Shown one piece after another: positions 1 through 64,000 of a DNA stretch of 64,000 bases. Numbering within the stretch: the first letter of the stretch is position 1; the number at the start of each line of letters is the position of its first letter. Source of the DNA: Minisyncoccota bacterium (lineage in GTDB: Bacteria; Patescibacteriota; Minisyncoccia; Phycocordibacterales; UBA9973); NCBI GenBank assembly GCA_031291825.1, contig JARLIG010000009.1:983-64982 (forward strand), given 5' to 3'. The translations under genes and the position numbers were made by a program. The notes beneath the pieces are model-generated. The model did no database searches, was not told where the DNA came from, and worked only from the letters and a program-made list of their open reading frames with translations.

Positions 1-732
1 GAAGCGAACAATCAGAATACTGATATAGATGATGAATATTACCATCCCGAACATCCCATAAAATTCCAGACGCGAATCAGGCAATATACCTAGTTCCGTA
101 AGATAATATGTCAAAGATGTCCATATGAAGAATATAAATAGAAATAATTCAATTCCTGTTCCCATCAGAACTATTTGCTTCTTTGAATCAGAAACTGCGG
201 TGTGATATCGACGAATAAGCAGAACAAAAATCCAAACCATTGCCAGAACGCCAAGCGCAATATAGTAAAACTCAAACGGAAGCCACGAAAATTTAAATGC
301 ATCGCAAGAAGTTATATCAAACCCACTCAGATTAAAAGAGGTGGGAGTAAGAATAAAAATCGGAGCAAGTAGGCTTAGGAAAATAACCTTAATTCTAGCC
401 GAAACATCTTTTTTATCTAAAAAAACATAAATAAAATAAACACAAAAAATTGCAAGCAAACCCAAAATTAGTCCTTGGAAATCCCAAATGAATAATATGA
501 AATCGCTATGGATGTTGGTCCATTCAATGAGGTCAAATACTGTCCAAAATGAAAAAAGGAGAGAGATTGTAAAAAAAAGACGATTAAGTAAAAATTTTCT
601 GCTATTCAAAAAAACATAGAAACCCATGAGAAGCGTAATAAACATCGTCGGTATATACGCGTAGTATAACAGTGCTGGCACACCAGAAGAAAATATAAGA
701 TACGTGGGTGCAGAAAATAAGTAACAAATCAT
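1..732 (-). CDS. Polytopic integral membrane protein (partial; C-terminus lies beyond the window start). Start codon overlaps the stop of the next gene as ATGA
   Basis: Reverse-strand translation from ATG at 730-732 (MICYLFSAPTYLIF...) stays open to position 1. It has at least 6 predicted hydrophobic helices. It is missing from the ORF track only because it is truncated at the window edge. Confidence 0.5.
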   Translation of the reverse strand, partial: MICYLFSAPTYLIFSSGVPALLYYAYIPTMFITLLMGFYVFLNSRKFLLNRLFFTISLLFSFWTVFDLIEWTNIHSDFILFIWDFQGLILGLLAIFCVYFIYVFLDKKDVSARIKVIFLSLLAPIFILTPTSFNLSGFDITSCDAFKFSWLPFEFYYIALGVLAMVWIFVLLIRRYHTAVSDSKKQIVLMGTGIELFLFIFFIWTSLTYYLTELGILPDSRLEFYGMFGMVIFIIYISILIVRF

Positions 733-1196
733 GAGTTTGTGTTGTTTGAATTATTAATAGGACTAGGTTGGGTACTTGGTTCTGTTGTGTCTACTGGTGT
801 CTGACAAATATTGTCATTATCGCTGGTGCTCTTATCACAATAGGTTATAGAACATTTATGGTCACTTGGTAGACACACGTTGGCAGCATCACAATTTGTT
901 ATATCTTGCCCACATTCCTTGTATAAATCAGGCTCATATTTTTGCATTTCGGAATAATAACTAGGTTGCGCACAAGCATCATCACTACAACTCATAAAAC
1001 ACTTCCCCGTCGCTGGATCACATGTGCCTTGATATCCCACAATATAGTCATGTTCAACCATAAATCGATAGTAAGAAAAAACACCAATGAGAATTATAAT
1101 TGGTATTAGAACACAAGAAAGAATGTGGTCACGAAAATATGTGTGTTTTGCTTCCATAATTATGCTATGTAGAGTATAACAAAAATTTAAAGCCAA
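729..1196 (-). CDS. Membrane-anchored Cys-rich exported protein (about 16 Cys) with a Thr/Pro/Ser/Asn-rich C-terminal tail; hypothetical
   Basis: ORF-track translation: one N-terminal TM helix (CVLIPIIILIGVFSYY), then a domain with many CxxC/CxC pairs, then a low-complexity TTEPSTQPSPINNSNNTNS tail. Confidence 0.5.
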   Translation of the reverse strand: MALNFCYTLHSIIMEAKHTYFRDHILSCVLIPIIILIGVFSYYRFMVEHDYIVGYQGTCDPATGKCFMSCSDDACAQPSYYSEMQKYEPDLYKECGQDITNCDAANVCLPSDHKCSITYCDKSTSDNDNICQTPVDTTEPSTQPSPINNSNNTNS

Positions 1197-1223
1197 GTTA
1201 AGGCAGTATCGTGGGGTTGTCCC

Positions 1224-2141
1224 CTATTTCATAAAAAGTATGTACGTTCCGATTCCAGTTATGCAAATAGCAATAATTTTTGGCCAAATGTATTTTGCTT
1301 GTATTTTTTCTGTAGAAATTTTTGGAAGAAAAATCGTCAAAAATATACCAATAAGCATAGCAAAAATAGACTGGAAGGAATCCGTTAGAAGTACTAATGC
1401 AACAGGGGCAAGCATGTACGCAAAAGCAAAAGCAAGATTTCCCAAGATATAAAGAAATTCATTCACAACTCCATAAAACAAAATAACCTTTGAATTGCCA
1501 CGCACAACCGACAAAAAACTAGTCCGATAAGAGCGCATAAATATAAAGATAATTACTCCCACCAAAAAGAGAGAAACGTTTTCCCAAAAAAAAGACCTCC
1601 AGACATTTTCTTCAAGTGCAACCGCTTTGAAGATGACTGAACCTAGCGCCCAAAAGAATGAGGCAGCCAACATTGGTAAAATTGTTTTTGTGCGAAGCTT
1701 AAATTTATTTTCTTCGTCTATTTCAAAAGAGATTATTGTCGTACCAAAAATAATTATTGCCATGGCGAGAAGTTGCAACTTTGTCAGCACCTCACCGAGA
1801 ACAAAATAACTCAGTATATATCCAAAGACTGGTACAAGCTGATAAAAAACTATTACAATCGACGCTTCTTCCTCCTTTAGTGCCAGTAGATAACACCACA
1901 ACACCATTACATTTAAAATACCCACCACCGCAAGAGCAATAATTTGCACACCACCAACAGCAAATACTGTTTTATCTGCAAAAAAACAAACCGGCAATAT
2001 AAGAGCAGCGATAAAAGAAGAAAGGAGGAGAATCGTGCCAACTCCTCCCTTGTGAAAGTATTTATCTAGGAGAACTTTATCTATATGGTTCGTCAGAGCA
2101 TACATGAACGGACCAATTAGCGCTATAAAAAACCAAGTCAT
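1224..2141 (-). CDS. EamA/DMT-family transporter (10 TM helices, two EamA repeats)
   Basis: 305 aa entirely hydrophobic helices with the typical duplicated 5+5 TM organisation; resembles the drug/metabolite transporter superfamily. Confidence 0.6.
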   Translation of the reverse strand: MTWFFIALIGPFMYALTNHIDKVLLDKYFHKGGVGTILLLSSFIAALILPVCFFADKTVFAVGGVQIIALAVVGILNVMVLWCYLLALKEEEASIVIVFYQLVPVFGYILSYFVLGEVLTKLQLLAMAIIIFGTTIISFEIDEENKFKLRTKTILPMLAASFFWALGSVIFKAVALEENVWRSFFWENVSLFLVGVIIFIFMRSYRTSFLSVVRGNSKVILFYGVVNEFLYILGNLAFAFAYMLAPVALVLLTDSFQSIFAMLIGIFLTIFLPKISTEKIQAKYIWPKIIAICITGIGTYILFMK

Positions 2142-2165
2142 GAAATGATTATACTCTTAAATTAA

Positions 2166-2573
2166 TTATTGTATATCGTTATATTTAACTCCTCTTTCAA
2201 CATAATTCATTTCAACTTCTTTGCACTTAAAATAATTTTGGGCAAATTCTTTGATGTGTTCGGTAGAGAATTTTTTACACGAATACACATCAACGGATAT
2301 AAAATTCTTTGGAATTAAAGTATGAATTTGAATTCCGCTTTCGATTATTGGAACCCAGCCAGAAAGACCAGCTTTATCAGGAAATAAAGTAGCATCACTT
2401 CGGAAAATAAAAGGCGGAGACTGTTTGGTCATTTTAAGTGTCGTAACAATATCTTCTAAAAAGTTATAACACAAAGACAAGTCGTCGCAGGCACCCTCTT
2501 TGCATCCATAAAGGTCTAACGTGAGTAAATATCCAAACGGTTCATTTTTTAATTCATTCATAATTAGATTCAT
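2166..2573 (-). CDS. speH: S-adenosylmethionine decarboxylase proenzyme (small bacterial/archaeal SpeH class, pyruvoyl-dependent)
   Basis: Motifs LDLYGC, SGW..IIESGIQIHT (ES-cleavage/pyruvoyl serine context), SVDVYSC and a C-terminal ERG align with ~125-aa SpeH proteins. Confidence 0.8.
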   Translation of the reverse strand: MNLIMNELKNEPFGYLLTLDLYGCKEGACDDLSLCYNFLEDIVTTLKMTKQSPPFIFRSDATLFPDKAGLSGWVPIIESGIQIHTLIPKNFISVDVYSCKKFSTEHIKEFAQNYFKCKEVEMNYVERGVKYNDIQ

Positions 2574-2603
2574 AATATATTATAGTACATAATTAATCAA
2601 ATT

Positions 2604-3509
2604 TTACTGCTTAGCTTTTTTAACAAGAAATTTATTTAAAAACGAATCTGGTTTATATTTTATTTTTGCTTTTCTTAATCCTTGTATTCCTAAATCCTGC
2701 TGCCAATTATAGTATTTAATCCCTTGTTTCTGTAATATTTTTGCTTCTTCTAAATCCAATACATCATAAGCAGAGAGATGATATAATGTATCAGCCTTCG
2801 CAAAGTGAGACATGGCATAATCGTCAGCTAAAATTTCAAACACGGAAAATCCAACCAAAACTTCTTTCACGTATAATGAAATTACTTTTATATTTTTATC
2901 CTTGATTTCAAATAATCTTTCAAACGCCCGATACTCATTTAATTCCGAATAATTAATTATATTTTTATTTTCCGACCATTTTTTAAATATTTTTAAATAT
3001 TCATCTTTGTGTATATCTTGAAATGATTGTTGTTTAATAACGTAATTTGGATATTGCTTTATAAATCTTCTGACTCCCTTGCTTATTGTGTTTTGTGGCC
3101 AAGCATCCATGCTGGCCAAGCGCAACACGGAGTAAACGTAATCACGAGAATCTAGATCAGATATAAAATCAAATTCAGATTTATCTAACAAGCCAACTAC
3201 TGTTTCTGGGACTAATTTTAAGATACCAGTCTTATAATTTTTTTCAGAAAAATCAATTAATTCTTGGGCTGTTTCATTAATCATCTTATCGCCCAAAAAA
3301 GAAAGAAAAGATTTTCCATTCAGATAATCAGTAAACTTAACCACTAAATTGTCATTTAAAATTGAAAAACCCATCTCACCTTTTAAATCCCAAGCCCATA
3401 TATTAGAAAAATTGAAATCAGCATATGGTGGAAATTGAACAGTAAATTTTTCCACATCCTTTTTATCGGCTAATTCAATTCTTTTAAAATCAGGAAATGT
3501 GGGAATCAT
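2604..3509 (-). CDS. DUF2156-family protein (homologous to the C-terminal domain of lysyl-phosphatidylglycerol synthase MprF; GNAT-like fold)
   Basis: Size 301 aa. Conserved C-terminal signature ..IKYYNWQQDLGIQGLRKAKIKYKPD.. matches LPG_synthase_C/DUF2156. Confidence 0.55.
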   Translation of the reverse strand: MIPTFPDFKRIELADKKDVEKFTVQFPPYADFNFSNIWAWDLKGEMGFSILNDNLVVKFTDYLNGKSFLSFLGDKMINETAQELIDFSEKNYKTGILKLVPETVVGLLDKSEFDFISDLDSRDYVYSVLRLASMDAWPQNTISKGVRRFIKQYPNYVIKQQSFQDIHKDEYLKIFKKWSENKNIINYSELNEYRAFERLFEIKDKNIKVISLYVKEVLVGFSVFEILADDYAMSHFAKADTLYHLSAYDVLDLEEAKILQKQGIKYYNWQQDLGIQGLRKAKIKYKPDSFLNKFLVKKAKQ

Positions 3510-3871
3510 AAAGTTTATATCGTCCCCTCTGAATCAATATTAATTTTTGTTATACATTTAAAATGTTTTTCTATTTTTTGAAAAAAAATAAACAACTCCT
3601 CTGTGTGTAGAGATGTGAGACGTCTGATTAAAAAAAGATTTTTACTAGACATTATTTGGTTGTAATCGCTAATCTTTGCCATACCGGCCTTATTTTATAA
3701 GCTCTGTGTACTCGTGCGACTCTGAAAATACTCAAACCAATCATTAGATATTCCCGTTATATAGAAACTCTTCTTTACCTACAAAGAACAATAAAGGGCA
3801 TTACCCCTTATTTATAGCATAAAATAGACATCTCTGCGAGAACCGGACAACTGGAAAAATGATACCAACAA

Positions 3872-4573
3872 CTACTTTGTTTTAGTCGTTGTCGTCGGAG
3901 TTGTGGTGGTGTTCGTTGTCGATTGTAGTTTAAATGACTGCTGGATGAGAGAATCGAGCTCGTCAACGCTATGGAAACCAGTCAGAACATTGTCATCTAT
4001 TACCAATGCTGGCAGAGCGGTATCTTTTATTTTGTAAATTTGGAGCATTGAGGTCACCGCAGAAAGGTCGGTGCTATAATCGAAAGAGTAAACACGCAAA
4101 TCAGGATATTCTGTGCGGAGAGTTGATAATACAAGACTTTCTTGCTGACATAAACTACAATTTTGCGCGGTCGTATAGAAGTAAAGAATAAAAGCAGCTT
4201 TCACTCCACAGCGTGTGGAAATTTGTTTAGTCAAAAGATAATCTTTTATTTCGAGGAGTGAGTAATATTTTTGCAAATAAGAAACTTCCGTGGTATTACC
4301 TAAATTATCCTGACTCCATTGCAACTTATTTCCCAGTTCAGATAATTCATCTGAAAAAACTGAATCAGAAATATCTTTACAGGAAAGTTCGGAGAGCAAA
4401 GAAAACTGTGTCTCTGAAGAAAGCACGTCAATCGATATCTGGTCCTGAATATTTTGCAACTGTTTAATTTTTTGATTACCAAAGTAATTACTCAAATAAA
4501 TCGCTGTCACAAAAAGACCTGCAGTAATCAAAAGCACAATTAAATATTTTTTCCAATCAATATTATTATTCAT
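3872..4573 (-). CDS. Membrane-anchored thioredoxin-fold protein (CSLC active site), extracytoplasmic
   Basis: N-terminal TM helix. C-terminal domain with a CxxC motif (YFYTTAQNCSLCQ) and a downstream cis-Pro-like ALPALVIDD motif typical of thioredoxin/DsbA folds. Thr-rich C-terminal tail. Confidence 0.5.
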   Translation of the reverse strand: MNNNIDWKKYLIVLLITAGLFVTAIYLSNYFGNQKIKQLQNIQDQISIDVLSSETQFSLLSELSCKDISDSVFSDELSELGNKLQWSQDNLGNTTEVSYLQKYYSLLEIKDYLLTKQISTRCGVKAAFILYFYTTAQNCSLCQQESLVLSTLRTEYPDLRVYSFDYSTDLSAVTSMLQIYKIKDTALPALVIDDNVLTGFHSVDELDSLIQQSFKLQSTTNTTTTPTTTTKTK

Positions 4574-4579
4574 AAATTT

Positions 4580-5823
4580 TTATCTCCAGGATGGCTTCCT
4601 TTTTAAAACTGTATTATAAGCTGCTTTTGCAAGCCAAAATGGAGAAACAATACTAAAAACTGGAAAATAGTAAAACATCCCAGCTGAAAGCGCCCATTTC
4701 CCTTCCGCCATCCTGCGTCCGAAAAGCATAGAAAAAAATACTAAAAAGTAGGTGATAATAAATAAGAAAAATAAAGATTGAGTATTGATAAAAAATGGAT
4801 CAAAAACAATCTTCGGATGAATACTAAAACCAACTATTTTATAAACTATATATTTTGAATAGATAAAATTTCCGAAATTATAAAGAATTCGTAGAGAAAG
4901 ATATCCAATTGCGACAACAGAAGCGATACGAGTCGGCAAAGTAAAAACTGAAAAATTTCCATAATCTTTTTTAAAAATCACATCATTGTAATCAATGGTA
5001 TTGTTAAAAAATCCAAAGATCCAACGTACACGCTGACGATAAAGTTTTCGGATGCTTCCCGGTGTATTGGTATACACATAGGCATCATTGCAATGCGCTA
5101 TTTTGTAATTATTTCTCTGCATACGATAAGCTATTTCCATGTCTTCAGTATTGTGGCCATGACGATAGCCACCCAAATCATTGAAAACTTTCTTGCGGAA
5201 AATTGTCAGCGGTCCAGGTGTCACGTCAATTGCGCCCAAGAAATCAAGCATTTTTTTGAAATAGACGCCCATATAGTATTCAGCTCTCTGTGCATTTTGG
5301 ATAAAATTATTATCATTATAAACAGTCACCGAAGGAGCCACTGCCATCACCTCTTTGTCTTTTTCAAAGTAACTCATAATGCGAACCAGAGATTCTCTAT
5401 CAGCAAAGGAGTCCGCATCTAAGCATCCAAAAAATTCAGTTTCCGAATTTTCCAAACCAAAATTAAGAGCGGTAAACTTACCACCATTTTCTTTGTGAAA
5501 AACTTTTATGTTTGAATATTTACTAAAGCGACTAATAACCTTAAAAGTATTATCAGTAGAACCATCATCAATTAAAAAAATAGTAAGTTTATCTTTTGGA
5601 TAATTTAGGTCGAGTAGCGAGCGAACTGTCTTGTAAACAGTCTTCTCTTCATTCCAGCAAGGCACCGTGATGGTAACTTTTGGATAGTGAGCAAGCTTAG
5701 TTTCGCCCTTACGGATAATTATTTTTTTTCTGTTTTCTAGAAAAGTAACGAAAAAAAACACCTGCACATACACAGACAAAAAGATGAATATATATAATAT
5801 GGTGGTTCCTATTAAAGCCATTT
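4580..5823 (-). CDS. Processive family-2 glycosyltransferase (NodC/PgaC/cellulose-synthase-like synthase) with N- and C-terminal TM helices
   Basis: Motifs DDGSTDNT, DAD (DxD), TEDxE and QRVRW (Q/RxxRW), plus flanking TM helices. Start reassigned from 5914 to the Met at 5823, because the upstream 30 codons of the 5914 ORF are a GC-rich terminator hairpin. Confidence 0.75.
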
Positions 5824-5860
5824 TCTTAAGATTAATACTAACATTTTGGGGCTTAAATGC

Positions 5861-5897
5861 AAACCCCGCACTCCGACCTAGGTCGGAGTGCGGGGTA
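5861..5897 (-). terminator. Strong GC-rich hairpin (15-17 bp perfect stem ccccgcactccgacc/ggtcggagtgcgggg) between the DUF378 gene and the GT2 gene; likely an intrinsic terminator or attenuator
   Basis: Perfect inverted repeat in the sequence. On the minus strand it is followed by tttgcattt. It lies between a stop at 5918 and a start at 5823. Confidence 0.45.
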
Positions 5898-5917
5898 GCT
5901 AAAAAAACAATCAAATA

Positions 5918-6235
5918 TTACATCTTTGCTTCTACTTTTTCATCTTTTTTATCTTCAGCAGCACACGCAGAACAAGCAGCTTTACATTTCTTACACCTGC
6001 AACCAAAAATTTTCAACACAGCTGCAAGACCCACAAGGATGTAAACGATACCTTCAACAATTGGCCAATTGCCCAAAACAAGATGGACAACGTTTAAAGA
6101 TTCAAGACCTTGACCCATCAACACTCCCAAACCAACCAAGCCCCAATTTAAACCTCCAATAACCAACAAGACTTTAGCAGTCTTTGCAACTGGACAACAT
6201 CCGCACTTTCCTCCCGCACATTGTAGATTGCACAT
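5918..6235 (-). CDS. DUF378-family small membrane protein with Cys-rich N- and C-termini
   Basis: Core VIGGLNWGLVGL...LNVVHLVLG..IVEGIVYILVGLAAV matches DUF378. Termini CNLQCAGGKCGCCP and CRCKKCKAACSACAAE. Confidence 0.55.
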   Translation of the reverse strand: MCNLQCAGGKCGCCPVAKTAKVLLVIGGLNWGLVGLGVLMGQGLESLNVVHLVLGNWPIVEGIVYILVGLAAVLKIFGCRCKKCKAACSACAAEDKKDEKVEAKM

Positions 6236-6352
6236 ATATATATTTTATTTCGCCCCGACCAAAATCAGGACAGTTAATATGTTAATACTTCTATTATACC
6301 ATACATAAAAAATATGCTACAATGGCGTATTAACAGTTTAATAATAAATCAA

Positions 6353-7162
6353 ATGGAAGAAAATAACATTGAAAATAAAGAAGAATTACCCGTAGCAGAA
6401 GTTACCCCTGTTGCAGAAACTATAGTCGAAAATAAACCAAAAACTAGCCAAACACCAATCGTTAGCGCAATTATTATTGCCGGTGTCTTGATTGCTGGAG
6501 CTGTTTTATTAAGAGGCGGTATTTCTCCTCTTAACGGAAACACCGCAAAAACAGGTACCGGGATTCCAGTCACGACGACTACCTTAGCTCCAATTACTTC
6601 AGCTGACCGAACTCTTGGAAATCAAAACGCAAAAGTTACGCTAGTCATGTATGAAGATTTCCAATGCCCCTGGTGTGGAAAGTTTGTTGGCGAATCTGAG
6701 CAAGTCATCAGAGATAAATATGTCAAAGACGGAAGTGTCCAATTTGTTTACCGAGACTTTGCCTTCTTGGGAAGTTTTGCTCAGCCTTACGTGTTAGCAA
6801 AAGACGAGTCAATTAACTCTGCAGAAGCTGCAAGATGCGCCGGAGACCAAGGACAATTCTGGCAGTATCATGACTATTTGTTTGCTCACCAAAATGGAGA
6901 GGATCAAGGAGCTTTTTCTGTGACTAATCTAGAATCTTTCGCTAAAACCCTTGGATTAAATACTACTACCTTTAATCAGTGTCTAAGCACCAACAAATAT
7001 GCACAAGCGGTAAGCGACTCAAAGACAGAGGGAGAAGCGGCTGGAGTCACTGGCACACCAAAAGGGTTTATATTGGTAAACGGAAAGGTTGTTGATACGA
7101 TTGATGGATACTTACCACTTGCATCAGTTACAGCAAAACTTGACGCAGCGTTGAAAGATTAG
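6353..7162 (+). CDS. DsbA-family thiol:disulfide oxidoreductase, membrane-anchored
   Basis: FQCPWCGKF CxxC active site, a TM helix, a cis-Pro GVTGTP motif and a helical insertion. The ORF opens at 6314, but an extended -10 (tgctacaat at 6318-6326) lies inside that extension, so the Met at 6353 is preferred. Confidence 0.75.
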   Translation: MEENNIENKEELPVAEVTPVAETIVENKPKTSQTPIVSAIIIAGVLIAGAVLLRGGISPLNGNTAKTGTGIPVTTTTLAPITSADRTLGNQNAKVTLVMYEDFQCPWCGKFVGESEQVIRDKYVKDGSVQFVYRDFAFLGSFAQPYVLAKDESINSAEAARCAGDQGQFWQYHDYLFAHQNGEDQGAFSVTNLESFAKTLGLNTTTFNQCLSTNKYAQAVSDSKTEGEAAGVTGTPKGFILVNGKVVDTIDGYLPLASVTAKLDAALKD

Positions 7163-7215
7163 ATATTTCCACCCCGCCCTAAAGGGCACCCCTCAAGAGG
7201 GGAATTTCGATGCGT
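7163..7215. repeat. GC-rich REP-like hairpin unit (gccctaaagggc + cccctcaagagggg). It straddles the convergent stops of the dsbA-like and DUF559 genes. Copy A of a repeat also found at 8098-8190
   Basis: Two adjacent short perfect palindromes followed by a T-run on the plus strand. The sequence recurs inverted at 8098-8138 and direct at 8143-8190. Confidence 0.6.
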
Positions 7216-7666
7216 CTTTTCTTTTGTGTATTGTTTCTAGTACAAGCTGATATACACTACTCATATTTTTCTTAACATCTAAATCCAAAATTCTAACAAT
7301 CTGTAAGTTTAAACCTCCCATAAAAGCATCTCTTTCTGCATCATATTCTAATTTATCGTCATGACTTGAGCCATCTATCTCGAACACCAAACCTAGTTCA
7401 GGAATAAAAAAATCAACAATATAATTACCAATTATGACTTGCCTGTCTATGTCAAAACCGAGCTTCTTTTTATCCTTGAAAGTCTGCCAGAATAAAACTT
7501 CAGCCAAATTTCCAGCTTTTCTTAATTCTTTTGCTCTAGAAATTAAAAGTTTATTCTTTGGAATTTCCCAATATGGATATAAAGATTTAGGATCCCAAAA
7601 TGATTCCCTTTTTGAGGGGTGACTCGACCTTAGTCGAGACAGGGTGGAAAGATTCTTCTTCATCAT
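7193..7666 (-). CDS. DUF559 endonuclease-domain protein (Vsr/restriction-endonuclease-like fold)
   Basis: R..AE..FW...K.....F.RQ..IGNYIVDF......LVFEIDGSSHD......D..RD..M...GL.IVRI pattern of DUF559. The N-terminal ~30 codons include a GC-rich palindrome (ctcgaccttagtcgag), so the real start may be internal. Confidence 0.65.
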   Translation of the reverse strand: MMKKNLSTLSRLRSSHPSKRESFWDPKSLYPYWEIPKNKLLISRAKELRKAGNLAEVLFWQTFKDKKKLGFDIDRQVIIGNYIVDFFIPELGLVFEIDGSSHDDKLEYDAERDAFMGGLNLQIVRILDLDVKKNMSSVYQLVLETIHKRKDASKFPS

Positions 7667-7671
7667 TTAAA

Positions 7672-8082
7672 TTATTTTAAATCTTGCGTTGATAGATAAA
7701 CAAGTCTAGCTACCAATTTTACTTCGGTGTCTGTCTGTAAACCCAATTCTTGAGGTTTCATTACAAATATTTCACTTGATAAACCACCAGCTAACGAGGT
7801 AGAACCAACATGAATACCTTTTACTCTCTCATTTGAAACCTGATTAGCGTATCGTTCAATTTTTTTCATGATTACTGCAATGCCCACCTGTTGCATTCCC
7901 ACATTTTGAAGGTTACTTCTTAAGTTAGATAAATCTAAGCGTGCTTTAACTTCCCCATTGTCTAAATCAACACTACTAACTGTTAAAAAATCTACATTGA
8001 CTATTGATCCTAGTTTAAATTCTTTGTTCATAATTTTATTATATAACAAGACAAAGACAGAATACAAGTGCGTATTTTTCAC
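7672..8082 (-). CDS. Hypothetical protein (co-oriented with the DUF559 gene inside the repeat-bracketed insert)
   Basis: 136-aa ORF with no recognisable motif; likely start at the internal MNKEF. Confidence 0.35.
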   Translation of the reverse strand: MKNTHLYSVFVLLYNKIMNKEFKLGSIVNVDFLTVSSVDLDNGEVKARLDLSNLRSNLQNVGMQQVGIAVIMKKIERYANQVSNERVKGIHVGSTSLAGGLSSEIFVMKPQELGLQTDTEVKLVARLVYLSTQDLK

Positions 8083-8094
8083 CTGCCCTTTGTG

Positions 8095-8190
8095 TTTTAT
8101 TCTCCTCTTGAGGAGTACCCTTTAGGGGGAGGTGGATGAATTTCCACCCCGGCGCAAAAGCGCCACCCCTCAAGAGGGGAATTTTAATCG
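8095..8190. repeat. Array of GC-rich REP-like hairpins: an inverted copy of the 7170-7212 unit (8098-8138) plus a direct copy (8143-8190), immediately 3' of the rpoD stop
   Basis: cctcttgaggagtaccctttagggggaggtgga is the near-reverse-complement of 7170-7210. atttccaccccggcgcaaaagcgccacccctcaagaggggaatttt is a direct copy. There are 5-6 consecutive small hairpins. Confidence 0.6.
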
Positions 8191-9410
8191 AAGTAATTTT
8201 TCAACCTAGAAATCTTTTCGTGCTGGCGAAGCTTTTCGTGTACCTTCGCTTCAATCTGTCGAATACGTTCTCGGGTAACTCCGAACTCTTCCCCTACTCT
8301 CTCTAGGGTATGTTGAATACCATCGAGTAATCCATAACGCATTTCTAAAATTTTTCTTTCTTTAGGATTGAGCTCATCTAAAACTTCCCGAATCTGGTCA
8401 GAAAGAATTCGACGAGAAGATTCTTGGTCTGGACGCAAAATTTTATCGTCTGGAATAAAGTTTTCTAAAGTTGATTTGTCGTCATCATCCCCAACTGGCT
8501 GTTCCAATGAAACAGTTTCTTGGCTAATATTTTCAATCACGTGAATTTTATCAACTGGAATGCCCATTTCGGTGGCAATTTCTTCAGCGAGAGGCTCACG
8601 GCCCAAATCCTGACTAAGTCGGCGATGGGTTTGTTTATATTTAGAAATTGTTTCCACCATGTGCACCGGAATACGAATAGTTCTAGACTGGTCAGCAAGC
8701 GCTCGAGTGATAGATTGACGAATCCACCAAGTCGCATAAGTAGAAAACTTATATCCTTTAGTCCAATCAAATTTTTCAACTGCTTTAAATAAACCTAAAT
8801 TTCCTTCTTGAATCAAATCAAGCAAAGTTAAATTGGCGCTTCGTCCGACATATTTTTTAGCAATGGAAACCACGAGACGCAAGTTTGCTCGAGCTAATAA
8901 GTTTTTTGCTTCCTCATCTCCCTGCTCAATGCGTTTAGCTAAGTCTTTTTCATCACCAGCACGAATAAGCGGATATTGTCCGATTTCTTTCAAATACATT
9001 TGAATGGAATCATGCATCGAACCTTTGTTTAGGTCTTTATCGTTGATTTCGAGGTCTAGATTAAGTAAGTTCCCTCCTTCAAGCACATCAATACCAGCCA
9101 CTGCAAATTTCTCATAAAGTTCGTCCAAAAACAAAATATTGTTTTCAATATCAGGGAAAGTTTTTAAAATCTCGTCATAAGTGATAAAGCCACGCTTCCT
9201 GCCTTTTTCAATAATCATATTCGCCAGACGGTCTAGGTTTTCTGCTTTTTTAGATACTCCGGAAACTTTTTTTACTTTTGCTTTTTTTACAACCTTTTTC
9301 GCCGTTTTTTTCTGTTTTTTAACAGTTTTCTTTTTTAAAACTTTTTTTGACTTAGCTTTCTTAACTATTTTCTTTTTATTTATTTTTTTATTTTTTGTTT
9401 TTTTCTTCAT
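8184..9410 (-). CDS. rpoD: RNA polymerase sigma-70 factor RpoD with a ~55-aa lysine-rich N-terminal tail
   Basis: Regions 1.2-4 are present ([35 protein letters not shown], region-4 [23 protein letters not shown]). It forms a dnaG-rpoD operon. Confidence 0.93.
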
Positions 9411-9416
9411 AAATAT

Positions 9417-11114
9417 TTATTTCTTTATACGACCATTTTTAATATTTTCTTTCTTTTTATTCAATTCATTTATTTCTTGTAAAATTATTTTTCCTATTGT
9501 TTCATCCGAGGTTTGTTTTAATTTTAACATTTTCTTATTTAATTCCTCATTAATATGTTCTTCTTCGAGACTTAGAAACATTTCCTCTACGCTTTTTTCT
9601 AAATCCTCATTGTTTGTGTAAAATACTTCTGCTTCAAATATTAAGTCTTCTCTTATGTTTTCATATTTTTTAGCGGCCTCTCTCAACCTTTCTAAAATCT
9701 TAGAATCTTTTTTCCAAAAAGCAATTCCGATTAATTTACGCTCAATGTAATCTTTTCTATATAATTTATTGACCATATCTCCTGCTTCTTTTATCTCTTC
9801 TTTTTCATATTTTGATTCTTGCGCAATTTTTTTTAAATCATCTTCTAGAGCCACTTGTGGAATTCCAGACATATCACTAATCTTTTTTAAGAAATAAGTT
9901 TTCTCAATTGAACTTTCCAAAGCATCAACAAATGGTAATATTTTTTCCTTTATTTCTCTACCTGCCTTGCGTCCATCGTTAGAGGTTTCTAAGACTTTAT
10001 TCAACAGAAATTCTATGATGTGTTTAGACTCCTTGATTGCTTGTTTCCATGCTTCCGCGCTACTTTTAGAAATTAAATCTGCTGGGTCAACTCCTTCGGG
10101 CATTTTGACGACCTTCACATCCATACCCAAAGACAGGGCTATTTTCCCCGCGCGAATCGTCGCATTAGAGCCGGCCTTGTCCGCGTCAAAAGCTAAAACG
10201 ATATTTGTAGACAAACGACGAATTAAACCTAAATTAGAAACGACATTTTCTTTTGATACGGTTGAATCAGATAAGGCTGTGCCAGAAGTCGCGACCGTAT
10301 TTCGATAACCAGCTTGGTGAGACAGAATCAAATCCATTTGACCTTCAACTAAAATGGAAAAATTATTTTTACGGATAGAATCTTTTGCTTTGTCTATACC
10401 GTAAAGCACCGCATTCTTGCTGAAAATTGGAGTCTCTGGACTATTTAGATACTTGGCAGACTTTCCGTCGTCTACAAAAATTCTTCCAGAAAAAGCAATC
10501 ACTCTGCCACTCGAGTCACTAATCGGAAACATGACCCGTCCACGAAATCTGTCATACATTCCTTTTTCCGCTTTTTTAGCGAGACCAGCCTGCTCTATCT
10601 CTTTGTCAGAAAACCCTTTGTTTTTAAGGTTAGAATAGAGCAAGCGCCAGTCTACGGGTACAAAACCAACTCTGAAATCAGAAATACTTTTTTCGTTTAA
10701 ACCACGAGCTTTAAGATATTTTAGAACCTCTGTATTCCCTTCTAGGTTTTTTTCAAAAAACAAAGTGGCTTCTTCCATCACCTCATATAATTTTTCTTTT
10801 TCACTCTTATTCTCTTTGTCTTTGGGATTGAAATTTTCAAGCTGCACTCCAGCTCGGTCTGCCAACAGTTTCAGCGCGCCCTTAAAATCCAATCCTTCAA
10901 ATTCTTCCACGAAAGTAAAAATATCTCCTCCCGCTCCACAGCCAAAACAATAATAAGTTCCCCGATCTGGCGAAATGAAAAAGCTAGGTGTTTTTTCATT
11001 ATGAAATGGGCATCGCGCCTTGAGGTTTGTGCCTGCCCTATCCAGCTTTATATAAGACGAGACTACTTCTTCGATTGAAAGCCTCTCCTTAATTTTTTGA
11101 ACGGGAGAATTCAT
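9417..11114 (-). CDS. dnaG: DNA primase DnaG
   Basis: Zinc-ribbon CPFHNEKTPSF..YYCFGCGAGGD, a TOPRIM block (EGQMDLI), and its position upstream of rpoD. Confidence 0.9.
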   Translation of the reverse strand: MNSPVQKIKERLSIEEVVSSYIKLDRAGTNLKARCPFHNEKTPSFFISPDRGTYYCFGCGAGGDIFTFVEEFEGLDFKGALKLLADRAGVQLENFNPKDKENKSEKEKLYEVMEEATLFFEKNLEGNTEVLKYLKARGLNEKSISDFRVGFVPVDWRLLYSNLKNKGFSDKEIEQAGLAKKAEKGMYDRFRGRVMFPISDSSGRVIAFSGRIFVDDGKSAKYLNSPETPIFSKNAVLYGIDKAKDSIRKNNFSILVEGQMDLILSHQAGYRNTVATSGTALSDSTVSKENVVSNLGLIRRLSTNIVLAFDADKAGSNATIRAGKIALSLGMDVKVVKMPEGVDPADLISKSSAEAWKQAIKESKHIIEFLLNKVLETSNDGRKAGREIKEKILPFVDALESSIEKTYFLKKISDMSGIPQVALEDDLKKIAQESKYEKEEIKEAGDMVNKLYRKDYIERKLIGIAFWKKDSKILERLREAAKKYENIREDLIFEAEVFYTNNEDLEKSVEEMFLSLEEEHINEELNKKMLKLKQTSDETIGKIILQEINELNKKKENIKNGRIKK

Positions 11115-11161
11115 TGTTATTTTTAAAATTTAAAAGTTTTACGGATTAGTTGTTCTAAAAA

Positions 11162-11746
11162 TTATTTAAGATTCAAAGTAGAGATAATAGCTTCGTCAAT
11201 GGCTTTGGTGGCTGAAGAACTATAACCAAGTTGCATGTCCCACTCTGTAGCTGGACTTCCCAAATCCCCATCGTTCAAAGAAGCTTGTTCTGGAGCAAGA
11301 TCGCAATAATATATTTCAATATTTCCAGTAGTATCAAGTCTCGTCAATGTTTTGCCTGAAATCATAAATGAACTTTTTACTTCGTTAGCACCATAATTCT
11401 TGCCACATTGCTCGTGCACGCTTCCATATTCCACAAAAGCTGAGGATGTTGTAGATCCGCCCGGTGCAGCCATGAAATCCACCAAGATAGGAGCGCCTTT
11501 AATTTCTTCCCAATCGCTTGGATATTTAAAAACACCGTTCCATGTTTTCCATGAAGAGGTATCTATAACTGAAGGAGAAGTTGTCGTATTTGTTTGAGCA
11601 ACCGCTGGCGTCTGCGTCACTGGTTGCGCAACAGACACAGGAGCTTGAACTTTTTTGGACCACAAAAAATATCCGCCAACAGCAACGAGAACAACTAGTA
11701 CTCCAACCAAAACTAAACTCGCAAAACCTTTTTGATTATTCTTCAT
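11162..11746 (-). CDS. Hypothetical exported protein (N-terminal signal anchor)
   Basis: N-terminal TM/signal (ASLVLVGVLVVLVAVGGYFLW), no known motif. Confidence 0.4.
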   Translation of the reverse strand: MKNNQKGFASLVLVGVLVVLVAVGGYFLWSKKVQAPVSVAQPVTQTPAVAQTNTTTSPSVIDTSSWKTWNGVFKYPSDWEEIKGAPILVDFMAAPGGSTTSSAFVEYGSVHEQCGKNYGANEVKSSFMISGKTLTRLDTTGNIEIYYCDLAPEQASLNDGDLGSPATEWDMQLGYSSSATKAIDEAIISTLNLK

Positions 11747-11797
11747 ATTATTTTGACTAAATTAATTAATAATAATCCTATAAATTTATTGTTTTGC

Positions 11798-11826
11798 TTG
11801 ACATTGATCTTGCGTAAGATTATACT
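11798..11826 (+). promoter_or_regulatory. Near-consensus sigma-70 promoter (TTGACA-17 bp-TATACT) on the plus strand
   Basis: ttgaca at 11798-11803, a 17-nt spacer, tatact at 11821-11826. It points toward the hairpin/terminator at 11853-11885. Confidence 0.4.
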
Positions 11827-11852
11827 TATTCGGTAAATGGCTTCGGCCTCCG

Positions 11853-11885
11853 AGAAACCCCCGCAAGGGGGTTTCGTCTTTTATG
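11853..11885. terminator. Bidirectional intrinsic-terminator-like hairpin (gaaaccccc-GCAA-gggggtttc) with flanking A/T tracts, downstream of the MazF-like gene
   Basis: Perfect 9-bp stem with a GNRA-type loop and U-tracts on both strands. It is preceded by a ggc-ttcg-gcc mini-hairpin. Confidence 0.5.
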
Positions 11886-12267
11886 GCAAGATATTGTGAA
11901 TTTTCTTAATCATTACACTAAAATCACCTTCTTTTATCATACCAATTTTTCTGGAGAGCCTTTTACTATCCAAAAGTCTTATTTGCGATAAAATACCAGC
12001 ATAAGTTTTTCCACTAAGTTCATATTGGTGATAATAATCATTATCTTTTTTTGAACTAGTTAACGGGATTGCTAAAAATATGTTGTTGTTAAATTTTCTA
12101 ATAACTAGAATAGGTCTTTCAAAGAGTTCATTTTTTCCATCTTCTTCATAGCCAATATTTTTACCTAGTGAGCAAAACCATATTTCTCTTTCATGAAAAA
12201 AGATGCCTGATTTCTTGGTTGATAAATCTTTCTTTAATTTATTCCAATCATCATATTCTTTTTCCAT
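11881..12267 (-). CDS. MazF/PemK/NdoA-family endoribonuclease toxin homologue (CcdB/MazF fold); no antitoxin gene is visible
   Basis: REIWFCSLGKNIGYEEDG...RPILVIRKFNNN..LAIPLTSS...QIRLLDSKRLSRKIGMI aligns with the PemK (GEIW..L.P..G.E..G.RPvLIV....N....V.PvTS) and NdoA (QIRTIDKQRLTDKI) signatures. It sits 6 nt after the rpoC stop. Confidence 0.7.
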   Translation of the reverse strand: MEKEYDDWNKLKKDLSTKKSGIFFHEREIWFCSLGKNIGYEEDGKNELFERPILVIRKFNNNIFLAIPLTSSKKDNDYYHQYELSGKTYAGILSQIRLLDSKRLSRKIGMIKEGDFSVMIKKIHNILP

Positions 12268-12273
12268 AAATTT

Positions 12274-15200
12274 TTATTCTTCGACTGTTTCGTCAGCGAC
12301 AAGATTCTTTTTAAAACCAGTTCCAACTGGAATCAATCGTCCAATAATGACATTTTCTTTTAGACCTCGGAGACTGTCTACGCCGCCTTTGATAGCATTT
12401 TCAATCAAGACGCGGTTGGTGTTTTGGAATGAGGCAGCTGACAACCAACTCTTGGTGCGAAGAGAAACTTCTGTAATACCAAGCACTACGGTTTCTGCTT
12501 TAGCCGTTTTGCCTTCAATCTTTTCAACTCTCATGTTTTCTTCGATGAAAGCTGTATTTTCCACAATATCACCAGTTGAGAAGTTAGTTTCTCCAGCTTC
12601 TTTAATCTTGCGGCGAGAAAACATTTGGCGAATAATAATTTCTGTATGTTTTCTAGAGATTGAAGCGCTTTGTAATTCATAAACTTTATTTATTTCGTTG
12701 ATGATGTATTCTTCAACTATTTCTTTACTGCCTAATCTGAAGAGTTCTGCAATATCAGCTGAACCGTCAGTCAAAAGCTGGCCTTTTTTAACTTGGTCCC
12801 CCGCTTTAACGATTGGTGTTCGGCGGAAAGCGACAATATATTCCATTTCGTTCTTCTTGCCATCTTCTTTGCTGTCGGATAAGACTTTAATGATTTTTTC
12901 TTTTGCATCTTTAGCAGTAATCGAAATTACTTCACCATCGGTCTCGGAAATAATTGCTGGGTTTTTCGGAATGCGTCTTTCAAAAATTTCTTCGACACGA
13001 GGCAAACCGGTCGTGATATCTGTTCCTGCGACACCTCCAGAGTGGAAAGTACGAAGTGTGAGCTGTGTTCCTGGCTCACCGATAGCTTGCGCTGCGATGA
13101 TACCAACAGCCTCACCTTCTGCTACCAAACGATTTCTTCCCAAGTCTAGACCGTAACATTGGACACAAAGACCATGAACAGTTTTACAAGTAAGTGGAGA
13201 ACGGACAAACACTTCAGTAAATCCAGCTCCCTCAATGTTGTAAGCTTCTTCTTTGGTAACCAAGAATCCTTTTTTGTAAACCACCTTTCCATCTTTGTCT
13301 TTCAAATCAGCAGCCAAGACACGTCCACGAATATTTTTAGAAAGTGGAATTTCAATTCCAGAAATATTTTCTTTACTAACCATCTTACCTTCTTTTGTTC
13401 CACAATCTTCTTCGGTAATCACAACGTCTTGCGCCACATCCACTAGACGGCGGGTCAAATATCCAGCCTTTGCGGTATTGAGAGCCGTATCCGATGCACC
13501 CTTACGAGCACCGTGGGTAATGGTGAAATATTCAATCGGAGACAATCCTTCGTAGTAAGAAGGGATGATTGGGAATTCCAAAATTTTACCTTGGTTGTTT
13601 TGAATCAAACCGATCATTCCAACAAGCTGAGTAAGTGAACCCATGTTTCCTCTAGCCTTCGAAGTGAATAAGTCATAAGCAGAACCATTTTTATCAAGAG
13701 TAGCTGGTAAAACTTTTTCCAAATTTTTCTTGGTTTGAGTCCAAACCTCAATAATCTTTTGATACTTTTCTTCTTCAGATAACAAACCATCATTCCATTG
13801 AGAAAGAATTTCTTCTTCGAGCTTTTTTCCTTCCGCAATTATTCTAGGCTTTTCAGGAGAAAGAGAAATGTTGTCGAGCCCCCAAGTAGTACCAGACACT
13901 GTTGAGTACTTAAAACCGAAAGCTTTAATCTTATCCAAGATAGCTGGAGTATTATCCACGCCACATTGAATAATAAATTCGTCGAGAAGCGCGGAGAGTC
14001 GGTCATGGGTCATTTCATCGTTGATGTAAGAAAATTCATTAGGTAAAATACTATTGAAGAGCAGACGTCCGACGGAAGTTTCAAAAATTCCTTCGTTGAA
14101 TTTTCGATACTTATGCGTATCAGTAGCCAAAACTTTTATTTTCGCACGCAAGGAAACTACTCCGTAATCATACGCAGTGACAGCAGTATTTGGACTAGAG
14201 AAATATTTACCTTCACCTAGCTCCCCATTTACTCCTTTAGTCATCCAGTAACTTCCAAGCACCATATCCATACGAGGATTCACGATTGGGTCACCATTTT
14301 GTGGCTTCAATAAATTTTTATTTGCCGCCATTAATTCTTTTGCTTCCCATTGAGCTTCTTCAAGCAAAGGAACATAAACAGCCATCTGGTCTCCATCGAA
14401 GTCAGCGTTGAAAGCCTGACAAACAAGTGGATGCACTTGAATAGCATTGCCTTCAATCAAAATAGGGTTAAAGGCTTGGATACCCAGACGGTGCAAAGTA
14501 GGAGCACGGTTCAACAATACATACTTTCCTTTAATAACTTCTTCAAGCATCGCCCAAACTTCACTAGTGCGTTCTTCGATGAGCTTGTTCGCGCCACGAA
14601 TATTGAATGCAAGTTCCGCTTGTAAAATTTTGGAAATAACGAATGGTCGGAAAAGCTCCAATGCCATATGTTTTGGTAATCCACATTGGTTTAAGTTTAA
14701 TTGTGGACCGACAACGATAACCGAGCGACCAGAATAGTCCACACGTTTACCAAGTAAGTTTTGTCGAAACAAACCTTGCTTTGATTTCAAATTGTCGGAA
14801 AGAGATTTTAGAGGACGTTTTTGAGACTGACTCATTGCAGCAGAATCGTTTTGCTTGGCGATAGAGTTGTCAATCAAGGCATCGACTGCTTCTTGAATAA
14901 TTCTTTTTTCATTACGCAAAATAACATCCGGAGCATTGATTTCTTTCAATTTTTTCAGACGATTATTTCTGTTTATCACGCGACGGTAAAGGTCGTTCAA
15001 GTCGGAAGTTGCATGACGTCCACCATCAAGCGCCACCATCGGACGAAGCACTGGAGGAATAACTGGAATAACGGTCAAGAACATCCATTCTGGGCGAATC
15101 TGCGCATAATTCATTGCGCGAATCAAAGAAAGTCTTTTTTGTAATTTCTCTTTTTCCGCCATACTTGCCTTCTCTAGCATCTTCTCAGTCAGAGTTTTCA

Positions 15201-15888
15201 ACTTATTCAAATCCAAATTTTTAAAAATAGAATAAATCGCTTCTGCACCGATATTTGCTTCAAAACAAGTTCCATACTTTAGAGAATAATGATGGAAAGA
15301 AATTTCATTTAAAACTTTTCCTTCGTAAATTTCTCCAATTTCTTTTTTCGTAATAGAAAGCAGACTCTTTAGCTTCTCACGCGTTTCATCGTCCGCAGAA
15401 TTTTTTAATTTAGTTTTGTATTCTTTATCTAACCCAGAGAGAATAGTTTCTTTTTCTTCCTCAAAGACTTTGGTGATGATGTATCCAGCGAAATAAATAA
15501 CCTTTTCCAAATCGGAAACGGAAATATTGAGCAATATACTCATACGAGAAGGCACACCACGCAAAAACCAAATATGCGATACTGGTGTAGATAGTTCGAT
15601 GTGTCCCATACGTTCACGGCGAACAATCGAGCGAGTGACTTCCACTCCACATTTTTCACAGATAATATCCTTATAACGAATTCGGCGGTACTTTCCACAG
15701 TAACATTCATAGTCCTTTTCTGGACCGAATATTTTCTCGTCGAACAATCCCCCACGTTCAGATCTGCCAGTTCGATAATTGATAGTTTCTGGTTTAGTAA
15801 CTTCTCCATAAGACCATTCCTTGATTTGCTCTGGAGATGCAAGTCTTAGCGCAATGCGATCAAATTCAGTTGTGTTTAATGTTTTCAT
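12274..15888 (-). CDS. rpoC: DNA-directed RNA polymerase subunit beta' RpoC
   Basis: NADFDGDQMAV catalytic motif, zinc-binding CxxC clusters, 1204 aa. Confidence 0.97.
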   Translation of the reverse strand: MKTLNTTEFDRIALRLASPEQIKEWSYGEVTKPETINYRTGRSERGGLFDEKIFGPEKDYECYCGKYRRIRYKDIICEKCGVEVTRSIVRRERMGHIELSTPVSHIWFLRGVPSRMSILLNISVSDLEKVIYFAGYIITKVFEEEKETILSGLDKEYKTKLKNSADDETREKLKSLLSITKKEIGEIYEGKVLNEISFHHYSLKYGTCFEANIGAEAIYSIFKNLDLNKLKTLTEKMLEKASMAEKEKLQKRLSLIRAMNYAQIRPEWMFLTVIPVIPPVLRPMVALDGGRHATSDLNDLYRRVINRNNRLKKLKEINAPDVILRNEKRIIQEAVDALIDNSIAKQNDSAAMSQSQKRPLKSLSDNLKSKQGLFRQNLLGKRVDYSGRSVIVVGPQLNLNQCGLPKHMALELFRPFVISKILQAELAFNIRGANKLIEERTSEVWAMLEEVIKGKYVLLNRAPTLHRLGIQAFNPILIEGNAIQVHPLVCQAFNADFDGDQMAVYVPLLEEAQWEAKELMAANKNLLKPQNGDPIVNPRMDMVLGSYWMTKGVNGELGEGKYFSSPNTAVTAYDYGVVSLRAKIKVLATDTHKYRKFNEGIFETSVGRLLFNSILPNEFSYINDEMTHDRLSALLDEFIIQCGVDNTPAILDKIKAFGFKYSTVSGTTWGLDNISLSPEKPRIIAEGKKLEEEILSQWNDGLLSEEEKYQKIIEVWTQTKKNLEKVLPATLDKNGSAYDLFTSKARGNMGSLTQLVGMIGLIQNNQGKILEFPIIPSYYEGLSPIEYFTITHGARKGASDTALNTAKAGYLTRRLVDVAQDVVITEEDCGTKEGKMVSKENISGIEIPLSKNIRGRVLAADLKDKDGKVVYKKGFLVTKEEAYNIEGAGFTEVFVRSPLTCKTVHGLCVQCYGLDLGRNRLVAEGEAVGIIAAQAIGEPGTQLTLRTFHSGGVAGTDITTGLPRVEEIFERRIPKNPAIISETDGEVISITAKDAKEKIIKVLSDSKEDGKKNEMEYIVAFRRTPIVKAGDQVKKGQLLTDGSADIAELFRLGSKEIVEEYIINEINKVYELQSASISRKHTEIIIRQMFSRRKIKEAGETNFSTGDIVENTAFIEENMRVEKIEGKTAKAETVVLGITEVSLRTKSWLSAASFQNTNRVLIENAIKGGVDSLRGLKENVIIGRLIPVGTGFKKNLVADETVEE

Positions 15889-15906
15889 ATGTTTTTGATT
15901 TATTTA

Positions 15907-18900
15907 TTACTTGTCTCCAGTTTTCTTTAAGTCGACATCAAGCGCCAAACCTCTTAGATAATTTAACAAGACGTTAAATGATGCAGGAGCGTTCGGAGCG
16001 CGAATGACTTCGTTCTTGATAATAGAATCAAAGGTTGCAGATCGACCAAGAATATCGTCAGATTTAATTGTTAACATTTCGCGGAGTGTATAAGCTGCGC
16101 CATAACCTTCGAGTGCCCAGACTTCCATTTCTCCAAATCTCTGTCCACCGCCTTGAGCTTTTCCGCCGAGCGGTTGCTGAGTTATAAGTGAGTAAGGACC
16201 TATTGAACGCATGTGAATCTTGTCTTCTACCATGTGATGCAATTTGAGCATATACATATAACCGACAGCTATGTCTTGTTGAAATGGCTCCCCGGTGCGT
16301 CCATCAAAAAGTTTTAGTTTTCCATTTTCTGGCAATCCAGCTTTTTTTAATTCTTCTCTAATTTCATCATGCTTGGCTCCTAAGAATGGAGGGACGATAG
16401 CTTGATAACCAAGAGAATTTGCGGCCATACCTAAATGCAATTCCAAAATCTGTCCCAAGTTCATACGAGAAGGAACACCGAGCGGTGAAAGAATAATATC
16501 AACTGGCGTACCATCTGCAGTGTAAGGCATATCTTCTTCTGGAAGAATCATCGAGATAACTCCTTTGTTTCCGTGTCGACCGGAAAGTTTATCGCCAACA
16601 GAAATATTTCTAATTTGCGCGACTTCAATCACAATTTTTTTGATAATCCCCGCTTCAAGCGCATGACCCAAGTCTCGAGAGAAAATCTTTACACCGATAA
16701 TACGTCCACGTTTGCCGTGTTCCATACGAAGAGACGTATCTTTTACATCACGAGCTTTTTCCGCGAAGATAGAGCGAAGGAGTCTTTCTTCTGGAGTTAA
16801 TTCTGTTTCGCCTTTTGGTGTAATTTTACCAACCAAAATATCATTTTCTCGAACTTCTGCTCCAATACGAACGACTCCATCTTCATCCAAATCTTTTAAT
16901 TTAAGTTCACCGACGTTTGGAATATCGCGAGTCGTAATTTCGGGACCAAGCTTGGTATCACGAACTATACAAGTAAATTCTTCCACATAAACAGACGTGA
17001 ATTTACTCTTTTTGACTAAACGTTCAGAAATAATAATCGCGTCTTCGTAAGTGGAACCATTCCAAGACAAGAAGGCCACAAAAATATTTTGTCCGATTGA
17101 AATTTGTCCGTTGACAGTACTGGAAGTATCTGCCAAGACTTCACCTTTCTTTACTTTATCACCAACATTCACGAGTGGACGCTGGTGGAAAACAGCAAAG
17201 TTGTTATTTCTCAAGAAATTAACCAAGGTATATGTATGTTCATTTTTTCCTTTAACAATTATTTTCTTTGCATCTACATAAGAGACCACTCCTTCTTCCA
17301 AAGAAAGAATTAGTCTGCCTCCATCTCTAGCTGCTGATTCTTCAATTCCGGTTGCGACCAATGGCATTTCGGGAATAATACAAGGTACTGCCTGCTTCTG
17401 CATGTTACTGCCCATGAGCGCACGGTTTGCGTTGTTGTGTTCCAAGAAAGGAATCATCGAAGTAGCCACAGAAAAAGCTTGGTTTGGAGCGACGTCAATA
17501 AAATCAACTTGGTTTTTGGAAACTCGTCCAGGCTCTGTTTTGATGCGAGCTTCTACCTTATCTTCGGTAATATTTCCATCTTCATCGTAAGGAATACCAG
17601 CATGAGCGATGTTGTACTTTTCTTCTTCAAGCGCATTTAAATAAACTATCTCGCCAGTAATTTTTCCATTTTTAACTTTTGCATAAGGAGTTTCAATAAT
17701 TCCAAAATCATTTATCTTGGCGTAAGTGGAAAGGTGTAAAATGAGTCCAATGTTTGGACCTTCTGGAGTATGAATCGGACAAACTCGGCCGTAGTGCGAA
17801 GGATGCACATCTCGCACTTCCAATCCGGCTCTTTCGCGAGTGAGCCCCCCAGGACCAAGTGCAGAAAGCAAACGAATGTGTTCGGTTTCCGCCAACACAT
17901 TTTCTTGGTTCATGAATTGCGAAAGTTGGTTGGTGGTAAAAAATTCTTTGATACGAGCTTGAAGTGGTCGCTGATTGATTATTTGAATTGGCATCGCGGT
18001 ATCAACATCAATAATCGACATACGGTCTTGAATGTTTCTCTTGATTTGCATCATACCGGTGCGAATTTTTTGCTGAAGAATTTCTCCGACAAAACGCACG
18101 CGTCTTTGACCCAAGTGGTCAATATCGTCTGCCTTGGCATCAGAAGTATTATTTAAAACAATAATATGTGAGATAACAGCCACTAAATCTTCTTTAGAAA
18201 TAGTGCGGCGCGCCATCTCAGCTTCACCCATATCCTTATCAAAACGCTGATTGAATCTGAATCGTCCAACAGGAGAAAGGTCATAACGCTCAGCCGTAAA
18301 TAAGGAATTTATAAATTCTTTAGCATTATCGGCAGTCGCCATATCACCATCTCGTAGACGCTTGTAAATTTCAATATAAGCTTCATTCAAACTCTTGATT
18401 CCCTCTTTTGGAAAAGTCGCTTTAATAGTTTCTTCAGCTTTTGCATCTTTAGAAAATGCCTTCAAAATCATTTCATTCGTCTCATAACCTAAAGCGCGCA
18501 AGAGAGCCGTTGCCGGAAATTTTCGCTTCTTGTCTATACGAATATAAATTCCACCGTCTGCTTCTGATTCTATTTCAATCCAAACTCCACGAGCTGGAAT
18601 AATTTTTGCACCAAAATATTTATTGCCTTTACTTTCTGATTCTGTAAAGAAAACTCCGAAACTTCGAGCTAGCTGTGGCACAATAACTCGCTCCACTCCG
18701 TTGATAATGAAAGTTCCGTGCGTTGTCATGAGCGGAAGGTCCGACATGAAAATTTCTTGTTCTTTCACTGTCCCTAAAATTTTATTCGTCAATTTTACAC
18801 GCGCTTTTAATAAACCCTGATATGAGAGTTTGTTGATTTTAGAATTATTTTCGTCAGTTTTAGATTCACTCAAAGAAAATGAAGTGAATTCTAATTGAAA

Positions 18901-19101
18901 TTTTTTGCCAGAGTAATCGATAATCGGAGAAAATTCTTTAAAGACTTCTCCTATACCATTTTCTACCAACCATTTGAAACTTTTTACTTGAGCTTCAATT
19001 AAATTTGGAAACGGGGTAAGAGGTTTTTTATATCTGTTAAAATACTTCTTCGGACGCTTGGTTACTTCTTGCATATTGATTGAGTCCTTAGAAAACAACA
19101 A
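15907..19101 (-). CDS. rpoB: DNA-directed RNA polymerase subunit beta RpoB
   Basis: Full-length conserved beta-subunit blocks (GPNIGLI, NMQKQAVP, GEMEVWALEGYGAAY). Confidence 0.97.
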   Translation of the reverse strand: MLFSKDSINMQEVTKRPKKYFNRYKKPLTPFPNLIEAQVKSFKWLVENGIGEVFKEFSPIIDYSGKKFQLEFTSFSLSESKTDENNSKINKLSYQGLLKARVKLTNKILGTVKEQEIFMSDLPLMTTHGTFIINGVERVIVPQLARSFGVFFTESESKGNKYFGAKIIPARGVWIEIESEADGGIYIRIDKKRKFPATALLRALGYETNEMILKAFSKDAKAEETIKATFPKEGIKSLNEAYIEIYKRLRDGDMATADNAKEFINSLFTAERYDLSPVGRFRFNQRFDKDMGEAEMARRTISKEDLVAVISHIIVLNNTSDAKADDIDHLGQRRVRFVGEILQQKIRTGMMQIKRNIQDRMSIIDVDTAMPIQIINQRPLQARIKEFFTTNQLSQFMNQENVLAETEHIRLLSALGPGGLTRERAGLEVRDVHPSHYGRVCPIHTPEGPNIGLILHLSTYAKINDFGIIETPYAKVKNGKITGEIVYLNALEEEKYNIAHAGIPYDEDGNITEDKVEARIKTEPGRVSKNQVDFIDVAPNQAFSVATSMIPFLEHNNANRALMGSNMQKQAVPCIIPEMPLVATGIEESAARDGGRLILSLEEGVVSYVDAKKIIVKGKNEHTYTLVNFLRNNNFAVFHQRPLVNVGDKVKKGEVLADTSSTVNGQISIGQNIFVAFLSWNGSTYEDAIIISERLVKKSKFTSVYVEEFTCIVRDTKLGPEITTRDIPNVGELKLKDLDEDGVVRIGAEVRENDILVGKITPKGETELTPEERLLRSIFAEKARDVKDTSLRMEHGKRGRIIGVKIFSRDLGHALEAGIIKKIVIEVAQIRNISVGDKLSGRHGNKGVISMILPEEDMPYTADGTPVDIILSPLGVPSRMNLGQILELHLGMAANSLGYQAIVPPFLGAKHDEIREELKKAGLPENGKLKLFDGRTGEPFQQDIAVGYMYMLKLHHMVEDKIHMRSIGPYSLITQQPLGGKAQGGGQRFGEMEVWALEGYGAAYTLREMLTIKSDDILGRSATFDSIIKNEVIRAPNAPASFNVLLNYLRGLALDVDLKKTGDK

Positions 19102-19260
19102 AACGCGAAAGAAAAACAGACGAAAATTTGCTTTTCTTTAGCTTTTTATTAACCTTCCTCGGATAACATTAATTAATAAACTATTAATCAAACGGAGATT
19201 GCATCCGATACTCAATCAATGAATCCAGAGTACCTTACTCTTTTTTTTATTATTTGTCAA

Positions 19261-19959
19261 CTACTTATTCTCTTTCTTCCATTCCTCAATAAGTTTATGG
19301 TTTCCAGAGAGTAAAACTTTAGGAACTTTGTAATTTTTAATCTTTTTACCCTGAGCTTTGCCGAAGGGATATTTTAAAATTTCTGGTCTAGTATACACCT
19401 CGCTGGTGGACACACGTTCTTCTTCTAAAGATTCATATTTCCCTAAAACTCCTGGAATCTGACGAGAGATGGAATCAATCAAAACCATCGCTGGTAATTC
19501 CCCACCCGTCAGCACATAATCTCCGATTGAAAATTTTTTGGTTTTTAAAATTTTATCTACTCGTGCATCGATGCCCTCATATCTGCCACAGATTAAAATA
19601 ATATCTGAATATTTTTTGGAAAATGTTTTAGCGGAAGCAGTGGTAAATTTTTCCGCACTGGGAATAAAATTAATAATTAAAACTTTCGATTTTTTAATTC
19701 TTAATTCGTAATTCGTAATTTTCCTTAAAGCTGATTCAACAGCTTTAAGGATTGGTTCGGCTCGCATGACCATCCCCGGTCCACCGCCATATGGTTTATC
19801 ATCTACCGGCCTATAGTTATTTTTGGGAGCTTTAATAAAATCTCGTGGATTGTAAAATTTCACGGAAATTTTTTTCTCTTTAATCGCCCGCCCAATGATA
19901 GACTCATTTAGATATGAATCAAAACTTTCTGGAAAAATTGTAATTACATGAAAACGCAT
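19261..19959 (-). CDS. trmD: tRNA (guanine37-N1)-methyltransferase TrmD
   Basis: MRFHVITIFPE start, with GRYEGIDARV and SIGDYVLTGGELPA motifs. Start moved from the ORF start (20010) to the Met at 19959, because the extension encodes a GC hairpin. Confidence 0.85.
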   Translation of the reverse strand: MRFHVITIFPESFDSYLNESIIGRAIKEKKISVKFYNPRDFIKAPKNNYRPVDDKPYGGGPGMVMRAEPILKAVESALRKITNYELRIKKSKVLIINFIPSAEKFTTASAKTFSKKYSDIILICGRYEGIDARVDKILKTKKFSIGDYVLTGGELPAMVLIDSISRQIPGVLGKYESLEEERVSTSEVYTRPEILKYPFGKAQGKKIKNYKVPKVLLSGNHKLIEEWKKENK

Positions 19960-19985
19960 ATTTATATAAAATAGTGCGGCCAGCG

Positions 19986-20016
19986 TTTCCCCGAAGGTAG
20001 CACTGGCCAAAAAATA
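19986..20016. repeat. GC-rich hairpin (ggccag..ccccgaagg..ctggcc) in the trmD 5' leader
   Basis: Inverted repeat with a ccgaagg tetraloop module, the same sub-motif seen in the in-frame element cores. Confidence 0.4.
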
Positions 20017-20164
20017 GTTAATCCTTCTTATTCAACTCCGATTTAACGCAAGCCACAGCAAGCATTAAAATCAGGATACAAAATACCGCGACACCTCCGC
20101 ATAAATTTCCCATGACACCCTCCCGACTATATTAATACAACATTTTATGGAAAATATCAACAAC

Positions 20165-20200
20165 AAAAAAACCGACACTTTTCAGTATCGGTCTTTTTTA
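20165..20200 (-). terminator. Intrinsic terminator after the KH-domain gene (hairpin + TTTTTTT on the minus strand)
   Basis: On the minus strand, gaccgatactgaaaagtgtcggt is followed by ttttttgttgttg. Confidence 0.45.
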
Positions 20201-20211
20201 TTCAATGCTAT

Positions 20212-20559
20212 TTAAATTCCTTTCAAGTCTTCCATCGCTTGGTCAACAGTCTTCAAGGTCGGAGCGCTCATATGAGGAGTGGAACTATGTCCTTCTGGTC
20301 TCATACTGCCTGCTGGTTCATTGATTTTTAGATTAACGCGAGCGTTATTCTTCATGCCAATGATGCGGAGCAAGGTGCGGATGGCTTTCGCGGTGTTACC
20401 CATTCGGCCAATAATCTTGCCCATGTCGGCAGGATTTACAGTCAGAGTGATGAGTACGCCCATTTCGTCGACAGTGCGTTCGATTTTTACATCGTTTGGA
20501 TTGTCTACAAGAGCTTTCACTACGTATTCCAAAAATATCTGGTCAGCTTCGTTGTTCAT
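20212..20559 (-). CDS. KH-domain RNA-binding protein (YlqC/UPF0109 family)
   Basis: GKIIGRMGNTAKAIRTLL KH GxxG motif; position between rpsP and trmD as in many bacteria. Confidence 0.8.
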   Translation of the reverse strand: MNNEADQIFLEYVVKALVDNPNDVKIERTVDEMGVLITLTVNPADMGKIIGRMGNTAKAIRTLLRIIGMKNNARVNLKINEPAGSMRPEGHSSTPHMSAPTLKTVDQAMEDLKGI

Positions 20560-20641
20560 AGTATTGAGAGAATTTATTTTTTAATTTAAAACTTTCTTTG
20601 CAGTGTTACGACCCGGTACTGCTTTACTGAATTATACAAAA

Positions 20642-20950
20642 TTATTTTTTCACTTTCAACTCTTTTCGCTTCTGGGTGGGATGTTTCTTTGGCAAAACAT
20701 TTACCTTCTTACCAACGATAACCTTGTCGTGCACTAAAAAATTATGCATCGTACCAGAGCACTGTGCACCCTGGCTAATCCAATATTTTATTCTTTCAGC
20801 ATCTAAATTTTTCTCTCCAGCCTTTGGATTATAAGTTCCTAAAATTTCTAAAAATTTTCCGCTCTTGGTACTATTTTTTGAATCGGTCAAAACAGCCCGG
20901 AACGAAGGGTCATTCTTTCTGCCTATTCTCTGAAGTCTTATTTTTAACAT
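20642..20950 (-). CDS. rpsP: 30S ribosomal protein S16
   Basis: MLKIRLQRIGRKNDPSFRAVLTDS..GTYNP signature. Confidence 0.9.
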   Translation of the reverse strand: MLKIRLQRIGRKNDPSFRAVLTDSKNSTKSGKFLEILGTYNPKAGEKNLDAERIKYWISQGAQCSGTMHNFLVHDKVIVGKKVNVLPKKHPTQKRKELKVKK

Positions 20951-21102
20951 AGTGTGAGTCTAACATAAATTATTTAAAATGCAATTCGCTTTAATGGCAA
21001 CAACAGAAAAAGGCGTCCTCAGAGCCTTTTTGAGAGCTCGTGAAGACGCCTTTGATATTTTTAGTGAACTTCAGTAGGAGTCACTAAATCTCCGTTTTTC
21101 GC

Positions 21103-22248
21103 TTAGCGATGGCTGCCACCAGAAGAACGAGCACCACCTGATGGATGGAATCCACCACCAGAAGAAACTGGACGTGGTGCAGGAGATTGTCCTCCACCAA
21201 AGCGTGTACCAGTTACTGGGCGAACATTATATCCGCCAGAACCAGAAGTGCCATTGCCGCCACCAGCATAACCGCCGGAACCGTTGCCGTAACCACCAGC
21301 GCCAGAACCACCAGAACTTCCAGAGGTACCATTACCTCCGGAACCATAAGTACCCGAACCACCGTTACTAGGAGTTCCGCCACCTGTTGTGGGTGTTCTC
21401 CCAGGACCGCCGCTGACTCCGCCACCGACACCGAGACCGCCGCCAGCAAATCCGCCACCGCCAGAACCAGGATAGTAACCCCGACCGTGGTAACAGTAGC
21501 GACCACCCCACCAACCCCAAACCAAAAATGAATAACCGGGGTAGTAAAGCCCGACGTACGGACTTTCAACAACGACAACCTCTTGCTCATAATTTCTTCT
21601 TGAGCTAGAAGCAACTTGCTCTCCTCCGAGACAATCCGCCATTACTTTCTTGCGGGTTTTTTTGTCCAGCACTTTTAACAGTGCTGTCAGTCTTACCGCG
21701 TCTTGGCAAATTGCAGGCACAGGAGGTGCCTGCTGCATTGTTGGTTGCTGTTGCTGCTGATAGTTAGCACGCATTGGAGCAGGTGCTCCAGCTGGTGCTG
21801 GGGCAGAAGCTTGTGATGCAGCGGGCGCAGCGGGTTGAGTTGCTGTAGCCGTAGTTTGTGGTGCTGATGGATAAAAAATCCCATCGTTAGGGTTTCCGCA
21901 GGCATCGATTGCGTACGGAACCTCTTTCAAAGATCCATCTGCGTTGGTCTCCCAGCGCATCATGAAACCCTTGTGCTCCACTATCCACTGTTTTCCCGCT
22001 GTTGTCAGCGAGTGCAAGCAGGCATCCGCTTCAAGCGGAGCTGCAATCTTGCTCTTGCCGTCAACTGGTTCGTGACCTTTGAGCCCAAAAAACTTTGGCT
22101 CGTAGGTTGTGTAGTTACCGGAACGATAAGCTGCGCCGCAGCTATCCTTGTCCGGAAACATGTTCGGTTTGGATTGCGCGGTCACCGTGGTAGTTACCAC
22201 GATGAAAACAAAAAAAGTTGTAAAGAACAAACTGATTCTACGAATCAC
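21103..22248 (-). CDS. Secreted Gly/Ser/Pro-rich low-complexity protein with a Cys-containing N-terminal domain; compositionally GC-rich relative to its surroundings
   Basis: Signal peptide, ~120-aa domain with 6 Cys, PAAPAASQASAPAPAGAPAP and QQQQ linkers, a Tyr/Trp/Gly patch, then a ~130-aa GGxGS tail. The local GC is clearly above the window average. Confidence 0.55.
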   Translation of the reverse strand: MIRRISLFFTTFFVFIVVTTTVTAQSKPNMFPDKDSCGAAYRSGNYTTYEPKFFGLKGHEPVDGKSKIAAPLEADACLHSLTTAGKQWIVEHKGFMMRWETNADGSLKEVPYAIDACGNPNDGIFYPSAPQTTATATQPAAPAASQASAPAPAGAPAPMRANYQQQQQPTMQQAPPVPAICQDAVRLTALLKVLDKKTRKKVMADCLGGEQVASSSRRNYEQEVVVVESPYVGLYYPGYSFLVWGWWGGRYCYHGRGYYPGSGGGGFAGGGLGVGGGVSGGPGRTPTTGGGTPSNGGSGTYGSGGNGTSGSSGGSGAGGYGNGSGGYAGGGNGTSGSGGYNVRPVTGTRFGGGQSPAPRPVSSGGGFHPSGGARSSGGSHR

Positions 22249-22259
22249 GAGACCTCCTT

Positions 22260-22300
22260 AGGGTCGACGGGTTGACTTTGACAGTCGACCCTTATTCCTT
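22260..22300 (+). promoter_or_regulatory. Divergent promoter region with a GC palindrome (gggtcgac..gtcgaccc) overlapping a TTGACA -35 for rnr; candidate operator
   Basis: 8-bp perfect palindrome arms flank ttgactttgaca; ttgaca-16 bp-tataaat sits upstream of rnr. Confidence 0.35.
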
Positions 22301-22373
22301 ATAAATATAGCATATTATAGCCTAAATGTCAAGCTTAATTTGGTATTTTAGCCATATGTGCTATATTTAAAAG

Positions 22374-24311
22374 GTGAAAAATCAAACGAACAATAAAGTA
22401 CAGGGCGTTATCTCTATCTCCTCTAAAGGCACAGGCTATGTCAAGGTTTTAGACCAAAAAGACGATATTGAAATTGATTCTCGAAATCTAAAAACTGCAC
22501 TACATGGCGATACAGTAGAGGTAGTCCTCCACCCTAAAAACCACGGGCGATTAAGCGGAGAAGTTTCTAAAATAATTTCTCGCGTGAAAATTCGCTTTGC
22601 AGGAATTTTAGAAGAAGAAAATAAAATGTTTTTTTTAAAGCCGGATGATACAAAAATGTATACCGACATTTTAGTTCCGAAAGAATCTTTAAATGGCGCA
22701 AAGGGAGGACAAAAAGTTTTTGTGGAAATAACTTCTTGGGTGGACGCAAAAAAAGCTCCGCTTGGAAAAGTGGTCAAAATTTTAGGACGTCCAGGCGACA
22801 ACGATACTGAGATGCATTCGATAGCCATGGAAAAAGGTTTCGACTCCGAACTGCCACACAAAGTGGAAGAGGAAGCCAGAAGCATCAAACAAGCAGGGAT
22901 AAAAGAAAGTGATTATGCCCTACGCCGTGACTTTAGAAAAATTTTAACTTTTACGATTGACCCCTCGGACGCTAAAGATTTCGATGATGCCCTATCTTTT
23001 AAAGAAGTTGGTAACGATGAGTATGAAATTGGCATTCACATTGCGGACGTTTCGCATTATGTAAAGGTCGGTAGCGCTTTAGATATCGAAGCGCGCGAGC
23101 GAGGTACTTCTGTTTATCTAGTAGATAGAACTATTCCGATGTTGCCAGAAATTCTTTCCAATGATTTATGCAGTTTAGTTCCTAACAAAGATAGACTCAC
23201 GATGAGCGCCGTTTTTGTAATTGATAAAAATGCGCAAGTCAAAAACGAATGGTTCGGACGTACGGTAATTCACTCGCAAAAAAGATTTACTTATGAAGAA
23301 GCAGAGGTTTCCATTAAAAAATCAACTGCTCCCCTACACAAAGAGCTCGCTATTTTAAATAATTTGGCAAAAAAACTAACAAAGGAAAGATTTTCTCAAG
23401 GCGCTATTTCGCTCGACCAAGAAGAAGTAAAATTTGTCCTTGATGAAAAAGGTGTGCCAATAAAAGTTATCAAAAAAGAGCGCGGAGATTCCAATAAGCT
23501 GATTGAAGAATTTATGCTTTTAGCAAATAGAAAAGTTGCCGAAGTATTGTCTCCTAAAAAAATCAAGGGCGTAAAAGACAAAAAAGAAGAAGAAAGTGTG
23601 TCTATTTATCGTATTCATGACTTACCAAGCAAAGAAAAAATGGCCGACTTAGCATTTTTCTTACGTAGCTTGGGACATAAAGTATCTTTACAAAATGGAA
23701 TAATTCCAACTTATGAAATAAATAAATTATTGGAAAGCTTGGCGGGAAAAAATGAAGCGGATACAGTTCACCGCGCCGTGATTCGTTCAATGGCCAAAGC
23801 AATTTATTCCACAAAGAACATCGGCCACTACGGACTAGCTTTTCAATATTACACACATTTCACTTCCCCCATCCGCAGATATCCAGACATTATGATTCAC
23901 CGGCTACTGGCTGACCATTTGGCTAAGAAAAAAAATACTATAGGTAAATTAATTGAATTCGAAAAGATGAGCCGCATTGCATCCGAACAAGAAAAGCGCG
24001 CCTCTGACGCAGAAAGGGCTTCTATCAAATACAAACAAGTCGAATATATGAGTAAACGTTTGGGTAAAAGTTTTACTGGAGTCATCAGTGGTATGACCGA
24101 ATGGGGTATGTATGTGGAAGAAACAGAAACAAAGTGTGAAGGACTGGTTCGTATGCGCGACATGGACGATGATTTTTATGTTTTCAATGAAAAAAAATTA
24201 GAATTAGTCGGACAGAAAAAGAAAAAAAGTTATCGCTTGGGTGATAAAGTAAAAATAAAAGTAAAGGCCGTTGATCTAGAAAGAAAAACCATAGACTATA
24301 CTCTGCTATGA
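22374..24311 (+). CDS. rnr: Ribonuclease R (RNB family 3'-5' exoribonuclease with a C-terminal S1 domain)
   Basis: RRDFR...TIDP.DAKDFDDA RNB motifs, cold-shock-like N-terminus, S1 domain at the C-terminus. Confidence 0.9.
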   Translation: MKNQTNNKVQGVISISSKGTGYVKVLDQKDDIEIDSRNLKTALHGDTVEVVLHPKNHGRLSGEVSKIISRVKIRFAGILEEENKMFFLKPDDTKMYTDILVPKESLNGAKGGQKVFVEITSWVDAKKAPLGKVVKILGRPGDNDTEMHSIAMEKGFDSELPHKVEEEARSIKQAGIKESDYALRRDFRKILTFTIDPSDAKDFDDALSFKEVGNDEYEIGIHIADVSHYVKVGSALDIEARERGTSVYLVDRTIPMLPEILSNDLCSLVPNKDRLTMSAVFVIDKNAQVKNEWFGRTVIHSQKRFTYEEAEVSIKKSTAPLHKELAILNNLAKKLTKERFSQGAISLDQEEVKFVLDEKGVPIKVIKKERGDSNKLIEEFMLLANRKVAEVLSPKKIKGVKDKKEEESVSIYRIHDLPSKEKMADLAFFLRSLGHKVSLQNGIIPTYEINKLLESLAGKNEADTVHRAVIRSMAKAIYSTKNIGHYGLAFQYYTHFTSPIRRYPDIMIHRLLADHLAKKKNTIGKLIEFEKMSRIASEQEKRASDAERASIKYKQVEYMSKRLGKSFTGVISGMTEWGMYVEETETKCEGLVRMRDMDDDFYVFNEKKLELVGQKKKKSYRLGDKVKIKVKAVDLERKTIDYTLL

Positions 24312-26251
24312 ATAATCCCGTAAATTCGAAAACTAAACAGACTATTAGCTTAATATTCTGGATTATTTCTGCAGTGGTTATCGGAATCATAATCGCATCA
24401 TTGTTTATTAAGGGAGGTAAATATGAAGCCTCTGTGTCACCAAAAGAAAAATCTGCAACGGTAATCCAAATAATTCCACCAATTGCGCCAGACCCAAACA
24501 TTCCGCAAGCACAATATTTTTATGTAAATAAAAACGAAAATGGACAACAGCCAAATGTTTCTGCTAAGGCATACTTGGTCGGCGATTTAAACACTGGTGA
24601 GGTAATTCTTTCTAAGAATCAAGACGAAAAATTTCCAATGGCTTCTGTTTCAAAACTTATGACCGCCTTGGTCGCCACTAAAATATTAAATCCAGAAGAT
24701 GATACCGCGCAAGTGACCAAAACAGCTTTGATAATTGAAGGCAAAAGCGAAGGTAAAAATGGGGAACTTTATTCTGGACAGCAAATAACCATTAACACCC
24801 TTTTGTATCCCCTTTTACTAGAATCCAGCAACGGCGCCGCAGAAGTTATTTCCGAATATTTCGGCAAGGATGATTTCATTTCAAAAATGAACCAAGAAGC
24901 AGCTAATTTAAAAATGGCCTCCACTTCTTACGAAGACCCGAGTGGGCTTTCAGTAAATAATCAATCAACTCCATCAGATTTGTTTAAATTAACTGGATAT
25001 ATCATGCAGAATTATCCGAGTTTATTTCAACTAACCACCCTTAGAAGTTATTCCAATAAAAAACAAAGCTGGTCAAATATCAGCCAATTCGTCGGACAAA
25101 ATGGTTATGCTGGAGGCAAAGAAGGTTATACTGACGCAGCCGACCAAACCGTCGTCGCTATTTTTGATTTACCTCTCGGGCAAACTGGCTATCGTCCCAT
25201 TGCAATTACTCTTCTACAAAGCACTGACCGTAAAAAAGATGTGGAAACTATTCTGCAGTATTTGAAAAATAATATTTATTACGGCGGATTAGCAGATGCA
25301 AATACGAACTGGGTACAAGAGAAAGTCGGCTCGCCAGACATAACACAGCCGAGCTATGTGACCATGGCTTTCGCTGGAGACATTATGCTCGACCGCGGAG
25401 TGAAAGATTCTGTTATTAAAAATTTCAATGATGACTATTCGGCAATTTTTGAAAACTTAAATATCTTCAAACAATCTGATATAGCATTTGCAAACTTAGA
25501 AGGCCCTATTTCAGACCAAGGCACGAATAAAAATAATTTATATTCTTTTAGAATGGATCCTGCTGTGGCGCCAGCATTAGCTGGCGCCGGTATCAGTATT
25601 TTATCCGTAGCAAATAACCATATCGGCGATTGGGGAATTTCCGCCTTCACTGATACTTTATCAAGCTTAAATGAAAATGAAATTGCCTACACTGGCGGAG
25701 GATTAACTGAGGCAGAAGCCGACGCGCCAACAATTATAAATAAATACGGAATGAAAATTGGTTTTCTGGCTTTCTCGGATGTTGGGCCAAATGACATGGC
25801 CGCGGGAGTAAACACACCGGGAATTCTTTTAGCTAGTGACCCAAACTTTGATAACATAATAAAAAATGCTGCGAGCCAAGTTGATGACCTTGTCGTCTCT
25901 TTCCATTTCGGTGATGAATATCAAACAAAACATAATGCAAGACAAGAACAGCTAGCGCATGAAGCCGTAAATGACGGAGCAAAAATTGTTATCGGATCTC
26001 ATCCGCACGTCGTGGAAGACACAGAAATTTATAAAAATTCCTATATTGCCTATTCCCTCGGTAATTTAGTTTTTGACCAGCCTTTCAGTGCAAACACAAT
26101 GCAAGGTATGCTTCTAGAAATTCAGTTAAACAAAGATGGTTCAATGATTGTTAAAAAAGATACAACACAGCTTAATTCCGCTTTTCAAATAGCAAAAGTC
26201 ACTATCGGTAAGCCGCAGAAAATAACTTTCCCTGTGGCTAAGACAAATTAA
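24308..26251 (+). CDS. Fusion protein: N-terminal TM helix + serine-type D-Ala-D-Ala carboxypeptidase (peptidase S11/PBP5-like) + C-terminal CapA-family metallophosphoesterase (PGA_cap)
   Basis: SxxK (ASVSKLMTA), SxN (ESSNGA) and K(T/E)G motifs, followed by the CapA signatures YVTMAFAGDIMLDRGV, ANNHIGDWG and GSHPHVV. Confidence 0.75.
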   Translation: MNNPVNSKTKQTISLIFWIISAVVIGIIIASLFIKGGKYEASVSPKEKSATVIQIIPPIAPDPNIPQAQYFYVNKNENGQQPNVSAKAYLVGDLNTGEVILSKNQDEKFPMASVSKLMTALVATKILNPEDDTAQVTKTALIIEGKSEGKNGELYSGQQITINTLLYPLLLESSNGAAEVISEYFGKDDFISKMNQEAANLKMASTSYEDPSGLSVNNQSTPSDLFKLTGYIMQNYPSLFQLTTLRSYSNKKQSWSNISQFVGQNGYAGGKEGYTDAADQTVVAIFDLPLGQTGYRPIAITLLQSTDRKKDVETILQYLKNNIYYGGLADANTNWVQEKVGSPDITQPSYVTMAFAGDIMLDRGVKDSVIKNFNDDYSAIFENLNIFKQSDIAFANLEGPISDQGTNKNNLYSFRMDPAVAPALAGAGISILSVANNHIGDWGISAFTDTLSSLNENEIAYTGGGLTEAEADAPTIINKYGMKIGFLAFSDVGPNDMAAGVNTPGILLASDPNFDNIIKNAASQVDDLVVSFHFGDEYQTKHNARQEQLAHEAVNDGAKIVIGSHPHVVEDTEIYKNSYIAYSLGNLVFDQPFSANTMQGMLLEIQLNKDGSMIVKKDTTQLNSAFQIAKVTIGKPQKITFPVAKTN

Positions 26252-26255
26252 ATTT

Positions 26256-28427
26256 CTATTTTGCAATTTGGGTAGCTTCTTCAAATTTTACAGAGAGAAG
26301 TTTAGAAGCTTCATCAGAGCCGATGGTGATGCCGTAAAGCACACCAGCACGAGACATCGTCTCACGATTGTGGGTGACGACGACGAGTTGTGAATGTTTA
26401 GAAAGTTTTTCTAGCATATCTCCGTATTTGCGAGAATTTGATTCGTCTAGCGCCGCATCAGTCTCATCAAGCACCAAAAATGGTGGCGGATTTACTTGTG
26501 ACATCGCAAAAAGAAGAGCAATAGATGTGAGCGAACGTTCCCCGCCAGAGAACGCATTTATTTCTTTTACTTTCTTGTGTGGCAAAGAAACATTTATTTC
26601 AATCCCTTTTTCAAAAAGAATTTCTTCTTCCTCTGCTAAATCTTTCAGTTCATCATCTTCATCAGATTCCGTGGCTCTTTTCTTTTTCGTTTCCACCACA
26701 ATTGAAAGTGAGCCATGCCCGCCACCAAACATCAATGAAAAGAATTCCTGAAATTCAACATTTATCTTTTTCACGCCTTCTTTAAATTCAATATCAATTT
26801 TTTCTTTGAGGTCTACGATAAGTTTCTTTAAAGATTCAATACTCTTTTCCAAGTCTTCCATTTCCTTTGCTAAAAATAGGTCTCGCTCGGAAACTTCCTT
26901 AAATTCCTTGATTAATTCAGCTCCATTACCGAGTCCAGCATCTTCCAACTTTATTTTAATACGTTCAATTTTTTTCTTTAATTCGTCTTGTAGATGCCCT
27001 GCGACTTCTTCCGTCACTTGATATTCTCTGTAAGAAAAAATCTCCTGCCCAATAAGCGCTGCGCCTTCTTTTATTTCAGTTTCAAAAACTTCCGCCCGAT
27101 TTCTTAAATTACCTTCCTTGATATGCACCAACTCCAAGGCTGAAGAAAGTTCTTGGTGGCGCACCTTGAATGCGAATTTCTCACGCTCCAAATCACGCAA
27201 GGCTTCCATCTCCTTATTTATTTCCTGTTTTAAAATTTCCGCAGCATGACTGCCTTCTTTTTCTTCCGCCTCTATTTTTTTGACCTCTTCGAGCGACCTA
27301 GCTTGAGAATTTTTTAATTCCTCGAGTTCTTTTTCTTCATTATGTTTTTTCTCTATCTGTTCTGGTCCCTCTTTTATCTCACTTCCGCAAAGTGGACATC
27401 GCCCTGAAACAGCCACTTTATTTGCTCTAGCCTCCAGGATACCTTCAATACGGCCGAGTTTGCGTTCAAGCTCACCTTTGCTAGAACGTAGAGAATTTAT
27501 TCTTTGTTCGAGTAGTCTGAGTTCTTCTAAAGAAGAACCCCCACCCATCCTCCCCCTTAATAAGGGGGAGGTGTCAGAATGACGGAGGGGGTCATTATCC
27601 TCAATAATAGAAATTTTTTCGTTTACAATTTTCAGTTCATCAGAAAGTTTTTTACTTTCTCCAGATAAAGATTCTTTTTCTTGTTCTAAATAGATACTTT
27701 CCTTTTTTAAATATTCTCGATAAAGCTCCGTCAGTTCCGACTGCATTTCTTTTGTTTTCTCAAATTTTTCCACCTGCTTTTTCAAAAAGTTCAAATGCGG
27801 AGCATTTTCGCGACGCTGCAAAACAACCTCTTTCATATTCTCGTTGGTCTTTTCCAGTTTTCTTTCCGATTCTTTTATCTTGTATTGATAAATTTTGAGT
27901 CCAAGCGCATCTTCTACCATCTCCCTTCTGTCGCGTGCATTGGCATTTAAAATTCTATCTGCCTCGCCTTGGGAAATGATATGGTGTCCGCTGGAGCCGA
28001 TGTTGACCGAGGCGAGCAAATTGTGAATATCTTTTAATCTTACCTCTGTACCGTTTAAAATATATTTATTGAGTCCGTCGGAATAAACTTCACGAGAAAT
28101 CGAAATGACATCGTAATTTAAATCCAAAGTATCTCCCCCATCATTTGTAAGTTTAAAAACTTTGTCAGTATTATTAAAATATATAGTAACTGAAGCTTTA
28201 GATCCAGCTGATAATTTCTTTGAGCCTTTGAAAATCAAATCCGAGCCTCCACGCCCGCGCATAGACTTCATGGACTGCTCGCCTAAAACGAAACGAAAAG
28301 CCTCCACAATATTGGATTTTCCGGAACCGTTCGGCCCAACGATAGAAACAACTGGAGTTTCAAATTCCAAAACCGTCTTTTGCGCAAAAGATTTGAATCC
28401 ATTCAATTGAAGTGTTTTCAGCCGCAT
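26256..28427 (-). CDS. smc: SMC-family chromosome condensation ATPase, miniaturised (723 aa), with a CxxC apex in place of a canonical hinge
   Basis: N-terminus MRLKTLQLNGFKSFA...VGPNGSGKSNIVEAFRFVLGEQSMKSMRG..DLIFKG (SMC signature). C-terminal LSGGE..LVLDETDAALD. Long coiled coils. Mid-protein GRCPLCGSE. Conserved rnc-smc gene order. Confidence 0.8.
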   Translation of the reverse strand: MRLKTLQLNGFKSFAQKTVLEFETPVVSIVGPNGSGKSNIVEAFRFVLGEQSMKSMRGRGGSDLIFKGSKKLSAGSKASVTIYFNNTDKVFKLTNDGGDTLDLNYDVISISREVYSDGLNKYILNGTEVRLKDIHNLLASVNIGSSGHHIISQGEADRILNANARDRREMVEDALGLKIYQYKIKESERKLEKTNENMKEVVLQRRENAPHLNFLKKQVEKFEKTKEMQSELTELYREYLKKESIYLEQEKESLSGESKKLSDELKIVNEKISIIEDNDPLRHSDTSPLLRGRMGGGSSLEELRLLEQRINSLRSSKGELERKLGRIEGILEARANKVAVSGRCPLCGSEIKEGPEQIEKKHNEEKELEELKNSQARSLEEVKKIEAEEKEGSHAAEILKQEINKEMEALRDLEREKFAFKVRHQELSSALELVHIKEGNLRNRAEVFETEIKEGAALIGQEIFSYREYQVTEEVAGHLQDELKKKIERIKIKLEDAGLGNGAELIKEFKEVSERDLFLAKEMEDLEKSIESLKKLIVDLKEKIDIEFKEGVKKINVEFQEFFSLMFGGGHGSLSIVVETKKKRATESDEDDELKDLAEEEEILFEKGIEINVSLPHKKVKEINAFSGGERSLTSIALLFAMSQVNPPPFLVLDETDAALDESNSRKYGDMLEKLSKHSQLVVVTHNRETMSRAGVLYGITIGSDEASKLLSVKFEEATQIAK
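27540..27600. repeat. GC-rich double hairpin (cctccccc-ttaataa-gggggagg; aatgac..gtcatt) embedded in frame within the smc coding sequence
   Basis: Seen directly. It encodes the DPLRHSDTSPLLRGRMGGG segment inside an otherwise AT-rich coiled-coil region. Confidence 0.5.
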
Positions 28428-28439
28428 AATATTTTGTAA

Positions 28440-29270
28440 TTATAGCACTTTTTCTATTTCTTTTGATAAAAAAATCAACCAATCATTTAAAAGCTTAATG
28501 ATAATTCTGGAATCATCTGTTGGGTTTATCGCCATTTCTAGTGTCTTATACATTTCGTTTTTTTTCTCAGGATAATATTTTGAAAAACTTTCATAGCAAG
28601 TATATAAATCCCTAGTATATTTCTGTTCACGCTCCATTACCAATTCAAATCCAGTTCTTATAATACGTTTCATTATAAATGAACATTTATCTTTATACTC
28701 TTTTATATCTTGGTGTTGTTCATTTTTAAATGAATGAATATTTTTCTCTATATCATTTTTAATATCTTTATAGATAAAAGCACACTCTTTTCCTGGTTTT
28801 AATTTTGGAATATTATCGAATATATCTTTTCCATAAATACATACCGCTTGAGTTTTGAGAATTATATGTGTACCTTTTTCTTTATTAACTGCACGTTCTG
28901 GTGTAACAACAAAAATTTCAACCCTACGAACAAACGGATATTCAGTAATAATTTTTTTATTAAATTCGTTTCTCCATTCTGTGTTTATTTGTTCTTTTGG
29001 AAGATTAACAATTGCTATAGTGTCTAAGTCTGATATTTCGTCAATAGCCAAACCTTCTGCCACTGAACCTCTTATGTAAACAGAGTTAAGTATATCCCCG
29101 AAATATTTTATGTAAACATTTTTAGTTTCTTCTATGACTGGTTTCCATTTTTTTTGAAATCTATCTTCAGAAACTTTTTTTACAATAAAGCCATCTTTGT
29201 CTACCTCAAGATATCCACCGATTTTTTGTATTTTCTTTTCCATTATTACTCTTGATTTTAATCCAACCAA
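28440..29270 (-). CDS. Nucleotidyltransferase of the ANT(3'')/ANT(9) (AadA-like) family: pol-beta-type NTase domain + helical C-terminal domain
   Basis: GS-x9-SDLD motif (IRGSVAEGLAIDEISDLDTIAIV) and VEIFVV align with the AadA GSAVDGGLKPHSDIDLLV/VEVTIVV pattern. Confidence 0.55.
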   Translation of the reverse strand: MVGLKSRVIMEKKIQKIGGYLEVDKDGFIVKKVSEDRFQKKWKPVIEETKNVYIKYFGDILNSVYIRGSVAEGLAIDEISDLDTIAIVNLPKEQINTEWRNEFNKKIITEYPFVRRVEIFVVTPERAVNKEKGTHIILKTQAVCIYGKDIFDNIPKLKPGKECAFIYKDIKNDIEKNIHSFKNEQHQDIKEYKDKCSFIMKRIIRTGFELVMEREQKYTRDLYTCYESFSKYYPEKKNEMYKTLEMAINPTDDSRIIIKLLNDWLIFLSKEIEKVL

Positions 29271-29953
29271 TTTTTTACTTTTAAGGCGCCCATGGCGGCT
29301 GATTGTTCAGCTTCCTGTTTTGATTTGCCTTTGCCTTCGGCAATCAAGTCTCCCCCAAAGAAAATACCCACGGTAAAATGCTTGTCATGGTCTGGGCCTG
29401 ACTGAGTCAAAACTTTATAAGCCGGTGTGACAGACACAAATTCCTGTGCTTTTTCTTGCACCAGAGACTTCGCATCACGCCAAAGTTTTTTATTCACAAT
29501 TTCTTCGGTTTTTGGCAAAAGAGTTTTGGTGATGAATTTATTGGTGACTTCATAACCTTGGTCTATATAGATAGCTCCAACTAGCGCCTCATAAGTATTG
29601 GCTAAAATATACATTCGCGCCTTGCCGTAATCTTTCGCTTCACCTTTTGACAGAAGCAAATAATCATTCATTCCTACCTCACTCGCTATTTCAGAGATAA
29701 TGATGGCATTCACTAGAGCTGAACGCAGAGCCGTCAATTCCCCCTCTGTATAATTCGGATATTTTTTATAAAGAAAATCAGTGACGATAAGCTCAAGCAC
29801 AGCGTCGCCTAAAAATTCTAAACGTTCGTTGTGCGAGTGTGATGTTCCTCCATTCTCATTGATATAAGAACGGTGCGTAAAAGATTGTTTTAGTAAAGCT
29901 TTATTTTTAAAAACTACTTTTATTTTTTTTTCAAAATCGGAAAATTGTATCAT
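29258..29953 (-). CDS. rnc: Ribonuclease III
   Basis: ERLEFLGDAVLELIVTDFLY signature plus a C-terminal dsRBD (GKGKSKQEAEQSAA). Confidence 0.92.
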   Translation of the reverse strand: MIQFSDFEKKIKVVFKNKALLKQSFTHRSYINENGGTSHSHNERLEFLGDAVLELIVTDFLYKKYPNYTEGELTALRSALVNAIIISEIASEVGMNDYLLLSKGEAKDYGKARMYILANTYEALVGAIYIDQGYEVTNKFITKTLLPKTEEIVNKKLWRDAKSLVQEKAQEFVSVTPAYKVLTQSGPDHDKHFTVGIFFGGDLIAEGKGKSKQEAEQSAAMGALKVKNWLD

Positions 29954-29964
29954 TTTTGTGTTAG

Positions 29965-30885
29965 CTATTTTTTGGTGATAATTTCAATTGCCTTAGCAAT
30001 CAACGGGATTATGTCATTATAAATTCGCAGTTCTGGAATTGCTGAAAGCGGAAACCATCTTGCGCCATCCAACCCACCAGACTTTTCCAATTCAAGTTCT
30101 TTGTAATCGCTTTTAGCTAAAAAGTAAACCACCTTTTTCAAACTCTTTCCCTTTTCTGGATGAGTCGCCACATATTCATTATCTCCAAGTTTTTCTTCTA
30201 ATTGAATATCTAATCCTATTTCTTTTTTAATTATTTTAATCGTTCCAACTTGTACATCCTCACCTGCTTCAAGCTTGCCCTTAGACAGAGTCCAATACCC
30301 AAAAACATCATGCACTAAGGCAAATAAAAATTCGTCGTCTTTTTTGGCATATACTAACGCGCCACTTAAAGTTTCCACTGGTAGCTGAGTAATATCCAGC
30401 GGTTCATCATGTTTCTTTTTTTTGCTGATTTGTTCTTTGCCAGGTTCGCCTATTTCTTTGTAGACGGCACCTAAAACACCATTTACAAATTTACCAGAAT
30501 TTTCTCCGCCGAAAGTTTTTGCCAGTTCGATTGATTCATTGATAGCAACCTTCGGAGGAACTTCTTTGCGGTCACCAAAAAGTAGTTCTGCTAAACCGAT
30601 ACGCAAGATATTTCTATCAATAATAGAAATTTTATCAATCGGCCAATCTGGCGCGGCTTTTTCGATGATTTCATCAATTACCACGCGCTTCTTTAGAACT
30701 TGGTCAATCAGAGAAAAGACAAAAGCATCATCTTCAAAACCAGGAGCAAATTCTTTTAAATTTCTTTTTAAAACGTTTTTTATCTCCTCATTTGATAGGT
30801 CGGCGCTTTTTTTATTATCAGGAGAAAAATCCAATTCAAAAAGGGTCTGAAGAACTATTGATCTGGAAAGGTGCCTATTTGACAT
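29965..30885 (-). CDS. nusB: NusB antitermination-factor domain fused to a C-terminal (degenerate) Nudix hydrolase domain
   Basis: N-terminal NusB core (RSIVLQTLFELDF). C-terminal ~150 aa with a Nudix-like box GKLEAGEDVQVGTIKIIKKEIGL (the REUxEE catalytic residues are mostly replaced). Confidence 0.65.
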   Translation of the reverse strand: MSNRHLSRSIVLQTLFELDFSPDNKKSADLSNEEIKNVLKRNLKEFAPGFEDDAFVFSLIDQVLKKRVVIDEIIEKAAPDWPIDKISIIDRNILRIGLAELLFGDRKEVPPKVAINESIELAKTFGGENSGKFVNGVLGAVYKEIGEPGKEQISKKKKHDEPLDITQLPVETLSGALVYAKKDDEFLFALVHDVFGYWTLSKGKLEAGEDVQVGTIKIIKKEIGLDIQLEEKLGDNEYVATHPEKGKSLKKVVYFLAKSDYKELELEKSGGLDGARWFPLSAIPELRIYNDIIPLIAKAIEIITKK

Positions 30886-30890
30886 TGTTT

Positions 30891-30960
30891 TAGGCGTTAG
30901 GCGTTAGGCGTTAGGCTTTAGCTTTTTATACTCGCTAGTGCCTAGGGCCTAGGGCCTAAT
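30891..30960. repeat. Short tandem heptamer repeats (taggcgt x4 and cctaggg x2) forming an imperfect inverted pair, directly upstream of the nusB start
   Basis: Seen directly: taggcgttaggcgttaggcgttaggctt ... gcctagggcctagggcctaa. The two blocks are approximately reverse-complementary. Confidence 0.6.
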
Positions 30961-30969
30961 CGCTATTTA

Positions 30970-31194
30970 CTAACTCTGCGCTACTTTTGCCTTGGCTTTC
31001 TTTTGCTTCTTTTCCACTTTTTTGATTAAATCGATAACCTTTTTACCACGGTAAAATCCACAAGCGGAACAGACAGTGTGTCGTCGTTTTAAAGCTTGGC
31101 AATTTTCGCACTTCGTAAAACTCGTACTCTCCAAAGCATGGTGAGAACGGCGGTTCTTCGTATGCGATTTTGTATGTCTCATTCGTACTACCAT
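30970..31194 (-). CDS. rpmF: 50S ribosomal protein L32 (with a C-terminal Lys-rich extension)
   Basis: RMRHTKSHTKNRRSHHAL...C..C....RHTVCSACGFYRGKKV zinc-ribbon L32 pattern. Confidence 0.8.
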   Translation of the reverse strand: MVVRMRHTKSHTKNRRSHHALESTSFTKCENCQALKRRHTVCSACGFYRGKKVIDLIKKVEKKQKKAKAKVAQS

Positions 31195-31258
31195 AATGGA
31201 TACATACTAGCATATTTAAAGCGGAAAGCAATTTTCATATTAATAACAATGTGGTATT

Positions 31259-33019
31259 ATGTATTTTATGGACAAGAATGAAAAAATTAACCACCAGAGA
31301 CATACCCTAGCGCATCTTTTGGCTGCGACCGTCGGAAAGATATATAAATTCGATAAAATCAAACTAACCCTCGGTCCAGCAGTTGATAATGGCTTCTATT
31401 ATGATATTGATTTTGGTGATGAGAAAGTGAGCGATACTGATTTGAAAAAAATCGAAGATACAATGCGTAAGGAATTGCCAAAATGGACTGAATTTACACA
31501 CAAAGAAATCAGTAAGGATGAAGCTTTGAAATTCTTCAAAAATGAATATAAGGCAGAGTTGATAAATGAAATTTCTGAACGTGGAGAAAAAATCACCACT
31601 TATACTTGTGGTGGTTTTACAGACTTATGCCGTGGCGGACATTTGGAACACCCAGCGACTGAAATAGACCCTGCTTCATTTAAGCTCGACCGTGTCGCTG
31701 GAGCTTACTGGCGTGGCGATGAGAAAAATAAAATGCTGACTCGTATTTATGGACTCGCCTTTGCAACCAAAGCAGAACTTGATGCTTATATTCTGCAACA
31801 AGAAGAAGCTAGAAAAAGAGACCATCGAAAACTGGGCAAGGAACTAAAATTATTTACTATTTCTGATTTAGTTGGAGCAGGACTTCCCCTTCTACAACCA
31901 AACGGAATGATTATCCGAAAAGAAATAGAAGATTATCTTTGGGATTTACATAAGAATAAAGGCTATAGTCGAGTTTGGACTCCACATATTACCAAACAAG
32001 GTCTATATGAAACTTCTGGACATGCAGCCAAATTTGGTAATGAACTTTTTCGAGTCAAAGGCGGTGACGAAGAATTTTTTATGAAGCCAATGAACTGTCC
32101 GCACCACATGCAGATTTTTGTTGATAACCAATTCTCGTATCGCGATATGCCAGTAAGATATTTTGAACCAGCAACCGTTTATCGTTATGAAAAGGCTGGC
32201 CAGCTTTCAGGGCTGACCCGCGTTCGAGCGATTACTCAAGATGATGGACATCTCTTTTGCCGAGTCTCACAAATAGGACAAGAAGTTAGCACTATTGTAG
32301 GAATAATAAAATCTTTTTATTCAACAATGAATATGATGGAAGGATACTGGGTCAGGTTATCTGTCCGTGGAGATGATATGAGTAAATATTTGGGTAGTGA
32401 TGAAGTCTGGAACAAAGCAGAAAGTGCTTTGGAAATAGCTGCTAAAGAAAATAAATTAAATTATAAAATAGGACGAGATGAAGCAGCTTTTTATGGACCA
32501 AAATTAGACTTTATGTTTAAAGATGCCATTGGACGTGAATGGCAACTCGCCACCATCCAATGCGACTTTAACTTACCAGAAAGATTCCAATTAAAATTTA
32601 CAAACGAAAAAGGAGAAGAAGAAAGACCTGTGGTCATTCATCGTGCAATTTCTGGTTCACTTGAAAGATTTATGGGCGTGATGATTGAACACTATGCTGG
32701 CAACTTCCCTCTTTGGCTTTCTCCAGTGCAGGTAAAAGTTATTCCAGTACGAGAAAACCACAATGAATATGCCAAGAAAGTTTTCGAATTACTAAAAGAG
32801 CATGATATTCGTGCTGAGTTTGATGATGCTGATTTAAACTTAGGTACTAAAGTTCGCGACGCGAAAAATAATAAAATGCCTTACTGGATAGTAATTGGCG
32901 ATAAAGAAGTGGAAGCAGACAAAGTCACATTGGAATCTCGTGATAATGGTCAGCTTGGACAAATATCAAAAGAAGAACTTGTAAAAAAGCTTTTGGAGGA
33001 AATTAAACAAAAGAAATAA
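31259..33019 (+). CDS. thrS: Threonyl-tRNA synthetase (class II), lacking the N-terminal TGS domain
   Basis: HRKLGKEL..F, the class-II catalytic motifs (FRVKGGDEEFFMKPMNCPHH, ...HRAISGSLERF) and the C-terminal anticodon-binding domain. Confidence 0.92.
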   Translation: MYFMDKNEKINHQRHTLAHLLAATVGKIYKFDKIKLTLGPAVDNGFYYDIDFGDEKVSDTDLKKIEDTMRKELPKWTEFTHKEISKDEALKFFKNEYKAELINEISERGEKITTYTCGGFTDLCRGGHLEHPATEIDPASFKLDRVAGAYWRGDEKNKMLTRIYGLAFATKAELDAYILQQEEARKRDHRKLGKELKLFTISDLVGAGLPLLQPNGMIIRKEIEDYLWDLHKNKGYSRVWTPHITKQGLYETSGHAAKFGNELFRVKGGDEEFFMKPMNCPHHMQIFVDNQFSYRDMPVRYFEPATVYRYEKAGQLSGLTRVRAITQDDGHLFCRVSQIGQEVSTIVGIIKSFYSTMNMMEGYWVRLSVRGDDMSKYLGSDEVWNKAESALEIAAKENKLNYKIGRDEAAFYGPKLDFMFKDAIGREWQLATIQCDFNLPERFQLKFTNEKGEEERPVVIHRAISGSLERFMGVMIEHYAGNFPLWLSPVQVKVIPVRENHNEYAKKVFELLKEHDIRAEFDDADLNLGTKVRDAKNNKMPYWIVIGDKEVEADKVTLESRDNGQLGQISKEELVKKLLEEIKQKK

Positions 33020-33034
33020 TCAGATAAATAACCT

Positions 33035-33571
33035 ATGAATGAAAAAGAATTATCGGAAGCAACGTTAGGCTTTCTCATAAAGGATGGGCATGTTTGGCTT
33101 GCTATAAAAACCAGAAACATAGGTAAGGACCGCTGGAATGGTTATGGAGGTGGAATGGAACCAGAAGATAAAAATATCGTAGACTGTCTAAAAAGAGAAG
33201 TGCTTAAAGAGTGTGAAGTTGAAATTACAGAAAAAGCAACAGAGAAAGTAGCAGTTATAGATTTTCACAACACAAAAAGTGATGGAAAAACTTTTGTGTG
33301 CAAAGTACATGTTTTTCTAATTAGAGAGTGGAGTGGAACACCTAAAGAAAGCGAAGAGATGGCATCTCCAACTGAATTTGAAATGAGTAAATTACCACTT
33401 GAAAATATGATGGCAGCAGACAAAGAGTGGCTACCGATAGTTTTGGCTGGCGAAAAGCTGGTTGGCGAATATCATTATGGACCGTTTCAACAAGAACTCA
33501 TCAAAGAAGGAAAATTTAAAATGGTTAAAGAATTACCTGGAGAACATTTAAGAGAATTCAAAATTCACTAA
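33035..33571 (+). CDS. MTH1/NUDT1-like Nudix hydrolase (oxidised purine nucleoside triphosphatase type)
   Basis: KDRWNGYGGGMEPEDKNIVDCLKREVLKECEV closely parallels the MTH1 [29 protein letters not shown]. Confidence 0.7.
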   Translation: MNEKELSEATLGFLIKDGHVWLAIKTRNIGKDRWNGYGGGMEPEDKNIVDCLKREVLKECEVEITEKATEKVAVIDFHNTKSDGKTFVCKVHVFLIREWSGTPKESEEMASPTEFEMSKLPLENMMAADKEWLPIVLAGEKLVGEYHYGPFQQELIKEGKFKMVKELPGEHLREFKIH

Positions 33572-33645
33572 AAACTTTTATAAAAAGTCATACCCTGTAT
33601 AAATAAAAAAGTTTTATAAGAATTCTCTTATAAAACCTGAATTTA

Positions 33646-33828
33646 CTATCCTCTCATTTTCCACATCCTGTTTACTTCTTGAAAAATTTCTGGATTATTG
33701 TTTTCCCATTTCAGGGTTGCTTCCTTTATGATGGGATCTCTGTCTCTCACGCCCCTACCAGTGTGAGCTAGGACATAAGATATATACCTATTTCTTCTCT
33801 CTTTTCGTTGTATGTTTGTTTCTTGCAT
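33646..33828 (-). CDS. Small hypothetical ORF (60 aa)
   Basis: ORF only; basic N-terminus; no motif. It may be non-coding. Confidence 0.2.
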   Translation of the reverse strand: MQETNIQRKERRNRYISYVLAHTGRGVRDRDPIIKEATLKWENNNPEIFQEVNRMWKMRG

Positions 33829-33944
33829 AATTACGTGTTTTTTTTAATAAATTAATTTTTTTTAATTTAGATATTTAAACTCCAGACCACAATAAAATAT
33901 CTCCTTATCTTATATGAGAAATAAAAAAGTGCTGTAAATTATTT

Positions 33945-36035
33945 CTAGATATCGATTTCGGCTAGCTTGGCGTTTGATTGGATGAATGATTTTCTGGGGG
34001 GAACTTCGGAGCCCATCAGAATATCAAAAATTTTATTTGCTTCTTCGGCGTCACCAATCATTACTTTTTTTAAGACACGATGCGCTGGATCCATGGTCGT
34101 CTCCCAAAGTTCTTCTGGATTCATTTCTCCGAGACCTTTATAGCGCTGAATATGAATCTTGTTTGATTTTTTAGCAGTTTCTTCTTTTGTTTCTTCTTCC
34201 TCTTCGATGGGTTCATCTCCCTCTACTACTTCTTGTATCTCGCTTACATCTCCACTCTTGCCCACAATTTTTATTTTTTCTTCATCAGTATAAGCGTAAG
34301 AAATTTCTTTGCCTTTTTTTATTTTATAAAGCGGTGGTTGAGCGATATAAATGTATCCAGCATCAATCACTGCTCTGAAATATCGATAGAAAAGAGTCAG
34401 TAATAGTGTGCTGATGTGCGCACCGTCCACGTCGGCATCGGTCGCAATGATTATTTTATGATAACGCATTTTTTCTAAATCAAAGGTATCACCAATCGAG
34501 GTGCCCATAGCAATCACCAACGATTTCACTTCTCTGGAAGCTAACATCTTGTCTATACGCGCACGCTCAACATTTAAAATCTTTCCTCGAAGTGGCAAGA
34601 TGGCTTGAGTTCGACGATCTCGTCCTTGTTTCGCACTACCGCCCGCAGAATCTCCCTCCACAATAAATAGTTCCGAGTCAGCAGCATTTTTACTTTGACA
34701 ATCAGCCAACTTTCCCGGCAAAGTCATACCTTCAAGTGCGCCTTTACGTAAAATAGAATCCTTTGCGGCTTTGGCGGCTTTACGAGCCTTTAAGGCAAGA
34801 ATTGATTTATTGATTATGACTTTTGCTTCATCGGGATTTTCTTCTAAGAAGTTTGCAAAAGCTTCGCCGAAAACAGTCGCTACGGCACCCTGAGCTTCCA
34901 TACTGCCGAGCTTAGCCTTAGTCTGACCTTCAAATTGTATTTCGCGAAGCTTTACAGAGATGACTGCTGTCAAACCTTCCAAAACATCATCGCCGGTAAA
35001 TCCACCTTCGGACTCTTTCATCATTTCATTCTTCTTGCAGTAAGTATTTAAGGTTCGAGTCAAAGCTGTTTTAAAACCAGTCACATGTGTACCACCTTCT
35101 GGTGTATTGATATTGTTCGCAAAAGGAATAATGCGTTCTGAAATATCATCCACGTATTGCAAAGCTATTTCCACGCCGACATTGTCTAACTCTTTTTCAA
35201 CATAAAAAATATTATTCTGAACTGGCTTTTGAAATTTATTTAAATATTTTACGAGCGAAACCAACCCACCTTCGAAATAGAAAGACACGGAAGGAATCTC
35301 CAACCCGAGTTCTCTAAAATAGAATACGTCCGATGTGTCTATTTTTCCTTCCACTCCGCGGGCGTCAATAATAAGTATTTTTAATTTTTTAACCAGGTAG
35401 GCTTGTTGACGAATGTGAGCCACAACCGTATTCCAATCAAATTTTATATCGCCAAAGATTTCTTTGTCCGGTTCAAAAGTGATAATTGTGCCGTGCAGTT
35501 TTGAAGAACTCACTTTTTTGACTGCAGACTTTCTTTTACCCTGAGAATATTCTTGCATATATCTGCCACCATCGCGACAAACTTCTGCTTCACAGAAAAC
35601 AGAAAGCGCATTCACAACAGAAGCGCCGACTCCGTGCAATCCTCCAGAGACTTTATATCCTTCTCCGCCGAATTTTCCTCCAGCATGCAGTGTAGTCATA
35701 ACAGTTTCGAGTGCAGAAACTTTTGTCTTCTTGTGCATATCCACGGGAATACCTCGGCCATTGTCGGCTACGCGAATTCGATTATTTGGCAAAAGTACAA
35801 TTTCAATATCATCACAAAAACCACCCATCGCTTCATCACGGGAATTGTCAAAAATCTCCCAAACTAGGTGGTGTAAGCCTTCAGGACCAGTTGTACCAAT
35901 GTACATACCAGGACGGCGCCTAACAGGCTCTAGGCCCTCTAGAACTGAAATGTCAGAAGCATCATAACGATGCCCCTTGTCGGAGACATTATCTGTTCTG
36001 CCGGCATCTTTTTTGCCCTCTTTTCCTTTTGCCAT
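33945..36035 (-). CDS. gyrB: DNA gyrase subunit B (type IIA topoisomerase ATPase subunit; GyrB/ParE)
   Basis: GHKL ATPase motifs, EGDSAGG, PLRGKILN, the TOPRIM domain and an acidic C-terminal tail. Confidence 0.9.
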   Translation of the reverse strand: MAKGKEGKKDAGRTDNVSDKGHRYDASDISVLEGLEPVRRRPGMYIGTTGPEGLHHLVWEIFDNSRDEAMGGFCDDIEIVLLPNNRIRVADNGRGIPVDMHKKTKVSALETVMTTLHAGGKFGGEGYKVSGGLHGVGASVVNALSVFCEAEVCRDGGRYMQEYSQGKRKSAVKKVSSSKLHGTIITFEPDKEIFGDIKFDWNTVVAHIRQQAYLVKKLKILIIDARGVEGKIDTSDVFYFRELGLEIPSVSFYFEGGLVSLVKYLNKFQKPVQNNIFYVEKELDNVGVEIALQYVDDISERIIPFANNINTPEGGTHVTGFKTALTRTLNTYCKKNEMMKESEGGFTGDDVLEGLTAVISVKLREIQFEGQTKAKLGSMEAQGAVATVFGEAFANFLEENPDEAKVIINKSILALKARKAAKAAKDSILRKGALEGMTLPGKLADCQSKNAADSELFIVEGDSAGGSAKQGRDRRTQAILPLRGKILNVERARIDKMLASREVKSLVIAMGTSIGDTFDLEKMRYHKIIIATDADVDGAHISTLLLTLFYRYFRAVIDAGYIYIAQPPLYKIKKGKEISYAYTDEEKIKIVGKSGDVSEIQEVVEGDEPIEEEEETKEETAKKSNKIHIQRYKGLGEMNPEELWETTMDPAHRVLKKVMIGDAEEANKIFDILMGSEVPPRKSFIQSNAKLAEIDI

Positions 36036-36056
36036 ATGGGTCTATTATAGCAGAGT

Positions 36057-37865
36057 TTATCTCACCTGCCAACCATTATTCTCCTTGATTTTATTAGTTA
36101 TTTTAGTCATAATATCGTTCACTTCTTGGTCAGTCAAAGTCCTTTCGTAAGACTGAAAAACTAATCTAAAAGCGTAAGAAATTTTCCCATCTTTTTTAAA
36201 TTCATCAAAAAGTTCTGGTCCTCGCACAACCACCTCTCCCATATTTTCTTTTATTATTTTTTCTACTTTGGAACTTTTTACGTCCTCTCCCACCCAGACT
36301 GCCATATCACGTGCGATAAAAGGAAACAGGGACCACATTTTAAATATCGGAGCAGAATTCTGCTGGCGGAAGGTTCCAGCCGAAGGCTGGAGTAATGCCG
36401 AAGAATTCTGCTCCGATATTTCTTTACAGAATTCATTGAGTGTCATTTCTTTTACTTCTTTTTTGTTTCCGAAGGCAATATGCATTTCTTCCCCGCTCTT
36501 TTTAAACACCGTTCCAATTTCAAAAACTTTCGCTTGTTCTACTCCCAAAAGCGGCGCATTGGCTTGATTTAACTTTACGCTTTCTTTTAATCCGTCCGAT
36601 AAATTTGTTCGCAAAAAGTTTTTGTCGGAAGCCGAAGCCAAGACAGACACTTCTCCTTTGTTACTGAAACTCGTATTCATCACCTCAGAATATCCATCAT
36701 TTAACAATTTGTGTCTGGCCCAAAGAATTTTTGAATATGTTTCATTTACTTTTGGTTTAAAATTTATTTTAGGAATATTCCCTTTTACTTTGTCGTAGCC
36801 TAAAATTCTTCCTACTTCTTCCGCCATATCTTCTTCAATCACTAAATCTAGTCGCATTGGTGGCACTGTAATTTCAAAACTTCCCCTATCTTCGCTGTAT
36901 TCAAAATTATATTTCTTTAAAATATTTTTGATTTCATCAATTGAAATGCCCACGCCTAAAATTTTAGAAATTTTATCAACGGAAAAAGAAAGTTTTTTAA
37001 CTTCCTGCTTCTTTGGGTAAACATCGACAACATCTTCAAAGGAGGCCAGAGGACACATTTCTAAGATAAGAGCTGAAAATTCAAGCATGGCATAAGAACC
37101 GAGCTCTGGAGACAAATCATTTTCAAAACGCTTTTTGGCATCAGTGACGATGTTTAAAGCTTGAGCGGTTTTGCGAACGGAAGTCGGGTCAAAATTTGCT
37201 ACCTCTAAAATAATATTTTTTGTGTCATTATTTACTTCCGCAATTTTTCCACCTTTTATCCCAGCCACGGCAAGAACATTTTTAGCGTCGGCAATAACCA
37301 AATGAGAAGTTTCTAATTTACAATCTTTGTTGTCTAATGTTGTCATCTTTTCACTATCTTTTGCCATGCGAGCCACCAACTTCTCACTCACTTTATCTAA
37401 ATCAAAAACATGTGTCGGCTGACCACAATCAAACATCACAATGTTTGCCGCATCCACCATATTATTAATGCTTCTCTGCCCTACTGATTCCAAATGCTTT
37501 ACTACCCACTCTGGAGAAGGACCAACTTTTACATTGCGAATGATTCGCCCCATGTATCGACGACATTTATCACTTTCTATTTCTATCTTTAGATTAGTCA
37601 ATTTTGATTCTGGAATTTTATATTTTGGAGTGGGGTCAACAAATTTTATATTTAAAAGTGAAGCGAGTTCTCGAGCTACTCCTTGATGTGAAAGCAAATC
37701 ATGTGCGCGGTTTGGTAAAACTTTAATATCAAAAATAATATCTCCATCAGATTTTTTTTCCAGACTTTCTACCTCGCAAAGATGGTAATTAAAAATATCA
37801 ACCAATTTTTCAGCTTCGGGAGCTTCTGGGATATACCATTTGAGCCAATTGTAGGAAATATTCAT
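36057..37865 (-). CDS. pheT: Phenylalanyl-tRNA synthetase beta subunit (reduced, 602 aa) carrying an in-frame palindromic-element insertion
   Basis: B3/B4 and B5 domains, FPFIARDMAVWV motif; its position after pheS. Confidence 0.85.
   Translation of the reverse strand: MNISYNWLKWYIPEAPEAEKLVDIFNYHLCEVESLEKKSDGDIIFDIKVLPNRAHDLLSHQGVARELASLLNIKFVDPTPKYKIPESKLTNLKIEIESDKCRRYMGRIIRNVKVGPSPEWVVKHLESVGQRSINNMVDAANIVMFDCGQPTHVFDLDKVSEKLVARMAKDSEKMTTLDNKDCKLETSHLVIADAKNVLAVAGIKGGKIAEVNNDTKNIILEVANFDPTSVRKTAQALNIVTDAKKRFENDLSPELGSYAMLEFSALILEMCPLASFEDVVDVYPKKQEVKKLSFSVDKISKILGVGISIDEIKNILKKYNFEYSEDRGSFEITVPPMRLDLVIEEDMAEEVGRILGYDKVKGNIPKINFKPKVNETYSKILWARHKLLNDGYSEVMNTSFSNKGEVSVLASASDKNFLRTNLSDGLKESVKLNQANAPLLGVEQAKVFEIGTVFKKSGEEMHIAFGNKKEVKEMTLNEFCKEISEQNSSALLQPSAGTFRQQNSAPIFKMWSLFPFIARDMAVWVGEDVKSSKVEKIIKENMGEVVVRGPELFDEFKKDGKISYAFRLVFQSYERTLTDQEVNDIMTKITNKIKENNGWQVR
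36342..36421. mobile_element. Palindromic GC-rich element, copy 1 (core A ggaaggttccagccgaaggctggagtaa between inverted arms aaatatcggagcagaattc / gaattctgctccgatattt), in frame within pheT
   Basis: Near-perfect 20-bp inverted arms and a core shared with 38375-38446 and 44486-44573. It encodes LLQPSAGTF in PheT. Confidence 0.7.
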
Positions 37866-37869
37866 AAAA

Positions 37870-38661
37870 TTAAAACTGATTGAGTCTCAAATCTCCCTGA
37901 TAAAAGAAACGTACATCGGAAATACCCCATTTAATCATCGCAATACGGTCGAGCCCATGTCCAAAAGCAAACCCTTGCACCTTCTTCGGGTCCAAGCCAA
38001 TATTGCGCAAAACATTCGGATGCAGCATTCCAGAGCCACCCATCTCTAGCCATTTACCTTTGAACTTCGCAAAAACTTCCAGCGAGGGTTCAGTGAATGG
38101 GAAAAAGCTTGGCCTAAATTCAATGACAACTTCTTCGCCCAACATTTTTTTATAAAATTGAGTCAGCACGCCTTTCATATCCGCCACCGAAATATTCTCC
38201 CCTACCATCGCGCCATCTATCTGGTAAAATTGCATTTCGTGCGTCGCGTCGGTCGCTTCGTTTCTGAAAACTTTTCCAATGGAAATAAAAGCGGCAGGGA
38301 TTCTGCCCTCTTTCCCTGCTTGTTCAATCGCCCGCGCAGTGACGGAAGTCGTGTGCGTACGAAGCACAAGAGAAGCAGGAGAAGAATTTTTTTCGTGGAA
38401 GGTTCCAGCCGAAGGCTGGAGTAAGCGAGAAAAATTCTTCTCCTGCGAATCTTTAATAAAAAAAGTGTCCTGCATATCACGGGCTGGATGATCTTTCGGA
38501 ACATTTAAAACATCAAAGTTATACCATTCACTTTCCAACTCTGGTCCAGTCGCAATTTCAAAGCCCATATCCGAAAAAACCTGAAGAGCCTCTTGCGCCA
38601 ACAACGAAAGCGGATGGATTGTTCCAGAGTCTAATTTTTTTTCATTTTCTTCGTTGCTCAT
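37870..38661 (-). CDS. pheS: Phenylalanyl-tRNA synthetase alpha subunit (reduced, 263 aa) carrying an in-frame palindromic-element insertion
   Basis: HPARDMQDTFFI ... LVLRTHTTSV ... FRPSFFPFTEPS class-II motifs. Confidence 0.88.
   Translation of the reverse strand: MSNEENEKKLDSGTIHPLSLLAQEALQVFSDMGFEIATGPELESEWYNFDVLNVPKDHPARDMQDTFFIKDSQEKNFSRLLQPSAGTFHEKNSSPASLVLRTHTTSVTARAIEQAGKEGRIPAAFISIGKVFRNEATDATHEMQFYQIDGAMVGENISVADMKGVLTQFYKKMLGEEVVIEFRPSFFPFTEPSLEVFAKFKGKWLEMGGSGMLHPNVLRNIGLDPKKVQGFAFGHGLDRIAMIKWGISDVRFFYQGDLRLNQF
38375..38446. mobile_element. Palindromic GC-rich element, copy 2 (the same core A; arms gcaggagaagaatttttttc / gagaaaaattcttctcctgc), in frame within pheS (72 bp = 24 codons)
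   Basis: The core is identical to copy 1. It sits between the conserved PheS motifs DTFFI and LRTHT, where homologues have only ~5 residues. Confidence 0.75.
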
Positions 38662-38922
38662 TTAAAGAAGGTGATGCTCTTTTTTTCTTAATTCATATTT
38701 ATCATCACCAGTATGGATAATAGTAAAATCAGTACTGCCATGATAGCCTTCTGGACGATTTGTTTCAAAATGCGTCACCCCCGTTAAGTGATTATGGTGC
38801 GCAGCCTCTAAAAAAGCCTTAGCATCATCAGGATGGTCGGTTAAAAATTTAACAGCATGCTCCGCAGAATCACTACCATCTGGAATAGTTACTTGTTTAC
38901 CTTGTATATTTATTGTTGCCAT
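38662..38922 (-). CDS. Small His-rich hypothetical protein
   Basis: 86-aa ORF immediately upstream of pheS; no recognised motif. Confidence 0.35.
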   Translation of the reverse strand: MATINIQGKQVTIPDGSDSAEHAVKFLTDHPDDAKAFLEAAHHNHLTGVTHFETNRPEGYHGSTDFTIIHTGDDKYELRKKEHHLL

Positions 38923-38953
38923 ATATTATTAAGTTAAACTAATAATATAACAA

Positions 38954-39880
38954 TTATATCAAATTTGCCTCTACCTTACTAATCTTCCGACCGTGACGTG
39001 ACAAGACACATCCGCCCATGCAAAAAACGTTTCCATCACCTTTAGTCACACAATTTTCGCAAGCAATAAAATGTCGATGACAAACTGGATTAGCGCAATT
39101 CACGTAATTTTCGGATTGTTCGCCACAATGGTCACATTTACCAATTATTTCATGTTTTGAATCATCCGTATAAAATCCCATCGTCACTCGCCCATCAAAA
39201 ACATATAACTTTCCCTGAAAATCTTCATTGGGGTACTTTTCCATATAACTCACGATTCCCCCATCTAGCTGATACACGTCAGTAAAACCTCCCTTAATTA
39301 AAAATCCAGAAGCTTTTTCGCAACGTACACCACCAGTACAAACCGTTAAGACAATTTTATTTTTTAAATGATAAATTTGTTCCACAACTTTGGGTAAATC
39401 TCTGAAATTTTCAATTGGTGGCAAAATAGAATTTTTAAAATGTCCTACCTTATGTTCGTAAACATTTCTCATATCCACAATGTAAAATTCTTTTCCATTT
39501 TTAATCCATTCATGTAATTCTGCCGGCGCTAAATGCACACCGGTTATTTGATTCGGGTCAATATCGCAAGTGCCTAAATGAAGCGATACAATTTCTTTGC
39601 GAACTTTGATAGACAATCTCGGAAAAGCATTTCCATTACTTGCACTTAGTTTAAAATGAATATTTAAAAACCTCTTATCTTTTTCGAGTTCCTTGATATA
39701 TTCCGCAATATTTTCTTTAGTTCCTTCAAAAGTTATGTTGATACCCTCCTGAGCAATAATACCTCTGCCTTTGAGTTCTAGCCGCGCGCAGATGTCTTCC
39801 TGCCAAGCCTTTACCGCCTCGGGGTCATCAATATGCACATATTTATAAAATAAGATGATTTGGTGCCGTTCTTCATTCAT
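38954..39880 (-). CDS. trhO: Rhodanese-domain tRNA uridine(34) hydroxylase TrhO (UPF0176/YceA family) with a C-terminal Cys-rich zinc ribbon
   Basis: ILFYKYVHIDDPE N-terminus, rhodanese active-site loop TVCTGGVRCEKAS, C-terminal CDHCGE..C..C..C cluster. Confidence 0.75.
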   Translation of the reverse strand: MNEERHQIILFYKYVHIDDPEAVKAWQEDICARLELKGRGIIAQEGINITFEGTKENIAEYIKELEKDKRFLNIHFKLSASNGNAFPRLSIKVRKEIVSLHLGTCDIDPNQITGVHLAPAELHEWIKNGKEFYIVDMRNVYEHKVGHFKNSILPPIENFRDLPKVVEQIYHLKNKIVLTVCTGGVRCEKASGFLIKGGFTDVYQLDGGIVSYMEKYPNEDFQGKLYVFDGRVTMGFYTDDSKHEIIGKCDHCGEQSENYVNCANPVCHRHFIACENCVTKGDGNVFCMGGCVLSRHGRKISKVEANLI

Positions 39881-39909
39881 AGAGATATCTTAACGACAAA
39901 AAGAAAAAA

Positions 39910-42900
39910 TTACAATTGTTTATATATCTCGGCCATTTGGCAATACTCGCACTCTGTATTTTTACCATAGGAATTGTAGTTACAAGGGCGAGCCATCCAT
40001 TCCCCTGTTTTTACCAGATGGTCGTAATCTTTAATATCTTTAATTAGAAGTTCTATCTTCTTCTCATCAATAAAAGTACTGTAAAAATTATCTTTGTCAT
40101 TTTTTGCTTCCAAAAATTCCAAAACTGATTCCTGCACGTTTACTTTATTTTTTCTACTTTCCTTTAAAAGAAAAGAGTACATCGCCAACTGGCGCATATA
40201 ATCGCTCATTCTTCCCTCTTCATTTATCTTTTCTATATCAATTTTCTTGCGAGCATTGCCAGTCTTAAAATCAACCACTCGCACATTTTCTACACCAAGC
40301 TCTTCCACCAAGTCGAGTTTTCCATAAATATTTAAATGTGGGAATTCTTTCGCATGAATGGAGATGCTTTTTTCATTTTCTCTTTTTTCGCTGATTTCTG
40401 GTAATCTACTTTTGACCCATTTAGCAACAATCTTTAAAGCTTCTTTGTTATTCCCCACAAAAGCAATCATTTCTTTTTCCGTCGGAATCTTCTTTAATTT
40501 TAAGATTTTATCAATCGCTCCATGAACAGTATTTCCAAATTCCAAACTTTCACTTTTTGGTTCCGGTAATTTAAGCAGATTCCTAAAATACCATTTACGT
40601 GGACATTCAAAGAAATTATTGAGTAAAGATACAGAAACATTTGTATCGAGATATTCCCGCGCAACCATTTTGGTTAATTTTTCTAAAACATTTTCGGTAT
40701 TTTCTACTTTGGTTGAAATAACATAATTTTTTGGGTCACTCGCAATAATTTTACTCTCAGTTTCCGAAAAAGAAAATTTATTGAAAACTTTAGAAATACC
40801 AGAAACATCTGATACTATTTTAGCCAGTTCCTGCCCTTGTCCGCTGTAAGAAAATCTTGAATAAGATATATTGCAAAATCTTTTAGCTCGAGTAATTGCC
40901 ACATAAAGCTCTCGCTTGGCCGTCATTTCATCTTTGGCCTCTATCTTTGAAGCGACAGAAAGAGGTAAAGTAAAGTTGTTACGCTTTCCTTTCATTAATC
41001 CATTCTCATCCATGTGTGCTATCCAAACAAAATCAAATTCCAAACCTTTAGAACCATGCAAGGTCATCACCTTTACGCCTTCATCACTTTGGAAAACAGC
41101 AAGCGGAACATCTTCCCCATATTCACGAAGTCTTTCAATAAAAGAAATATACTCAGGCAAAGAACTTTTGGATTTTTTATTTTCATTAATATTTTTCTCT
41201 GAAAAAGAAAGTGCTAAGTGAAGCAAAGTCCGAATAACTTCAATTCGACGCATTAGTTCTTCATGATTTTTCGCGGTTTTGATTAAAACCTCATCTCCAG
41301 CCAACTGAATCAAGCCATAAACGTCAGAAGAACTTTGTCCAACAACCAAGTTTTTTAATTTTTCTGCCCAAGCTTTGATTGCTCCATCTTTATTAAACAA
41401 ATCATCTTGCAGAGAAAGCATTTCTTCTAAAGAAATATCTTTGCCATGTTTTTTATATAAATATTCATGTGCTGAAAAAATAGGTATGCCAACAATGGGA
41501 TCCAGTAATGTTTCCGACAAAGAAACTGCATCATTGATGTTCGCACAAATTTTCAAAACCCTAAACAATGTTTCAAATTCCAATGTTTCAAAAAGTGTCA
41601 TATTTTGCATTGAAGCAACCTTGATGCCCATATCTTTTAAAACTCTGATAGCCGAAATCACTTGCCTATTTTTAGGAACCAGCACGGCGCAACTATTAAT
41701 ATCAACTTTATCATTTTTAATTGTTCTGCTTTGCTCACCACCTTCCGTTTTTTCTTTGATTTGTAAACCGCAAGCGATAATTTCGTCACGTGGATAATCG
41801 CATTCAATCAAATTTAAATTATTATTTTCCTTCAAGGTGGCAATTAATTTTTCGGTGGAAAAAGAACTGGAAAGTAAACTGTCGGCGGTATTTAAAATAT
41901 TTTCAGTTGAACGATAATTGTTGGTTAGAAATATTACCTTAGCCTTGCCGAACATTGTTTTAAATTCTTCAAAATGCGACATTTTAGCGCCACCGAAGGC
42001 ATAAATCAGTTGACGGTCGTCACCAACCGCAAAAATACTCGGATGATCTTCTTTTTGCCAAATGGCTTTGAGTAAATCATTTTGCGCCCCGCTTGAATCC
42101 TGGTGTTCATCAATCAAAACATATAAATATTTTTCCTGGATTTCTGCTCGAGCCTCTTCACCTTTTTCCATTATTTCAATCGCATACTTTATGACATCAT
42201 CATAGTCCATCAAGTACTTTTCTCGTTTATGCTTTTCATACAGTTCATAGAAGGTGACAATTTCTTTAGTTCGCTCCAAGCTTTCAATTCTCGTCACAAA
42301 TTCTTTTTTCATTTTTCCCTTACTTTCGCCACGAGTAGAAATGCTATCTTCGTCCCGCTCGATGTGAGATATTTCATCTTCAATTTCTTTTAGAAATTCT
42401 TTCGGCGTCAGTCTTTCCCGCTTTAAAAGAGAAATTAGGGATTTTAATTCTTTAAAATGTCTACCGATGTCTCCTCTCGGACGCAAATACCTCCAATCGT
42501 TTTCACGCAAAATTTCATCGCAGATTGAAACACTCTCCGCATCTTCCAAAATTCTTGGCGCTAAATCAAAATCAAGCAGAGAATAAAACTCTTCCACTAT
42601 CTGCCCTGCAAATTTATGAAAGGTAAGAATATGCACACGGGAAGCTGTGTTGCCAATATATCTGGTGAGCCTATCCCGCATCGCCCGTACGGCGGAATTT
42701 GTAAAAGTCAGACACAAAACTCCATCTGCTCCGATATCTGTTTTTTTTAAAATATTGCCAATACGCAAGGCTAAAATCTGCGTTTTTCCTGTACCTGGAC
42801 CAGCCACAACCATTACCGGACCATCAATGGTTTCTACCGCCTCCTTCTGCGCAGGGTTCAGCTTCTTGTATTCTTCTTCGAATTTTTCGGCAGTCACACT

Positions 42901-42915
42901 AATATTATATACCAA
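39910..42915 (-). CDS. UvrD/PcrA-family superfamily-1 DNA helicase fused to a C-terminal PD-(D/E)XK (RecB/Cas4-like) nuclease domain with a 4-Cys cluster
   Basis: Walker A AGPGTGKTQIL; helicase motifs through TLHGSKGLEFD and YVAITRAK; C-terminal C..RKWYF ... CNYNSYGKNTECEYC. Confidence 0.75.
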   Translation of the reverse strand: MVYNISVTAEKFEEEYKKLNPAQKEAVETIDGPVMVVAGPGTGKTQILALRIGNILKKTDIGADGVLCLTFTNSAVRAMRDRLTRYIGNTASRVHILTFHKFAGQIVEEFYSLLDFDLAPRILEDAESVSICDEILRENDWRYLRPRGDIGRHFKELKSLISLLKRERLTPKEFLKEIEDEISHIERDEDSISTRGESKGKMKKEFVTRIESLERTKEIVTFYELYEKHKREKYLMDYDDVIKYAIEIMEKGEEARAEIQEKYLYVLIDEHQDSSGAQNDLLKAIWQKEDHPSIFAVGDDRQLIYAFGGAKMSHFEEFKTMFGKAKVIFLTNNYRSTENILNTADSLLSSSFSTEKLIATLKENNNLNLIECDYPRDEIIACGLQIKEKTEGGEQSRTIKNDKVDINSCAVLVPKNRQVISAIRVLKDMGIKVASMQNMTLFETLEFETLFRVLKICANINDAVSLSETLLDPIVGIPIFSAHEYLYKKHGKDISLEEMLSLQDDLFNKDGAIKAWAEKLKNLVVGQSSSDVYGLIQLAGDEVLIKTAKNHEELMRRIEVIRTLLHLALSFSEKNINENKKSKSSLPEYISFIERLREYGEDVPLAVFQSDEGVKVMTLHGSKGLEFDFVWIAHMDENGLMKGKRNNFTLPLSVASKIEAKDEMTAKRELYVAITRAKRFCNISYSRFSYSGQGQELAKIVSDVSGISKVFNKFSFSETESKIIASDPKNYVISTKVENTENVLEKLTKMVAREYLDTNVSVSLLNNFFECPRKWYFRNLLKLPEPKSESLEFGNTVHGAIDKILKLKKIPTEKEMIAFVGNNKEALKIVAKWVKSRLPEISEKRENEKSISIHAKEFPHLNIYGKLDLVEELGVENVRVVDFKTGNARKKIDIEKINEEGRMSDYMRQLAMYSFLLKESRKNKVNVQESVLEFLEAKNDKDNFYSTFIDEKKIELLIKDIKDYDHLVKTGEWMARPCNYNSYGKNTECEYCQMAEIYKQL

Positions 42916-43049
42916 TTAACAAATTTAAAAACTCGTTGCAGGCGTACTTTTTAGAAAGCCTTGGGAGTCGCGACGGCGACGGACAGAGAAAATTTTCAGC
43001 AGAAAATTTTTGTGCTTTATAAAAAGTATGCCAAAAAAGAGTTTTTTAG

Positions 43050-43454
43050 CTATTCAGTTGTCACTCCATCAAATTCTTCGTCATTTTCTTTCTTTTCTGC
43101 TTCTGCCTTGGTGGCTCGCACAATGCCATCTTTGTGATGGGCTGGAGAATAAAGAGTGTAAAGTTTCAAGTCTTCTGTTCCGGAGGTATTGATAACATTG
43201 TGCTGTGCTCCAGCTGGAACAATAATAGCCGAACCATCTTTAACATCATAATAGTTTCCATCGATAACACATTTACCCATACCTTTCTCAAAACGAAAAA
43301 ATTGGTCATTCTCAGCATGAGTTTCCATTCCAATTTCTTCCATTGGTTTCAGGCTCATTAAAACCAATTGACTATGTTTGCTGGTGTATACAACCTTGCG
43401 AAAATTTGTATTTTCAATGGTGTCTTTTTCAATGTTTGCATTAAATCCTTTCAT
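43050..43454 (-). CDS. Cupin-domain protein
   Basis: Double-stranded beta-helix motifs (GMETHAENDQFFRFEKG ... AIIVPAGAQHNVINTS). Confidence 0.6.
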   Translation of the reverse strand: MKGFNANIEKDTIENTNFRKVVYTSKHSQLVLMSLKPMEEIGMETHAENDQFFRFEKGMGKCVIDGNYYDVKDGSAIIVPAGAQHNVINTSGTEDLKLYTLYSPAHHKDGIVRATKAEAEKKENDEEFDGVTTE

Positions 43455-43570
43455 AAATTTATTTCCCTTTATTATTGATAAATCTCCGACTTAGTATAAT
43501 TTTACCATAAACACTTTCTTTTTGCGTAAAATAATGTAAATTAAGGGTATTGGATTTTATAAGCATTTTG

Positions 43571-43657
43571 GAGGGTTCGCATAGCGGTCTAGTGCGCACG
43601 CTTGGAAAGCGTGTGTGGAGCAATCCACCAGGAGTTCGAATCTCCTACCCTCCGCCA
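43571..43657 (+). tRNA. tRNA-Ser (anticodon GGA), class II with a long variable arm and a genomically encoded CCA
   Basis: Manual fold: acceptor GGAGGGT/ACCCTCC, 3-bp D-stem, anticodon stem CACGC/GCGTG with loop TTGGAAA, 16-nt variable arm, T-arm AGGAG-TTCGAAT-CTCCT, discriminator G, then CCA. Confidence 0.85.
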
Positions 43658-43658
43658 A

Positions 43659-45914
43659 TTATTTAAGCATCTTCAAGAATTCTTCTTCGCTTAAAATTTT
43701 CACTCCTAATTTTTGCGCAGTCGTAAGTTTGGAACCAGCTTCTTCTCCCACTACAACATAAGAAGTATTTTTTGAAACCGAGCCGGCGACCTTGCCACCC
43801 TGTGCCAAGATGCGTTCTTTGGCTATCTCGCGAGACATCATAGAAAGGGTGCCAGTCAAAACAAAATTCATTCCCGTAAACTTTCCAGCTTTTATTTTTT
43901 CGGCTTTTTCCACCACTACACCATTTTCTTGTAATTTTTTTATAAAATTAAGATTGCCTTTATCTTTGAAAAAATCACTGACACTTTTAGAAACTGCCGG
44001 ACCGATATTTTCAATATTATCTATCTCCGATAAGTCTGAAACCGCAGCAGAGGTTAATTTTTCTAATGTTCCAAAATGACTAGCTAAATCTCGTGCCGTC
44101 TCTTCCCCTACATGCAAAATACCAAGCGCCCATAGAAATTTGGAAAATGGAATCTTCTTTTTGTTTTTTATTTCATTGACTATATTCTCTGCCGATTTTT
44201 CTCCAAAACGTTCCATCGTGGCAATATCTTCTTTTTCCAAGGTGAAAATATCCGCTGCGTCGGTAATCAAACCCTCATCTTTAAAACGTCGCAAAATTTT
44301 TGGACCAAGTTCGTATATTTCAAAAACCGCCACAAAATGTTCTAGATATCTTTCGTTTTTCGCAGGACATTTTGGATTACTGCAATAATAGGCCACTGAG
44401 AGTTCAGCCGATGGTAAATTCCGCTGCTTTCCTCCACCCTGCGGGCGGAACCTTCCGCTAGCGGAATTCTCCATCGGCTTTCCTAGAAGTGGCGAAATTG
44501 AAGATTTCTGAACAGGGAAGGTTCCATCCGAAGGATGGAGTAAACTGGAAGAAATATTTAATTTCGCCACTTCTGCACCACACACAGGACAAGAGCTCAC
44601 CATTTTGAATTTCTTTTCTTTGCCCATTCGCATTTTTGTCAGCACTTCCACAACTTTTGGAATTACATCTCCTGCCTTTTCTATCACCACAGTATCGCCG
44701 ATACGTAAATCCAATCTTTCTATTTGGTCCATATTGTGCAAGGTCGCTTTAGAGACCGTCGAACCAGCCACCACCGTCGGCTCAAAAATCGCCAGTGGCG
44801 TCAAAACACCCGTTCTTCCGACATTAACTTTTATGTCTCTCACAATGGTCGTGGCTCGCTCTGCAGGATATTTAAACGCAGCCATATATCGTGGAGCTTT
44901 ACCGACGACGCCTAAAGTTTCCTGCAATTTCAAATCATCAACTGAGATAACTATTCCGTCCGTACCATAGGGAAAATTTGGACGAATTTTTTCAAATTTT
45001 TTAATGAAGGTTATGACTTCGCTCAGATTCTTACACAAGGCATCATTTGAGTCCACTTGAAAACCTAAACTTTTTAAATACTTATGTTTATCAGAATGTC
45101 TTTGCGGAACAAGAAAAGAATTCTGAACTGAGAAAGTTTCGTTCACAGGATGTAGGAAATTTTTCCCGCTTACTCCACCCTGCGGGCGGAACCTTCCACG
45201 TGAAAAATTTCCTACATTCTGCTCCTCCATTTCCGCAATATCATAAGCAAAAAAATCTAGGTTGCGTTCTTTTGATAAGTTGGGGTCGAGCTGTCGCAAA
45301 CTTCCAGCCGCCGCATTTCGAGTATTAGCAAAAAGCGGTTTGTCCTCACGCTCCTGCTTTTTATTTAAAGCAACCAAGGTTTTCTTAGACATTATTGCTT
45401 CTCCTCTGACTTCTATGTAGGAAGGAAATGGTTTAGGTAAAACCAGCGGTATGGAATGAATGGTTTTTAAATTTTCCGTAATATCTTCTCCGATAAATCC
45501 ATCTCCTCTCGTCGCTCCACGCACAAATTTTCCATCTTCGTAAATTAAAGAAACAGCCAATCCGTCAAATTTTACTTCACAGAAATAACCAAATTTAGCA
45601 CTAGCTGGTAGAAGTTTTTTAATTCTAGTCTCCCAATCACTCAATTCCTCCTCACTAAAAACATCATTAAGGGAAAGCATTCTGGTCTTGTGTTCTACTT
45701 TCACAAACTTATCAAGCGGCTTGCCTGCGACTCTGTTTTCCTCCGCGTTAGCATCATTAAATTCTGGATAAATTTTTAAAAATTCTTTGAGTTCGCGAGT
45801 CAGAGAATCATAGACATCATCCGTCCCTATATCCTTCACATGATAGGAAAAACGCAGACGCGCTATTTCCTCCCGCAATTTTTTTATTCTCTTTTGAGCT
45901 TCAGATTTATTCAT
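43659..45914 (-). CDS. ligA: NAD-dependent DNA ligase LigA carrying three in-frame palindromic-element insertions (two inside the Zn-finger loop)
   Basis: KxDG adenylation motif (CEVKFDGLAVSLIYEDG), OB fold, CPVCGAEV...CSNPKCPA zinc finger, HhH repeats, C-terminal BRCT. Confidence 0.9.
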   Translation of the reverse strand: MNKSEAQKRIKKLREEIARLRFSYHVKDIGTDDVYDSLTRELKEFLKIYPEFNDANAEENRVAGKPLDKFVKVEHKTRMLSLNDVFSEEELSDWETRIKKLLPASAKFGYFCEVKFDGLAVSLIYEDGKFVRGATRGDGFIGEDITENLKTIHSIPLVLPKPFPSYIEVRGEAIMSKKTLVALNKKQEREDKPLFANTRNAAAGSLRQLDPNLSKERNLDFFAYDIAEMEEQNVGNFSRGRFRPQGGVSGKNFLHPVNETFSVQNSFLVPQRHSDKHKYLKSLGFQVDSNDALCKNLSEVITFIKKFEKIRPNFPYGTDGIVISVDDLKLQETLGVVGKAPRYMAAFKYPAERATTIVRDIKVNVGRTGVLTPLAIFEPTVVAGSTVSKATLHNMDQIERLDLRIGDTVVIEKAGDVIPKVVEVLTKMRMGKEKKFKMVSSCPVCGAEVAKLNISSSLLHPSDGTFPVQKSSISPLLGKPMENSASGRFRPQGGGKQRNLPSAELSVAYYCSNPKCPAKNERYLEHFVAVFEIYELGPKILRRFKDEGLITDAADIFTLEKEDIATMERFGEKSAENIVNEIKNKKKIPFSKFLWALGILHVGEETARDLASHFGTLEKLTSAAVSDLSEIDNIENIGPAVSKSVSDFFKDKGNLNFIKKLQENGVVVEKAEKIKAGKFTGMNFVLTGTLSMMSREIAKERILAQGGKVAGSVSKNTSYVVVGEEAGSKLTTAQKLGVKILSEEEFLKMLK
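44404..44481. mobile_element. Palindromic GC-rich element, copy 3 (core B ctccaccctgcgggcggaaccttcc, the reverse-orientation variant of core A; arms agccgatggtaaattccgc / gcggaattctccatcggct), in frame within ligA
   Basis: Inverted arms are seen directly. The core is the reverse complement of core A apart from ~5 substitutions. It encodes GRFRPQGG. Confidence 0.7.
44486..44573. mobile_element. Palindromic GC-rich element, copy 4 (core A variant ggaaggttccatccgaaggatggagtaa; arms gaagtggcgaaatt / aatttcgccacttc), in frame within ligA, adjacent to copy 3
   Basis: Encodes LLHPSDGTF. Together with copy 3 it adds ~55 aa between the CPVC and CSNPKC pairs of the LigA zinc finger. Confidence 0.7.
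45146..45221. mobile_element. Palindromic GC-rich element, copy 5 (core B; arms caggatgtaggaaatttttc / gaaaaatttcctacattctg), in frame within ligA
   Basis: Encodes a second GRFRPQGG peptide ~245 aa into LigA. Confidence 0.7.
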
Positions 45915-45936
45915 CCCGTTAGAAATTTACCACAAA

Positions 45937-46446
45937 TTAATAAGTAGTGGTCAGTTCGCGGGCTACCGAACCAGCTGGTCCAAGACAGGAACTACCTCCA
46001 ATATTATAACCACTAGCACTAACGGTAGTATGGGGAGAGTTAGTTTTTTTATCTACTTTCACAGCAACACATCCATTACCAGTACTACCAAGACCCGAAA
46101 TAATGAAATTCCAGACCAATGAACCTGAGCCAGCTTCGTTTGCTGTCACAGTACTATTGTTACAAGTGATCTGGGGATTATTACCATCAACAAAAGCCAC
46201 CACAGAGCCATAAGGATTATCGCCATTTGGGTTATCATAAAAAAGCGCACATTCCACACCAGTATCAGCGGCAAAAAAAGCATCATTAGTGTCTATCGCC
46301 GAAGTACTAAAATTATTTTCTTTCAAAGCGATTTGGCCCACACCGAGCGCGATTGATAAAAAAATAGCCGCCAAGGTAACCGCAAAGAGTAACACGAATC
46401 CCCTATTTTCTTTTATTTTTTTAAAAATCATAATAATTAATACCAA
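45937..46446 (-). CDS. Type IV pilus minor pilin-like protein (PilX-like; hydrophobic N-terminus, Cys pair in the C-terminal domain)
   Basis: N-terminal RGFVLLFAVTLAAIFLSIAL helix, last gene of the minor-pilin operon. Lacks the canonical GFTLxE. Confidence 0.45.
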   Translation of the reverse strand: MVLIIMIFKKIKENRGFVLLFAVTLAAIFLSIALGVGQIALKENNFSTSAIDTNDAFFAADTGVECALFYDNPNGDNPYGSVVAFVDGNNPQITCNNSTVTANEAGSGSLVWNFIISGLGSTGNGCVAVKVDKKTNSPHTTVSASGYNIGGSSCLGPAGSVARELTTTY

Positions 46447-47105
46447 TCAAATAAATTCTCAGAGAGAGTCGTACTAAAATTTTTCGTCCCTTGCTTCCAG
46501 TAAACGATAGCGGAAACTTCTATTTCATTTGGGCTGATTGGGGTCATTTGAATTTGTCGAATAAAACCAGACGGAGAGTCTCCTGCGATTGGACTACTAC
46601 TGCTATAGTATGAACCTGTCGCTGAATGGTAATACAAAATACCGTTAATTGCGCCACTAGCGCAATTAGAGACAGAACAAGTATGGATACTTAAATTATT
46701 CATCGGCCAATTTGATGGACTATTGACAATTACACCCGTACTATCAAAGGTACATTCGTTACTACTGGCACATATAGTATTACCCATAGAACCGCCAATA
46801 GTTTTATTTTCAAAATTAACCCAGCCGAGCGTACTCGGAGACTGTGAATCATAGAAAACATAATCATCACGCAGATTTCTTATATATTCAATTCCCTCTT
46901 GCGCCAAATATCCAGCAATCATTTTATTTTTGGCATACGTTGTGTTGGTAATACCTGTAGCCATAACCGACAATAATCCTAGAATTGACATAGAAAAAAT
47001 CGCGATTGCCACCAGCGTTTCCACCAATGTAAATCCGCCTTGACTCGCTTTCGCTCGCTCTTGCGAGACAGTTCTTCTCTTTTTTTGTATAAATTTCTTT
47101 TTCAT
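46437..47105 (-). CDS. Type IV pilus minor pilin (PilV-like) with a prepilin N-methylation motif
   Basis: GGFTLVETLVAIAIFS class-III signal. Confidence 0.65.
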   Translation of the reverse strand: MKKKFIQKKRRTVSQERAKASQGGFTLVETLVAIAIFSMSILGLLSVMATGITNTTYAKNKMIAGYLAQEGIEYIRNLRDDYVFYDSQSPSTLGWVNFENKTIGGSMGNTICASSNECTFDSTGVIVNSPSNWPMNNLSIHTCSVSNCASGAINGILYYHSATGSYYSSSSPIAGDSPSGFIRQIQMTPISPNEIEVSAIVYWKQGTKNFSTTLSENLFDWY

Positions 47106-47108
47106 ATC

Positions 47109-47798
47109 TTATATATCTGTGGCTCTCTGGGAAACAGATGTTTGCAGAGAAAAAGGCGTAACAATTGGATTGTTTTTATTAGGAGCATAAGTTATTGTTC
47201 CAACTAAATGAATAATTACAAAAGGCTGTTGATAGTCACCAGACGAAGGAGATTCAGCGCCCAAGACTGAAAAACTAGAAGCGGAAGTATCGATAGTCAC
47301 TTCGGCTGGGGTTAATTGAACAAAAGTTTGTCCTCCGTCTGTTGATTTTGAAATCATTCCATTGTGAATGAGGTAAGCCCATTGGTCAGCTATGGCAGGA
47401 CACAGGCCTAAAGCAAAATTTGAGGCAGAGCAACCATAACTATTAGGATTACCATTTGCTGGTTCAAAAGCTAAGGCCCAACCACTTGGACAACTTCTAG
47501 GATAACCAGCGCTAGTAGTAGATAAAGAAACAGTGGGGTGTGATGAATCAAAACATTGATAATTATATCCAGTTCTTAAATTCCTAGACATATCTTCGAT
47601 GGTAAAACTCAGATTGTCCATAATTGAACGCATGTCTTTAGACTTATTGTAAAGCGCATTAGCGTTCAACAAAGCACCCATGCCGATAGTGACCACAACA
47701 ATAAAAAGCGCCACCGCGATTAGTGTTTCTATCAATGTATAACCTTTATTTTTTTGCTTGCCCCGCCATGGCGGGGTGAAGTTGAAATTTTTTTTCAT
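47109..47798 (-). CDS. Type IV pilus minor pilin (PilW-like)
   Basis: KGYTLIETLIAVALFIVVV prepilin motif. Confidence 0.65.
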   Translation of the reverse strand: MKKNFNFTPPWRGKQKNKGYTLIETLIAVALFIVVVTIGMGALLNANALYNKSKDMRSIMDNLSFTIEDMSRNLRTGYNYQCFDSSHPTVSLSTTSAGYPRSCPSGWALAFEPANGNPNSYGCSASNFALGLCPAIADQWAYLIHNGMISKSTDGGQTFVQLTPAEVTIDTSASSFSVLGAESPSSGDYQQPFVIIHLVGTITYAPNKNNPIVTPFSLQTSVSQRATDI

Positions 47799-47799
47799 A

Positions 47800-48438
47800 T
47801 TATGAATTTATTTGCACTCGACCGGAAGGATATAAATCTATCGAGGAAGAAACTCCAGTAGTACTTAGAAGTGTGATTTCTATATAAGAAACACCCGTCA
47901 ATTGAACACCGCCTGAATATAAAACTGCACCCGAATTTGGTCTAGCAAAAGTAATAGTTAGATTTGGAATTGAATTAGAACTAGAAGCATAAAAAACTTC
48001 GATATTGGAAATACTATTATTATTTGTAATAGTATATTTACTTATACATTCTTTATTTATGGTGGGTGGACAAGTTGATCCATCGAATTGATTATCTTGA
48101 TTGAGATCAACAAAATATATAAAATCTTTACTATCAGCACCCTTGATATCAGTTGCACTAGCAGAACTAAAATAAACACCATAAGATGGTTTCCAGTTCG
48201 ATGAAGATGTTTGAGCCGGCAATAAACCAGACAATGAAGCATTTTGCGCTCCGACAACCTGCAAGGCTACATCATTGGCTAGATTTGTAAGATTAATTTT
48301 TGCTTGTAAACCACCATAATTAAAAATAGCCACTGTTGCCAAAATTCCAAAAATTCCAAGCACAACCAACAATTCTAGCAAGGTCATCCCCGACTGAGAA
48401 TTACGAATTACGAATTTAGAATTACGAATTTTTTTCAT
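47800..48438 (-). CDS. Type IV pilus minor pilin (FimT/GspH-like) with a tandem-duplicated leader peptide
   Basis: SGMTLLELLVVLGIFGILA prepilin motif preceded by the leader MKKIRNSKFVIRNSQ. That leader is encoded by the gaattacgaatt tandem repeats at 48395-48430. Confidence 0.6.
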   Translation of the reverse strand: MKKIRNSKFVIRNSQSGMTLLELLVVLGIFGILATVAIFNYGGLQAKINLTNLANDVALQVVGAQNASLSGLLPAQTSSSNWKPSYGVYFSSASATDIKGADSKDFIYFVDLNQDNQFDGSTCPPTINKECISKYTITNNNSISNIEVFYASSSNSIPNLTITFARPNSGAVLYSGGVQLTGVSYIEITLLSTTGVSSSIDLYPSGRVQINS

Positions 48439-48451
48439 GATATTTATTCAA

Positions 48452-49303
48452 CTAAAAAAGATGTAGTTCAAAGAAAAATGCCAGTAACGTGCCGAGCACT
48501 AAATAAGGGGCAAAAGGAATTTCGCTTTTCATTCCGTGTTTTTTGGAAAAAATAACCAACGCAATACCGACGACAGCTCCAATCCAGAAAGCAAGAACTA
48601 CTCCAGAAAGAGCACATGACAATCCAAGCAACCAACCAATGCTAATAGCCAGCTTCGCATCTCCAAGCCCCATCCATTTACCCGCAGAAACCAACCAGAA
48701 TAAAGCAAACGGAGCTGCAATAAACAGACCTGAAGCAAATTCTAAGATTGAAGGAATGTGGGGATAAAAACCAGAAGTATTAAAGAAAAATAGTCCAACG
48801 AAGGACAAAATTCCCAGAGCAATCGCCAGAGTGTCTGGAATTATTTTATGCCTGATATCGTATACCGCAATTACGAGCATCAATGAAAAGGCAGCCGCAA
48901 AATACGCATAAGTAAAACTAAATACTAAAGTCTGTCCATAAAAGAAAACATTTTGAAACTTTAAAAAGAGCGCCGCAAAAATAAAACCAGTAATTAGTTC
49001 AACGATGGGATATTGAATGGAGATATTAGCTTTACATTTTCGGCACCTACCTCGTAACCCCAAAAAACTAAAAACGGGTATTAACTCAAACCAAGAAAGC
49101 TGGTTCATGCAAGTCATACATCCACTTCTACCTCCGAAGGAACGTTCGGTGTTCAACCTTAGAATAACCACATTCAAAAAGCTTCCGATAATCAGACCCA
49201 ACACCAAGAATATTAAAGTAAAAATGGTAACCATAAAAAAGAAATTCAAGTATAAAATTAAGACTAATACATTGAATATTATAGCACACACCCTTAAATA
49301 CAA
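48452..49303 (-). CDS. pilD: Prepilin peptidase PilD (A24 family)
   Basis: GSFLNVVILRL ... RSGCMTCMNQL ... GRCRKCKANISIQYPIVEL zinc-binding and N-terminal motifs. Confidence 0.85.
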   Translation of the reverse strand: MYLRVCAIIFNVLVLILYLNFFFMVTIFTLIFLVLGLIIGSFLNVVILRLNTERSFGGRSGCMTCMNQLSWFELIPVFSFLGLRGRCRKCKANISIQYPIVELITGFIFAALFLKFQNVFFYGQTLVFSFTYAYFAAAFSLMLVIAVYDIRHKIIPDTLAIALGILSFVGLFFFNTSGFYPHIPSILEFASGLFIAAPFALFWLVSAGKWMGLGDAKLAISIGWLLGLSCALSGVVLAFWIGAVVGIALVIFSKKHGMKSEIPFAPYLVLGTLLAFFFELHLF

Positions 49304-49345
49304 AAACCACTCAAGTCGGAGTGATTTTTGTATTTAGATAATTAT
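49304..49345 (-). terminator. Hairpin + T-run between pilA and pilD (partial terminator/attenuator)
   Basis: On the minus strand, aaaaatcactccgacttgagtggttttt is followed by gtatttaag. Confidence 0.4.
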
Positions 49346-49358
49346 TATTCAATAAATA

Positions 49359-49910
49359 TTATGTTCCACAAACACTACCGGAAACATCAGCATTTAATAA
49401 TGCTTGAGTATAAGCAGTACCACTAGGAGCAGTACCTGAAGCATATATTTCCTTAGAATTTCCCGAACTATCGACACACCAAGCAGTGCTGGTATCAGAT
49501 TTTAATTGAACTGCTGCTGCCCAAGCAGTTCCACTAGCTGGCTGTATGCATGCAGAGAAAGTACCGCCTGAATTAAGAGCCGAAGCAACTATACTAACAA
49601 ATTTTGCATCACCAAAAATATCTGTACCGCTGGCTGTTGATGGGCAAGTCCCGACAGCGTGCGCCACAACCGTACCGCAATTAACTCCGCTAGCTCCATA
49701 ACAACCATTACTACTATACAGAAGCTCTGCTTGGGAACGTAACTCTGTTAAGCTTGCTTTAACTGCCGCATCGTTACCTTTACTTCGAGCGTTATTCAGC
49801 GATGCTAAAATGACAGAAGCCAAGATACCGATGATAGCCACAACAACCAAGAGTTCAATCAAGGTGAAACCCAACTTAGAACCTTGGCTAAAATTATTTT
49901 TCATAAACAA
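49359..49910 (-). CDS. pilA: Type IV major pilin PilA, paralog 1
   Basis: KLGFTLIELLVVVAIIGILASVILASLNNARSKG class-III signal and N-terminal helix; Cys pair in the C-terminal domain. Confidence 0.8.
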   Translation of the reverse strand: MFMKNNFSQGSKLGFTLIELLVVVAIIGILASVILASLNNARSKGNDAAVKASLTELRSQAELLYSSNGCYGASGVNCGTVVAHAVGTCPSTASGTDIFGDAKFVSIVASALNSGGTFSACIQPASGTAWAAAVQLKSDTSTAWCVDSSGNSKEIYASGTAPSGTAYTQALLNADVSGSVCGT

Positions 49911-49939
49911 TAAGATATTTAATAATAATTAAATCTTTT

Positions 49940-49975
49940 AAACTCGTTCATTATACCACAAACCATAAATAACAA
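49940..49975 (-). promoter_or_regulatory. Extended -10 promoter (TGgTATAAT) for pilA paralog 1
   Basis: On the minus strand, tgtggtataatg (TATAAT = reverse complement of 49949-49954) lies ~40 nt upstream of the pilin start. Confidence 0.4.
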
Positions 49976-49984
49976 AACCACTCC

Positions 49985-50022
49985 GAGCCGAAGCTGGGAG
50001 TGGTTTTGTTATAAAAGACTTT
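49985..50022 (-). terminator. Bidirectional intrinsic terminator after pilA paralog 2 (9-bp stem aaccactcc/ggagtggtt + T-tracts)
   Basis: Seen directly; U-runs on both strands. Confidence 0.55.
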
Positions 50023-50032
50023 ATCTAAAAGA

Positions 50033-50542
50033 TTATAGACAAACTAATTTACCTGAGATACCAGCGGTTGTTGTTCCCTTGGTTGTCACGGTTTCTTGTT
50101 TTGAATCCCCAGCTGAATCAACGCACCAAGCTGTTAGACCAGTAGTGTCACTCTTTAATATTCCTTCTATTGCAAACAATTGATCAGTAGCAGCTCCCGT
50201 AACTGCATAACCTGACTGTGCAGCTGCTTGCTTCAAAGCATTCTGTATCACAGTATCGCCAAAGACGTTACCAGTACAAGTTGTTAAAGTCCCAGCAGCA
50301 GCCACACTACAATCAACCTCTGTTGTGGCACCAGAAACGTTGTAACTAGAAGGAGTTGTTGAATCATAATCAAGCGCAGCTTGAGCACGCATGTTATCCA
50401 AATCCGACTTTATAGCCGCATCAGCACCCTTTGAACGAGCAGTGTTGAGAGATGCCAACACAACTGAAGCCAAGATACCGATGATAGCGACAACAACCAA
50501 GAGTTCGATAAGCGTGAAACCTTTCTTTAAATTCTTTTTCAT
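50033..50542 (-). CDS. pilA: Type IV major pilin PilA, paralog 2 (start corrected to MKKNLKKGFTLIEL)
   Basis: KKGFTLIELLVVVAIIGILASVVLASLNTARSKG. The ORF-track N-terminal extension (to 50716) runs through a GC hairpin and lacks pilin features. Confidence 0.8.
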   Translation of the reverse strand: MKKNLKKGFTLIELLVVVAIIGILASVVLASLNTARSKGADAAIKSDLDNMRAQAALDYDSTTPSSYNVSGATTEVDCSVAAAGTLTTCTGNVFGDTVIQNALKQAAAQSGYAVTGAATDQLFAIEGILKSDTTGLTAWCVDSAGDSKQETVTTKGTTTAGISGKLVCL

Positions 50543-50556
50543 ACTTTTTTGTTTAC

Positions 50557-50571
50557 CCCGCCCCGCGGGGC
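50557..50571. repeat. GC palindrome ccccgc-cc-gcgggg in the pilA2 5' leader
   Basis: Seen directly, 15 nt upstream of the pilin ATG. Confidence 0.4.
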
Positions 50572-50685
50572 AAGTTAATAATAATTTATAATAATAATGT
50601 CGACTTATTTTTAATACCGTTATTATATCATATGAATAATAATATATATGCAAGAAAGTTATCCACAGGGTAATTTTCGTGCCAG

Positions 50686-50722
50686 ACCGTTGGACATCTG
50701 CCTTGCAGGTGTCCAACGTCTT
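50686..50722. repeat. Hairpin element gaccgttggacatctgcc-ttgc-aggtgtccaacgtc, 3' of pilC. Copy 1 of a repeat also found at 63897-63941
   Basis: Inverted repeat seen directly; shares gttggacatct...aggtgt.caacgtct with the 63.9-kb copy. Confidence 0.55.
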
Positions 50723-51930
50723 TAGCTAATACTACTAGACATATTGTAAATCGGTCCCAAAACAGACACACAGAGTATCCCGACACCGACACCGAGCACC
50801 ACAATCATCACTGGCTCGATGAGTCCGACGAGCGTATCTACCGCCCCATCAACTTCACGCGCATAGAAAAGTGTTAAAGTTTGCAAAATATTCCCCAGAG
50901 AACCAGTCTCTTCACCAACCGCCACCATTTGCACTAAAATCGGAGGAATATGGTCTCTATGTTTTTCAAATGCCACAGATAGAGATAAACCTGATTTTAC
51001 TCCATCCGCTACTTCTTCTAGTAAATGTTTATAAACCAAAGAACCCACAACTTGTGAGGTGATATCCAATGCTCGAACAATCGGCACACCAGAAGAAAGC
51101 ATTGTATTTAAGTTATCGGTTATTCGAGAAAGATAAAGTTTGGCATACAAATTACCAATAACGGGAGTAGAAAGTTTTAAAGTATCAAGATATACTTGTC
51201 CTTTTGGAGTAGAAGCTAATCGCCAAACCCAGATTGCTGCAAGAACTAGAATAATTAAAACGAAGATACCATAGTGTATAAACAAACCTGAAATATCAAT
51301 AACAATTTGCGTGAAAAATGGCACTGCCTGACCAGAACCTTCGATGATGGTAGCTAACTGCGGAATAACCATAGTAAACATCAGAGTCATAACCACAAAG
51401 AAAACCAAAATAACGAACGCTGGATAAATAAGTGCATTTTTAGTCTTGGAAGTGAGAGCATACTGACGGTCTAAATAATCCGCTAAATGTAAAAAGGTCT
51501 GATTAAGTTTTCCTGTCTCTTCACCGACTTTCACCATATTCACATAAAAATCAGAAAATACGTCTGGATGTTTAGCTAAAGCGCCAGAGATAGAAACTCC
51601 AGACTGCAAATCATCCCCTATTTGCGTGAGCTTCAATCCAAGTAATTTATTCTCGCTGTTTGCGGCAAGCATCGTAAAAGCTTTTAAGGCAGAAACTTGC
51701 GCTTCAAATAAGGTCGCAATCTGACGGGAAAAAACCACCACATCTTTTGGTTTGACTTTATCAAAGAAAGAAATGTCAAAGATAGATTTTTTTTCAGACT
51801 CTTCTTTAATAGAGATTACTACCAAGCCTCGGCGCTGAAGCCCAGCAATTGCAATATCACGAGTTGGCGCGTCAATTTCGCCCTCTTTACTAACCCCCTT
51901 ATCATCAATTGATTTATATTTGAATAACAT
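50722..51930 (-). CDS. pilC: Type IV pilus assembly platform protein PilC (GspF family)
   Basis: Duplicated GspF domains, 3 TM helices, 402 aa. Confidence 0.88.
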   Translation of the reverse strand: MLFKYKSIDDKGVSKEGEIDAPTRDIAIAGLQRRGLVVISIKEESEKKSIFDISFFDKVKPKDVVVFSRQIATLFEAQVSALKAFTMLAANSENKLLGLKLTQIGDDLQSGVSISGALAKHPDVFSDFYVNMVKVGEETGKLNQTFLHLADYLDRQYALTSKTKNALIYPAFVILVFFVVMTLMFTMVIPQLATIIEGSGQAVPFFTQIVIDISGLFIHYGIFVLIILVLAAIWVWRLASTPKGQVYLDTLKLSTPVIGNLYAKLYLSRITDNLNTMLSSGVPIVRALDITSQVVGSLVYKHLLEEVADGVKSGLSLSVAFEKHRDHIPPILVQMVAVGEETGSLGNILQTLTLFYAREVDGAVDTLVGLIEPVMIVVLGVGVGILCVSVLGPIYNMSSSIS

Positions 51931-51972
51931 TTTTAAGTTGAAAGTTTATAAAGTTCTTAAAGTTATAAAGTA

Positions 51973-53031
51973 CTAGATGAGGCGTTCCAATCCTTTTGGA
52001 TTAAGTGAATATTGATAAGCATTTTCAATGGAAATTTCTCCAGCACGGACCAAGTCTAACAATGAGTGGTTTAAATCCACCATACCAAACTCCATTCCTG
52101 TTTCAATAACCACGTCTATTTCATGTGTTCTTTTTTCACGGATTAAATTCGCTACTGCATTGTTGTTCAATAAAAGTTCATAAGCAGGTACTAATCCTCC
52201 AGCAATTCTAGGAATAAGTCTCTGAGAAAAAATACCCAGGAGTGACGCAGCAAGCTCTGTGCGAATTTGGTCTTGTTGACTGCCTGGGAACGAATCGATA
52301 ATTCGATCTATCGTTTGTGCCGCTGTGTTGGTATGCAAAGTAGAAATTACAAGGTGTCCTGTTTCAGCGGCGGTGACTGCCGTCGAAATAGTTTCAGGAT
52401 TTCTCATTTCACCAATCAAAATAACATTCACATCCTCACGAAAAACTTCCTTGAGAGCTATGTGAAAATCTTTAGTATCAATACCGACTTCACGTTGATT
52501 GATAATGGATTTATTTGGCACATAGATATGTTCAATCGGGTCTTCGATAGTAATAATATGACGCGCCTGTTCATTGTTTATCAGATTAACCATTGCTGAC
52601 AAAGTGGTTGATTTACCTTGTCCTACTGGTCCAACCACTAAAAAGAATCCTTGTTTTTTTCTAGACAAATCAGCTAAAATTTTAGGCAAACGAAGTTCTT
52701 CTAAGGTTTGAACTTTTGGGACCAATCGAAAAACCATATTGACTAAACCTTTTTGGAAAAACGCATTACCACGAAGTCTGGCTTCTCCTTTATAATCATA
52801 AGAAAAATCAGCTTCTTGGTTTTCTTTAAAGTTTTCAATTTTTTTCTTATCTAAAATAATAGATAAAAATCCCAGCATGTCTTCCTGAGTTAAGACTGGA
52901 CGTTTGACGAGAAATATTAGTTCCCCCATAACCCGAATAGCAGGAACTCTCCCAGCACCCAGATGTAAATCAGAACCATTCTCTCGAATAACATTTAAAA
53001 CAAGGTCTTCAAATTCTTTTTTATAGTCCAT
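51973..53031 (-). CDS. pilT: Twitching-motility/retraction ATPase PilT
   Basis: Walker A GPVGQGKSTT, Asp box, HIS box (TLHTN), 352 aa. Confidence 0.88.
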   Translation of the reverse strand: MDYKKEFEDLVLNVIRENGSDLHLGAGRVPAIRVMGELIFLVKRPVLTQEDMLGFLSIILDKKKIENFKENQEADFSYDYKGEARLRGNAFFQKGLVNMVFRLVPKVQTLEELRLPKILADLSRKKQGFFLVVGPVGQGKSTTLSAMVNLINNEQARHIITIEDPIEHIYVPNKSIINQREVGIDTKDFHIALKEVFREDVNVILIGEMRNPETISTAVTAAETGHLVISTLHTNTAAQTIDRIIDSFPGSQQDQIRTELAASLLGIFSQRLIPRIAGGLVPAYELLLNNNAVANLIREKRTHEIDVVIETGMEFGMVDLNHSLLDLVRAGEISIENAYQYSLNPKGLERLI

Positions 53032-53038
53032 AATTTTT

Positions 53039-53443
53039 TTATTTACTTACCTGAACAATTTTTTTTTCTAAAATTTTTACAACTTGCTCAATAACTTCAG
53101 TCGGGGTGGAGTTCGCTTTTACGATATATCCCGATACTCCCAATCTATTCCCTTCGTCAATATCTGATTGCTGACTTTTGTTTGATAAAACTATTTTTAT
53201 GCAATTAGTGCATAAATTTTCCTTATTGATTTGACTCAGCATTTCAAAACCATCCATATCTGGCATAATCACATCCATCAACATCACATCAGGAGCAAGT
53301 CCACCTTTTAATTTTTCTATAGCTTGCAAAGCACCAGGAGCAGCGTAAACCTCAAAGTTATTTTGGCTGAATTTGAGCGCATACATATCCAAGAGAAAGC
53401 TATCATCATCGACTATTAAAATTTTCTTTTTTTCTCCTTCCAT
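53039..53443 (-). CDS. Single-domain CheY-like response regulator (PilH/PilG-like) within the pilus locus
   Basis: KILIVDDD...DVMLMDVIMPDMDG receiver motifs with the phospho-acceptor Asp; no output domain. Confidence 0.75.
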   Translation of the reverse strand: MEGEKKKILIVDDDSFLLDMYALKFSQNNFEVYAAPGALQAIEKLKGGLAPDVMLMDVIMPDMDGFEMLSQINKENLCTNCIKIVLSNKSQQSDIDEGNRLGVSGYIVKANSTPTEVIEQVVKILEKKIVQVSK

Positions 53444-53458
53444 AGTATCTATTATACA

Positions 53459-55201
53459 CTATTCATTTTCGCTATTAAAGTTATAAACTTCTGTAAACGG
53501 TATAACTCCAGCTAATGATTTAAACATTGCATCCTCTCTCATCATTAACATTCCTTTAATACGAGCCACCTTATAAATAGCTTCATTGGTCGGATTTTTT
53601 AAAATAACCTGTTGCATTTCTTTATCGATTTTAAACATTTCAAAAATAGCCACGCGTCCTCGGGTGCCAGAAGGACATTCTCCAGATGGAACGGTCTCAT
53701 ACATTTCATTACCAATTGTCGGCCTGAATTGTTCTGGTAAGTCTTCTAGCTGTTTTTCAATCTGAACTTTAATAGTCGGGTCTAGAGGAACAAGTTTACG
53801 AGAAGAGGCGCAAGTCAATCTGGCTAAACGTTGCGCAATAGAAACAATCAAGGTTGGTGCAATTAGATATGGGTCAACTCCCATGTCGACAAGTCTAGGA
53901 ATGGCGCCGATGGCGGAATTGGTGTGCAGCGTCGAAAGCACAAGATGTCCAGTTAGAGCCGCCTGAATGGCAAGTTGAGCTGTTTCCTTGTCACGTATTT
54001 CTCCAACCATGATTACATCTGGGTCCTGACGAAGAATCGAGCGCAGTCCAGAAGCAAAAGTGTAACCTATTTCAGGCATCATCTGTGACTGATTGATATC
54101 TGGCATGTGGTATTCCACTGGGTCTTCTAAGGAAACAATGTTACTTCTTTCTTTATCAAGCGCGTTCATCATAGAATACAAGGTAGTTGATTTTCCCGAA
54201 CCTGTCGGACCAGTAATAAGAATAAGTCCATATGGCTTTTTAATTGCTTCTTTAACGATATCTAAGTTAACTTTAGAAAGACCAAGTTGGTCGAGAGGCT
54301 TTACTCCTTTTTCGGAATCCAAAATACGCATAACAATCTTTTCGCCATAATAAGATGGCATTGTCGAAACACGAAAATCAATTTTTCTGCCATCGATATT
54401 TGCACTAAAAGAACCGTCTTGCGGTTTACGTTTTTCGTCTAATCGAAGTTTGGATAAAATTTTTATACGAGCGACAATCCCATTGTACACACTTGATGGC
54501 AAAACAATGGATGTATGCAACGAACCATCCACACGAAAACGCACTTTTACTTTTTCTCCGGTATATTCAATATGTATATCAGAAGCGCCTCCTTCCAGTG
54601 CAGTACGTAGGATAACCGCAACAATTTTTATAACTGGCGCAGTTTCAGTGATTTTTTCTTCTTCCTTTGATTTTATATTTTTGATTTCTTTACTTAAACT
54701 TTCTTCGCTGACACCTTTGATGTTAGAGATTTCTTCCTGATTTAATTCATTAAGAGATTCTTCAACTTGACTACCCAAGCCTTTATAGCTCTGCATTATT
54801 TTTTCATAGTCACCTTGTGAAATCAAAAAAACTTTAAAAGGAATGCCTATCTTGGAAGAAATAAATTGCAACGCATCCATGGCTTGTATGTCTTCTGGGT
54901 CCGTTACTCCCACCTCCAATACTCCGTCTTTTAACTCAAGTGGAGTAAAATGATAATGTGTAGCTGAATCTTCAGAAATATACTTCAACGCATTAAAAGA
55001 CATCTCTTCAAGATTTACATGTTTTACTGGCAAATTCAAATACTCCCCTCTTATTTCAAGAATTTTTTCTTCTGGCAAGCCAGACTCAACTAGTACTTTT
55101 TCAATATCTCCGTTGAAATTTTCCTTGGCGCGATTTTTAATCTCAGCTATTTGGCTTGTTTTAATTAAACCTCTTTTAGCTAATTCTTCTAAGAAACTCA
55201 T
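53459..55201 (-). CDS. pilB: Type IV pilus assembly ATPase PilB (GspE family)
   Basis: N-terminal GSPII domain, Walker A ITGPTGSGKSTT, tetracysteine-like CPSGTRGR region. Confidence 0.9.
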   Translation of the reverse strand: MSFLEELAKRGLIKTSQIAEIKNRAKENFNGDIEKVLVESGLPEEKILEIRGEYLNLPVKHVNLEEMSFNALKYISEDSATHYHFTPLELKDGVLEVGVTDPEDIQAMDALQFISSKIGIPFKVFLISQGDYEKIMQSYKGLGSQVEESLNELNQEEISNIKGVSEESLSKEIKNIKSKEEEKITETAPVIKIVAVILRTALEGGASDIHIEYTGEKVKVRFRVDGSLHTSIVLPSSVYNGIVARIKILSKLRLDEKRKPQDGSFSANIDGRKIDFRVSTMPSYYGEKIVMRILDSEKGVKPLDQLGLSKVNLDIVKEAIKKPYGLILITGPTGSGKSTTLYSMMNALDKERSNIVSLEDPVEYHMPDINQSQMMPEIGYTFASGLRSILRQDPDVIMVGEIRDKETAQLAIQAALTGHLVLSTLHTNSAIGAIPRLVDMGVDPYLIAPTLIVSIAQRLARLTCASSRKLVPLDPTIKVQIEKQLEDLPEQFRPTIGNEMYETVPSGECPSGTRGRVAIFEMFKIDKEMQQVILKNPTNEAIYKVARIKGMLMMREDAMFKSLAGVIPFTEVYNFNSENE

Positions 55202-55215
55202 AATTTAATTGGGTG

Positions 55216-55638
55216 TTAATGACTAGTAGGTGGGGGTGTCGTCGTTACAGTGGGTGTCGCAGGAGAAGCAGGTGTAGTCGGCGCAGTAGTATCACCTACT
55301 CCAAATTCCGCAAACGGGTCTGGCCGACCAACAGTAGCATCTGGCGTAAGCGTAACACTAGAATCATGCAAGCTGGTAAAAGCTGGATCAGAAAAAATAC
55401 CAACATCTAGTTTTATGGTTCTAACACTAGATAATAAATTAAGGAAATTTTGAGCAACGACAGTGCCATCAGCAGTATTAGTACCCGTAGTTGAACCACT
55501 GGTATCCGTGGTTGTTCCAGACGAAGAAACTATCGTAGCTTGGTTGTTATTAAGTGAAGGCTTAACAAAAAATATGTAGACCAAAATTAGTACGGCTGCA
55601 ATTGCTACAAATATTATAATGTTTCTGATTTTTGGCAT
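55216..55638 (-). CDS. PilP-like small membrane-anchored pilus protein with a Thr/Pro-rich C-terminus (tentative)
   Basis: Single N-terminal TM; positioned between pilO and pilB; low-complexity TTPASPATPTVTTTPPP tail. Confidence 0.35.
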   Translation of the reverse strand: MPKIRNIIIFVAIAAVLILVYIFFVKPSLNNNQATIVSSSGTTTDTSGSTTGTNTADGTVVAQNFLNLLSSVRTIKLDVGIFSDPAFTSLHDSSVTLTPDATVGRPDPFAEFGVGDTTAPTTPASPATPTVTTTPPPTSH

Positions 55639-55643
55639 TTTTT

Positions 55644-56264
55644 TTAACTATTTAACCAATAAGTTTGAATATTAAAATCATATGTATAACTTGGAGAAGA
55701 GGTGGCAGATTTTGGCCCAGTCGTTGTTGCCGTAGCAGACGAAAATGAAATTGAAGATATGTCCACAATTCTAAGGTTACTTTCTAAGCTTTTAGTAAAA
55801 GCAATAAAATTATCATAGGTGCCTGATGTAGAAAATCCTAAATTAAAAGTTCCGTAACCTTGCGTCTGACTAGCCGGCTGGGTAATAGCTCCTCCTCCCG
55901 ATGCGGCGGCGGTTCCAGTTGCCGCTGTCGGTGTATTTGAATCATACTTCACGTCACTCAATTGCATGCCATAAGTTGAAGCGATTTGTTGTATTTCTAA
56001 AATTAAACGAATATTGTTAATATCATCCGGTAAAAGTGTTTGTAACTTTGCTAAGTTATCTGGATCAATACTATTATATGTAGCAGTTAGTTGGTCTCTT
56101 TCTTTTTGCAGTTGCGTCGAGGTATCTAGCGCCTGATTATAAGAATTAATCTGCGCCTGCAATGCAGTTATGCCATTCGCACCAGAATACATCGGATTGG
56201 TAACCACGAAAAAGAACGCAATCGCGATTCCTGTTAAAATAATTGGCATAATAAATTTCATCAT
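55644..56264 (-). CDS. pilO: PilO-like pilus inner-membrane alignment protein
   Basis: N-terminal TM + coiled coil + C-terminal domain; position in the pilMNO order. Confidence 0.55.
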   Translation of the reverse strand: MMKFIMPIILTGIAIAFFFVVTNPMYSGANGITALQAQINSYNQALDTSTQLQKERDQLTATYNSIDPDNLAKLQTLLPDDINNIRLILEIQQIASTYGMQLSDVKYDSNTPTAATGTAAASGGGAITQPASQTQGYGTFNLGFSTSGTYDNFIAFTKSLESNLRIVDISSISFSSATATTTGPKSATSSPSYTYDFNIQTYWLNS

Positions 56265-56269
56265 AAAGT

Positions 56270-56914
56270 TTAACTTGGTGTGGCGGCTAAGGTTTGTTTA
56301 TAATTAACAAAAGAAGGAACGACATAAAACTCTAAATCAAAAGTAATATTTCCAGAACTGTCTACTGTCAGATTTGAAAAAACAGGATTAATAAAATTTT
56401 TATCCTGAGAAAATAAATCCGACTCAAGAGCAATAGATCGATAGTCAATTGCGGTACCAGACATTTTAACATCTATATTACCAGAAGTTCCTGTTCTGGC
56501 ATCTCCAGCTGCGGAAGCAGTTGCTGCGCCTGCTCCCGAACTTAAGGTATAACCAAACTGAGTGTAACGAATCGTATGCATCGTTATATTTTCAAGCTCA
56601 GTAAAAATCGGACTAACAGCTATGTGATTATCTAAAACTTCTGTGGCAGCATTTAAGCGCTTATCTAAAAGCTGTAATTCGGATATTTTTGTGGGCTCGA
56701 AGCTATTTTGAGCATTATTGAGACTAGTTTGCAAACTTACTATTTTATTTTCCAGACTTTTCTTGTAAAAGAAAATTCCACCTGTTCCAATAAGAACAAT
56801 AAACAAAATTGCGATAGCAGCAATCATAAATATACCAATGGGTTGCGATGAAGTAACTCGCTCTTCGACAATTGGCTTTTTAGGTATAAATGATGTTTGA
56901 AAATTTTGATCCAT
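56270..56914 (-). CDS. pilN: PilN-like pilus inner-membrane alignment protein
   Basis: Short cytoplasmic N-terminus, TM, periplasmic coiled coil; follows pilM. Confidence 0.55.
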   Translation of the reverse strand: MDQNFQTSFIPKKPIVEERVTSSQPIGIFMIAAIAILFIVLIGTGGIFFYKKSLENKIVSLQTSLNNAQNSFEPTKISELQLLDKRLNAATEVLDNHIAVSPIFTELENITMHTIRYTQFGYTLSSGAGAATASAAGDARTGTSGNIDVKMSGTAIDYRSIALESDLFSQDKNFINPVFSNLTVDSSGNITFDLEFYVVPSFVNYKQTLAATPS

Positions 56915-56995
56915 CTTACCCTATTATTATATTACAAAAACAACTTTTAATGAAGCAAATTGTGTATAACTTTGATTACTATTGATAATTTTAGG

Positions 56996-58135
56996 TTATT
57001 GCAATTTTCGCAATGCTGCACCTAGAGCCACAGCAAATTCTGGTCCCATGTTATCCAATACTTTTTCCAAAAATTCAGGGGCGCCAACTTTAGAAAATGG
57101 ATGGCCTATTTCGATTTCCGCTTGAAAATTATTTACTGCAATTTCTTTGAGCCCCTTCAAAAGACAACCTCCCCCAGTTAAGATAACTTTACTGATAGTG
57201 CGGTCATATCTCTTTTCATATCCCAATAAAACATTATTTGCTTCAGAAAAAATATAATCAATGTGCAATTTGATAATATCACTTAGGCTTTTTTCGGTGG
57301 GACTACCAAAAAATCCAAATTCTTTTTTCATTTTTTCCGCCTCCACAAAAGGAATATTCAGGGATTTTGAAATGGAATTAGAAATATCAGCGCCTCCTCT
57401 TTCTATTGTATGGTAACTTTTGACTAAACCAAATTCAACGATGGACAACTTGGTGCGTGATGCTCCAAAATCCATCAACAAAACTGGAGATAGTTCGTGT
57501 TCAAAATTTGCCCGAATCGAAGAAAATATTTCAATCTCAAAAAAAGAAGCTTCCAGTCCACATTGTGAAACAATTGAACGATATTTTGCAACTGCATCAT
57601 TCTGGGTTGCTACAACTAGCACATTTATTTTTTCTACTTTTTCTACCGATGGATCAACATTGGTTGTATCTGCATTGAGTTCAGAAAAGGATGCTTCCTT
57701 TTTTGGTAAAATAAAATAATCGATTGAAACCTCGGTGATTGGAACTGGAATATACTTGCGAGCTTCGGTTGGAACAATTGCAGCTATTTCAGCCGCGCCG
57801 ACTTGAGCTGGAAGTTCAATGGTAAAAATTAAACTAGATTGGACTGGAATCGCGATAGCTAAAGGATTGTTCGTTACGTCCGACTGCTTAAGAACTTCTT
57901 TTAAAGCCAACACAACTTTTTCGATCGGAAGATTGGTGACACGTCCAGCTTCAAGGTCACTATAAGGACCAAGCGCAATGGCGCCATAAGTTTCTAGCAT
58001 AGCCTTACCTCCTTTTTTCTTGATTTCCACAACCTTGATAGCTGAAGAACCAATATCAACACCAATAGCGCTATCTCCACTACCTTTATTTTTTGACAAG
58101 CCAGAAAGAATGTTCTTCAGAAAATTATTATTCAT
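56996..58135 (-). CDS. pilM: Type IV pilus assembly ATPase-fold protein PilM (actin/FtsA-like)
   Basis: IGVDIGSSAIKVVEI... actin-like fold. Start moved to MNNNFLK at 58135, because the longer ORF (to 58351) overlaps comFC and encodes a non-homologous extension. Confidence 0.8.
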   Translation of the reverse strand: MNNNFLKNILSGLSKNKGSGDSAIGVDIGSSAIKVVEIKKKGGKAMLETYGAIALGPYSDLEAGRVTNLPIEKVVLALKEVLKQSDVTNNPLAIAIPVQSSLIFTIELPAQVGAAEIAAIVPTEARKYIPVPITEVSIDYFILPKKEASFSELNADTTNVDPSVEKVEKINVLVVATQNDAVAKYRSIVSQCGLEASFFEIEIFSSIRANFEHELSPVLLMDFGASRTKLSIVEFGLVKSYHTIERGGADISNSISKSLNIPFVEAEKMKKEFGFFGSPTEKSLSDIIKLHIDYIFSEANNVLLGYEKRYDRTISKVILTGGGCLLKGLKEIAVNNFQAEIEIGHPFSKVGAPEFLEKVLDNMGPEFAVALGAALRKLQ

Positions 58136-58232
58136 TGTATTTTGTGCTAAAATTATACCATAAACCTGTCCCGTTAGAAATACATATGATTCTAATAAAC
58201 CACAAAACATTATTAATAAAATTTCTAATGGG

Positions 58233-58913
58233 ATGGGATTTTTAAACACCATATTAGACAGCATATTGGATATAGTTTTTCCGACTAAGTGTATCTTCTG
58301 CGGTAAAAAGAATGCGGACTTGTGTAGAGAGTGTTTAATCGACATACCCAACGCCGAACGTGAAAGTGCTAAATGGATTTTCCCGCTCTATGACTACCGT
58401 AATCCAATTATTAAAAAATCTTTATGGATGCTTAAGTATAATGGGAAGAGACGCTTGGCAAAAATTTTTGCAGCACAAATTTATGAGAATATGATGGAAG
58501 AATTGTCCGAGCTAGCTATTTTGGAAAATTTTCACGATATAATTATTATACCTATTCCCCTTTCCAACAAAAGATACCGTGAACGCGGATTCAATCAAGC
58601 ACAATTAATTTGTGAGGAATTAATAAAAATTAATGGCTCGCGAAAAGCTCTTGCTTTTAAATTAGAAAATAATATTTTAATCAAACCGAAAGAAACCGAG
58701 CACCAAGCACGCATTAAAGATAGAAACCTAAGACTAAAAAATATTATTGGCTCCTTCGCTATAAAAAATACTGAGGCGACGGAGTTGATAAAGAATAAAA
58801 ATATAATTTTAATCGATGACGTTACTACCACGGGCGCAACCCTAGCTGAAGCTAAAAAAATTCTAAGACAATCCGGTGCGCGAAAAGTTATCGCGTTCAC
58901 AGTAGCACACTAA
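58233..58913 (+). CDS. comFC: ComF-family competence protein (ComFC; zinc finger + phosphoribosyltransferase domain)
   Basis: CIFCGK..CRECL zinc finger and the PRTase motif IILIDDVTTTGATL. Confidence 0.8.
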   Translation: MGFLNTILDSILDIVFPTKCIFCGKKNADLCRECLIDIPNAERESAKWIFPLYDYRNPIIKKSLWMLKYNGKRRLAKIFAAQIYENMMEELSELAILENFHDIIIIPIPLSNKRYRERGFNQAQLICEELIKINGSRKALAFKLENNILIKPKETEHQARIKDRNLRLKNIIGSFAIKNTEATELIKNKNIILIDDVTTTGATLAEAKKILRQSGARKVIAFTVAH

Positions 58914-61294
58914 GCCAGCTTTCTTAAGAAGAACTTTTTTACCAAGAAATATTGCACAGCAATAAATATCAAGATTAGGAGTAATGCTCCACCGATAAAT
59001 CTAACCGGTGGATACGGAATTGTGATATTAAAAAAGTTTATCAAGAAAGGAACTTGCAGCGCTAAATAAAATACCAATAATTCAAATACTCCCAAATAGA
59101 GAAGTTGCTTCTTTTCTTTGGTGGTAATCGAACCACAGTATACATTTGTAGCAAAAAGTAAAAAGAAAAATCCAAAAATAATTAGAGCCAGTCCGACTAA
59201 AGTATTAGATGCAGCAACTTTTAAATATTCAGGACTAAAGGCAAAAACCAGTGCTGCCCCAACGGCCTCCACTACTCCACAAGCAAAAACTACTGGTAAA
59301 ACCCTTCTTAAAAAAGGCTTGTCGTTGGCAGGTAGTATTTTCCCCGAAGGGCGCAAGGCCCAATAAGAAATAAGGATGGTAGAAAATCCAACTGTGAAAT
59401 AGTTCATAAAAGTAATATTAAGCGGAGTGAATGGAAAAGAATATCCAAAAATACTTAAAATAATAAACAGAAATAATCCCGCAATACTTTGGTTGATATA
59501 AATACCTGAGCTGATTTCAATGCTACGAATAAAATGGTCTGCTAGCTCGACCGCTCCAGGTAAATCGGAAAAACTGTTCGTCATTAAGATAACATCCGCT
59601 AGTTGCCTAGTTACCGGCACACCATCAAACATCGCTATGCCAATGTCAGACTTTTTCATTGCCAAAGCATCATTAACTCCGTCTCCCACCATTGCCGTAA
59701 ATCCATCCTTTTTAAAAGCTTCCACTAGTTTCACTTTGTGTTCAGGTAAAACTTGCGCAAAGACAGTATACTTTTTGGCGCGCTCTCTAAAATCATCTTG
59801 ACTCCAAGTATCTAGTTCTTGCCCAGTCACTACATCATCTGCTCCATTTATTCCGACACTTTTTGCGACCGCAGCCACCGTTTTTAAATTATCACCAGAA
59901 AGAACACGTATGGTTATTCCTCTGTCCTGAAAAAATTTAATTGCGTCTTGTATTCCCTCTCGCAAGGTATTATGAAAAATAAAAATAGCAATGATCGAAA
60001 GATGTAACCCTTTTAAATCTTTAGGCAAACCAGATTCACTCGAGCGAGCGACACACAATACACGTTTTCCCAGTTGTGAATTTTCCTCGACGATATTTTC
60101 TAGCCATTTTTTTTCCACTGTATTAGAAACCTCTCCGAGCATGATATCTGGAGCGCCAATAAAGACCGATTGTAAAATATCTTTTTCTTTTATTTCTATG
60201 CCTCCAAAGCGACGCCAAGAAGAAAAAGACATCTTTTGAGTAACTTCTATTTTTTCTAAGTCTTGATTGTTGTTTTTATTTTCCAAATATTTTTTGACTG
60301 CCAAAATTGTTTCCGAAGAGTCGCTCAAGCTTGAAATACATAAAGAAGTAAGCATTCGAGCATATTCTTCGTTAAAGCCTTGCACTACGTGCATATCTTC
60401 GACTACCAGTTTATTGTCGGTCAACGTCCCTGTTTTATCAATGCAGATATTTTTTATTCTGCCTAATTTTTCTGTCGCATTTATTTCTTGAAAAAGAACA
60501 TTGCGTCGGGCATACGAAGCTGCGCCAATAGCGAACAACAAAGTTATAGCCACCGCGAGCCCTTGCGGCACAATTGTACTGGCTAAGGCTCCAGAAGAAG
60601 TAACTATCTCTAAACGCGGTATGTGCATTAAAATTCCCCGCACTACCACGAACACCAAAACCGCAATCAAGATATAGCCAGAATCTTTTATAACAATATT
60701 GGTCGCTTCTTGGATAGAACTTAAGTTGGTGGAATATTTTTTTACTTCCCCGGCAATTTTAGAAAGCCGACTGTCACGGAAAAGTCCTTGCGCTTCCATC
60801 ACGGCATCACCTGAAGTGATGATTGCTCCAGCGACAATTTTGTCATTTTCTTTCTTGGGAAAAGAATCTGACTCGCCAGTAATCAGCGCTTCGGATATTT
60901 CTAAATTATTGGAAGAGATTAAAACTCCATCACACGGCACTTGGTCGCCCAATTTTAATTTCAATAAATCACCTTTTACTATTTCTTCCGCTGGTACAAG
61001 TGTTTCGGTTGGACTTGTCCTGAGCGTAGTCGAAGGATTGATGCGTACCACTTTGAGAGCCGTCAACATCTGTAGTTTTTCCAAAAGCACTCGCGCGTGA
61101 ATATCTTGCGCAGTCGCAATAAAAGTATTCAATAAAAATATTACGCCTAAAAATAAACCCGCCTCAGGATTACCAAAAGCAAAAAGCAAAACCACCACAC
61201 AGAAAATAATTCCGTTGACTAAAACAAAAAAATTACGAAAAACAATCGGCCCGACAGAGGGCAACACTCGTCTGTAAAGTTCAAAATTCCGCAT
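58910..61294 (-). CDS. Cation-transporting P-type ATPase (P2/P3-type; Ca2+/Mg2+-type architecture)
   Basis: DKTGTLT phosphorylation site, TGES-like actuator (ITGESD), GDGVNDALAMKKSDIGIAM hinge, 8-10 TM helices. Confidence 0.85.
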   Translation of the reverse strand: MRNFELYRRVLPSVGPIVFRNFFVLVNGIIFCVVVLLFAFGNPEAGLFLGVIFLLNTFIATAQDIHARVLLEKLQMLTALKVVRINPSTTLRTSPTETLVPAEEIVKGDLLKLKLGDQVPCDGVLISSNNLEISEALITGESDSFPKKENDKIVAGAIITSGDAVMEAQGLFRDSRLSKIAGEVKKYSTNLSSIQEATNIVIKDSGYILIAVLVFVVVRGILMHIPRLEIVTSSGALASTIVPQGLAVAITLLFAIGAASYARRNVLFQEINATEKLGRIKNICIDKTGTLTDNKLVVEDMHVVQGFNEEYARMLTSLCISSLSDSSETILAVKKYLENKNNNQDLEKIEVTQKMSFSSWRRFGGIEIKEKDILQSVFIGAPDIMLGEVSNTVEKKWLENIVEENSQLGKRVLCVARSSESGLPKDLKGLHLSIIAIFIFHNTLREGIQDAIKFFQDRGITIRVLSGDNLKTVAAVAKSVGINGADDVVTGQELDTWSQDDFRERAKKYTVFAQVLPEHKVKLVEAFKKDGFTAMVGDGVNDALAMKKSDIGIAMFDGVPVTRQLADVILMTNSFSDLPGAVELADHFIRSIEISSGIYINQSIAGLFLFIILSIFGYSFPFTPLNITFMNYFTVGFSTILISYWALRPSGKILPANDKPFLRRVLPVVFACGVVEAVGAALVFAFSPEYLKVAASNTLVGLALIIFGFFFLLFATNVYCGSITTKEKKQLLYLGVFELLVFYLALQVPFLINFFNITIPYPPVRFIGGALLLILIFIAVQYFLVKKFFLRKLA

Positions 61295-61329
61295 AGTTCA
61301 TTATAACAGTAAAAAGTTTTTATAAAAAA

Positions 61330-61378
61330 GGCAAAATGAAAACCCTGACATGCGTTTCCACTTGTTCAGGGTTTGGGC
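61330..61378 (-). terminator. Intrinsic terminator after the GC-rich membrane-protein gene
   Basis: On the minus strand, aaaccctgaacaagtggaaacgcatgtcagggtttt is followed by cattttgcctttttta. Confidence 0.5.
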
Positions 61379-61441
61379 AAAGCATTCATTACACTTTGCC
61401 CGATGCGCTAGATTTTTTCGGTCCCTAGCTAGACCGGTTGG

Positions 61442-61990
61442 TTACTCATCCAGCTGTTTCATCTCATTGAGGTGAAACCCCAACGCATGGTAATTTCTCT
61501 GGTCGAGCCGATGCGTTAAGGTGTCATACACCACCAACCCAGCCCAGAGTAAAACAAGAAGAACAGTAGAGACCTTTTCCGGCAAGGTACCATTCAAGTA
61601 AATTATTGGGACTAGAGTGAGTCCCAAGTAACACAGCAACGGTGCTATTACCAGATGGTGGTAGCGGTCTGCCCACTGCTGAGGATGGTCTAACTGAAAC
61701 CAAACGAGACCAAGCAACGTGGCAATCGCAATGGCACAATCTTGATACTCAACACTATGCACCAATCCCGGCAAGAAAAACGGCCCGCGCTGAACGATAC
61801 CGGCTACCAGCAAAGCGACAACGATGAGTCCGCCGTCGCCGACCACCGCAGAGTAGGAGGTGTTGTAGTAAAGTCCTTCGCAGCGATCACGAAGAACAAA
61901 CAACGGCAGAAATGTCACTGCGTACATGAGAAGTCCCGTCATCCATATCGGCAATGTTGCGAACAACCAGTAAATTCCTTGTGCATGCAT
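61442..61990 (-). CDS. GC-rich (compositionally atypical) polytopic membrane protein, hypothetical
   Basis: 182 aa, 5-6 TM helices. Codon usage is rich in G/C third positions, unlike its neighbours. It has its own terminator. Confidence 0.5.
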   Translation of the reverse strand: MHAQGIYWLFATLPIWMTGLLMYAVTFLPLFVLRDRCEGLYYNTSYSAVVGDGGLIVVALLVAGIVQRGPFFLPGLVHSVEYQDCAIAIATLLGLVWFQLDHPQQWADRYHHLVIAPLLCYLGLTLVPIIYLNGTLPEKVSTVLLVLLWAGLVVYDTLTHRLDQRNYHALGFHLNEMKQLDE

Positions 61991-62140
61991 AAGGTCTCCT
62001 TAAAGACATGTTGTGAGCAAGGTTTCCCTCGCTCGGTTGAAGTTGAAAAAGAACATCCAAAGTCATTCATAATATAGCAGAAAATACATTATTTGTCAAT
62101 AGCAGGAAAAAGCTGAAAATACCCTATAATAGTTAAATAT

Positions 62141-62710
62141 ATGATTCATTTACTGCTGACGTATAGATATTTAATTTTAATCCCGATTGCTATTATTGAA
62201 GGCCCGATACTTACAGTCATCTGCGGATTTTTAGTGACTTTAAAAGTTTTCAATCCCCTTTGGGTTTATGTGATAGTGGTCTTGGGTGACATCGTTGGCG
62301 ATGGTGGCATTTATTATATCGGCTATGAAGGCAAAAGATTTTTGAAATACTTCGGTGTGACTGAAGAAAAATTGGAGAAAGCAAAATTATATTTTCAAGA
62401 CAACCACAAAAAAGCGATTGCGATGAGTAAGCTCGTGCATGGCATCGGCTTCACTGGACTGGTGGCCGCGGGAGCTCTGCATGTACCTTATAAAAAATAT
62501 TTCAAAACTTGTGCTCTGATTTCCATTTTTCAATCATTGATTTTATTAATCATCGGAATATTATTCGGTCATGCTTACACCCAAATCGGAAAGTACTTAA
62601 ATTATTACGCGGCAGGAGTGAGTGTTTTGGGGTTAATTGTTTTGTTGATTATTGTTATGAAAAAATATAAAGTGAACATTGTGACAATTCCACCAAGTGA
62701 TAAAAACTAA
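62141..62710 (+). CDS. DedA/TVP38-family membrane protein
   Basis: ..VLGDIVGDGGIYYIGY.....KLVHGIGFTGLVAAGAL DedA core. Confidence 0.7.
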   Translation: MIHLLLTYRYLILIPIAIIEGPILTVICGFLVTLKVFNPLWVYVIVVLGDIVGDGGIYYIGYEGKRFLKYFGVTEEKLEKAKLYFQDNHKKAIAMSKLVHGIGFTGLVAAGALHVPYKKYFKTCALISIFQSLILLIIGILFGHAYTQIGKYLNYYAAGVSVLGLIVLLIIVMKKYKVNIVTIPPSDKN

Positions 62711-63914
62711 AATGTCCCTAGAACCAAAAAATAAACTAAACATCGCCATGATTTGCGACCCAATCGGCAGTAATAAATCCGGTGTCGTCGTTTCTACTTT
62801 GCGTTTTTCAAAATTACTCAAGGAACGTGGACACCATGTTATTTTTATTGCCGCGAGTTCGGAAGAACACAGAAAAAATGATTTCTTTGAAGGAATAAAG
62901 GTTTATCACTATCGCAGTCTACCTATTCCAAAATCTGATGGCTGGCGACTGGCTTTCCCGACTGTTAATGAACTAAAAAAAGTTTTCCAAGTAGAAAAGA
63001 TAGATGTAATACATATCATTCTGCCGATGTCCGGAGCCATCGTCGCCATTAAGGCCGCGCGAGCGCTTGGTATTAAAATTGTCGCGCATTCGCACTCACA
63101 ACCGGAAAATTTGTTTGCTGATATGCCAAAATTTATCCAGCCAACCTTAAATAATTTATGGAATAAATATTTAATGTGGGTTTACTCCAAAGCGGAGTCA
63201 ATAATTTACCCATCGGAAATGGCTAAAGAATTACTACATAAATTGAATAAAAAGGATCAACCTTATACCGTTATTAGTAATGGAATAAATTTAAAACATT
63301 TTCAAAAGATGGAAGTCGGCGATTTTTATGAGCGATTTAAAATACCAAATGATAAAATAAAATTATTATTTGTCGGACGATTGTTTCCAGAAAAATCGGT
63401 GGATACACTCATTCGGGCAATGCCTTTTGTCCTGAGAAAGAATGAAAATGTGCATTTGATGCTTGTGGGCGGTGGAATCTTGAGAAATAAATTAGAAAAA
63501 TTAGTGGAAACTCTTAAAATGGGTAAACATATTACATTTTTAGGATTGGTTAGCGAAGAAGATAAAATTTTGGCTTTCAATGCCTGTGATATATTCGTTC
63601 TTCCCTCTTTGGCAGAACTCGAAGGAATGGTGGTGCTCGAAGCGATGGCTTGCGGAAAGCCAATTATTATTTCCGATACGGAGATGAGCGCATCGAGATT
63701 TTTTGTAAACGGTAATGGATTTTTATTTAAAACCCTAAACCCGGAGAGTCTGGCCGAGCAAACATTGAAGTTGGTAAATGATGAAGATTTACGAAAAAAA
63801 ATGGGCGAAGTAAGTTTTCAAAATGTTCAAAATTATGATATTCATAAAAGTGTGGAAATGTTGGAAGACGTTTATTATCAAGCGTTAAAGGGTCCAGACG
63901 TTGGACATCTATAG
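62697..63914 (+). CDS. Family-4 glycosyltransferase (GT-B, retaining)
   Basis: C-terminal EGMVVLEAMACGKPIIISD (EX7E) motif and GT4 N-terminal domain. Confidence 0.8.
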   Translation: MIKTKMSLEPKNKLNIAMICDPIGSNKSGVVVSTLRFSKLLKERGHHVIFIAASSEEHRKNDFFEGIKVYHYRSLPIPKSDGWRLAFPTVNELKKVFQVEKIDVIHIILPMSGAIVAIKAARALGIKIVAHSHSQPENLFADMPKFIQPTLNNLWNKYLMWVYSKAESIIYPSEMAKELLHKLNKKDQPYTVISNGINLKHFQKMEVGDFYERFKIPNDKIKLLFVGRLFPEKSVDTLIRAMPFVLRKNENVHLMLVGGGILRNKLEKLVETLKMGKHITFLGLVSEEDKILAFNACDIFVLPSLAELEGMVVLEAMACGKPIIISDTEMSASRFFVNGNGFLFKTLNPESLAEQTLKLVNDEDLRKKMGEVSFQNVQNYDIHKSVEMLEDVYYQALKGPDVGHL

Positions 63915-63941
63915 AACAGGTGTACAACGTCTGGACCTCTA
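63897..63941. repeat. Hairpin element ccagacgttggacatct-atagaacagg-tgtacaacgtctgg overlapping the GT4 stop codon; copy 2 of the 50686-50722 element
   Basis: Seen directly; 14-bp stem; the sequence is shared with the pilC-distal copy. Confidence 0.55.
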
Positions 63942-64000
63942 ATAAAAATTATGCAAGAACATTATTTAGATAATGACAGAATTTATTACCGCACCAACGA

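Follow-up and report, generated by a model that had tools for sequence, protein, structure and literature searches.

How does the same GC-rich palindrome come to lie five times inside the reading frames of three housekeeping genes? This question is raised by a 64,000-nucleotide stretch of the genome of a Minisyncoccota bacterium (here called the window), for which the original prediction proposed selfish mobile insertions resembling the Rickettsia palindromic elements (RPEs) in pheT, pheS and ligA. That observation is confirmed and its interpretation is supported and largely holds: recurrence of the core, lineage specificity of the segments and signs of splicing were the points on which the idea could have failed, and none refuted it. 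We think that the copies belong to a family of short, non-autonomous palindromic repeats of the RPE/MITE type that is endemic to a CPR clade (Nomurabacteria/Paceibacteria) and that selection has filtered for a harmless peptide, and we give this reading a probability of about 60%.

All five predicted copies are present (Table 1); a covariance-model search without filters of the remaining 55 kb of the window gives no additional one. Each consists of a core flanked by inverted arms of 20-28 nt that are 86-100% complementary, differ in sequence from copy to copy and carry GAATT or AAATT, with an AATT box on both arms. The two core variants that had been distinguished both exist; read from the opposite strand, the second proves to be the first with stem changes that compensate each other. 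Merged into one core, GGAAGGTTCCNNCCGNAGGNTGGAG, they match exactly 5 times in the window and 0 times in 100 shuffles. Every copy folds into a long hairpin (-35 to -50 kcal/mol, z = -5 to -9.6), with a stability that 0 of 200 shuffles reach. In both orientations the reading frames run through uninterrupted and encode the expected peptides LLQPSAGTF, LLHPSDGTF and GRFRPQGG, while translation itself is inferred. The predicted shadow-frame peptide KVPAEGWS is also present and is a by-product of the repeated DNA. The window PheS is identical in sequence to the database protein P0001 from a 'Candidatus Pacebacteria' MAG, and in its AF2 model the insert is a low-confidence loop and the only long stretch with pLDDT <50.

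Table 1. Palindromic copies in the window and the genes that carry them
Feature	Position	Strand	Core	Encoded peptide	Model bit score	Remarks
Copy 1, in pheT	36342..36421	+ (GGAAGG strand; antisense to gene)	36368-36392	..SEQNSSALLQPSAGTFRQQNSAPI..	89.9	Perfect 20-nt arms
Copy 2, in pheS	38375..38446	+ (GGAAGG strand; antisense to gene)	38397-38421	..QEKNFSRLLQPSAGTFHEKNSSPA..		72 nt = 24 codons; between PheS motifs DTFF and LRTHT
Copy 3, in ligA, zinc-finger loop site	44404..44481	- (GGAAGG strand; sense to gene)	44432-44456	..ENSASGRFRPQGGGKQRNLP..	73.2	
Copy 4, in ligA	44486..44573	+ (GGAAGG strand; antisense to gene)	44516-44540	..KLNISSSLLHPSDGTFPVQKSSIS..	89.1	Compensated stem variant CCATCC/GGATGG; directly adjoins copy 3, inverted
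Copy 5, in ligA, FFAYDI site	45146..45221	- (GGAAGG strand; sense to gene)	45173-45197	..NVGNFSRGRFRPQGGVSGKNFLHP..	67.7	
pheT, PheRS beta subunit	36057..37865	-				ORF open throughout copy 1; synteny and Pfam annotation of L084 orthologue
pheS, PheRS alpha subunit	37870..38661	-				ORF open throughout copy 2
ligA, NAD-dependent DNA ligase	43659..45914	-				ORF open throughout copies 3-5

The description of the element as modular was correct, and other cores are found on the same scaffold of box and arms. The unit has about 72 nt (24 codons), with copies of about 72-90 nt. From the outside inward, a variable outer arm of about 8 nt is followed by the conserved self-complementary box (A/G)GAATT(C/T)T, a G.A-containing internal loop, a covarying stem of 3 bp, an invariant asymmetric loop with GGAAGG opposite U/G-A-A-N, and an 8-bp apical stem whose C-G closing pair carries a GNA triloop (N free). 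Covariation of the pairs is very strong. Across the aligned copies 88% of the cells are paired, compared with 41-56% when the partners are slid, and 30 of 36 pairs have changed on both sides; the observed values were reached in 0 of 500 shuffles. Even the peptide residues covary as the stem predicts (H-G 47, Q-A 36, H-D 18), and no other combination of these residues occurs.

The core recurs well beyond the window: 82 loci in genomes and at least 120 in metagenomes carry it, nearly all of them on low-GC CPR contigs with the full hairpin, and no viral contig is among the matches. The loci were found by an exact 18-base pattern, and the model added 8 exact copies and 10 with mismatches. About 180 hairpin copies, 141 of them distinct, come from more than 100 Nomurabacteria/Paceibacterota contigs. 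Adjacent copies are inverted in every case. About 90% of the copies lie inside housekeeping genes and the remainder at gene ends; the hosts comprise 18 families with about 20-22 sites, among them LigA, PheS, PheT, LeuRS, MnmA, the CCA-adding enzyme, Dus, Tgt, UvrA, UvrC, HolB and PurH. Of the 84 copies in the discovery set, 77 fall within ORFs of 100 aa or more, with 64 antisense and 12 sense in a single phase; the replication set (74 antisense, 16 sense) has the identical phase. The seeming exceptions are shadow ORFs or copies that lie immediately before a start codon. In about 170 intragenic copies every ORF stays open in a single phase relative to the palindrome, which yields LLxPSxGTF or, in the opposite orientation, GRFxPxxG. 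The used phase has the lowest hydropathy and the fewest stops; the reason for this single phase is inferred.

The most conserved part of the hairpin is its unpaired loop bases. GGAAGG, A61-A62, G49 and A51 are invariant, even where they fall on third codon positions or in rare NCG codons. At pair 45-55, 140 of 141 copies have R.T, whatever the orientation and also where T55 is a third codon position; pair 41-59 is always T.G, and both pairs form only on the GGAAGG strand. A decaying selfish insert leaves conserved unpaired bases unexplained, and this counts against our preferred reading. Such bases, with the G-N-A triloop closed by C-G, would fit a functional structured module, a folded GGAAGG strand (ssDNA, or an RNA often antisense to the host mRNA) that is recognised by a clade-specific protein and maintained by selection at each locus. 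It might serve as a processing or regulatory hairpin, as a recombination or replication signal, or as the precursor of a small RNA, and coding in frame would be the mere price of residence in a compact genome. The hairpins do persist at orthologous sites: the pheT copies in three relatives (L003, L007, L009) have compensated arms, and the outer arms of the orthologous pheT copies are only 54-75% identical among themselves, about as diverged as the flanking DNA (58-80%), while each copy is still self-complementary. Intergenic copies, whose arms are A/T-rich, are placed exactly at the 3' ends of genes, in many cases where two genes converge. Functional stem-loop RNAs in frame in CPR genes have a precedent in the TIGR-Tas preprint, and the window encodes an RNase III. 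We nevertheless regard this explanation as unlikely. No partner protein has been identified and no Rfam family matches; the strand that appears to fold is antisense to the mRNA in about 5/6 of the intragenic copies, where host transcription would not normally make it; the wobble asymmetry of the arms vanishes in sense copies and can be accounted for by codon preference; and the conservation of the core is partly ascertainment, given the exact search pattern. A role tied to the locus also fits poorly with the strong variation of occupancy among close relatives, in which the PheS site is empty or holds unrelated cores. Still, the loop conservation and the long maintenance of pairing hint at more than passive junk and leave room for a real nucleic-acid function.

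That the segments are lineage-specific insertions, as had been proposed, is borne out by empty alleles. The pheS site is empty in about 70 of the 120 closest PheS orthologues, also where the proteins are 93-95% identical; most close orthologues have only IKDKKEHV between DTFF and LRTHT. Empty sites were found for pheS in L083 and for pheT in L084, as well as in LigA and MnmA, and pheS and pheT have each gained about 72 nt net. At four-fold sites even the nearest empty allele shows about 45% divergence. In LigA the copy 3 site is occupied in L008, L027, L030, L040, L049 and L077, and at the copy 5 site L046, L049 and L077 have antisense copies and L008 and L027 have no insert. Different inserts occupy the same positions: at one codon position of PheS we observe at least six types, several with the box residues KNF/KNS (other cores in L084 and L085), in orthologues 75-87% identical to the window PheS, and a second core occupies the UvrA site that the first one uses. 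Orientation flips occur at orthologous sites, with the arms shared between the window and L040 PheS.

Mobility is a different matter. The selfish and mobile character claimed originally is inferred from presence/absence and from the distribution over many sites, and it remains only inferred, since the analysis turned up neither a transposase nor a target-site duplication nor a recent identical copy. No HUH enzyme, RAYT or other mobilising gene was detected either among the window ORFs scanned or beside the intergenic copies, for which only genome fragments could be searched. Sites with empty alleles, pheS and pheT included, show no target-site duplication or common target motif. Recent transposition has left no direct trace either, as no outer arms are shared between copies at different sites (best 13/16 nt). 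The mobilising enzyme would presumably be supplied in trans. That neither a transposase nor recent identical copies were found could mean that the elements are immobile relics of an ancestral insertion burst, inherited vertically with differential loss. Gene conversion among copies would then have homogenised the cores and yielded the orientation flips and core swaps, and the perfection of the hairpins would come purely from quasi-palindrome template-switch correction. Most sites are indeed common to many genomes, arm divergence tracks that of the flanking genes, and the arms of all families share the purine-rich consensus GCAGAAGAAGAATT. We find such a history improbable: loss alone would hardly produce six or more unrelated insert types at a single PheS codon position, template switching leaves the conservation of the unpaired loops unaccounted for, and the two copies flanking efp in L039 have near-identical arms, which suggests a comparatively recent duplication.

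If the segment were removed, for instance excised as a mini-intron at the base of the hairpin or skipped by the ribosome (translational bypassing, known from T4 gene 60 and the yeast mitochondrial 'byp' elements), the host proteins would be unaltered, and very stable hairpins whose long helix joins the two junctions resemble many processing substrates. We give this very little credence, since an open frame in all of the roughly 170 intragenic copies would be needless, some intergenic copies (3 of 9) do carry stops in the used phase on both strands, and no ribozyme or intron family matches; nothing in the sequences points to splicing. The byp elements of fungal mitochondria are mobile GC-rich palindromes that invade coding regions of AT-rich compact genomes. 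They break the frame and are bypassed by the ribosome, whereas the CPR elements are always in frame and stop-free. That the copies are dispersed tigRNA units of a TIGR-Tas RNA-guided system is scarcely credible despite CPR hosts, stems that diverge except beside the interior and occasional frame-preserving placement in disordered protein regions, because tigRNAs have two variable spacers (about 9 nt) framed by box C/D, are arrayed within or beside the tas gene and serve as guides for a Nop-domain protein (bioRxiv 10.64898/2026.09.09.750476), whereas our copies, single or paired in housekeeping genes, have a conserved, base-paired interior whose variable positions covary, show none of these defining features, no consistent box C/D framing included, and are accompanied by no Nop-domain gene among the window ORFs scanned.

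Among known repeats, RPEs are the closest. They are dispersed hairpin-forming repeats of about 100-150 bp in a reduced genome, with many copies in frame in unrelated housekeeping genes and others outside ORFs, with several families and no associated transposase (Ogata et al. 2000, 2002, as summarised in PMC10969869 and PMC1166351). The CPR element shares all of this except the length, and its conserved peptide is likewise apparently compatible with the host fold. It differs in phylum, in its shorter unit (about 72-90 nt) and in an intragenic share of about 90%, compared with about 12% (85/728) in R. felis. Moreover, its core and AATT box are conserved while its outer arms are compensated and differ from copy to copy, it occurs in both orientations at one site, and several core types compete for one codon-level hot spot. 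The in-frame palindromes are RPE-like as predicted; we regard the resemblance as one of analogy and not homology. MITEs with in-frame copies (ERIC, BOX, Correia/NEMIS, QMITE1, Anabaena MITEs) are also short, non-autonomous and bounded by inverted repeats; they may be located in ORFs or at gene ends and can serve as terminator-like hairpins (PMC10969869). In classical MITEs the terminal inverted repeats are conserved, and target-site duplications and a cognate IS transposase go with them (PMC10969869), whereas here the termini vary and the interior is conserved, which speaks against our reading, and neither a duplication at the pheS and pheT sites examined nor a transposase was found. REP/BIME sequences, linked to RAYT (Y1 HUH) transposases, are small GC-rich palindromes that are believed to work in a folded single-stranded form; they abound at the 3' ends of genes, and their structure is better conserved than their sequence. 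REPs are extragenic, have 20-40 nt and carry a GTAG or CGTC tag (PMC3733652), in contrast to a mostly intragenic, in-frame element of 72 nt or more without these tags and without a RAYT in the sequence examined.

A non-autonomous, RPE/MITE-like repeat may have spread as follows, as far as sequence comparison allows us to say. The element would have entered many sites, in permissive loops and linkers of housekeeping proteins or at gene 3' ends. Inside genes, insertions would have survived only if their length was a multiple of three and the phase read the box as AAT-TYT. In that phase the purine-rich and pyrimidine-rich arms would encode polar Lys/Gln/Glu-Asn-Ser/Phe-Ser linkers, the core would encode LLxPSxGTF (or GRFxPxxG), and the host protein would gain a tolerated flexible loop. 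Complementarity of the arms might long be kept through selection acting on a folded single strand or through template switching that corrects the palindrome. Inversion of the central part between the arms could give both orientations at one site, and related families with other cores on the same scaffold occupy the same hot spots repeatedly. The element would then stand beside the "protein-coding palindromes", so far known mainly from Rickettsia, as an independent counterpart with an unusual degree of structure.

The five copies of the palindromic element lie exactly where the original prediction had placed them in pheT, pheS and ligA, and the open reading frames of all three host genes continue uninterrupted across them, which bears out in-frame insertion. 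The two core variants that it had assigned to a single architecture are both matched by one pattern, GGAAGGTTCCNNCCGNAGGNTGGAG, with five matches in the window and none in 100 shuffles; core B is the core of core A on the other strand, with the changes in the stem compensated. Nearly all of the longest short-range inverted repeats of the window are element copies (repeats I1 and I3-I7), and every copy is predicted to fold as one long hairpin that is more stable than its shuffles (z-scores -5 to -9.6). A search with a covariance model, filters off, found no sixth copy in the window. A solo half-element (AAGAATTCTGAAC...) adjoins the fifth copy, in ligA, and adds about nine codons (..ETFSVQNSFLV..); a second copy that has since decayed may have left it behind.

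Coordinates of element copies, host genes and neighboring features in the window and in related database contigs (L numbers)
Feature	Location	Strand	Remark
Element copy, pheT	36342-36421		
Element copy, pheS	38375-38446		
Element copies, ligA	44404-44481; 44486-44573; 45146-45221		
pheT host ORF	36057-37865	-	read straight through copy
pheS host ORF	37870-38661	-	read straight through copy
ligA host ORF	43659-45914	-	read straight through copies
Solo half-element	45106-45146		adjoins fifth copy
Adjacent pairs	window 44404-44573; L013, L040, L090, L096, L108, L120, L138, L162		
pheS alleles with differing inserts	L084:10001-10780; L085:112-897		
Second core type	L055:2171-2269; L055:4858-4954; L010:291-390		
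Diverged-core sense copies	L013:5473-5565; L025:5606-5677; L046:4224-4312; L056:643-744; L078:752-844		
Split pheT	L084:12150-12300		two ORFs
EcoRI-type methylase and neighbors	L084:1-2252		9 kb from pheS
Palindrome family CCAGACGTTGGAC(A/G)TC	63891-63937; 50688-50718		gene boundaries
Spacer-less palindrome	5863-5896		17+17 nt
GC-rich hairpin	8099-8182		directly 3' of rpoD
RNase III gene	29258-29953		
tRNA gene	43570-43654		just downstream of ligA

The anatomy of the element was derived from a gap-free alignment of 83 copies over 93 columns. Read from the outside inwards on the strand that carries GGAAGG, it consists of variable outer arms, a self-complementary conserved box RAATTY (typically AGAATTCT) in both arms, a small internal loop with a conserved G...A, a covarying 3-bp stem (GGC/GCC, CGG/CCG or GAC/GTC), an invariant asymmetric loop with GGAAGG opposite (U/G)AAN, an apical stem of 8 bp (TTCCNNNC/GNNNGGAG), and a G-N-A triloop with a C-G closing pair. 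In the pair counts, 88% of cells are paired, compared with 41-56% when the partners are slid; 30 of 36 pairs have changed on both sides, and none of 500 shuffles reached the observed pairing values. Pairing drops outside columns 12-13 and 84-85, and the net insert relative to empty alleles is about 72 nt in both pheS and pheT; the unit is therefore about 72 nt, or 24 codons. Conservation of the core is partly a matter of ascertainment, as copies were found by means of the core pattern. Of the additional copies that only the covariance model found, 8 have the exact core and 10 carry at least one mismatch. Copies in which the GGAAGG strand is the sense strand of the host gene are over-represented among those with diverged cores (5/10, against about 15% of exact-core copies).

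Several observations bear on where the constraint lies. At residues 2 and 5 the core peptide has just three combinations, H-G, Q-A and H-D, save for a few Q-V, Q-T and Q-P. These follow exactly from base pair 46-54, so that it is the stem that is constrained rather than the peptide. In orthologous pheT copies the outer arms are 54-75% identical and the flanking DNA 58-80%, yet each copy is still self-complementary; complementarity is thus actively maintained. Quasi-palindrome correction by template switching is an established mutational process. Either selection or this process, whose role here is inferred, could keep the arms complementary. As to which strand folds, the evidence points to the GGAAGG strand and now rests only on pair 45-55, which is R.T in 140 of 141 copies of both orientations, on pair 41-59, which is always T.G, and on the triloop, G-N-A loops with a free N being especially stable in DNA hairpins. 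An excess of G.T across the arms (138 vs 46) had to be downgraded as proof of the folding strand, because it occurs in antisense copies only and is gone in sense copies (14 vs 13); a codon preference for AAA over AAG and for Ser over Phe can explain it.

The relation to the reading frame is uniform. ORFs of at least 100 aa contain 77 of the 84 copies of the discovery set, with the GGAAGG strand antisense to the gene in 64 and sense in 12, and with one frame per orientation; the single outlier is a shadow ORF over pheS. The metagenome set repeats the pattern in the same frames (74 antisense and 16 sense among the matches listed), and of the four matches that seem to deviate, three are copies shortly before a true start codon and one is a shadow ORF. 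Since the box is symmetric, the two frames amount to one phase relative to the palindrome, with AATT always read AAT-T. All of the roughly 170 intragenic copies among the matches listed, spread over 18 host families, share this single phase. The core holds no stop codon in any antisense frame, and hence the phase is not forced by stops. The phase that is used yields K/Q/E-N-S/F-S linkers, the lowest hydropathy and the fewest stops. From inspection of the arm consensus we infer that the single phase is due to the product, as other phases would make runs of Phe and Leu from the pyrimidine-rich arm.

The 18 host families offer about 20-22 distinct sites. Pfam confirms FAD-linked oxidase, MnmA, the CCA-adding enzyme, Pol III delta', a SAM methyltransferase, Dus, UvrC, Tgt, a class-V aminotransferase and PurH; further hosts, recognized by motifs, we take to be PheS, PheT, LigA, LeuRS, UvrA and TypA/BipA. 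About 90% of the copies among the matches listed are intragenic. The intergenic copies, whose arms are A/T-rich and resemble terminators, sit at the 3' ends of genes, for the most part convergent ones. An inverted pair in one contig (L039) might be read as a composite transposon; this was rejected, because the pair merely flanks efp, between ssb and recA. Within the host proteins the inserts occupy the places of short variable loops of the orthologues, as judged without an experimental structure. In the AlphaFold2 model of the window PheS (pTM 0.72) the catalytic core is confident, and the sole long stretch with pLDDT below 50, residues 64-100 at 29-41, includes the insert. This prediction would fit a flexible excursion without proving one.

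That the segments are lineage-specific insertions is confirmed by the orthologues. Among the 120 closest PheS orthologues about 70 have an empty site, in which DTFWIKDKK is directly followed by EHVLRTHT, including some that are 93-95% identical to the window PheS outside the insert. The window PheS is identical to a protein of a 'Candidatus Pacebacteria' MAG, and an insert junction in it reads ...KNFSRLLQPSAGTFHEK.... The closest empty pheS allele shares 86% of its DNA and 55% of its four-fold sites with the window, so the difference is not extremely recent. Empty alleles were also found for pheT, LigA site 1 and MnmA site 2. The non-empty PheS orthologues (among P0002-P0120) carry at least six types of insert at the same position: the present core (core 1) in both orientations, FALGDKGQGTHD, ALPASGLRHGQNF, GCDTT, PPLLxEEGAGGGD, SLGSSLHS and others. 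The first three retain KNF/KNS/QNF box residues on both sides, and the GCDTT type is duplicated once. In the DNA of four relatives the same codon-level position of pheS is empty or filled by core 1 or either of two other cores, and in every filled allele this DNA forms a long hairpin that has an AATT box and arms rich in purines. The same scaffold of AATT box and variable arms surrounds a second core type, TGTGGGACCC-N5-GTAC-N5-GAAGGGAGGAAC. At the UvrA site one copy has this second type, and L033, L044 and L073 have core 1.

Orientation varies at the sites as well. Either orientation occurs at orthologous sites of PheS, both LigA sites, MnmA site 1, HolB, LeuRS and Tgt. The PheS copies of the window and of L040 have the distal arm GCAGGAG in common and opposite cores, a contrast that, judged from sequence, would fit a flip of the DNA enclosed by the inverted arms. 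Where two copies are adjacent, they are mutually inverted, in 9 of 9 distinct pairs representing about 3-4 independent sites, and no direct tandem was seen; each such pair forms a larger inverted repeat. Two schemes for the origin of the copies are not supported. If the core and one box were exchanged at a spacer-less AATT-centered palindrome, such palindromes should exist, and none was found in 1.27 Mb. If the outer arms were inverted duplications of host flank (X-core-X'), the net insert would not equal the hairpin length, as it does in pheS and pheT, whose flanks pair over just 4 bp of A/T-rich sequence, by chance. The motif ATAAAAAA is present at the empty sites of pheS and pheT and absent from those of LigA and MnmA; as a shared target motif it probably reflects chance in A-rich loop codons, and the matter is unresolved. 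In a close relative (L084) pheT is split into two ORFs by an A-run frameshift exactly at the empty site, in a domain linker; the gene may truly be split, or the assembly may be wrong here.

The expectation that the core recurs outside the window was borne out. A relaxed core pattern, run against genomes sampled at one per species, gave 82 loci, and a metagenome scan at least 120, with 97 full-hairpin matches among those listed. About 70 of the 82 belong to Ca. Nomurabacteria, Paceibacterota, Minisyncoccia or MAGs labelled 'Saccharibacteria' (unchecked database labels); the others are high-GC chance matches without hairpins, in a number close to that estimated for an 18-base pattern. IMG/VR viral contigs contain no core match, so a viral vector finds no support. 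Two protein-level searches with the underpowered 34-residue peptide motif added nothing: a word-indexed profile census of host proteins gave 21 candidates, none significant, and an exhaustive HMMER search gave 7 weak multi-stretch matches, apparently of low complexity.

Rickettsia palindromic elements (RPEs) are the closest comparison. A 2024 review describes them as palindromic repeats of about 150 bp with an unusually frequent in-frame insertion into unrelated genes (PMC10969869), and R. felis has 728 of them, 85 in ORFs (PMC10969869, PMC1166351). The likeness extends to a dispersed repeat with a stable hairpin, supported here by z-scores of -5 to -9.6 and by covariation in 30/36 pairs across 83 copies, and to frequent in-frame insertion into unrelated genes (here 18 host families) with the addition of a conserved peptide. 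In contrast to the RPEs, the present elements measure about 72-90 nt rather than about 100-150 bp, reside in Patescibacteria rather than Rickettsiales, and are modular, bidirectional at single sites and far more often intragenic; no alignment to an RPE consensus was made. The RPE-like interpretation thus holds in the sense of an analogue in an unrelated phylum, and not of membership. A full-text literature search found no description of such elements in CPR/Patescibacteria.

Other known systems fit less well. Unlike in MITEs, the termini are not conserved; the arms are inverted repeats, but their outer 8-12 nt vary by copy, and what is conserved lies further in, namely the AATT box and the core. 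Comparison with the empty alleles revealed no direct target-site duplication at the pheS and pheT junctions (2-4 sites examined), and no transposase or autonomous partner lies beside the intergenic copies or among the 20 window ORFs scanned, which are not whole genomes. REPs of the REP/BIME-RAYT systems are 20-40 nt long and extragenic (PMC3733652), whereas the present element has 72 or more nt and is mostly intragenic; a GTAG/CGTC tag is not conserved at either end, and no RAYT gene was seen in an incomplete search. According to a 2026 preprint, the stem-loop guide RNAs of TIGR-Tas in Patescibacteria have divergent stems and can lie in frame inside tas (bioRxiv 10.64898/2026.09.09.750476). 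The element shares stems that diverge save near the interior and a possible in-frame location, a superficial likeness. It differs in lacking variable spacers, box C/D framing and, in the sequence scanned, a neighboring tas gene, and in occurring as single copies or inverted pairs in ligA, pheS, pheT and other genes, not as arrays at tas. Its interior is conserved across about 180 copies among the matches listed, and those interior positions that vary covary as base pairs. No Nop-domain gene was matched among the window ORFs scanned. Rfam 15, including its ribozymes and introns, has no match to the element at the gathering score; a permissive scan returned generic miRNA-like hairpins far below threshold. 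Finally, an EcoRI-type methylase (PF13651) in L084 adjoins a GmrSD/HNH protein and an HTH protein. A link of restriction-modification to the GAATTC-like box was rejected, as far as could be judged, as coincidence: neither the window nor any other locus has the methylase, and the frequency of GAATTC is as expected (21 observed, 21-25 expected).

These genomes carry several GC-rich palindrome families. The family CCAGACGTTGGAC(A/G)TC occurs at gene boundaries of the window and in frame in MnmA site 2 of L026, and an unrelated in-frame repeat encodes SLGxSL(R/H)SxT(P/L)S in three host proteins (MnmA site 1 of L005, PurH of L017 and PheS P0064). Also outside the element family are a perfect spacer-less GC-rich palindrome at the 5' end of a glycosyltransferase ORF and a hairpin behind rpoD. 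The window further encodes RNase III, and the perfect 20-28 bp stems of the elements in mRNAs would be plausible substrates of this enzyme. A tRNA gene (53.5 bits) is the window's only Rfam match at the gathering threshold.

We favor the reading that the element is a selection-filtered, non-autonomous palindromic repeat family, at a probability of roughly 0.6; its mobility, the enzyme responsible and translation of the inserts are inferred. A separate function of the conserved, folded core is less likely but a serious possibility. About as likely is the bolder proposal that the hairpins are more than tolerated parasites and form a clade-wide system of exchangeable ssDNA/RNA modules recognized by proteins, with a conserved folded core and a variable stem, deliberately housed in frame in essential information-processing genes and at gene ends, whose cores change places and orientation at fixed 'docking' loops, for example that of PheS between DTF and LRTHT. 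If true, this would be a dispersed genetic element of a new kind; in concept it would stand between REP/RAYT systems, integron-like cassettes and the stem-loop guide RNAs recently found within CPR genes.

Protein-coding palindromes have hitherto been treated as a peculiarity of Rickettsia, and the CPR case is independent, widespread and much more regular. The element family also accounts for 'CPR-specific insertions' of one class, which are seen in conserved proteins (aminoacyl-tRNA synthetases, ligase, Uvr proteins and tRNA-modifying enzymes) and can mislead alignments, phylogenies and structure predictions. About 180 copies among the matches listed, in one phase and with amino-acid pairs dictated by the stem, form an unusually clean dataset for weighing nucleic-acid structure against coding constraints. 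The single-codon hot spot of PheS, empty or filled by one of at least six elements in close relatives, is a strain-typing marker and a natural experiment on insertion tolerance. Should the conserved loops reflect protein binding, a new element-protein system would be added to a poorly understood part of bacterial diversity. The case indicates that AT-rich reduced genomes can repeatedly evolve repeats that live inside essential genes.

Follow-up and report, generated by a model that had tools for sequence, protein, structure and literature searches.

A dispersed hairpin repeat, probably selfish, occupies the zinc-finger loop of a Paceibacteria DNA ligase in two opposite orientations

The zinc-finger loop of the NAD-dependent DNA ligase LigA encoded in the 64-kb stretch of DNA analyzed here (the window) contains a 170-nt segment that most likely consists of two copies of a non-autonomous hairpin repeat of Paceibacteria (Nomurabacteria-type CPR), a selfish element resembling the Rickettsia palindromic elements (RPE) and translated as tolerated surface loops. 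A preliminary description had recognized two adjacent palindromic elements of opposite core orientation at 44404-44573; we recovered the arms of both, found their cores on opposite strands and could confirm these coordinates to within ~12 nt. From the comparisons below, we further infer that the insertions are neutral for the ligase, that the core inverts in place, that the arms are extended by template switching and that the repeat spreads selfishly.

The identity of the host protein is clear, as the window LigA carries the full domain set in Pfam (adenylation, OB, HHH_2, HHH_5, and BRCT), scores 742 bits in three stretches against the NCBIfam LigA equivalog NF005932 with a cut-off of 369, and shares 100% identity with a protein encoded on a 211-kb contig of a 'Candidatus Pacebacteria' MAG; one NCBI record names it just 'helix-hairpin-helix domain-containing protein.' The zinc-finger model PF03119 matched in its C-terminal half alone (20.6 vs. 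25.8 bits), because the insert splits this model. Four of the six Cys residues are the Zn ligands (Table 1), and the gap between C445 and C511 comprises 65 residues compared to 14 in E. coli LigA, in good agreement with the ~70 residues, far above the usual loop, that had been noted from the sequence. From the first to the fourth Cys, the window LigA spans 75 aa, compared to 28-30 aa in close relatives lacking an insert and 25 aa in the E. coli enzyme. Measured against 28 aa, 47 aa (141 nt) are in excess, or ~50 aa relative to E. coli, so that the long insert described before was confirmed, whereas its proposed size of ~55 residues was too large.

Alignment with the LigA structure 2OWO by phmmer covered query residues 269-452 and 513-750, leaving 453-512 unaligned. 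The use of a different Cys as Zn ligand was dismissed, since no such Cys exists in the window LigA. In the AlphaFold2 model (target-normalised TM of 0.75 against 2OWO), strands 448-453 and 507-511 of the Zn beta-hairpin are kept, and pLDDT falls below 50 for residues 455-505 (Zn loop) and 234-265 (second loop). Thus, the Zn beta-hairpin is predicted to be intact and the inserts are modelled as disordered, the latter prediction being based on an alignment with sparse insert columns. Together with the conservation of the four Cys and their flanking strands, this bears out the idea that the Cys4 module, which according to a review places the HhH domain with respect to the OB fold (PMC7470946), tolerates insertions.

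Table 1. Positions of ligA, its Zn-ligand pairs and the repeat copies in the window.
Feature	Position	Strand	Arms, conserved unit, core	Basis and remarks	Encoded peptide
ligA, NAD-dependent DNA ligase, 751 aa	43659..45914	minus		ORF and profile matches	
First Zn-ligand pair CPVC (C442, C445)	44580..44591	minus		Cys invariant in 114 relatives	
Second Zn-ligand pair CSNPKC (C511, C516)	44367..44384	minus		Cys invariant in 114 relatives	
Element 3, 102-nt hairpin	44392..44493	minus	arms 44392-44425 and 44460-44493; unit 44411-44474; core 44429-44456	palindrome; E = 4.5e-16 (nhmmer)	...MENSASGRFRPQGGGKQRNLPSAE
Element 4, 90-nt hairpin	44485..44574	plus (GGAAGG-reading strand)	arms 44485-44509 and 44550-44574; unit 44498-44561; core 44516-44543	arms 92% complementary; E = 9e-15 (nhmmer)	...LNISSSLLHPSDGTFPVQKSSISPLL
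Element 1, 76-nt hairpin	45146..45221	minus	core 45173-45197	E = 1.5e-16	GNFSRGRFRPQGGVSGKNF
Element 2, degenerate copy	45113..45166	plus		E = 0.06; 75% identical to element 4	(KNF)LHPVNETFSVQNSF
pheT copy, 80-nt hairpin	36342..36421	plus	core 36368-36392	E = 2.5e-19	SEQNSSALLQPSAGTFRQQNSAP
pheS copy	38368..38453	plus	core 38397-38421	E = 6.9e-17	QEKNFSRLLQPSAGTFHEKNSSP

In the ligA mRNA, element 3 is read in the GGAAGG form and element 4 in the CTCC form, and the two elements have 9 nt (44485-44493) in common. The outermost pairs of element 3 reach the native SVA codons, and the left arm of element 4 overlaps the native codons GAEVAK. The 196-nt region folded far more stably than shuffled sequences, with z = -7.9 for the sense RNA and -8.6 for the plus-strand DNA. 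The closest relative (P0002/L067), whose protein differs from that of the window at 7% of the conserved alignment columns, carries element 4 and lacks element 3. A recent tandem duplication as the origin of the doublet was rejected, as 6 of the 28 core positions differ and the two elements have arms that are not related to each other. Translation across the Zn-loop region would yield tryptic peptides such as LNISSSLLHPSDGTFPVQK or NLPSAELSVAYYCSNPK.

Using nhmmer, five intact copies and one degenerate copy were identified in the window, in ligA, pheS, and pheT, and the core motif occurs five times where none is expected by chance. Element 1 lies in a second LigA hot spot in the nucleotidyltransferase domain (aa 234-268) and is adjoined in opposite orientation by the degenerate element 2, which is also present in P0002. 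The pheS copy is located between the conserved segments DTFFIKD and LVLRTHTTS and has an orthologue in opposite orientation in L031, and the pheT copy has perfect arms (20/20) and orthologous copies in L002 and L005. All belong to a family with a unit length of ~58-64 nt and a 28-nt core, GGAAGGTTCC-NNCC-GNA-GGNN-GGAGTAA, flanked by inner arms AGAATTYT. The apex of the unit is formed by a 7-bp stem (TCCNNCC/GGNNGGA) closed by a GNA triloop, followed by an asymmetric internal loop in which GGAAGGT faces GTAA, a 3-bp stem, the conserved inner arms and, outermost, an additional complementary stem of 10-20 bp with a sequence unique to each site. A second family with the same architecture was also found.

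A genome scan returned 66 loci, of which 62 were in 24 Nomurabacteria/Paceibacterota/Minisyncoccia-type MAGs from different projects, while the remaining four, in GC-rich phyla, had no arms. Hence, the family is Paceibacteria-specific, all genuine copies being found in Paceibacteria-type MAGs. Scanning viral contigs with the core pattern gave 0 matches and therefore no sign of a phage vector. Searching 36-46 kb against Rfam 15 at E-values up to 1 revealed nothing relevant, the sole overlapping match being SSRC8_2 with 22 bits against a gathering score of 72, and the insert peptides matched no Pfam or NCBIfam model at E-values up to 10. No transposase, RAYT, or integrase was detected by Pfam in 40 ORFs of the window, and no target-site duplication or direct repeats were recognisable when filled and empty LigA sites were compared; thus, it is the dispersed distribution alone that points to mobility. 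An attC, integron, or tRNA-derived origin was discarded because matching features were absent. A literature search for coding palindromes in CPR, Patescibacteria, Parcubacteria, and Nomurabacteria found no description of such elements and returned RPE, MITE, and Nematomorpha papers only.

Covariation analysis supported the hairpin and showed 96.1% paired cells compared to 79% in shuffles, with 15 of 22 pairs changing on both sides and slid controls being 39-60% paired, and in the apical stem covariation overrides amino-acid identity, with Q pairing with A and H with G or D. DNA folds of the single copies contained a median of 34 bp. Arm length was measured by folding as well as by extension anchored on AATT, as a 3x2 internal loop shifts the ungapped register; beyond this anchor, the stem had a median of 16 bp within a copy compared to 3 bp in cross-copy controls. 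Between genomes, arms at orthologous sites had 30-40% identity, yet the two arms of one copy were 82-92% complementary. Flank identity could not be used at these sites, as variable arm lengths bring the flanks out of register, and duplexfold of the flanks discriminated weakly (-10.6 vs. -6.2 kcal/mol). The arms reach native codons that are conserved, and their inverted copy is found on the side that is under no constraint. In addition, G.T wobbles were mainly found on the antisense strand of the host gene (33 vs. 8), a strand bias that a simple selfish-and-neutral picture does not predict.

Nearly all of the 73 copies are within long ORFs (~69 are intragenic), and each orientation uses one reading frame, LLxPxxGTF in 63 copies and GRFxPxxGV in 10, an orientation bias of 63:10. 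No more than four copies depart from the open frame of their orientation, and three of these lie in short ORFs of 66-90 aa. Of the 10 calls in orientation B, nine are in the single stop-free frame; the exception (L005) probably comes from an antisense ORF called in a pheS orthologue. In orientation A all three frames are open, yet only one is used at all ~24 independent sites, the number of sites being an estimate; because there are many orthologues among the 73 copies, the counts make independence look greater than it is. The host proteins include LigA, MnmA, LeuRS, PheS, PheT, UvrA, UvrC, HolB, and the CCA-adding enzyme as well as Tgt, PurH, IscS, and TypA. These frame statistics suggest that the inserts are translated together with the host protein.

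The Zn loop had also been proposed as an insertion hot spot. An insert of at least 12 aa was present at this position in 55 of 114 Paceibacteria LigA relatives and belonged to at least nine peptide families, and 40 of the 114 had an insert of one of many peptide families in the second loop; we could therefore conclude that the Zn loop is a real hot spot. Fitch parsimony on a crude NJ tree required at least 38 presence/absence changes. Sister genomes had either short loops or single inserts that were themselves DNA palindromes, leaving the palindromic origin of the long loop standing. Comparing the empty sites of L068 and L071 with the filled site of L070 revealed a perfect palindrome of 76 nt with a net gain of 63 nt, and net insert lengths are multiples of three. 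L069 has site-specific arms as in L070, but with an inverted core, and this flip between sister genomes changes the peptide from LLHPAGGTF to GRLRPKGGV. Such a hot spot need not reflect targeted insertion, since a selection filter for permissive loops explains it equally well, and in-place turnover and inversion of an old insert is an equally good explanation.

We propose that copies land in, or are copied into, many genes, and that in essential genes only some would survive, i.e., those that sit in permissive surface loops, measure a multiple of three nucleotides and use the single frame which stays open and hydrophilic whichever way the element points. Surviving copies would be transcribed and translated into peptides of ~22 aa rich in Gly, Pro, Ser, Asn, and Gln and predicted to be disordered. 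In LigA, two such peptides may extrude from the tip of the beta-hairpin between the Cys pairs, and the Zn binding and the OB-HhH bridging role would therefore be kept. An occupied loop would stay dynamic, with elements being gained, lost, doubled, or replaced, the asymmetric core might invert in place by recombination between its own arms, and the palindrome may be kept and extended outwards by a process at the DNA level, most likely self-templated copying by template switching within the hairpin. We also speculated, tentatively and with considerable doubt, that the repeat could represent a new class of hairpin mobile elements, in which insertion or maintenance itself makes the site-specific arms. 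The flanking target DNA would be copied on a single-stranded intermediate, by fold-back or with itself as template, with neither transposase-type terminal repeats nor target duplications, and the hairpin state rather than the sequence would be passed on and selected. In that case, a process driven by DNA structure would have written loops into dozens of essential Paceibacteria proteins, and the strand-biased G.T wobbles would mark the strand where the hairpin acts.

The near-perfect, fast-evolving arms could instead reflect selection for a functional hairpin kept by the host, for example as a site of RNase III cleavage or translational pausing in the mRNA of a replication or translation gene, or as an ssDNA hairpin involved in replication or repair. 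Compensatory changes that keep the structure even when the encoded residues alter, the complementarity of the arms despite complete sequence turnover between orthologues, the wobble strand bias relative to the host gene and the presence of an RNase III in the window (29258-29953) favour such a function. GNA triloops closed by C-G form very stable DNA mini-hairpins, which counts in the same direction. However, presence, family, and orientation vary among relatives that are 72-90% identical to the window protein over alignment A1, about half of the LigA relatives lack any insert, and the same loops are occupied by unrelated core families; moreover, the wobble bias puts A.C mismatches in the mRNA, arguing against selection for a stable mRNA hairpin, and Rfam has no matching family, making a host function unlikely. 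Even less likely is an adaptation of the host at the protein level, where the inserts would be a lineage-specific extension of the Zn-finger loop forming a new interaction surface. It would be consistent with inserts that are always in frame and hydrophilic, and with the use of one frame at every site where orientation A offers three, but it is difficult to reconcile with the same peptide appearing in unrelated enzymes, with residues that co-vary to preserve DNA pairing, with an orientation flip that alters the peptide completely between sister genomes, with low pLDDT and no Pfam or NCBIfam match, and with the absence of the insert in close relatives.

Removal of the elements before or during translation, either intron-like through hairpin cleavage and religation or by ribosomal bypassing as in T4 gene 60 and the yeast mitochondrial 'byp' elements, appears highly improbable. 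Long near-perfect mRNA hairpins would be obstacles to translation and substrates for RNase III, and byp elements are likewise short mobile inserts within coding genes; still, removal would lift the constraint on frame and stop codons that is violated by so few of the 73 copies, net insert lengths are multiples of three, and neither a take-off stop codon nor matching take-off and landing codons are present. In line with this, no feature of a self-splicing intron or intein was found, considering the lack of an Rfam match, the ~22-aa peptide without a domain and the frame and stop constraint, and the repeat belongs to no known structured RNA family in Rfam 15. Finally, the window is from a metagenome-assembled genome and chimeric fold-back reads do yield inverted repeats, but the probability of an assembly or amplification artefact is practically negligible, given that the same 28-nt core with site-specific arms is found, always in frame, in 24 assemblies from independent projects and sequencing platforms, and that point substitutions distinguish orthologous copies.

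We consider a selfish repeat the best explanation, and the closest known counterparts are RPE-1 to RPE-10 of Rickettsia (Ogata et al., 2000; summarised in PMC10969869). Like RPEs, the repeat consists of dispersed palindromes in a bacterium with a reduced genome, located in frame in unrelated housekeeping genes (PMC10969869). In both cases the frame gives a tolerated peptide, thought to be on protein surfaces, and a transposase and an obvious function are lacking. In contrast to the RPEs, which are ~100-150 bp and occur in Rickettsia, the unit is ~60 nt and the host phylum is CPR/Paceibacteria. Other differences are that the apical hairpin, with its GNA triloop, is sharply conserved, that the complementary outer arms are specific to each site, that the core would invert in place and that many families recur in the same two LigA loops. 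RPE-1 has a curated peptide model, whereas the Paceibacteria insert peptides match none. The repeat is thus a dispersed palindrome in frame in protein-coding genes, but has no homology to an RPE family and no Rickettsiales host, and we therefore conclude that it works like an RPE without being a member.

Miniature elements (MITEs) such as Coxiella QMITE1, ERIC, and BOX are similarly short non-autonomous inverted repeats, sometimes within ORFs and adding peptides (PMC5896051, PMC10969869). While MITEs share terminal inverted repeats across a family, show target-site duplications and can usually be traced to a parent IS, the outer arms of the Paceibacteria repeat differ at every site and duplication was not seen; conservation is confined to the inner AGAATTYT arms, and the terminal 10-20 bp are site-specific. 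REP/RAYT and IS200/IS605-type transposition also involves small GC-rich imperfect hairpins, recognised as ssDNA, and the strand-specific wobbles would fit such a single-strand intermediate. An extragenic position is part of the definition of REPs, which also flank a RAYT gene. The copies described here are instead mostly intragenic and, as judged from their frames, translated, and the window showed neither a RAYT nor another Y1 or HUH gene. Translated mitochondrial genes of Nematomorpha contain inverted repeats that are likewise long, near-perfect and locus-specific, so that a stringent DNA secondary structure exists alongside protein function (PMC6649704). Both arms of those palindromes encode conserved protein and no mobile core is shared, whereas the Paceibacteria family has a conserved mobile core at the centre and arms in unconstrained loops. 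The byp elements of Magnusiomyces capitatus mitochondria and the T4 gene 60 gap are short mobile inserts with hairpin potential in essential genes, but these carry stop codons and are skipped by the ribosome, while the Paceibacteria copies are stop-free, in frame and most likely translated.

For about 25 years, selfish palindromes in frame have been a near-unique curiosity of Rickettsia, and our analysis reveals an independently evolved case of this phenomenon in the candidate phyla radiation. Across thousands of metagenomic CPR genomes, one and the same site can be found naturally filled, empty, flipped, doubled, or replaced, and the mechanism of insertion and maintenance can therefore be approached by comparative analysis. 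The repeat accounts for some of the length variation and 'CPR-specific insertions' of core proteins that had lacked an explanation, and calls for caution in annotation and structure prediction, as such loops are probably DNA-driven rather than functional. Finally, the two LigA loops, including the tip of the Cys4 zinc finger, are naturally validated permissive sites for insertions of 20-50 residues.

The ligA gene of the window, a stretch of low GC content (approximately 38%), encodes a protein that is matched with 100% identity on a 211-kb contig of a MAG named 'Candidatus Pacebacteria bacterium' at NCBI. It contains six cysteines in all. The Cys4 site can only be formed by C442 and C445 (CPVC) with C511 and C516 (CSNPKC), which are invariant among 114 LigA relatives (identity to the window protein 72-90% over their alignment), leaving no other cysteine as a zinc ligand. 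A phmmer alignment to E. coli LigA (2OWO) gave three blocks, residues 7-236, 269-452 and 513-750, with the inserts at approximately 237-268 and 453-512 unaligned. The first-to-fourth cysteine span is 75 aa, compared to 25 aa in E. coli and 28-30 aa in close relatives devoid of an insert; the expansion described earlier is thus real, but amounts to approximately 47-50 residues rather than 55. The Pfam zinc-finger model matched by its C-terminal half only, with a score under threshold, and the inserts broke the Pfam and NCBIfam matches to the protein into separate stretches. The identical LigA record (P0001) carries just the NCBI product name 'helix-hairpin-helix domain-containing protein', an under-annotation to which, we would guess, the inserts contributed. 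A tRNA-Ser(GGA) gene, convergent with ligA, ends just 2 nt away from the stop codon of that gene.

An AlphaFold2 model of the window LigA, with the 114 relatives as alignment input, had a mean pLDDT of 79 and a target-normalised TM of 0.75 to 2OWO. The zinc-finger beta-hairpin is kept as strands 448-453 and 507-511, and residues 455-505, like residues 234-265, have a pLDDT below 50 and are without secondary structure, by which the model places the double insert as an extruded loop at the hairpin tip, with one cysteine pair on either side. The zinc finger sets where the HhH domain lies with respect to the OB fold (review, PMC7470946). We infer that a floppy addition to the tip of the finger would plausibly do no harm and be neutral for the ligase.

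At the DNA level, the zinc-loop gap is filled by two adjacent inverted repeats, elements 3 and 4, with cores on opposite strands, as claimed from the sequence alone. Folding of this region gave z = -7.9 for the sense RNA and z = -8.6 for the plus-strand DNA. A recent tandem duplication as the source of the doublet was rejected, since 6 of 28 core positions differ between the two elements, whose arms are unrelated. The second LigA insert as a whole (45111-45221) is likewise a doublet.

Features of the window and copies of the second core family, with coordinates along the whole stretch or, for L004, L013 and L063, along the respective locus
Feature	Position	Strand	Remark
ligA	43659-45914	minus	ORF, 751 aa
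Element 3	arms 44392-44425 and 44460-44493		first inverted repeat of zinc loop, core 25-28 nt
Element 4	arms 44485-44509 and 44550-44574		second inverted repeat of zinc loop, core 25-28 nt
Element 1	45146-45221		second LigA insert (aa 234-268, nucleotidyltransferase domain), intact copy
Element 2	45113-45166		second LigA insert, degenerate copy abutting element 1, opposite orientation
Copy in pheT	36342-36421
Copy in pheS	38368-38453
RNase III gene	29258-29953
tRNA-Ser(GGA)	43570-43657	plus
GC-rich palindrome	5863-5896		perfect, 34 nt
Glycosyltransferase ORF	4580-5914	minus
Inverted repeat	22297-22374		19 nt, spacer 40 nt
RNase R gene	22374-24311	plus
MazF/PemK-type toxin	11881-12267
DUF559 endonuclease-like protein	7193-7666
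Second family, L004	~5469-5576
Second family, L013	~5025-5132	minus
Second family, L063	~7547-7654

The core, GGAAGGTTCC-NNCC-GNA-GGNN-GGAG(T/G)AA, occurs five times in the window, where 0 are expected by chance, and a profile search added one degenerate copy. Four copies lie in ligA, one doublet at each of its two inserts. The adjacent genes pheT and pheS, encoding both phenylalanyl-tRNA synthetase subunits, each contain a single copy, the cores being identical, and orthologues of these copies were found in loci L002, L005 and L031 of the genome scan, flipped in L031. Two further structures in the window are a GC-rich palindrome in AT-rich surroundings (ACCCCGCACTCCGACCT|AGGTCGGAGTGCGGGGT), at the 5' end of a glycosyltransferase ORF and unrelated to the ligA/pheS/pheT family, and an intergenic inverted repeat directly upstream of the RNase R gene.

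Scanning one genome per GTDB species for the core returned 66 loci, 62 of them in 24 MAGs labelled by their submitters as Nomurabacteria, Paceibacterota, Minisyncoccia or Saccharibacteria; the other four, in GC-rich phyla, were devoid of flanking arms and dismissed as chance matches. A pattern scan of viral contigs found no core. All genuine copies are long hairpins (median 34 bp), consisting from the apex outwards of a 7-bp apical stem with a GNA triloop, an asymmetric internal loop, a 3-bp stem, conserved AGAATTYT inner arms and more stem. When 76 distinct copies were aligned without gaps, 96.1% of cells were paired, compared to 79% in shuffles and 39-60% with partners slid, and 15 of 22 hairpin pairs showed changes on both sides, five of the seven apical pairs being uninformative on covariation as the search pattern fixes them. 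At the variable apical pair the encoded residues shift together (Q with A, H with G or D), indicating that the constraint sits on the nucleic acid and not on the peptide. Neither the element nor its peptide matched Rfam, Pfam or NCBIfam.

Nearly all of 73 copies lie within long ORFs. In 63, orientation and frame yield ..KNSS.LL(H/Q)P..GTF..(Q/K)N(S/F)S, and in the remaining 10 the opposite orientation yields GRF.P..G(V/G). According to their sequences, the host genes encode LigA, MnmA, LeuRS, PheS, PheT, UvrA, UvrC, HolB, the CCA-adding enzyme, Tgt, PurH, cysteine desulfurase, TypA, a Dus protein, a methyltransferase and an FAD oxidase, and all of an estimated 24 or so independent sites use the same pair of frames. 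In the consensus, the GGAAGG strand has one usable frame, because TGA and TAA block the other two. On the opposite strand none of the three frames is blocked, so its use of a single one must have another cause; candidates are that this frame is the most hydrophilic, or that it is the only one left open upon core inversion. Splicing out or bypass of the elements is very unlikely, since copies removed in this way would be expected to carry no frame or stop constraints. Judged from sequence, the elements are most likely translated.

Outside the conserved inner arms, a median of 16 bp of further stem was measured within copies, as opposed to 3 bp for left and right arms taken from different copies. 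Copies in one genome have an inner unit of approximately 60 nt in common and differ in their outer arms, as for the 'gaattcgccccgc' variant in L040 and L047. At orthologous sites across genomes, the arms are 30-40% identical, which is about random, and the flanking coding sequence is still recognisable; arms of the same copy are 82-92% complementary. In the LigA locus L070 and in element 4, one arm overlaps native codons that are conserved (AAAAAG of EKK and GAAGTGGCGAAATT of GAEVAK, respectively), and its partner, lying on the side free of constraint, is an inverted copy of these codons. A second, unrelated core family (peptide TFxQSLGPSLRSATPSQKH), hosted by MnmA, PurH, LigA (relatives P0015, P0096 and P0103) and one other gene, is built alike: the centre is conserved, and the outer arms are complementary and specific to the site. 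Together, the within-copy complementarity, the inverted native codons and the second family point to some process that creates and keeps palindromes around these cores. Self-templated copying inside the hairpin, of the quasi-palindrome template-switch type known from E. coli, would fit best; it is also possible that selection for a hairpin maintains the palindromes. At least seven further insert families, known from their peptides, occur in the two LigA loops.

Among arm mismatches in L001-L065 and the window, a small and partly non-independent sample, G.T wobbles fell 33 times on the antisense and 8 times on the sense strand of the host gene, with the same bias for either core direction. Wobbles on the antisense strand become A.C mismatches in the mRNA. 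This bias is the opposite of that expected if cytosines of the sense or leading strand were deaminated. It could reflect selection against perfect duplexes in mRNA, a reading raised because RNase III is encoded in the window, or the hairpin could act on the template DNA strand. RNase III bears on host mRNAs, which contain hairpins of approximately 30 bp. This analysis of the window found no evidence tying RNase III, the MazF/PemK-type toxin or the DUF559 protein to the elements.

The zinc loop had been proposed as a possible insertion hot spot, and this is borne out by inserts of at least 12 aa in 55 of the 114 relatives; 40 carry an insert in the second loop (after residue 234), and the inserts comprise at least nine peptide families, several found at both loops. 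Two elements in the zinc loop occur only in the window protein and in relative P0005, where their orientation order is reversed. Fitch parsimony gave at least 38 presence/absence changes in this loop, a figure probably inflated, since the tree was a crude neighbour-joining one without support values. In the nearest relatives, P0002 to P0005 (7-14% of conserved alignment columns differ), the zinc loop holds the same element family throughout; in the next nearest, P0007 and P0008, it is empty. At the empty sites of L068 and L071 the EKK and SVA codons are 18 nt apart, compared to 81 nt in L070, a stretch that includes a 76-nt perfect palindrome; the net gain is 63 nt. L069 shares the site-specific arms of L070 with the core inverted, which points to inversion in place and not a second insertion. 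P0002 has element 4 of the window and lacks element 3. From these comparisons, the doublet is the outcome of gain and loss in a lineage less than approximately 10% diverged. The observation made in the preliminary description is confirmed, and its interpretation supported.

Like Rickettsia palindromic elements (RPE; PMC10969869), the elements are dispersed palindromes lying in frame within housekeeping genes, no enzyme that mobilises them is known, and no transposase was found in the window. Unlike RPE, they have a unit of approximately 60 nt and occur in another phylum, and they show no homology to RPE; they are RPE-like in function but not RPE members. They also fall outside the definitions of MITEs, as terminal repeats are not conserved, and of REPs, being intragenic; no target duplication was evident at the filled and empty LigA sites. 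We found no description of such elements in bacteria of the candidate phyla radiation (CPR) in a literature of incomplete coverage, which is absence of evidence only. The wider phenomenon is of greater interest than the single LigA case, in that numerous families take part, the same two LigA loops recur and arms are specific to the site, with inversion of the core.
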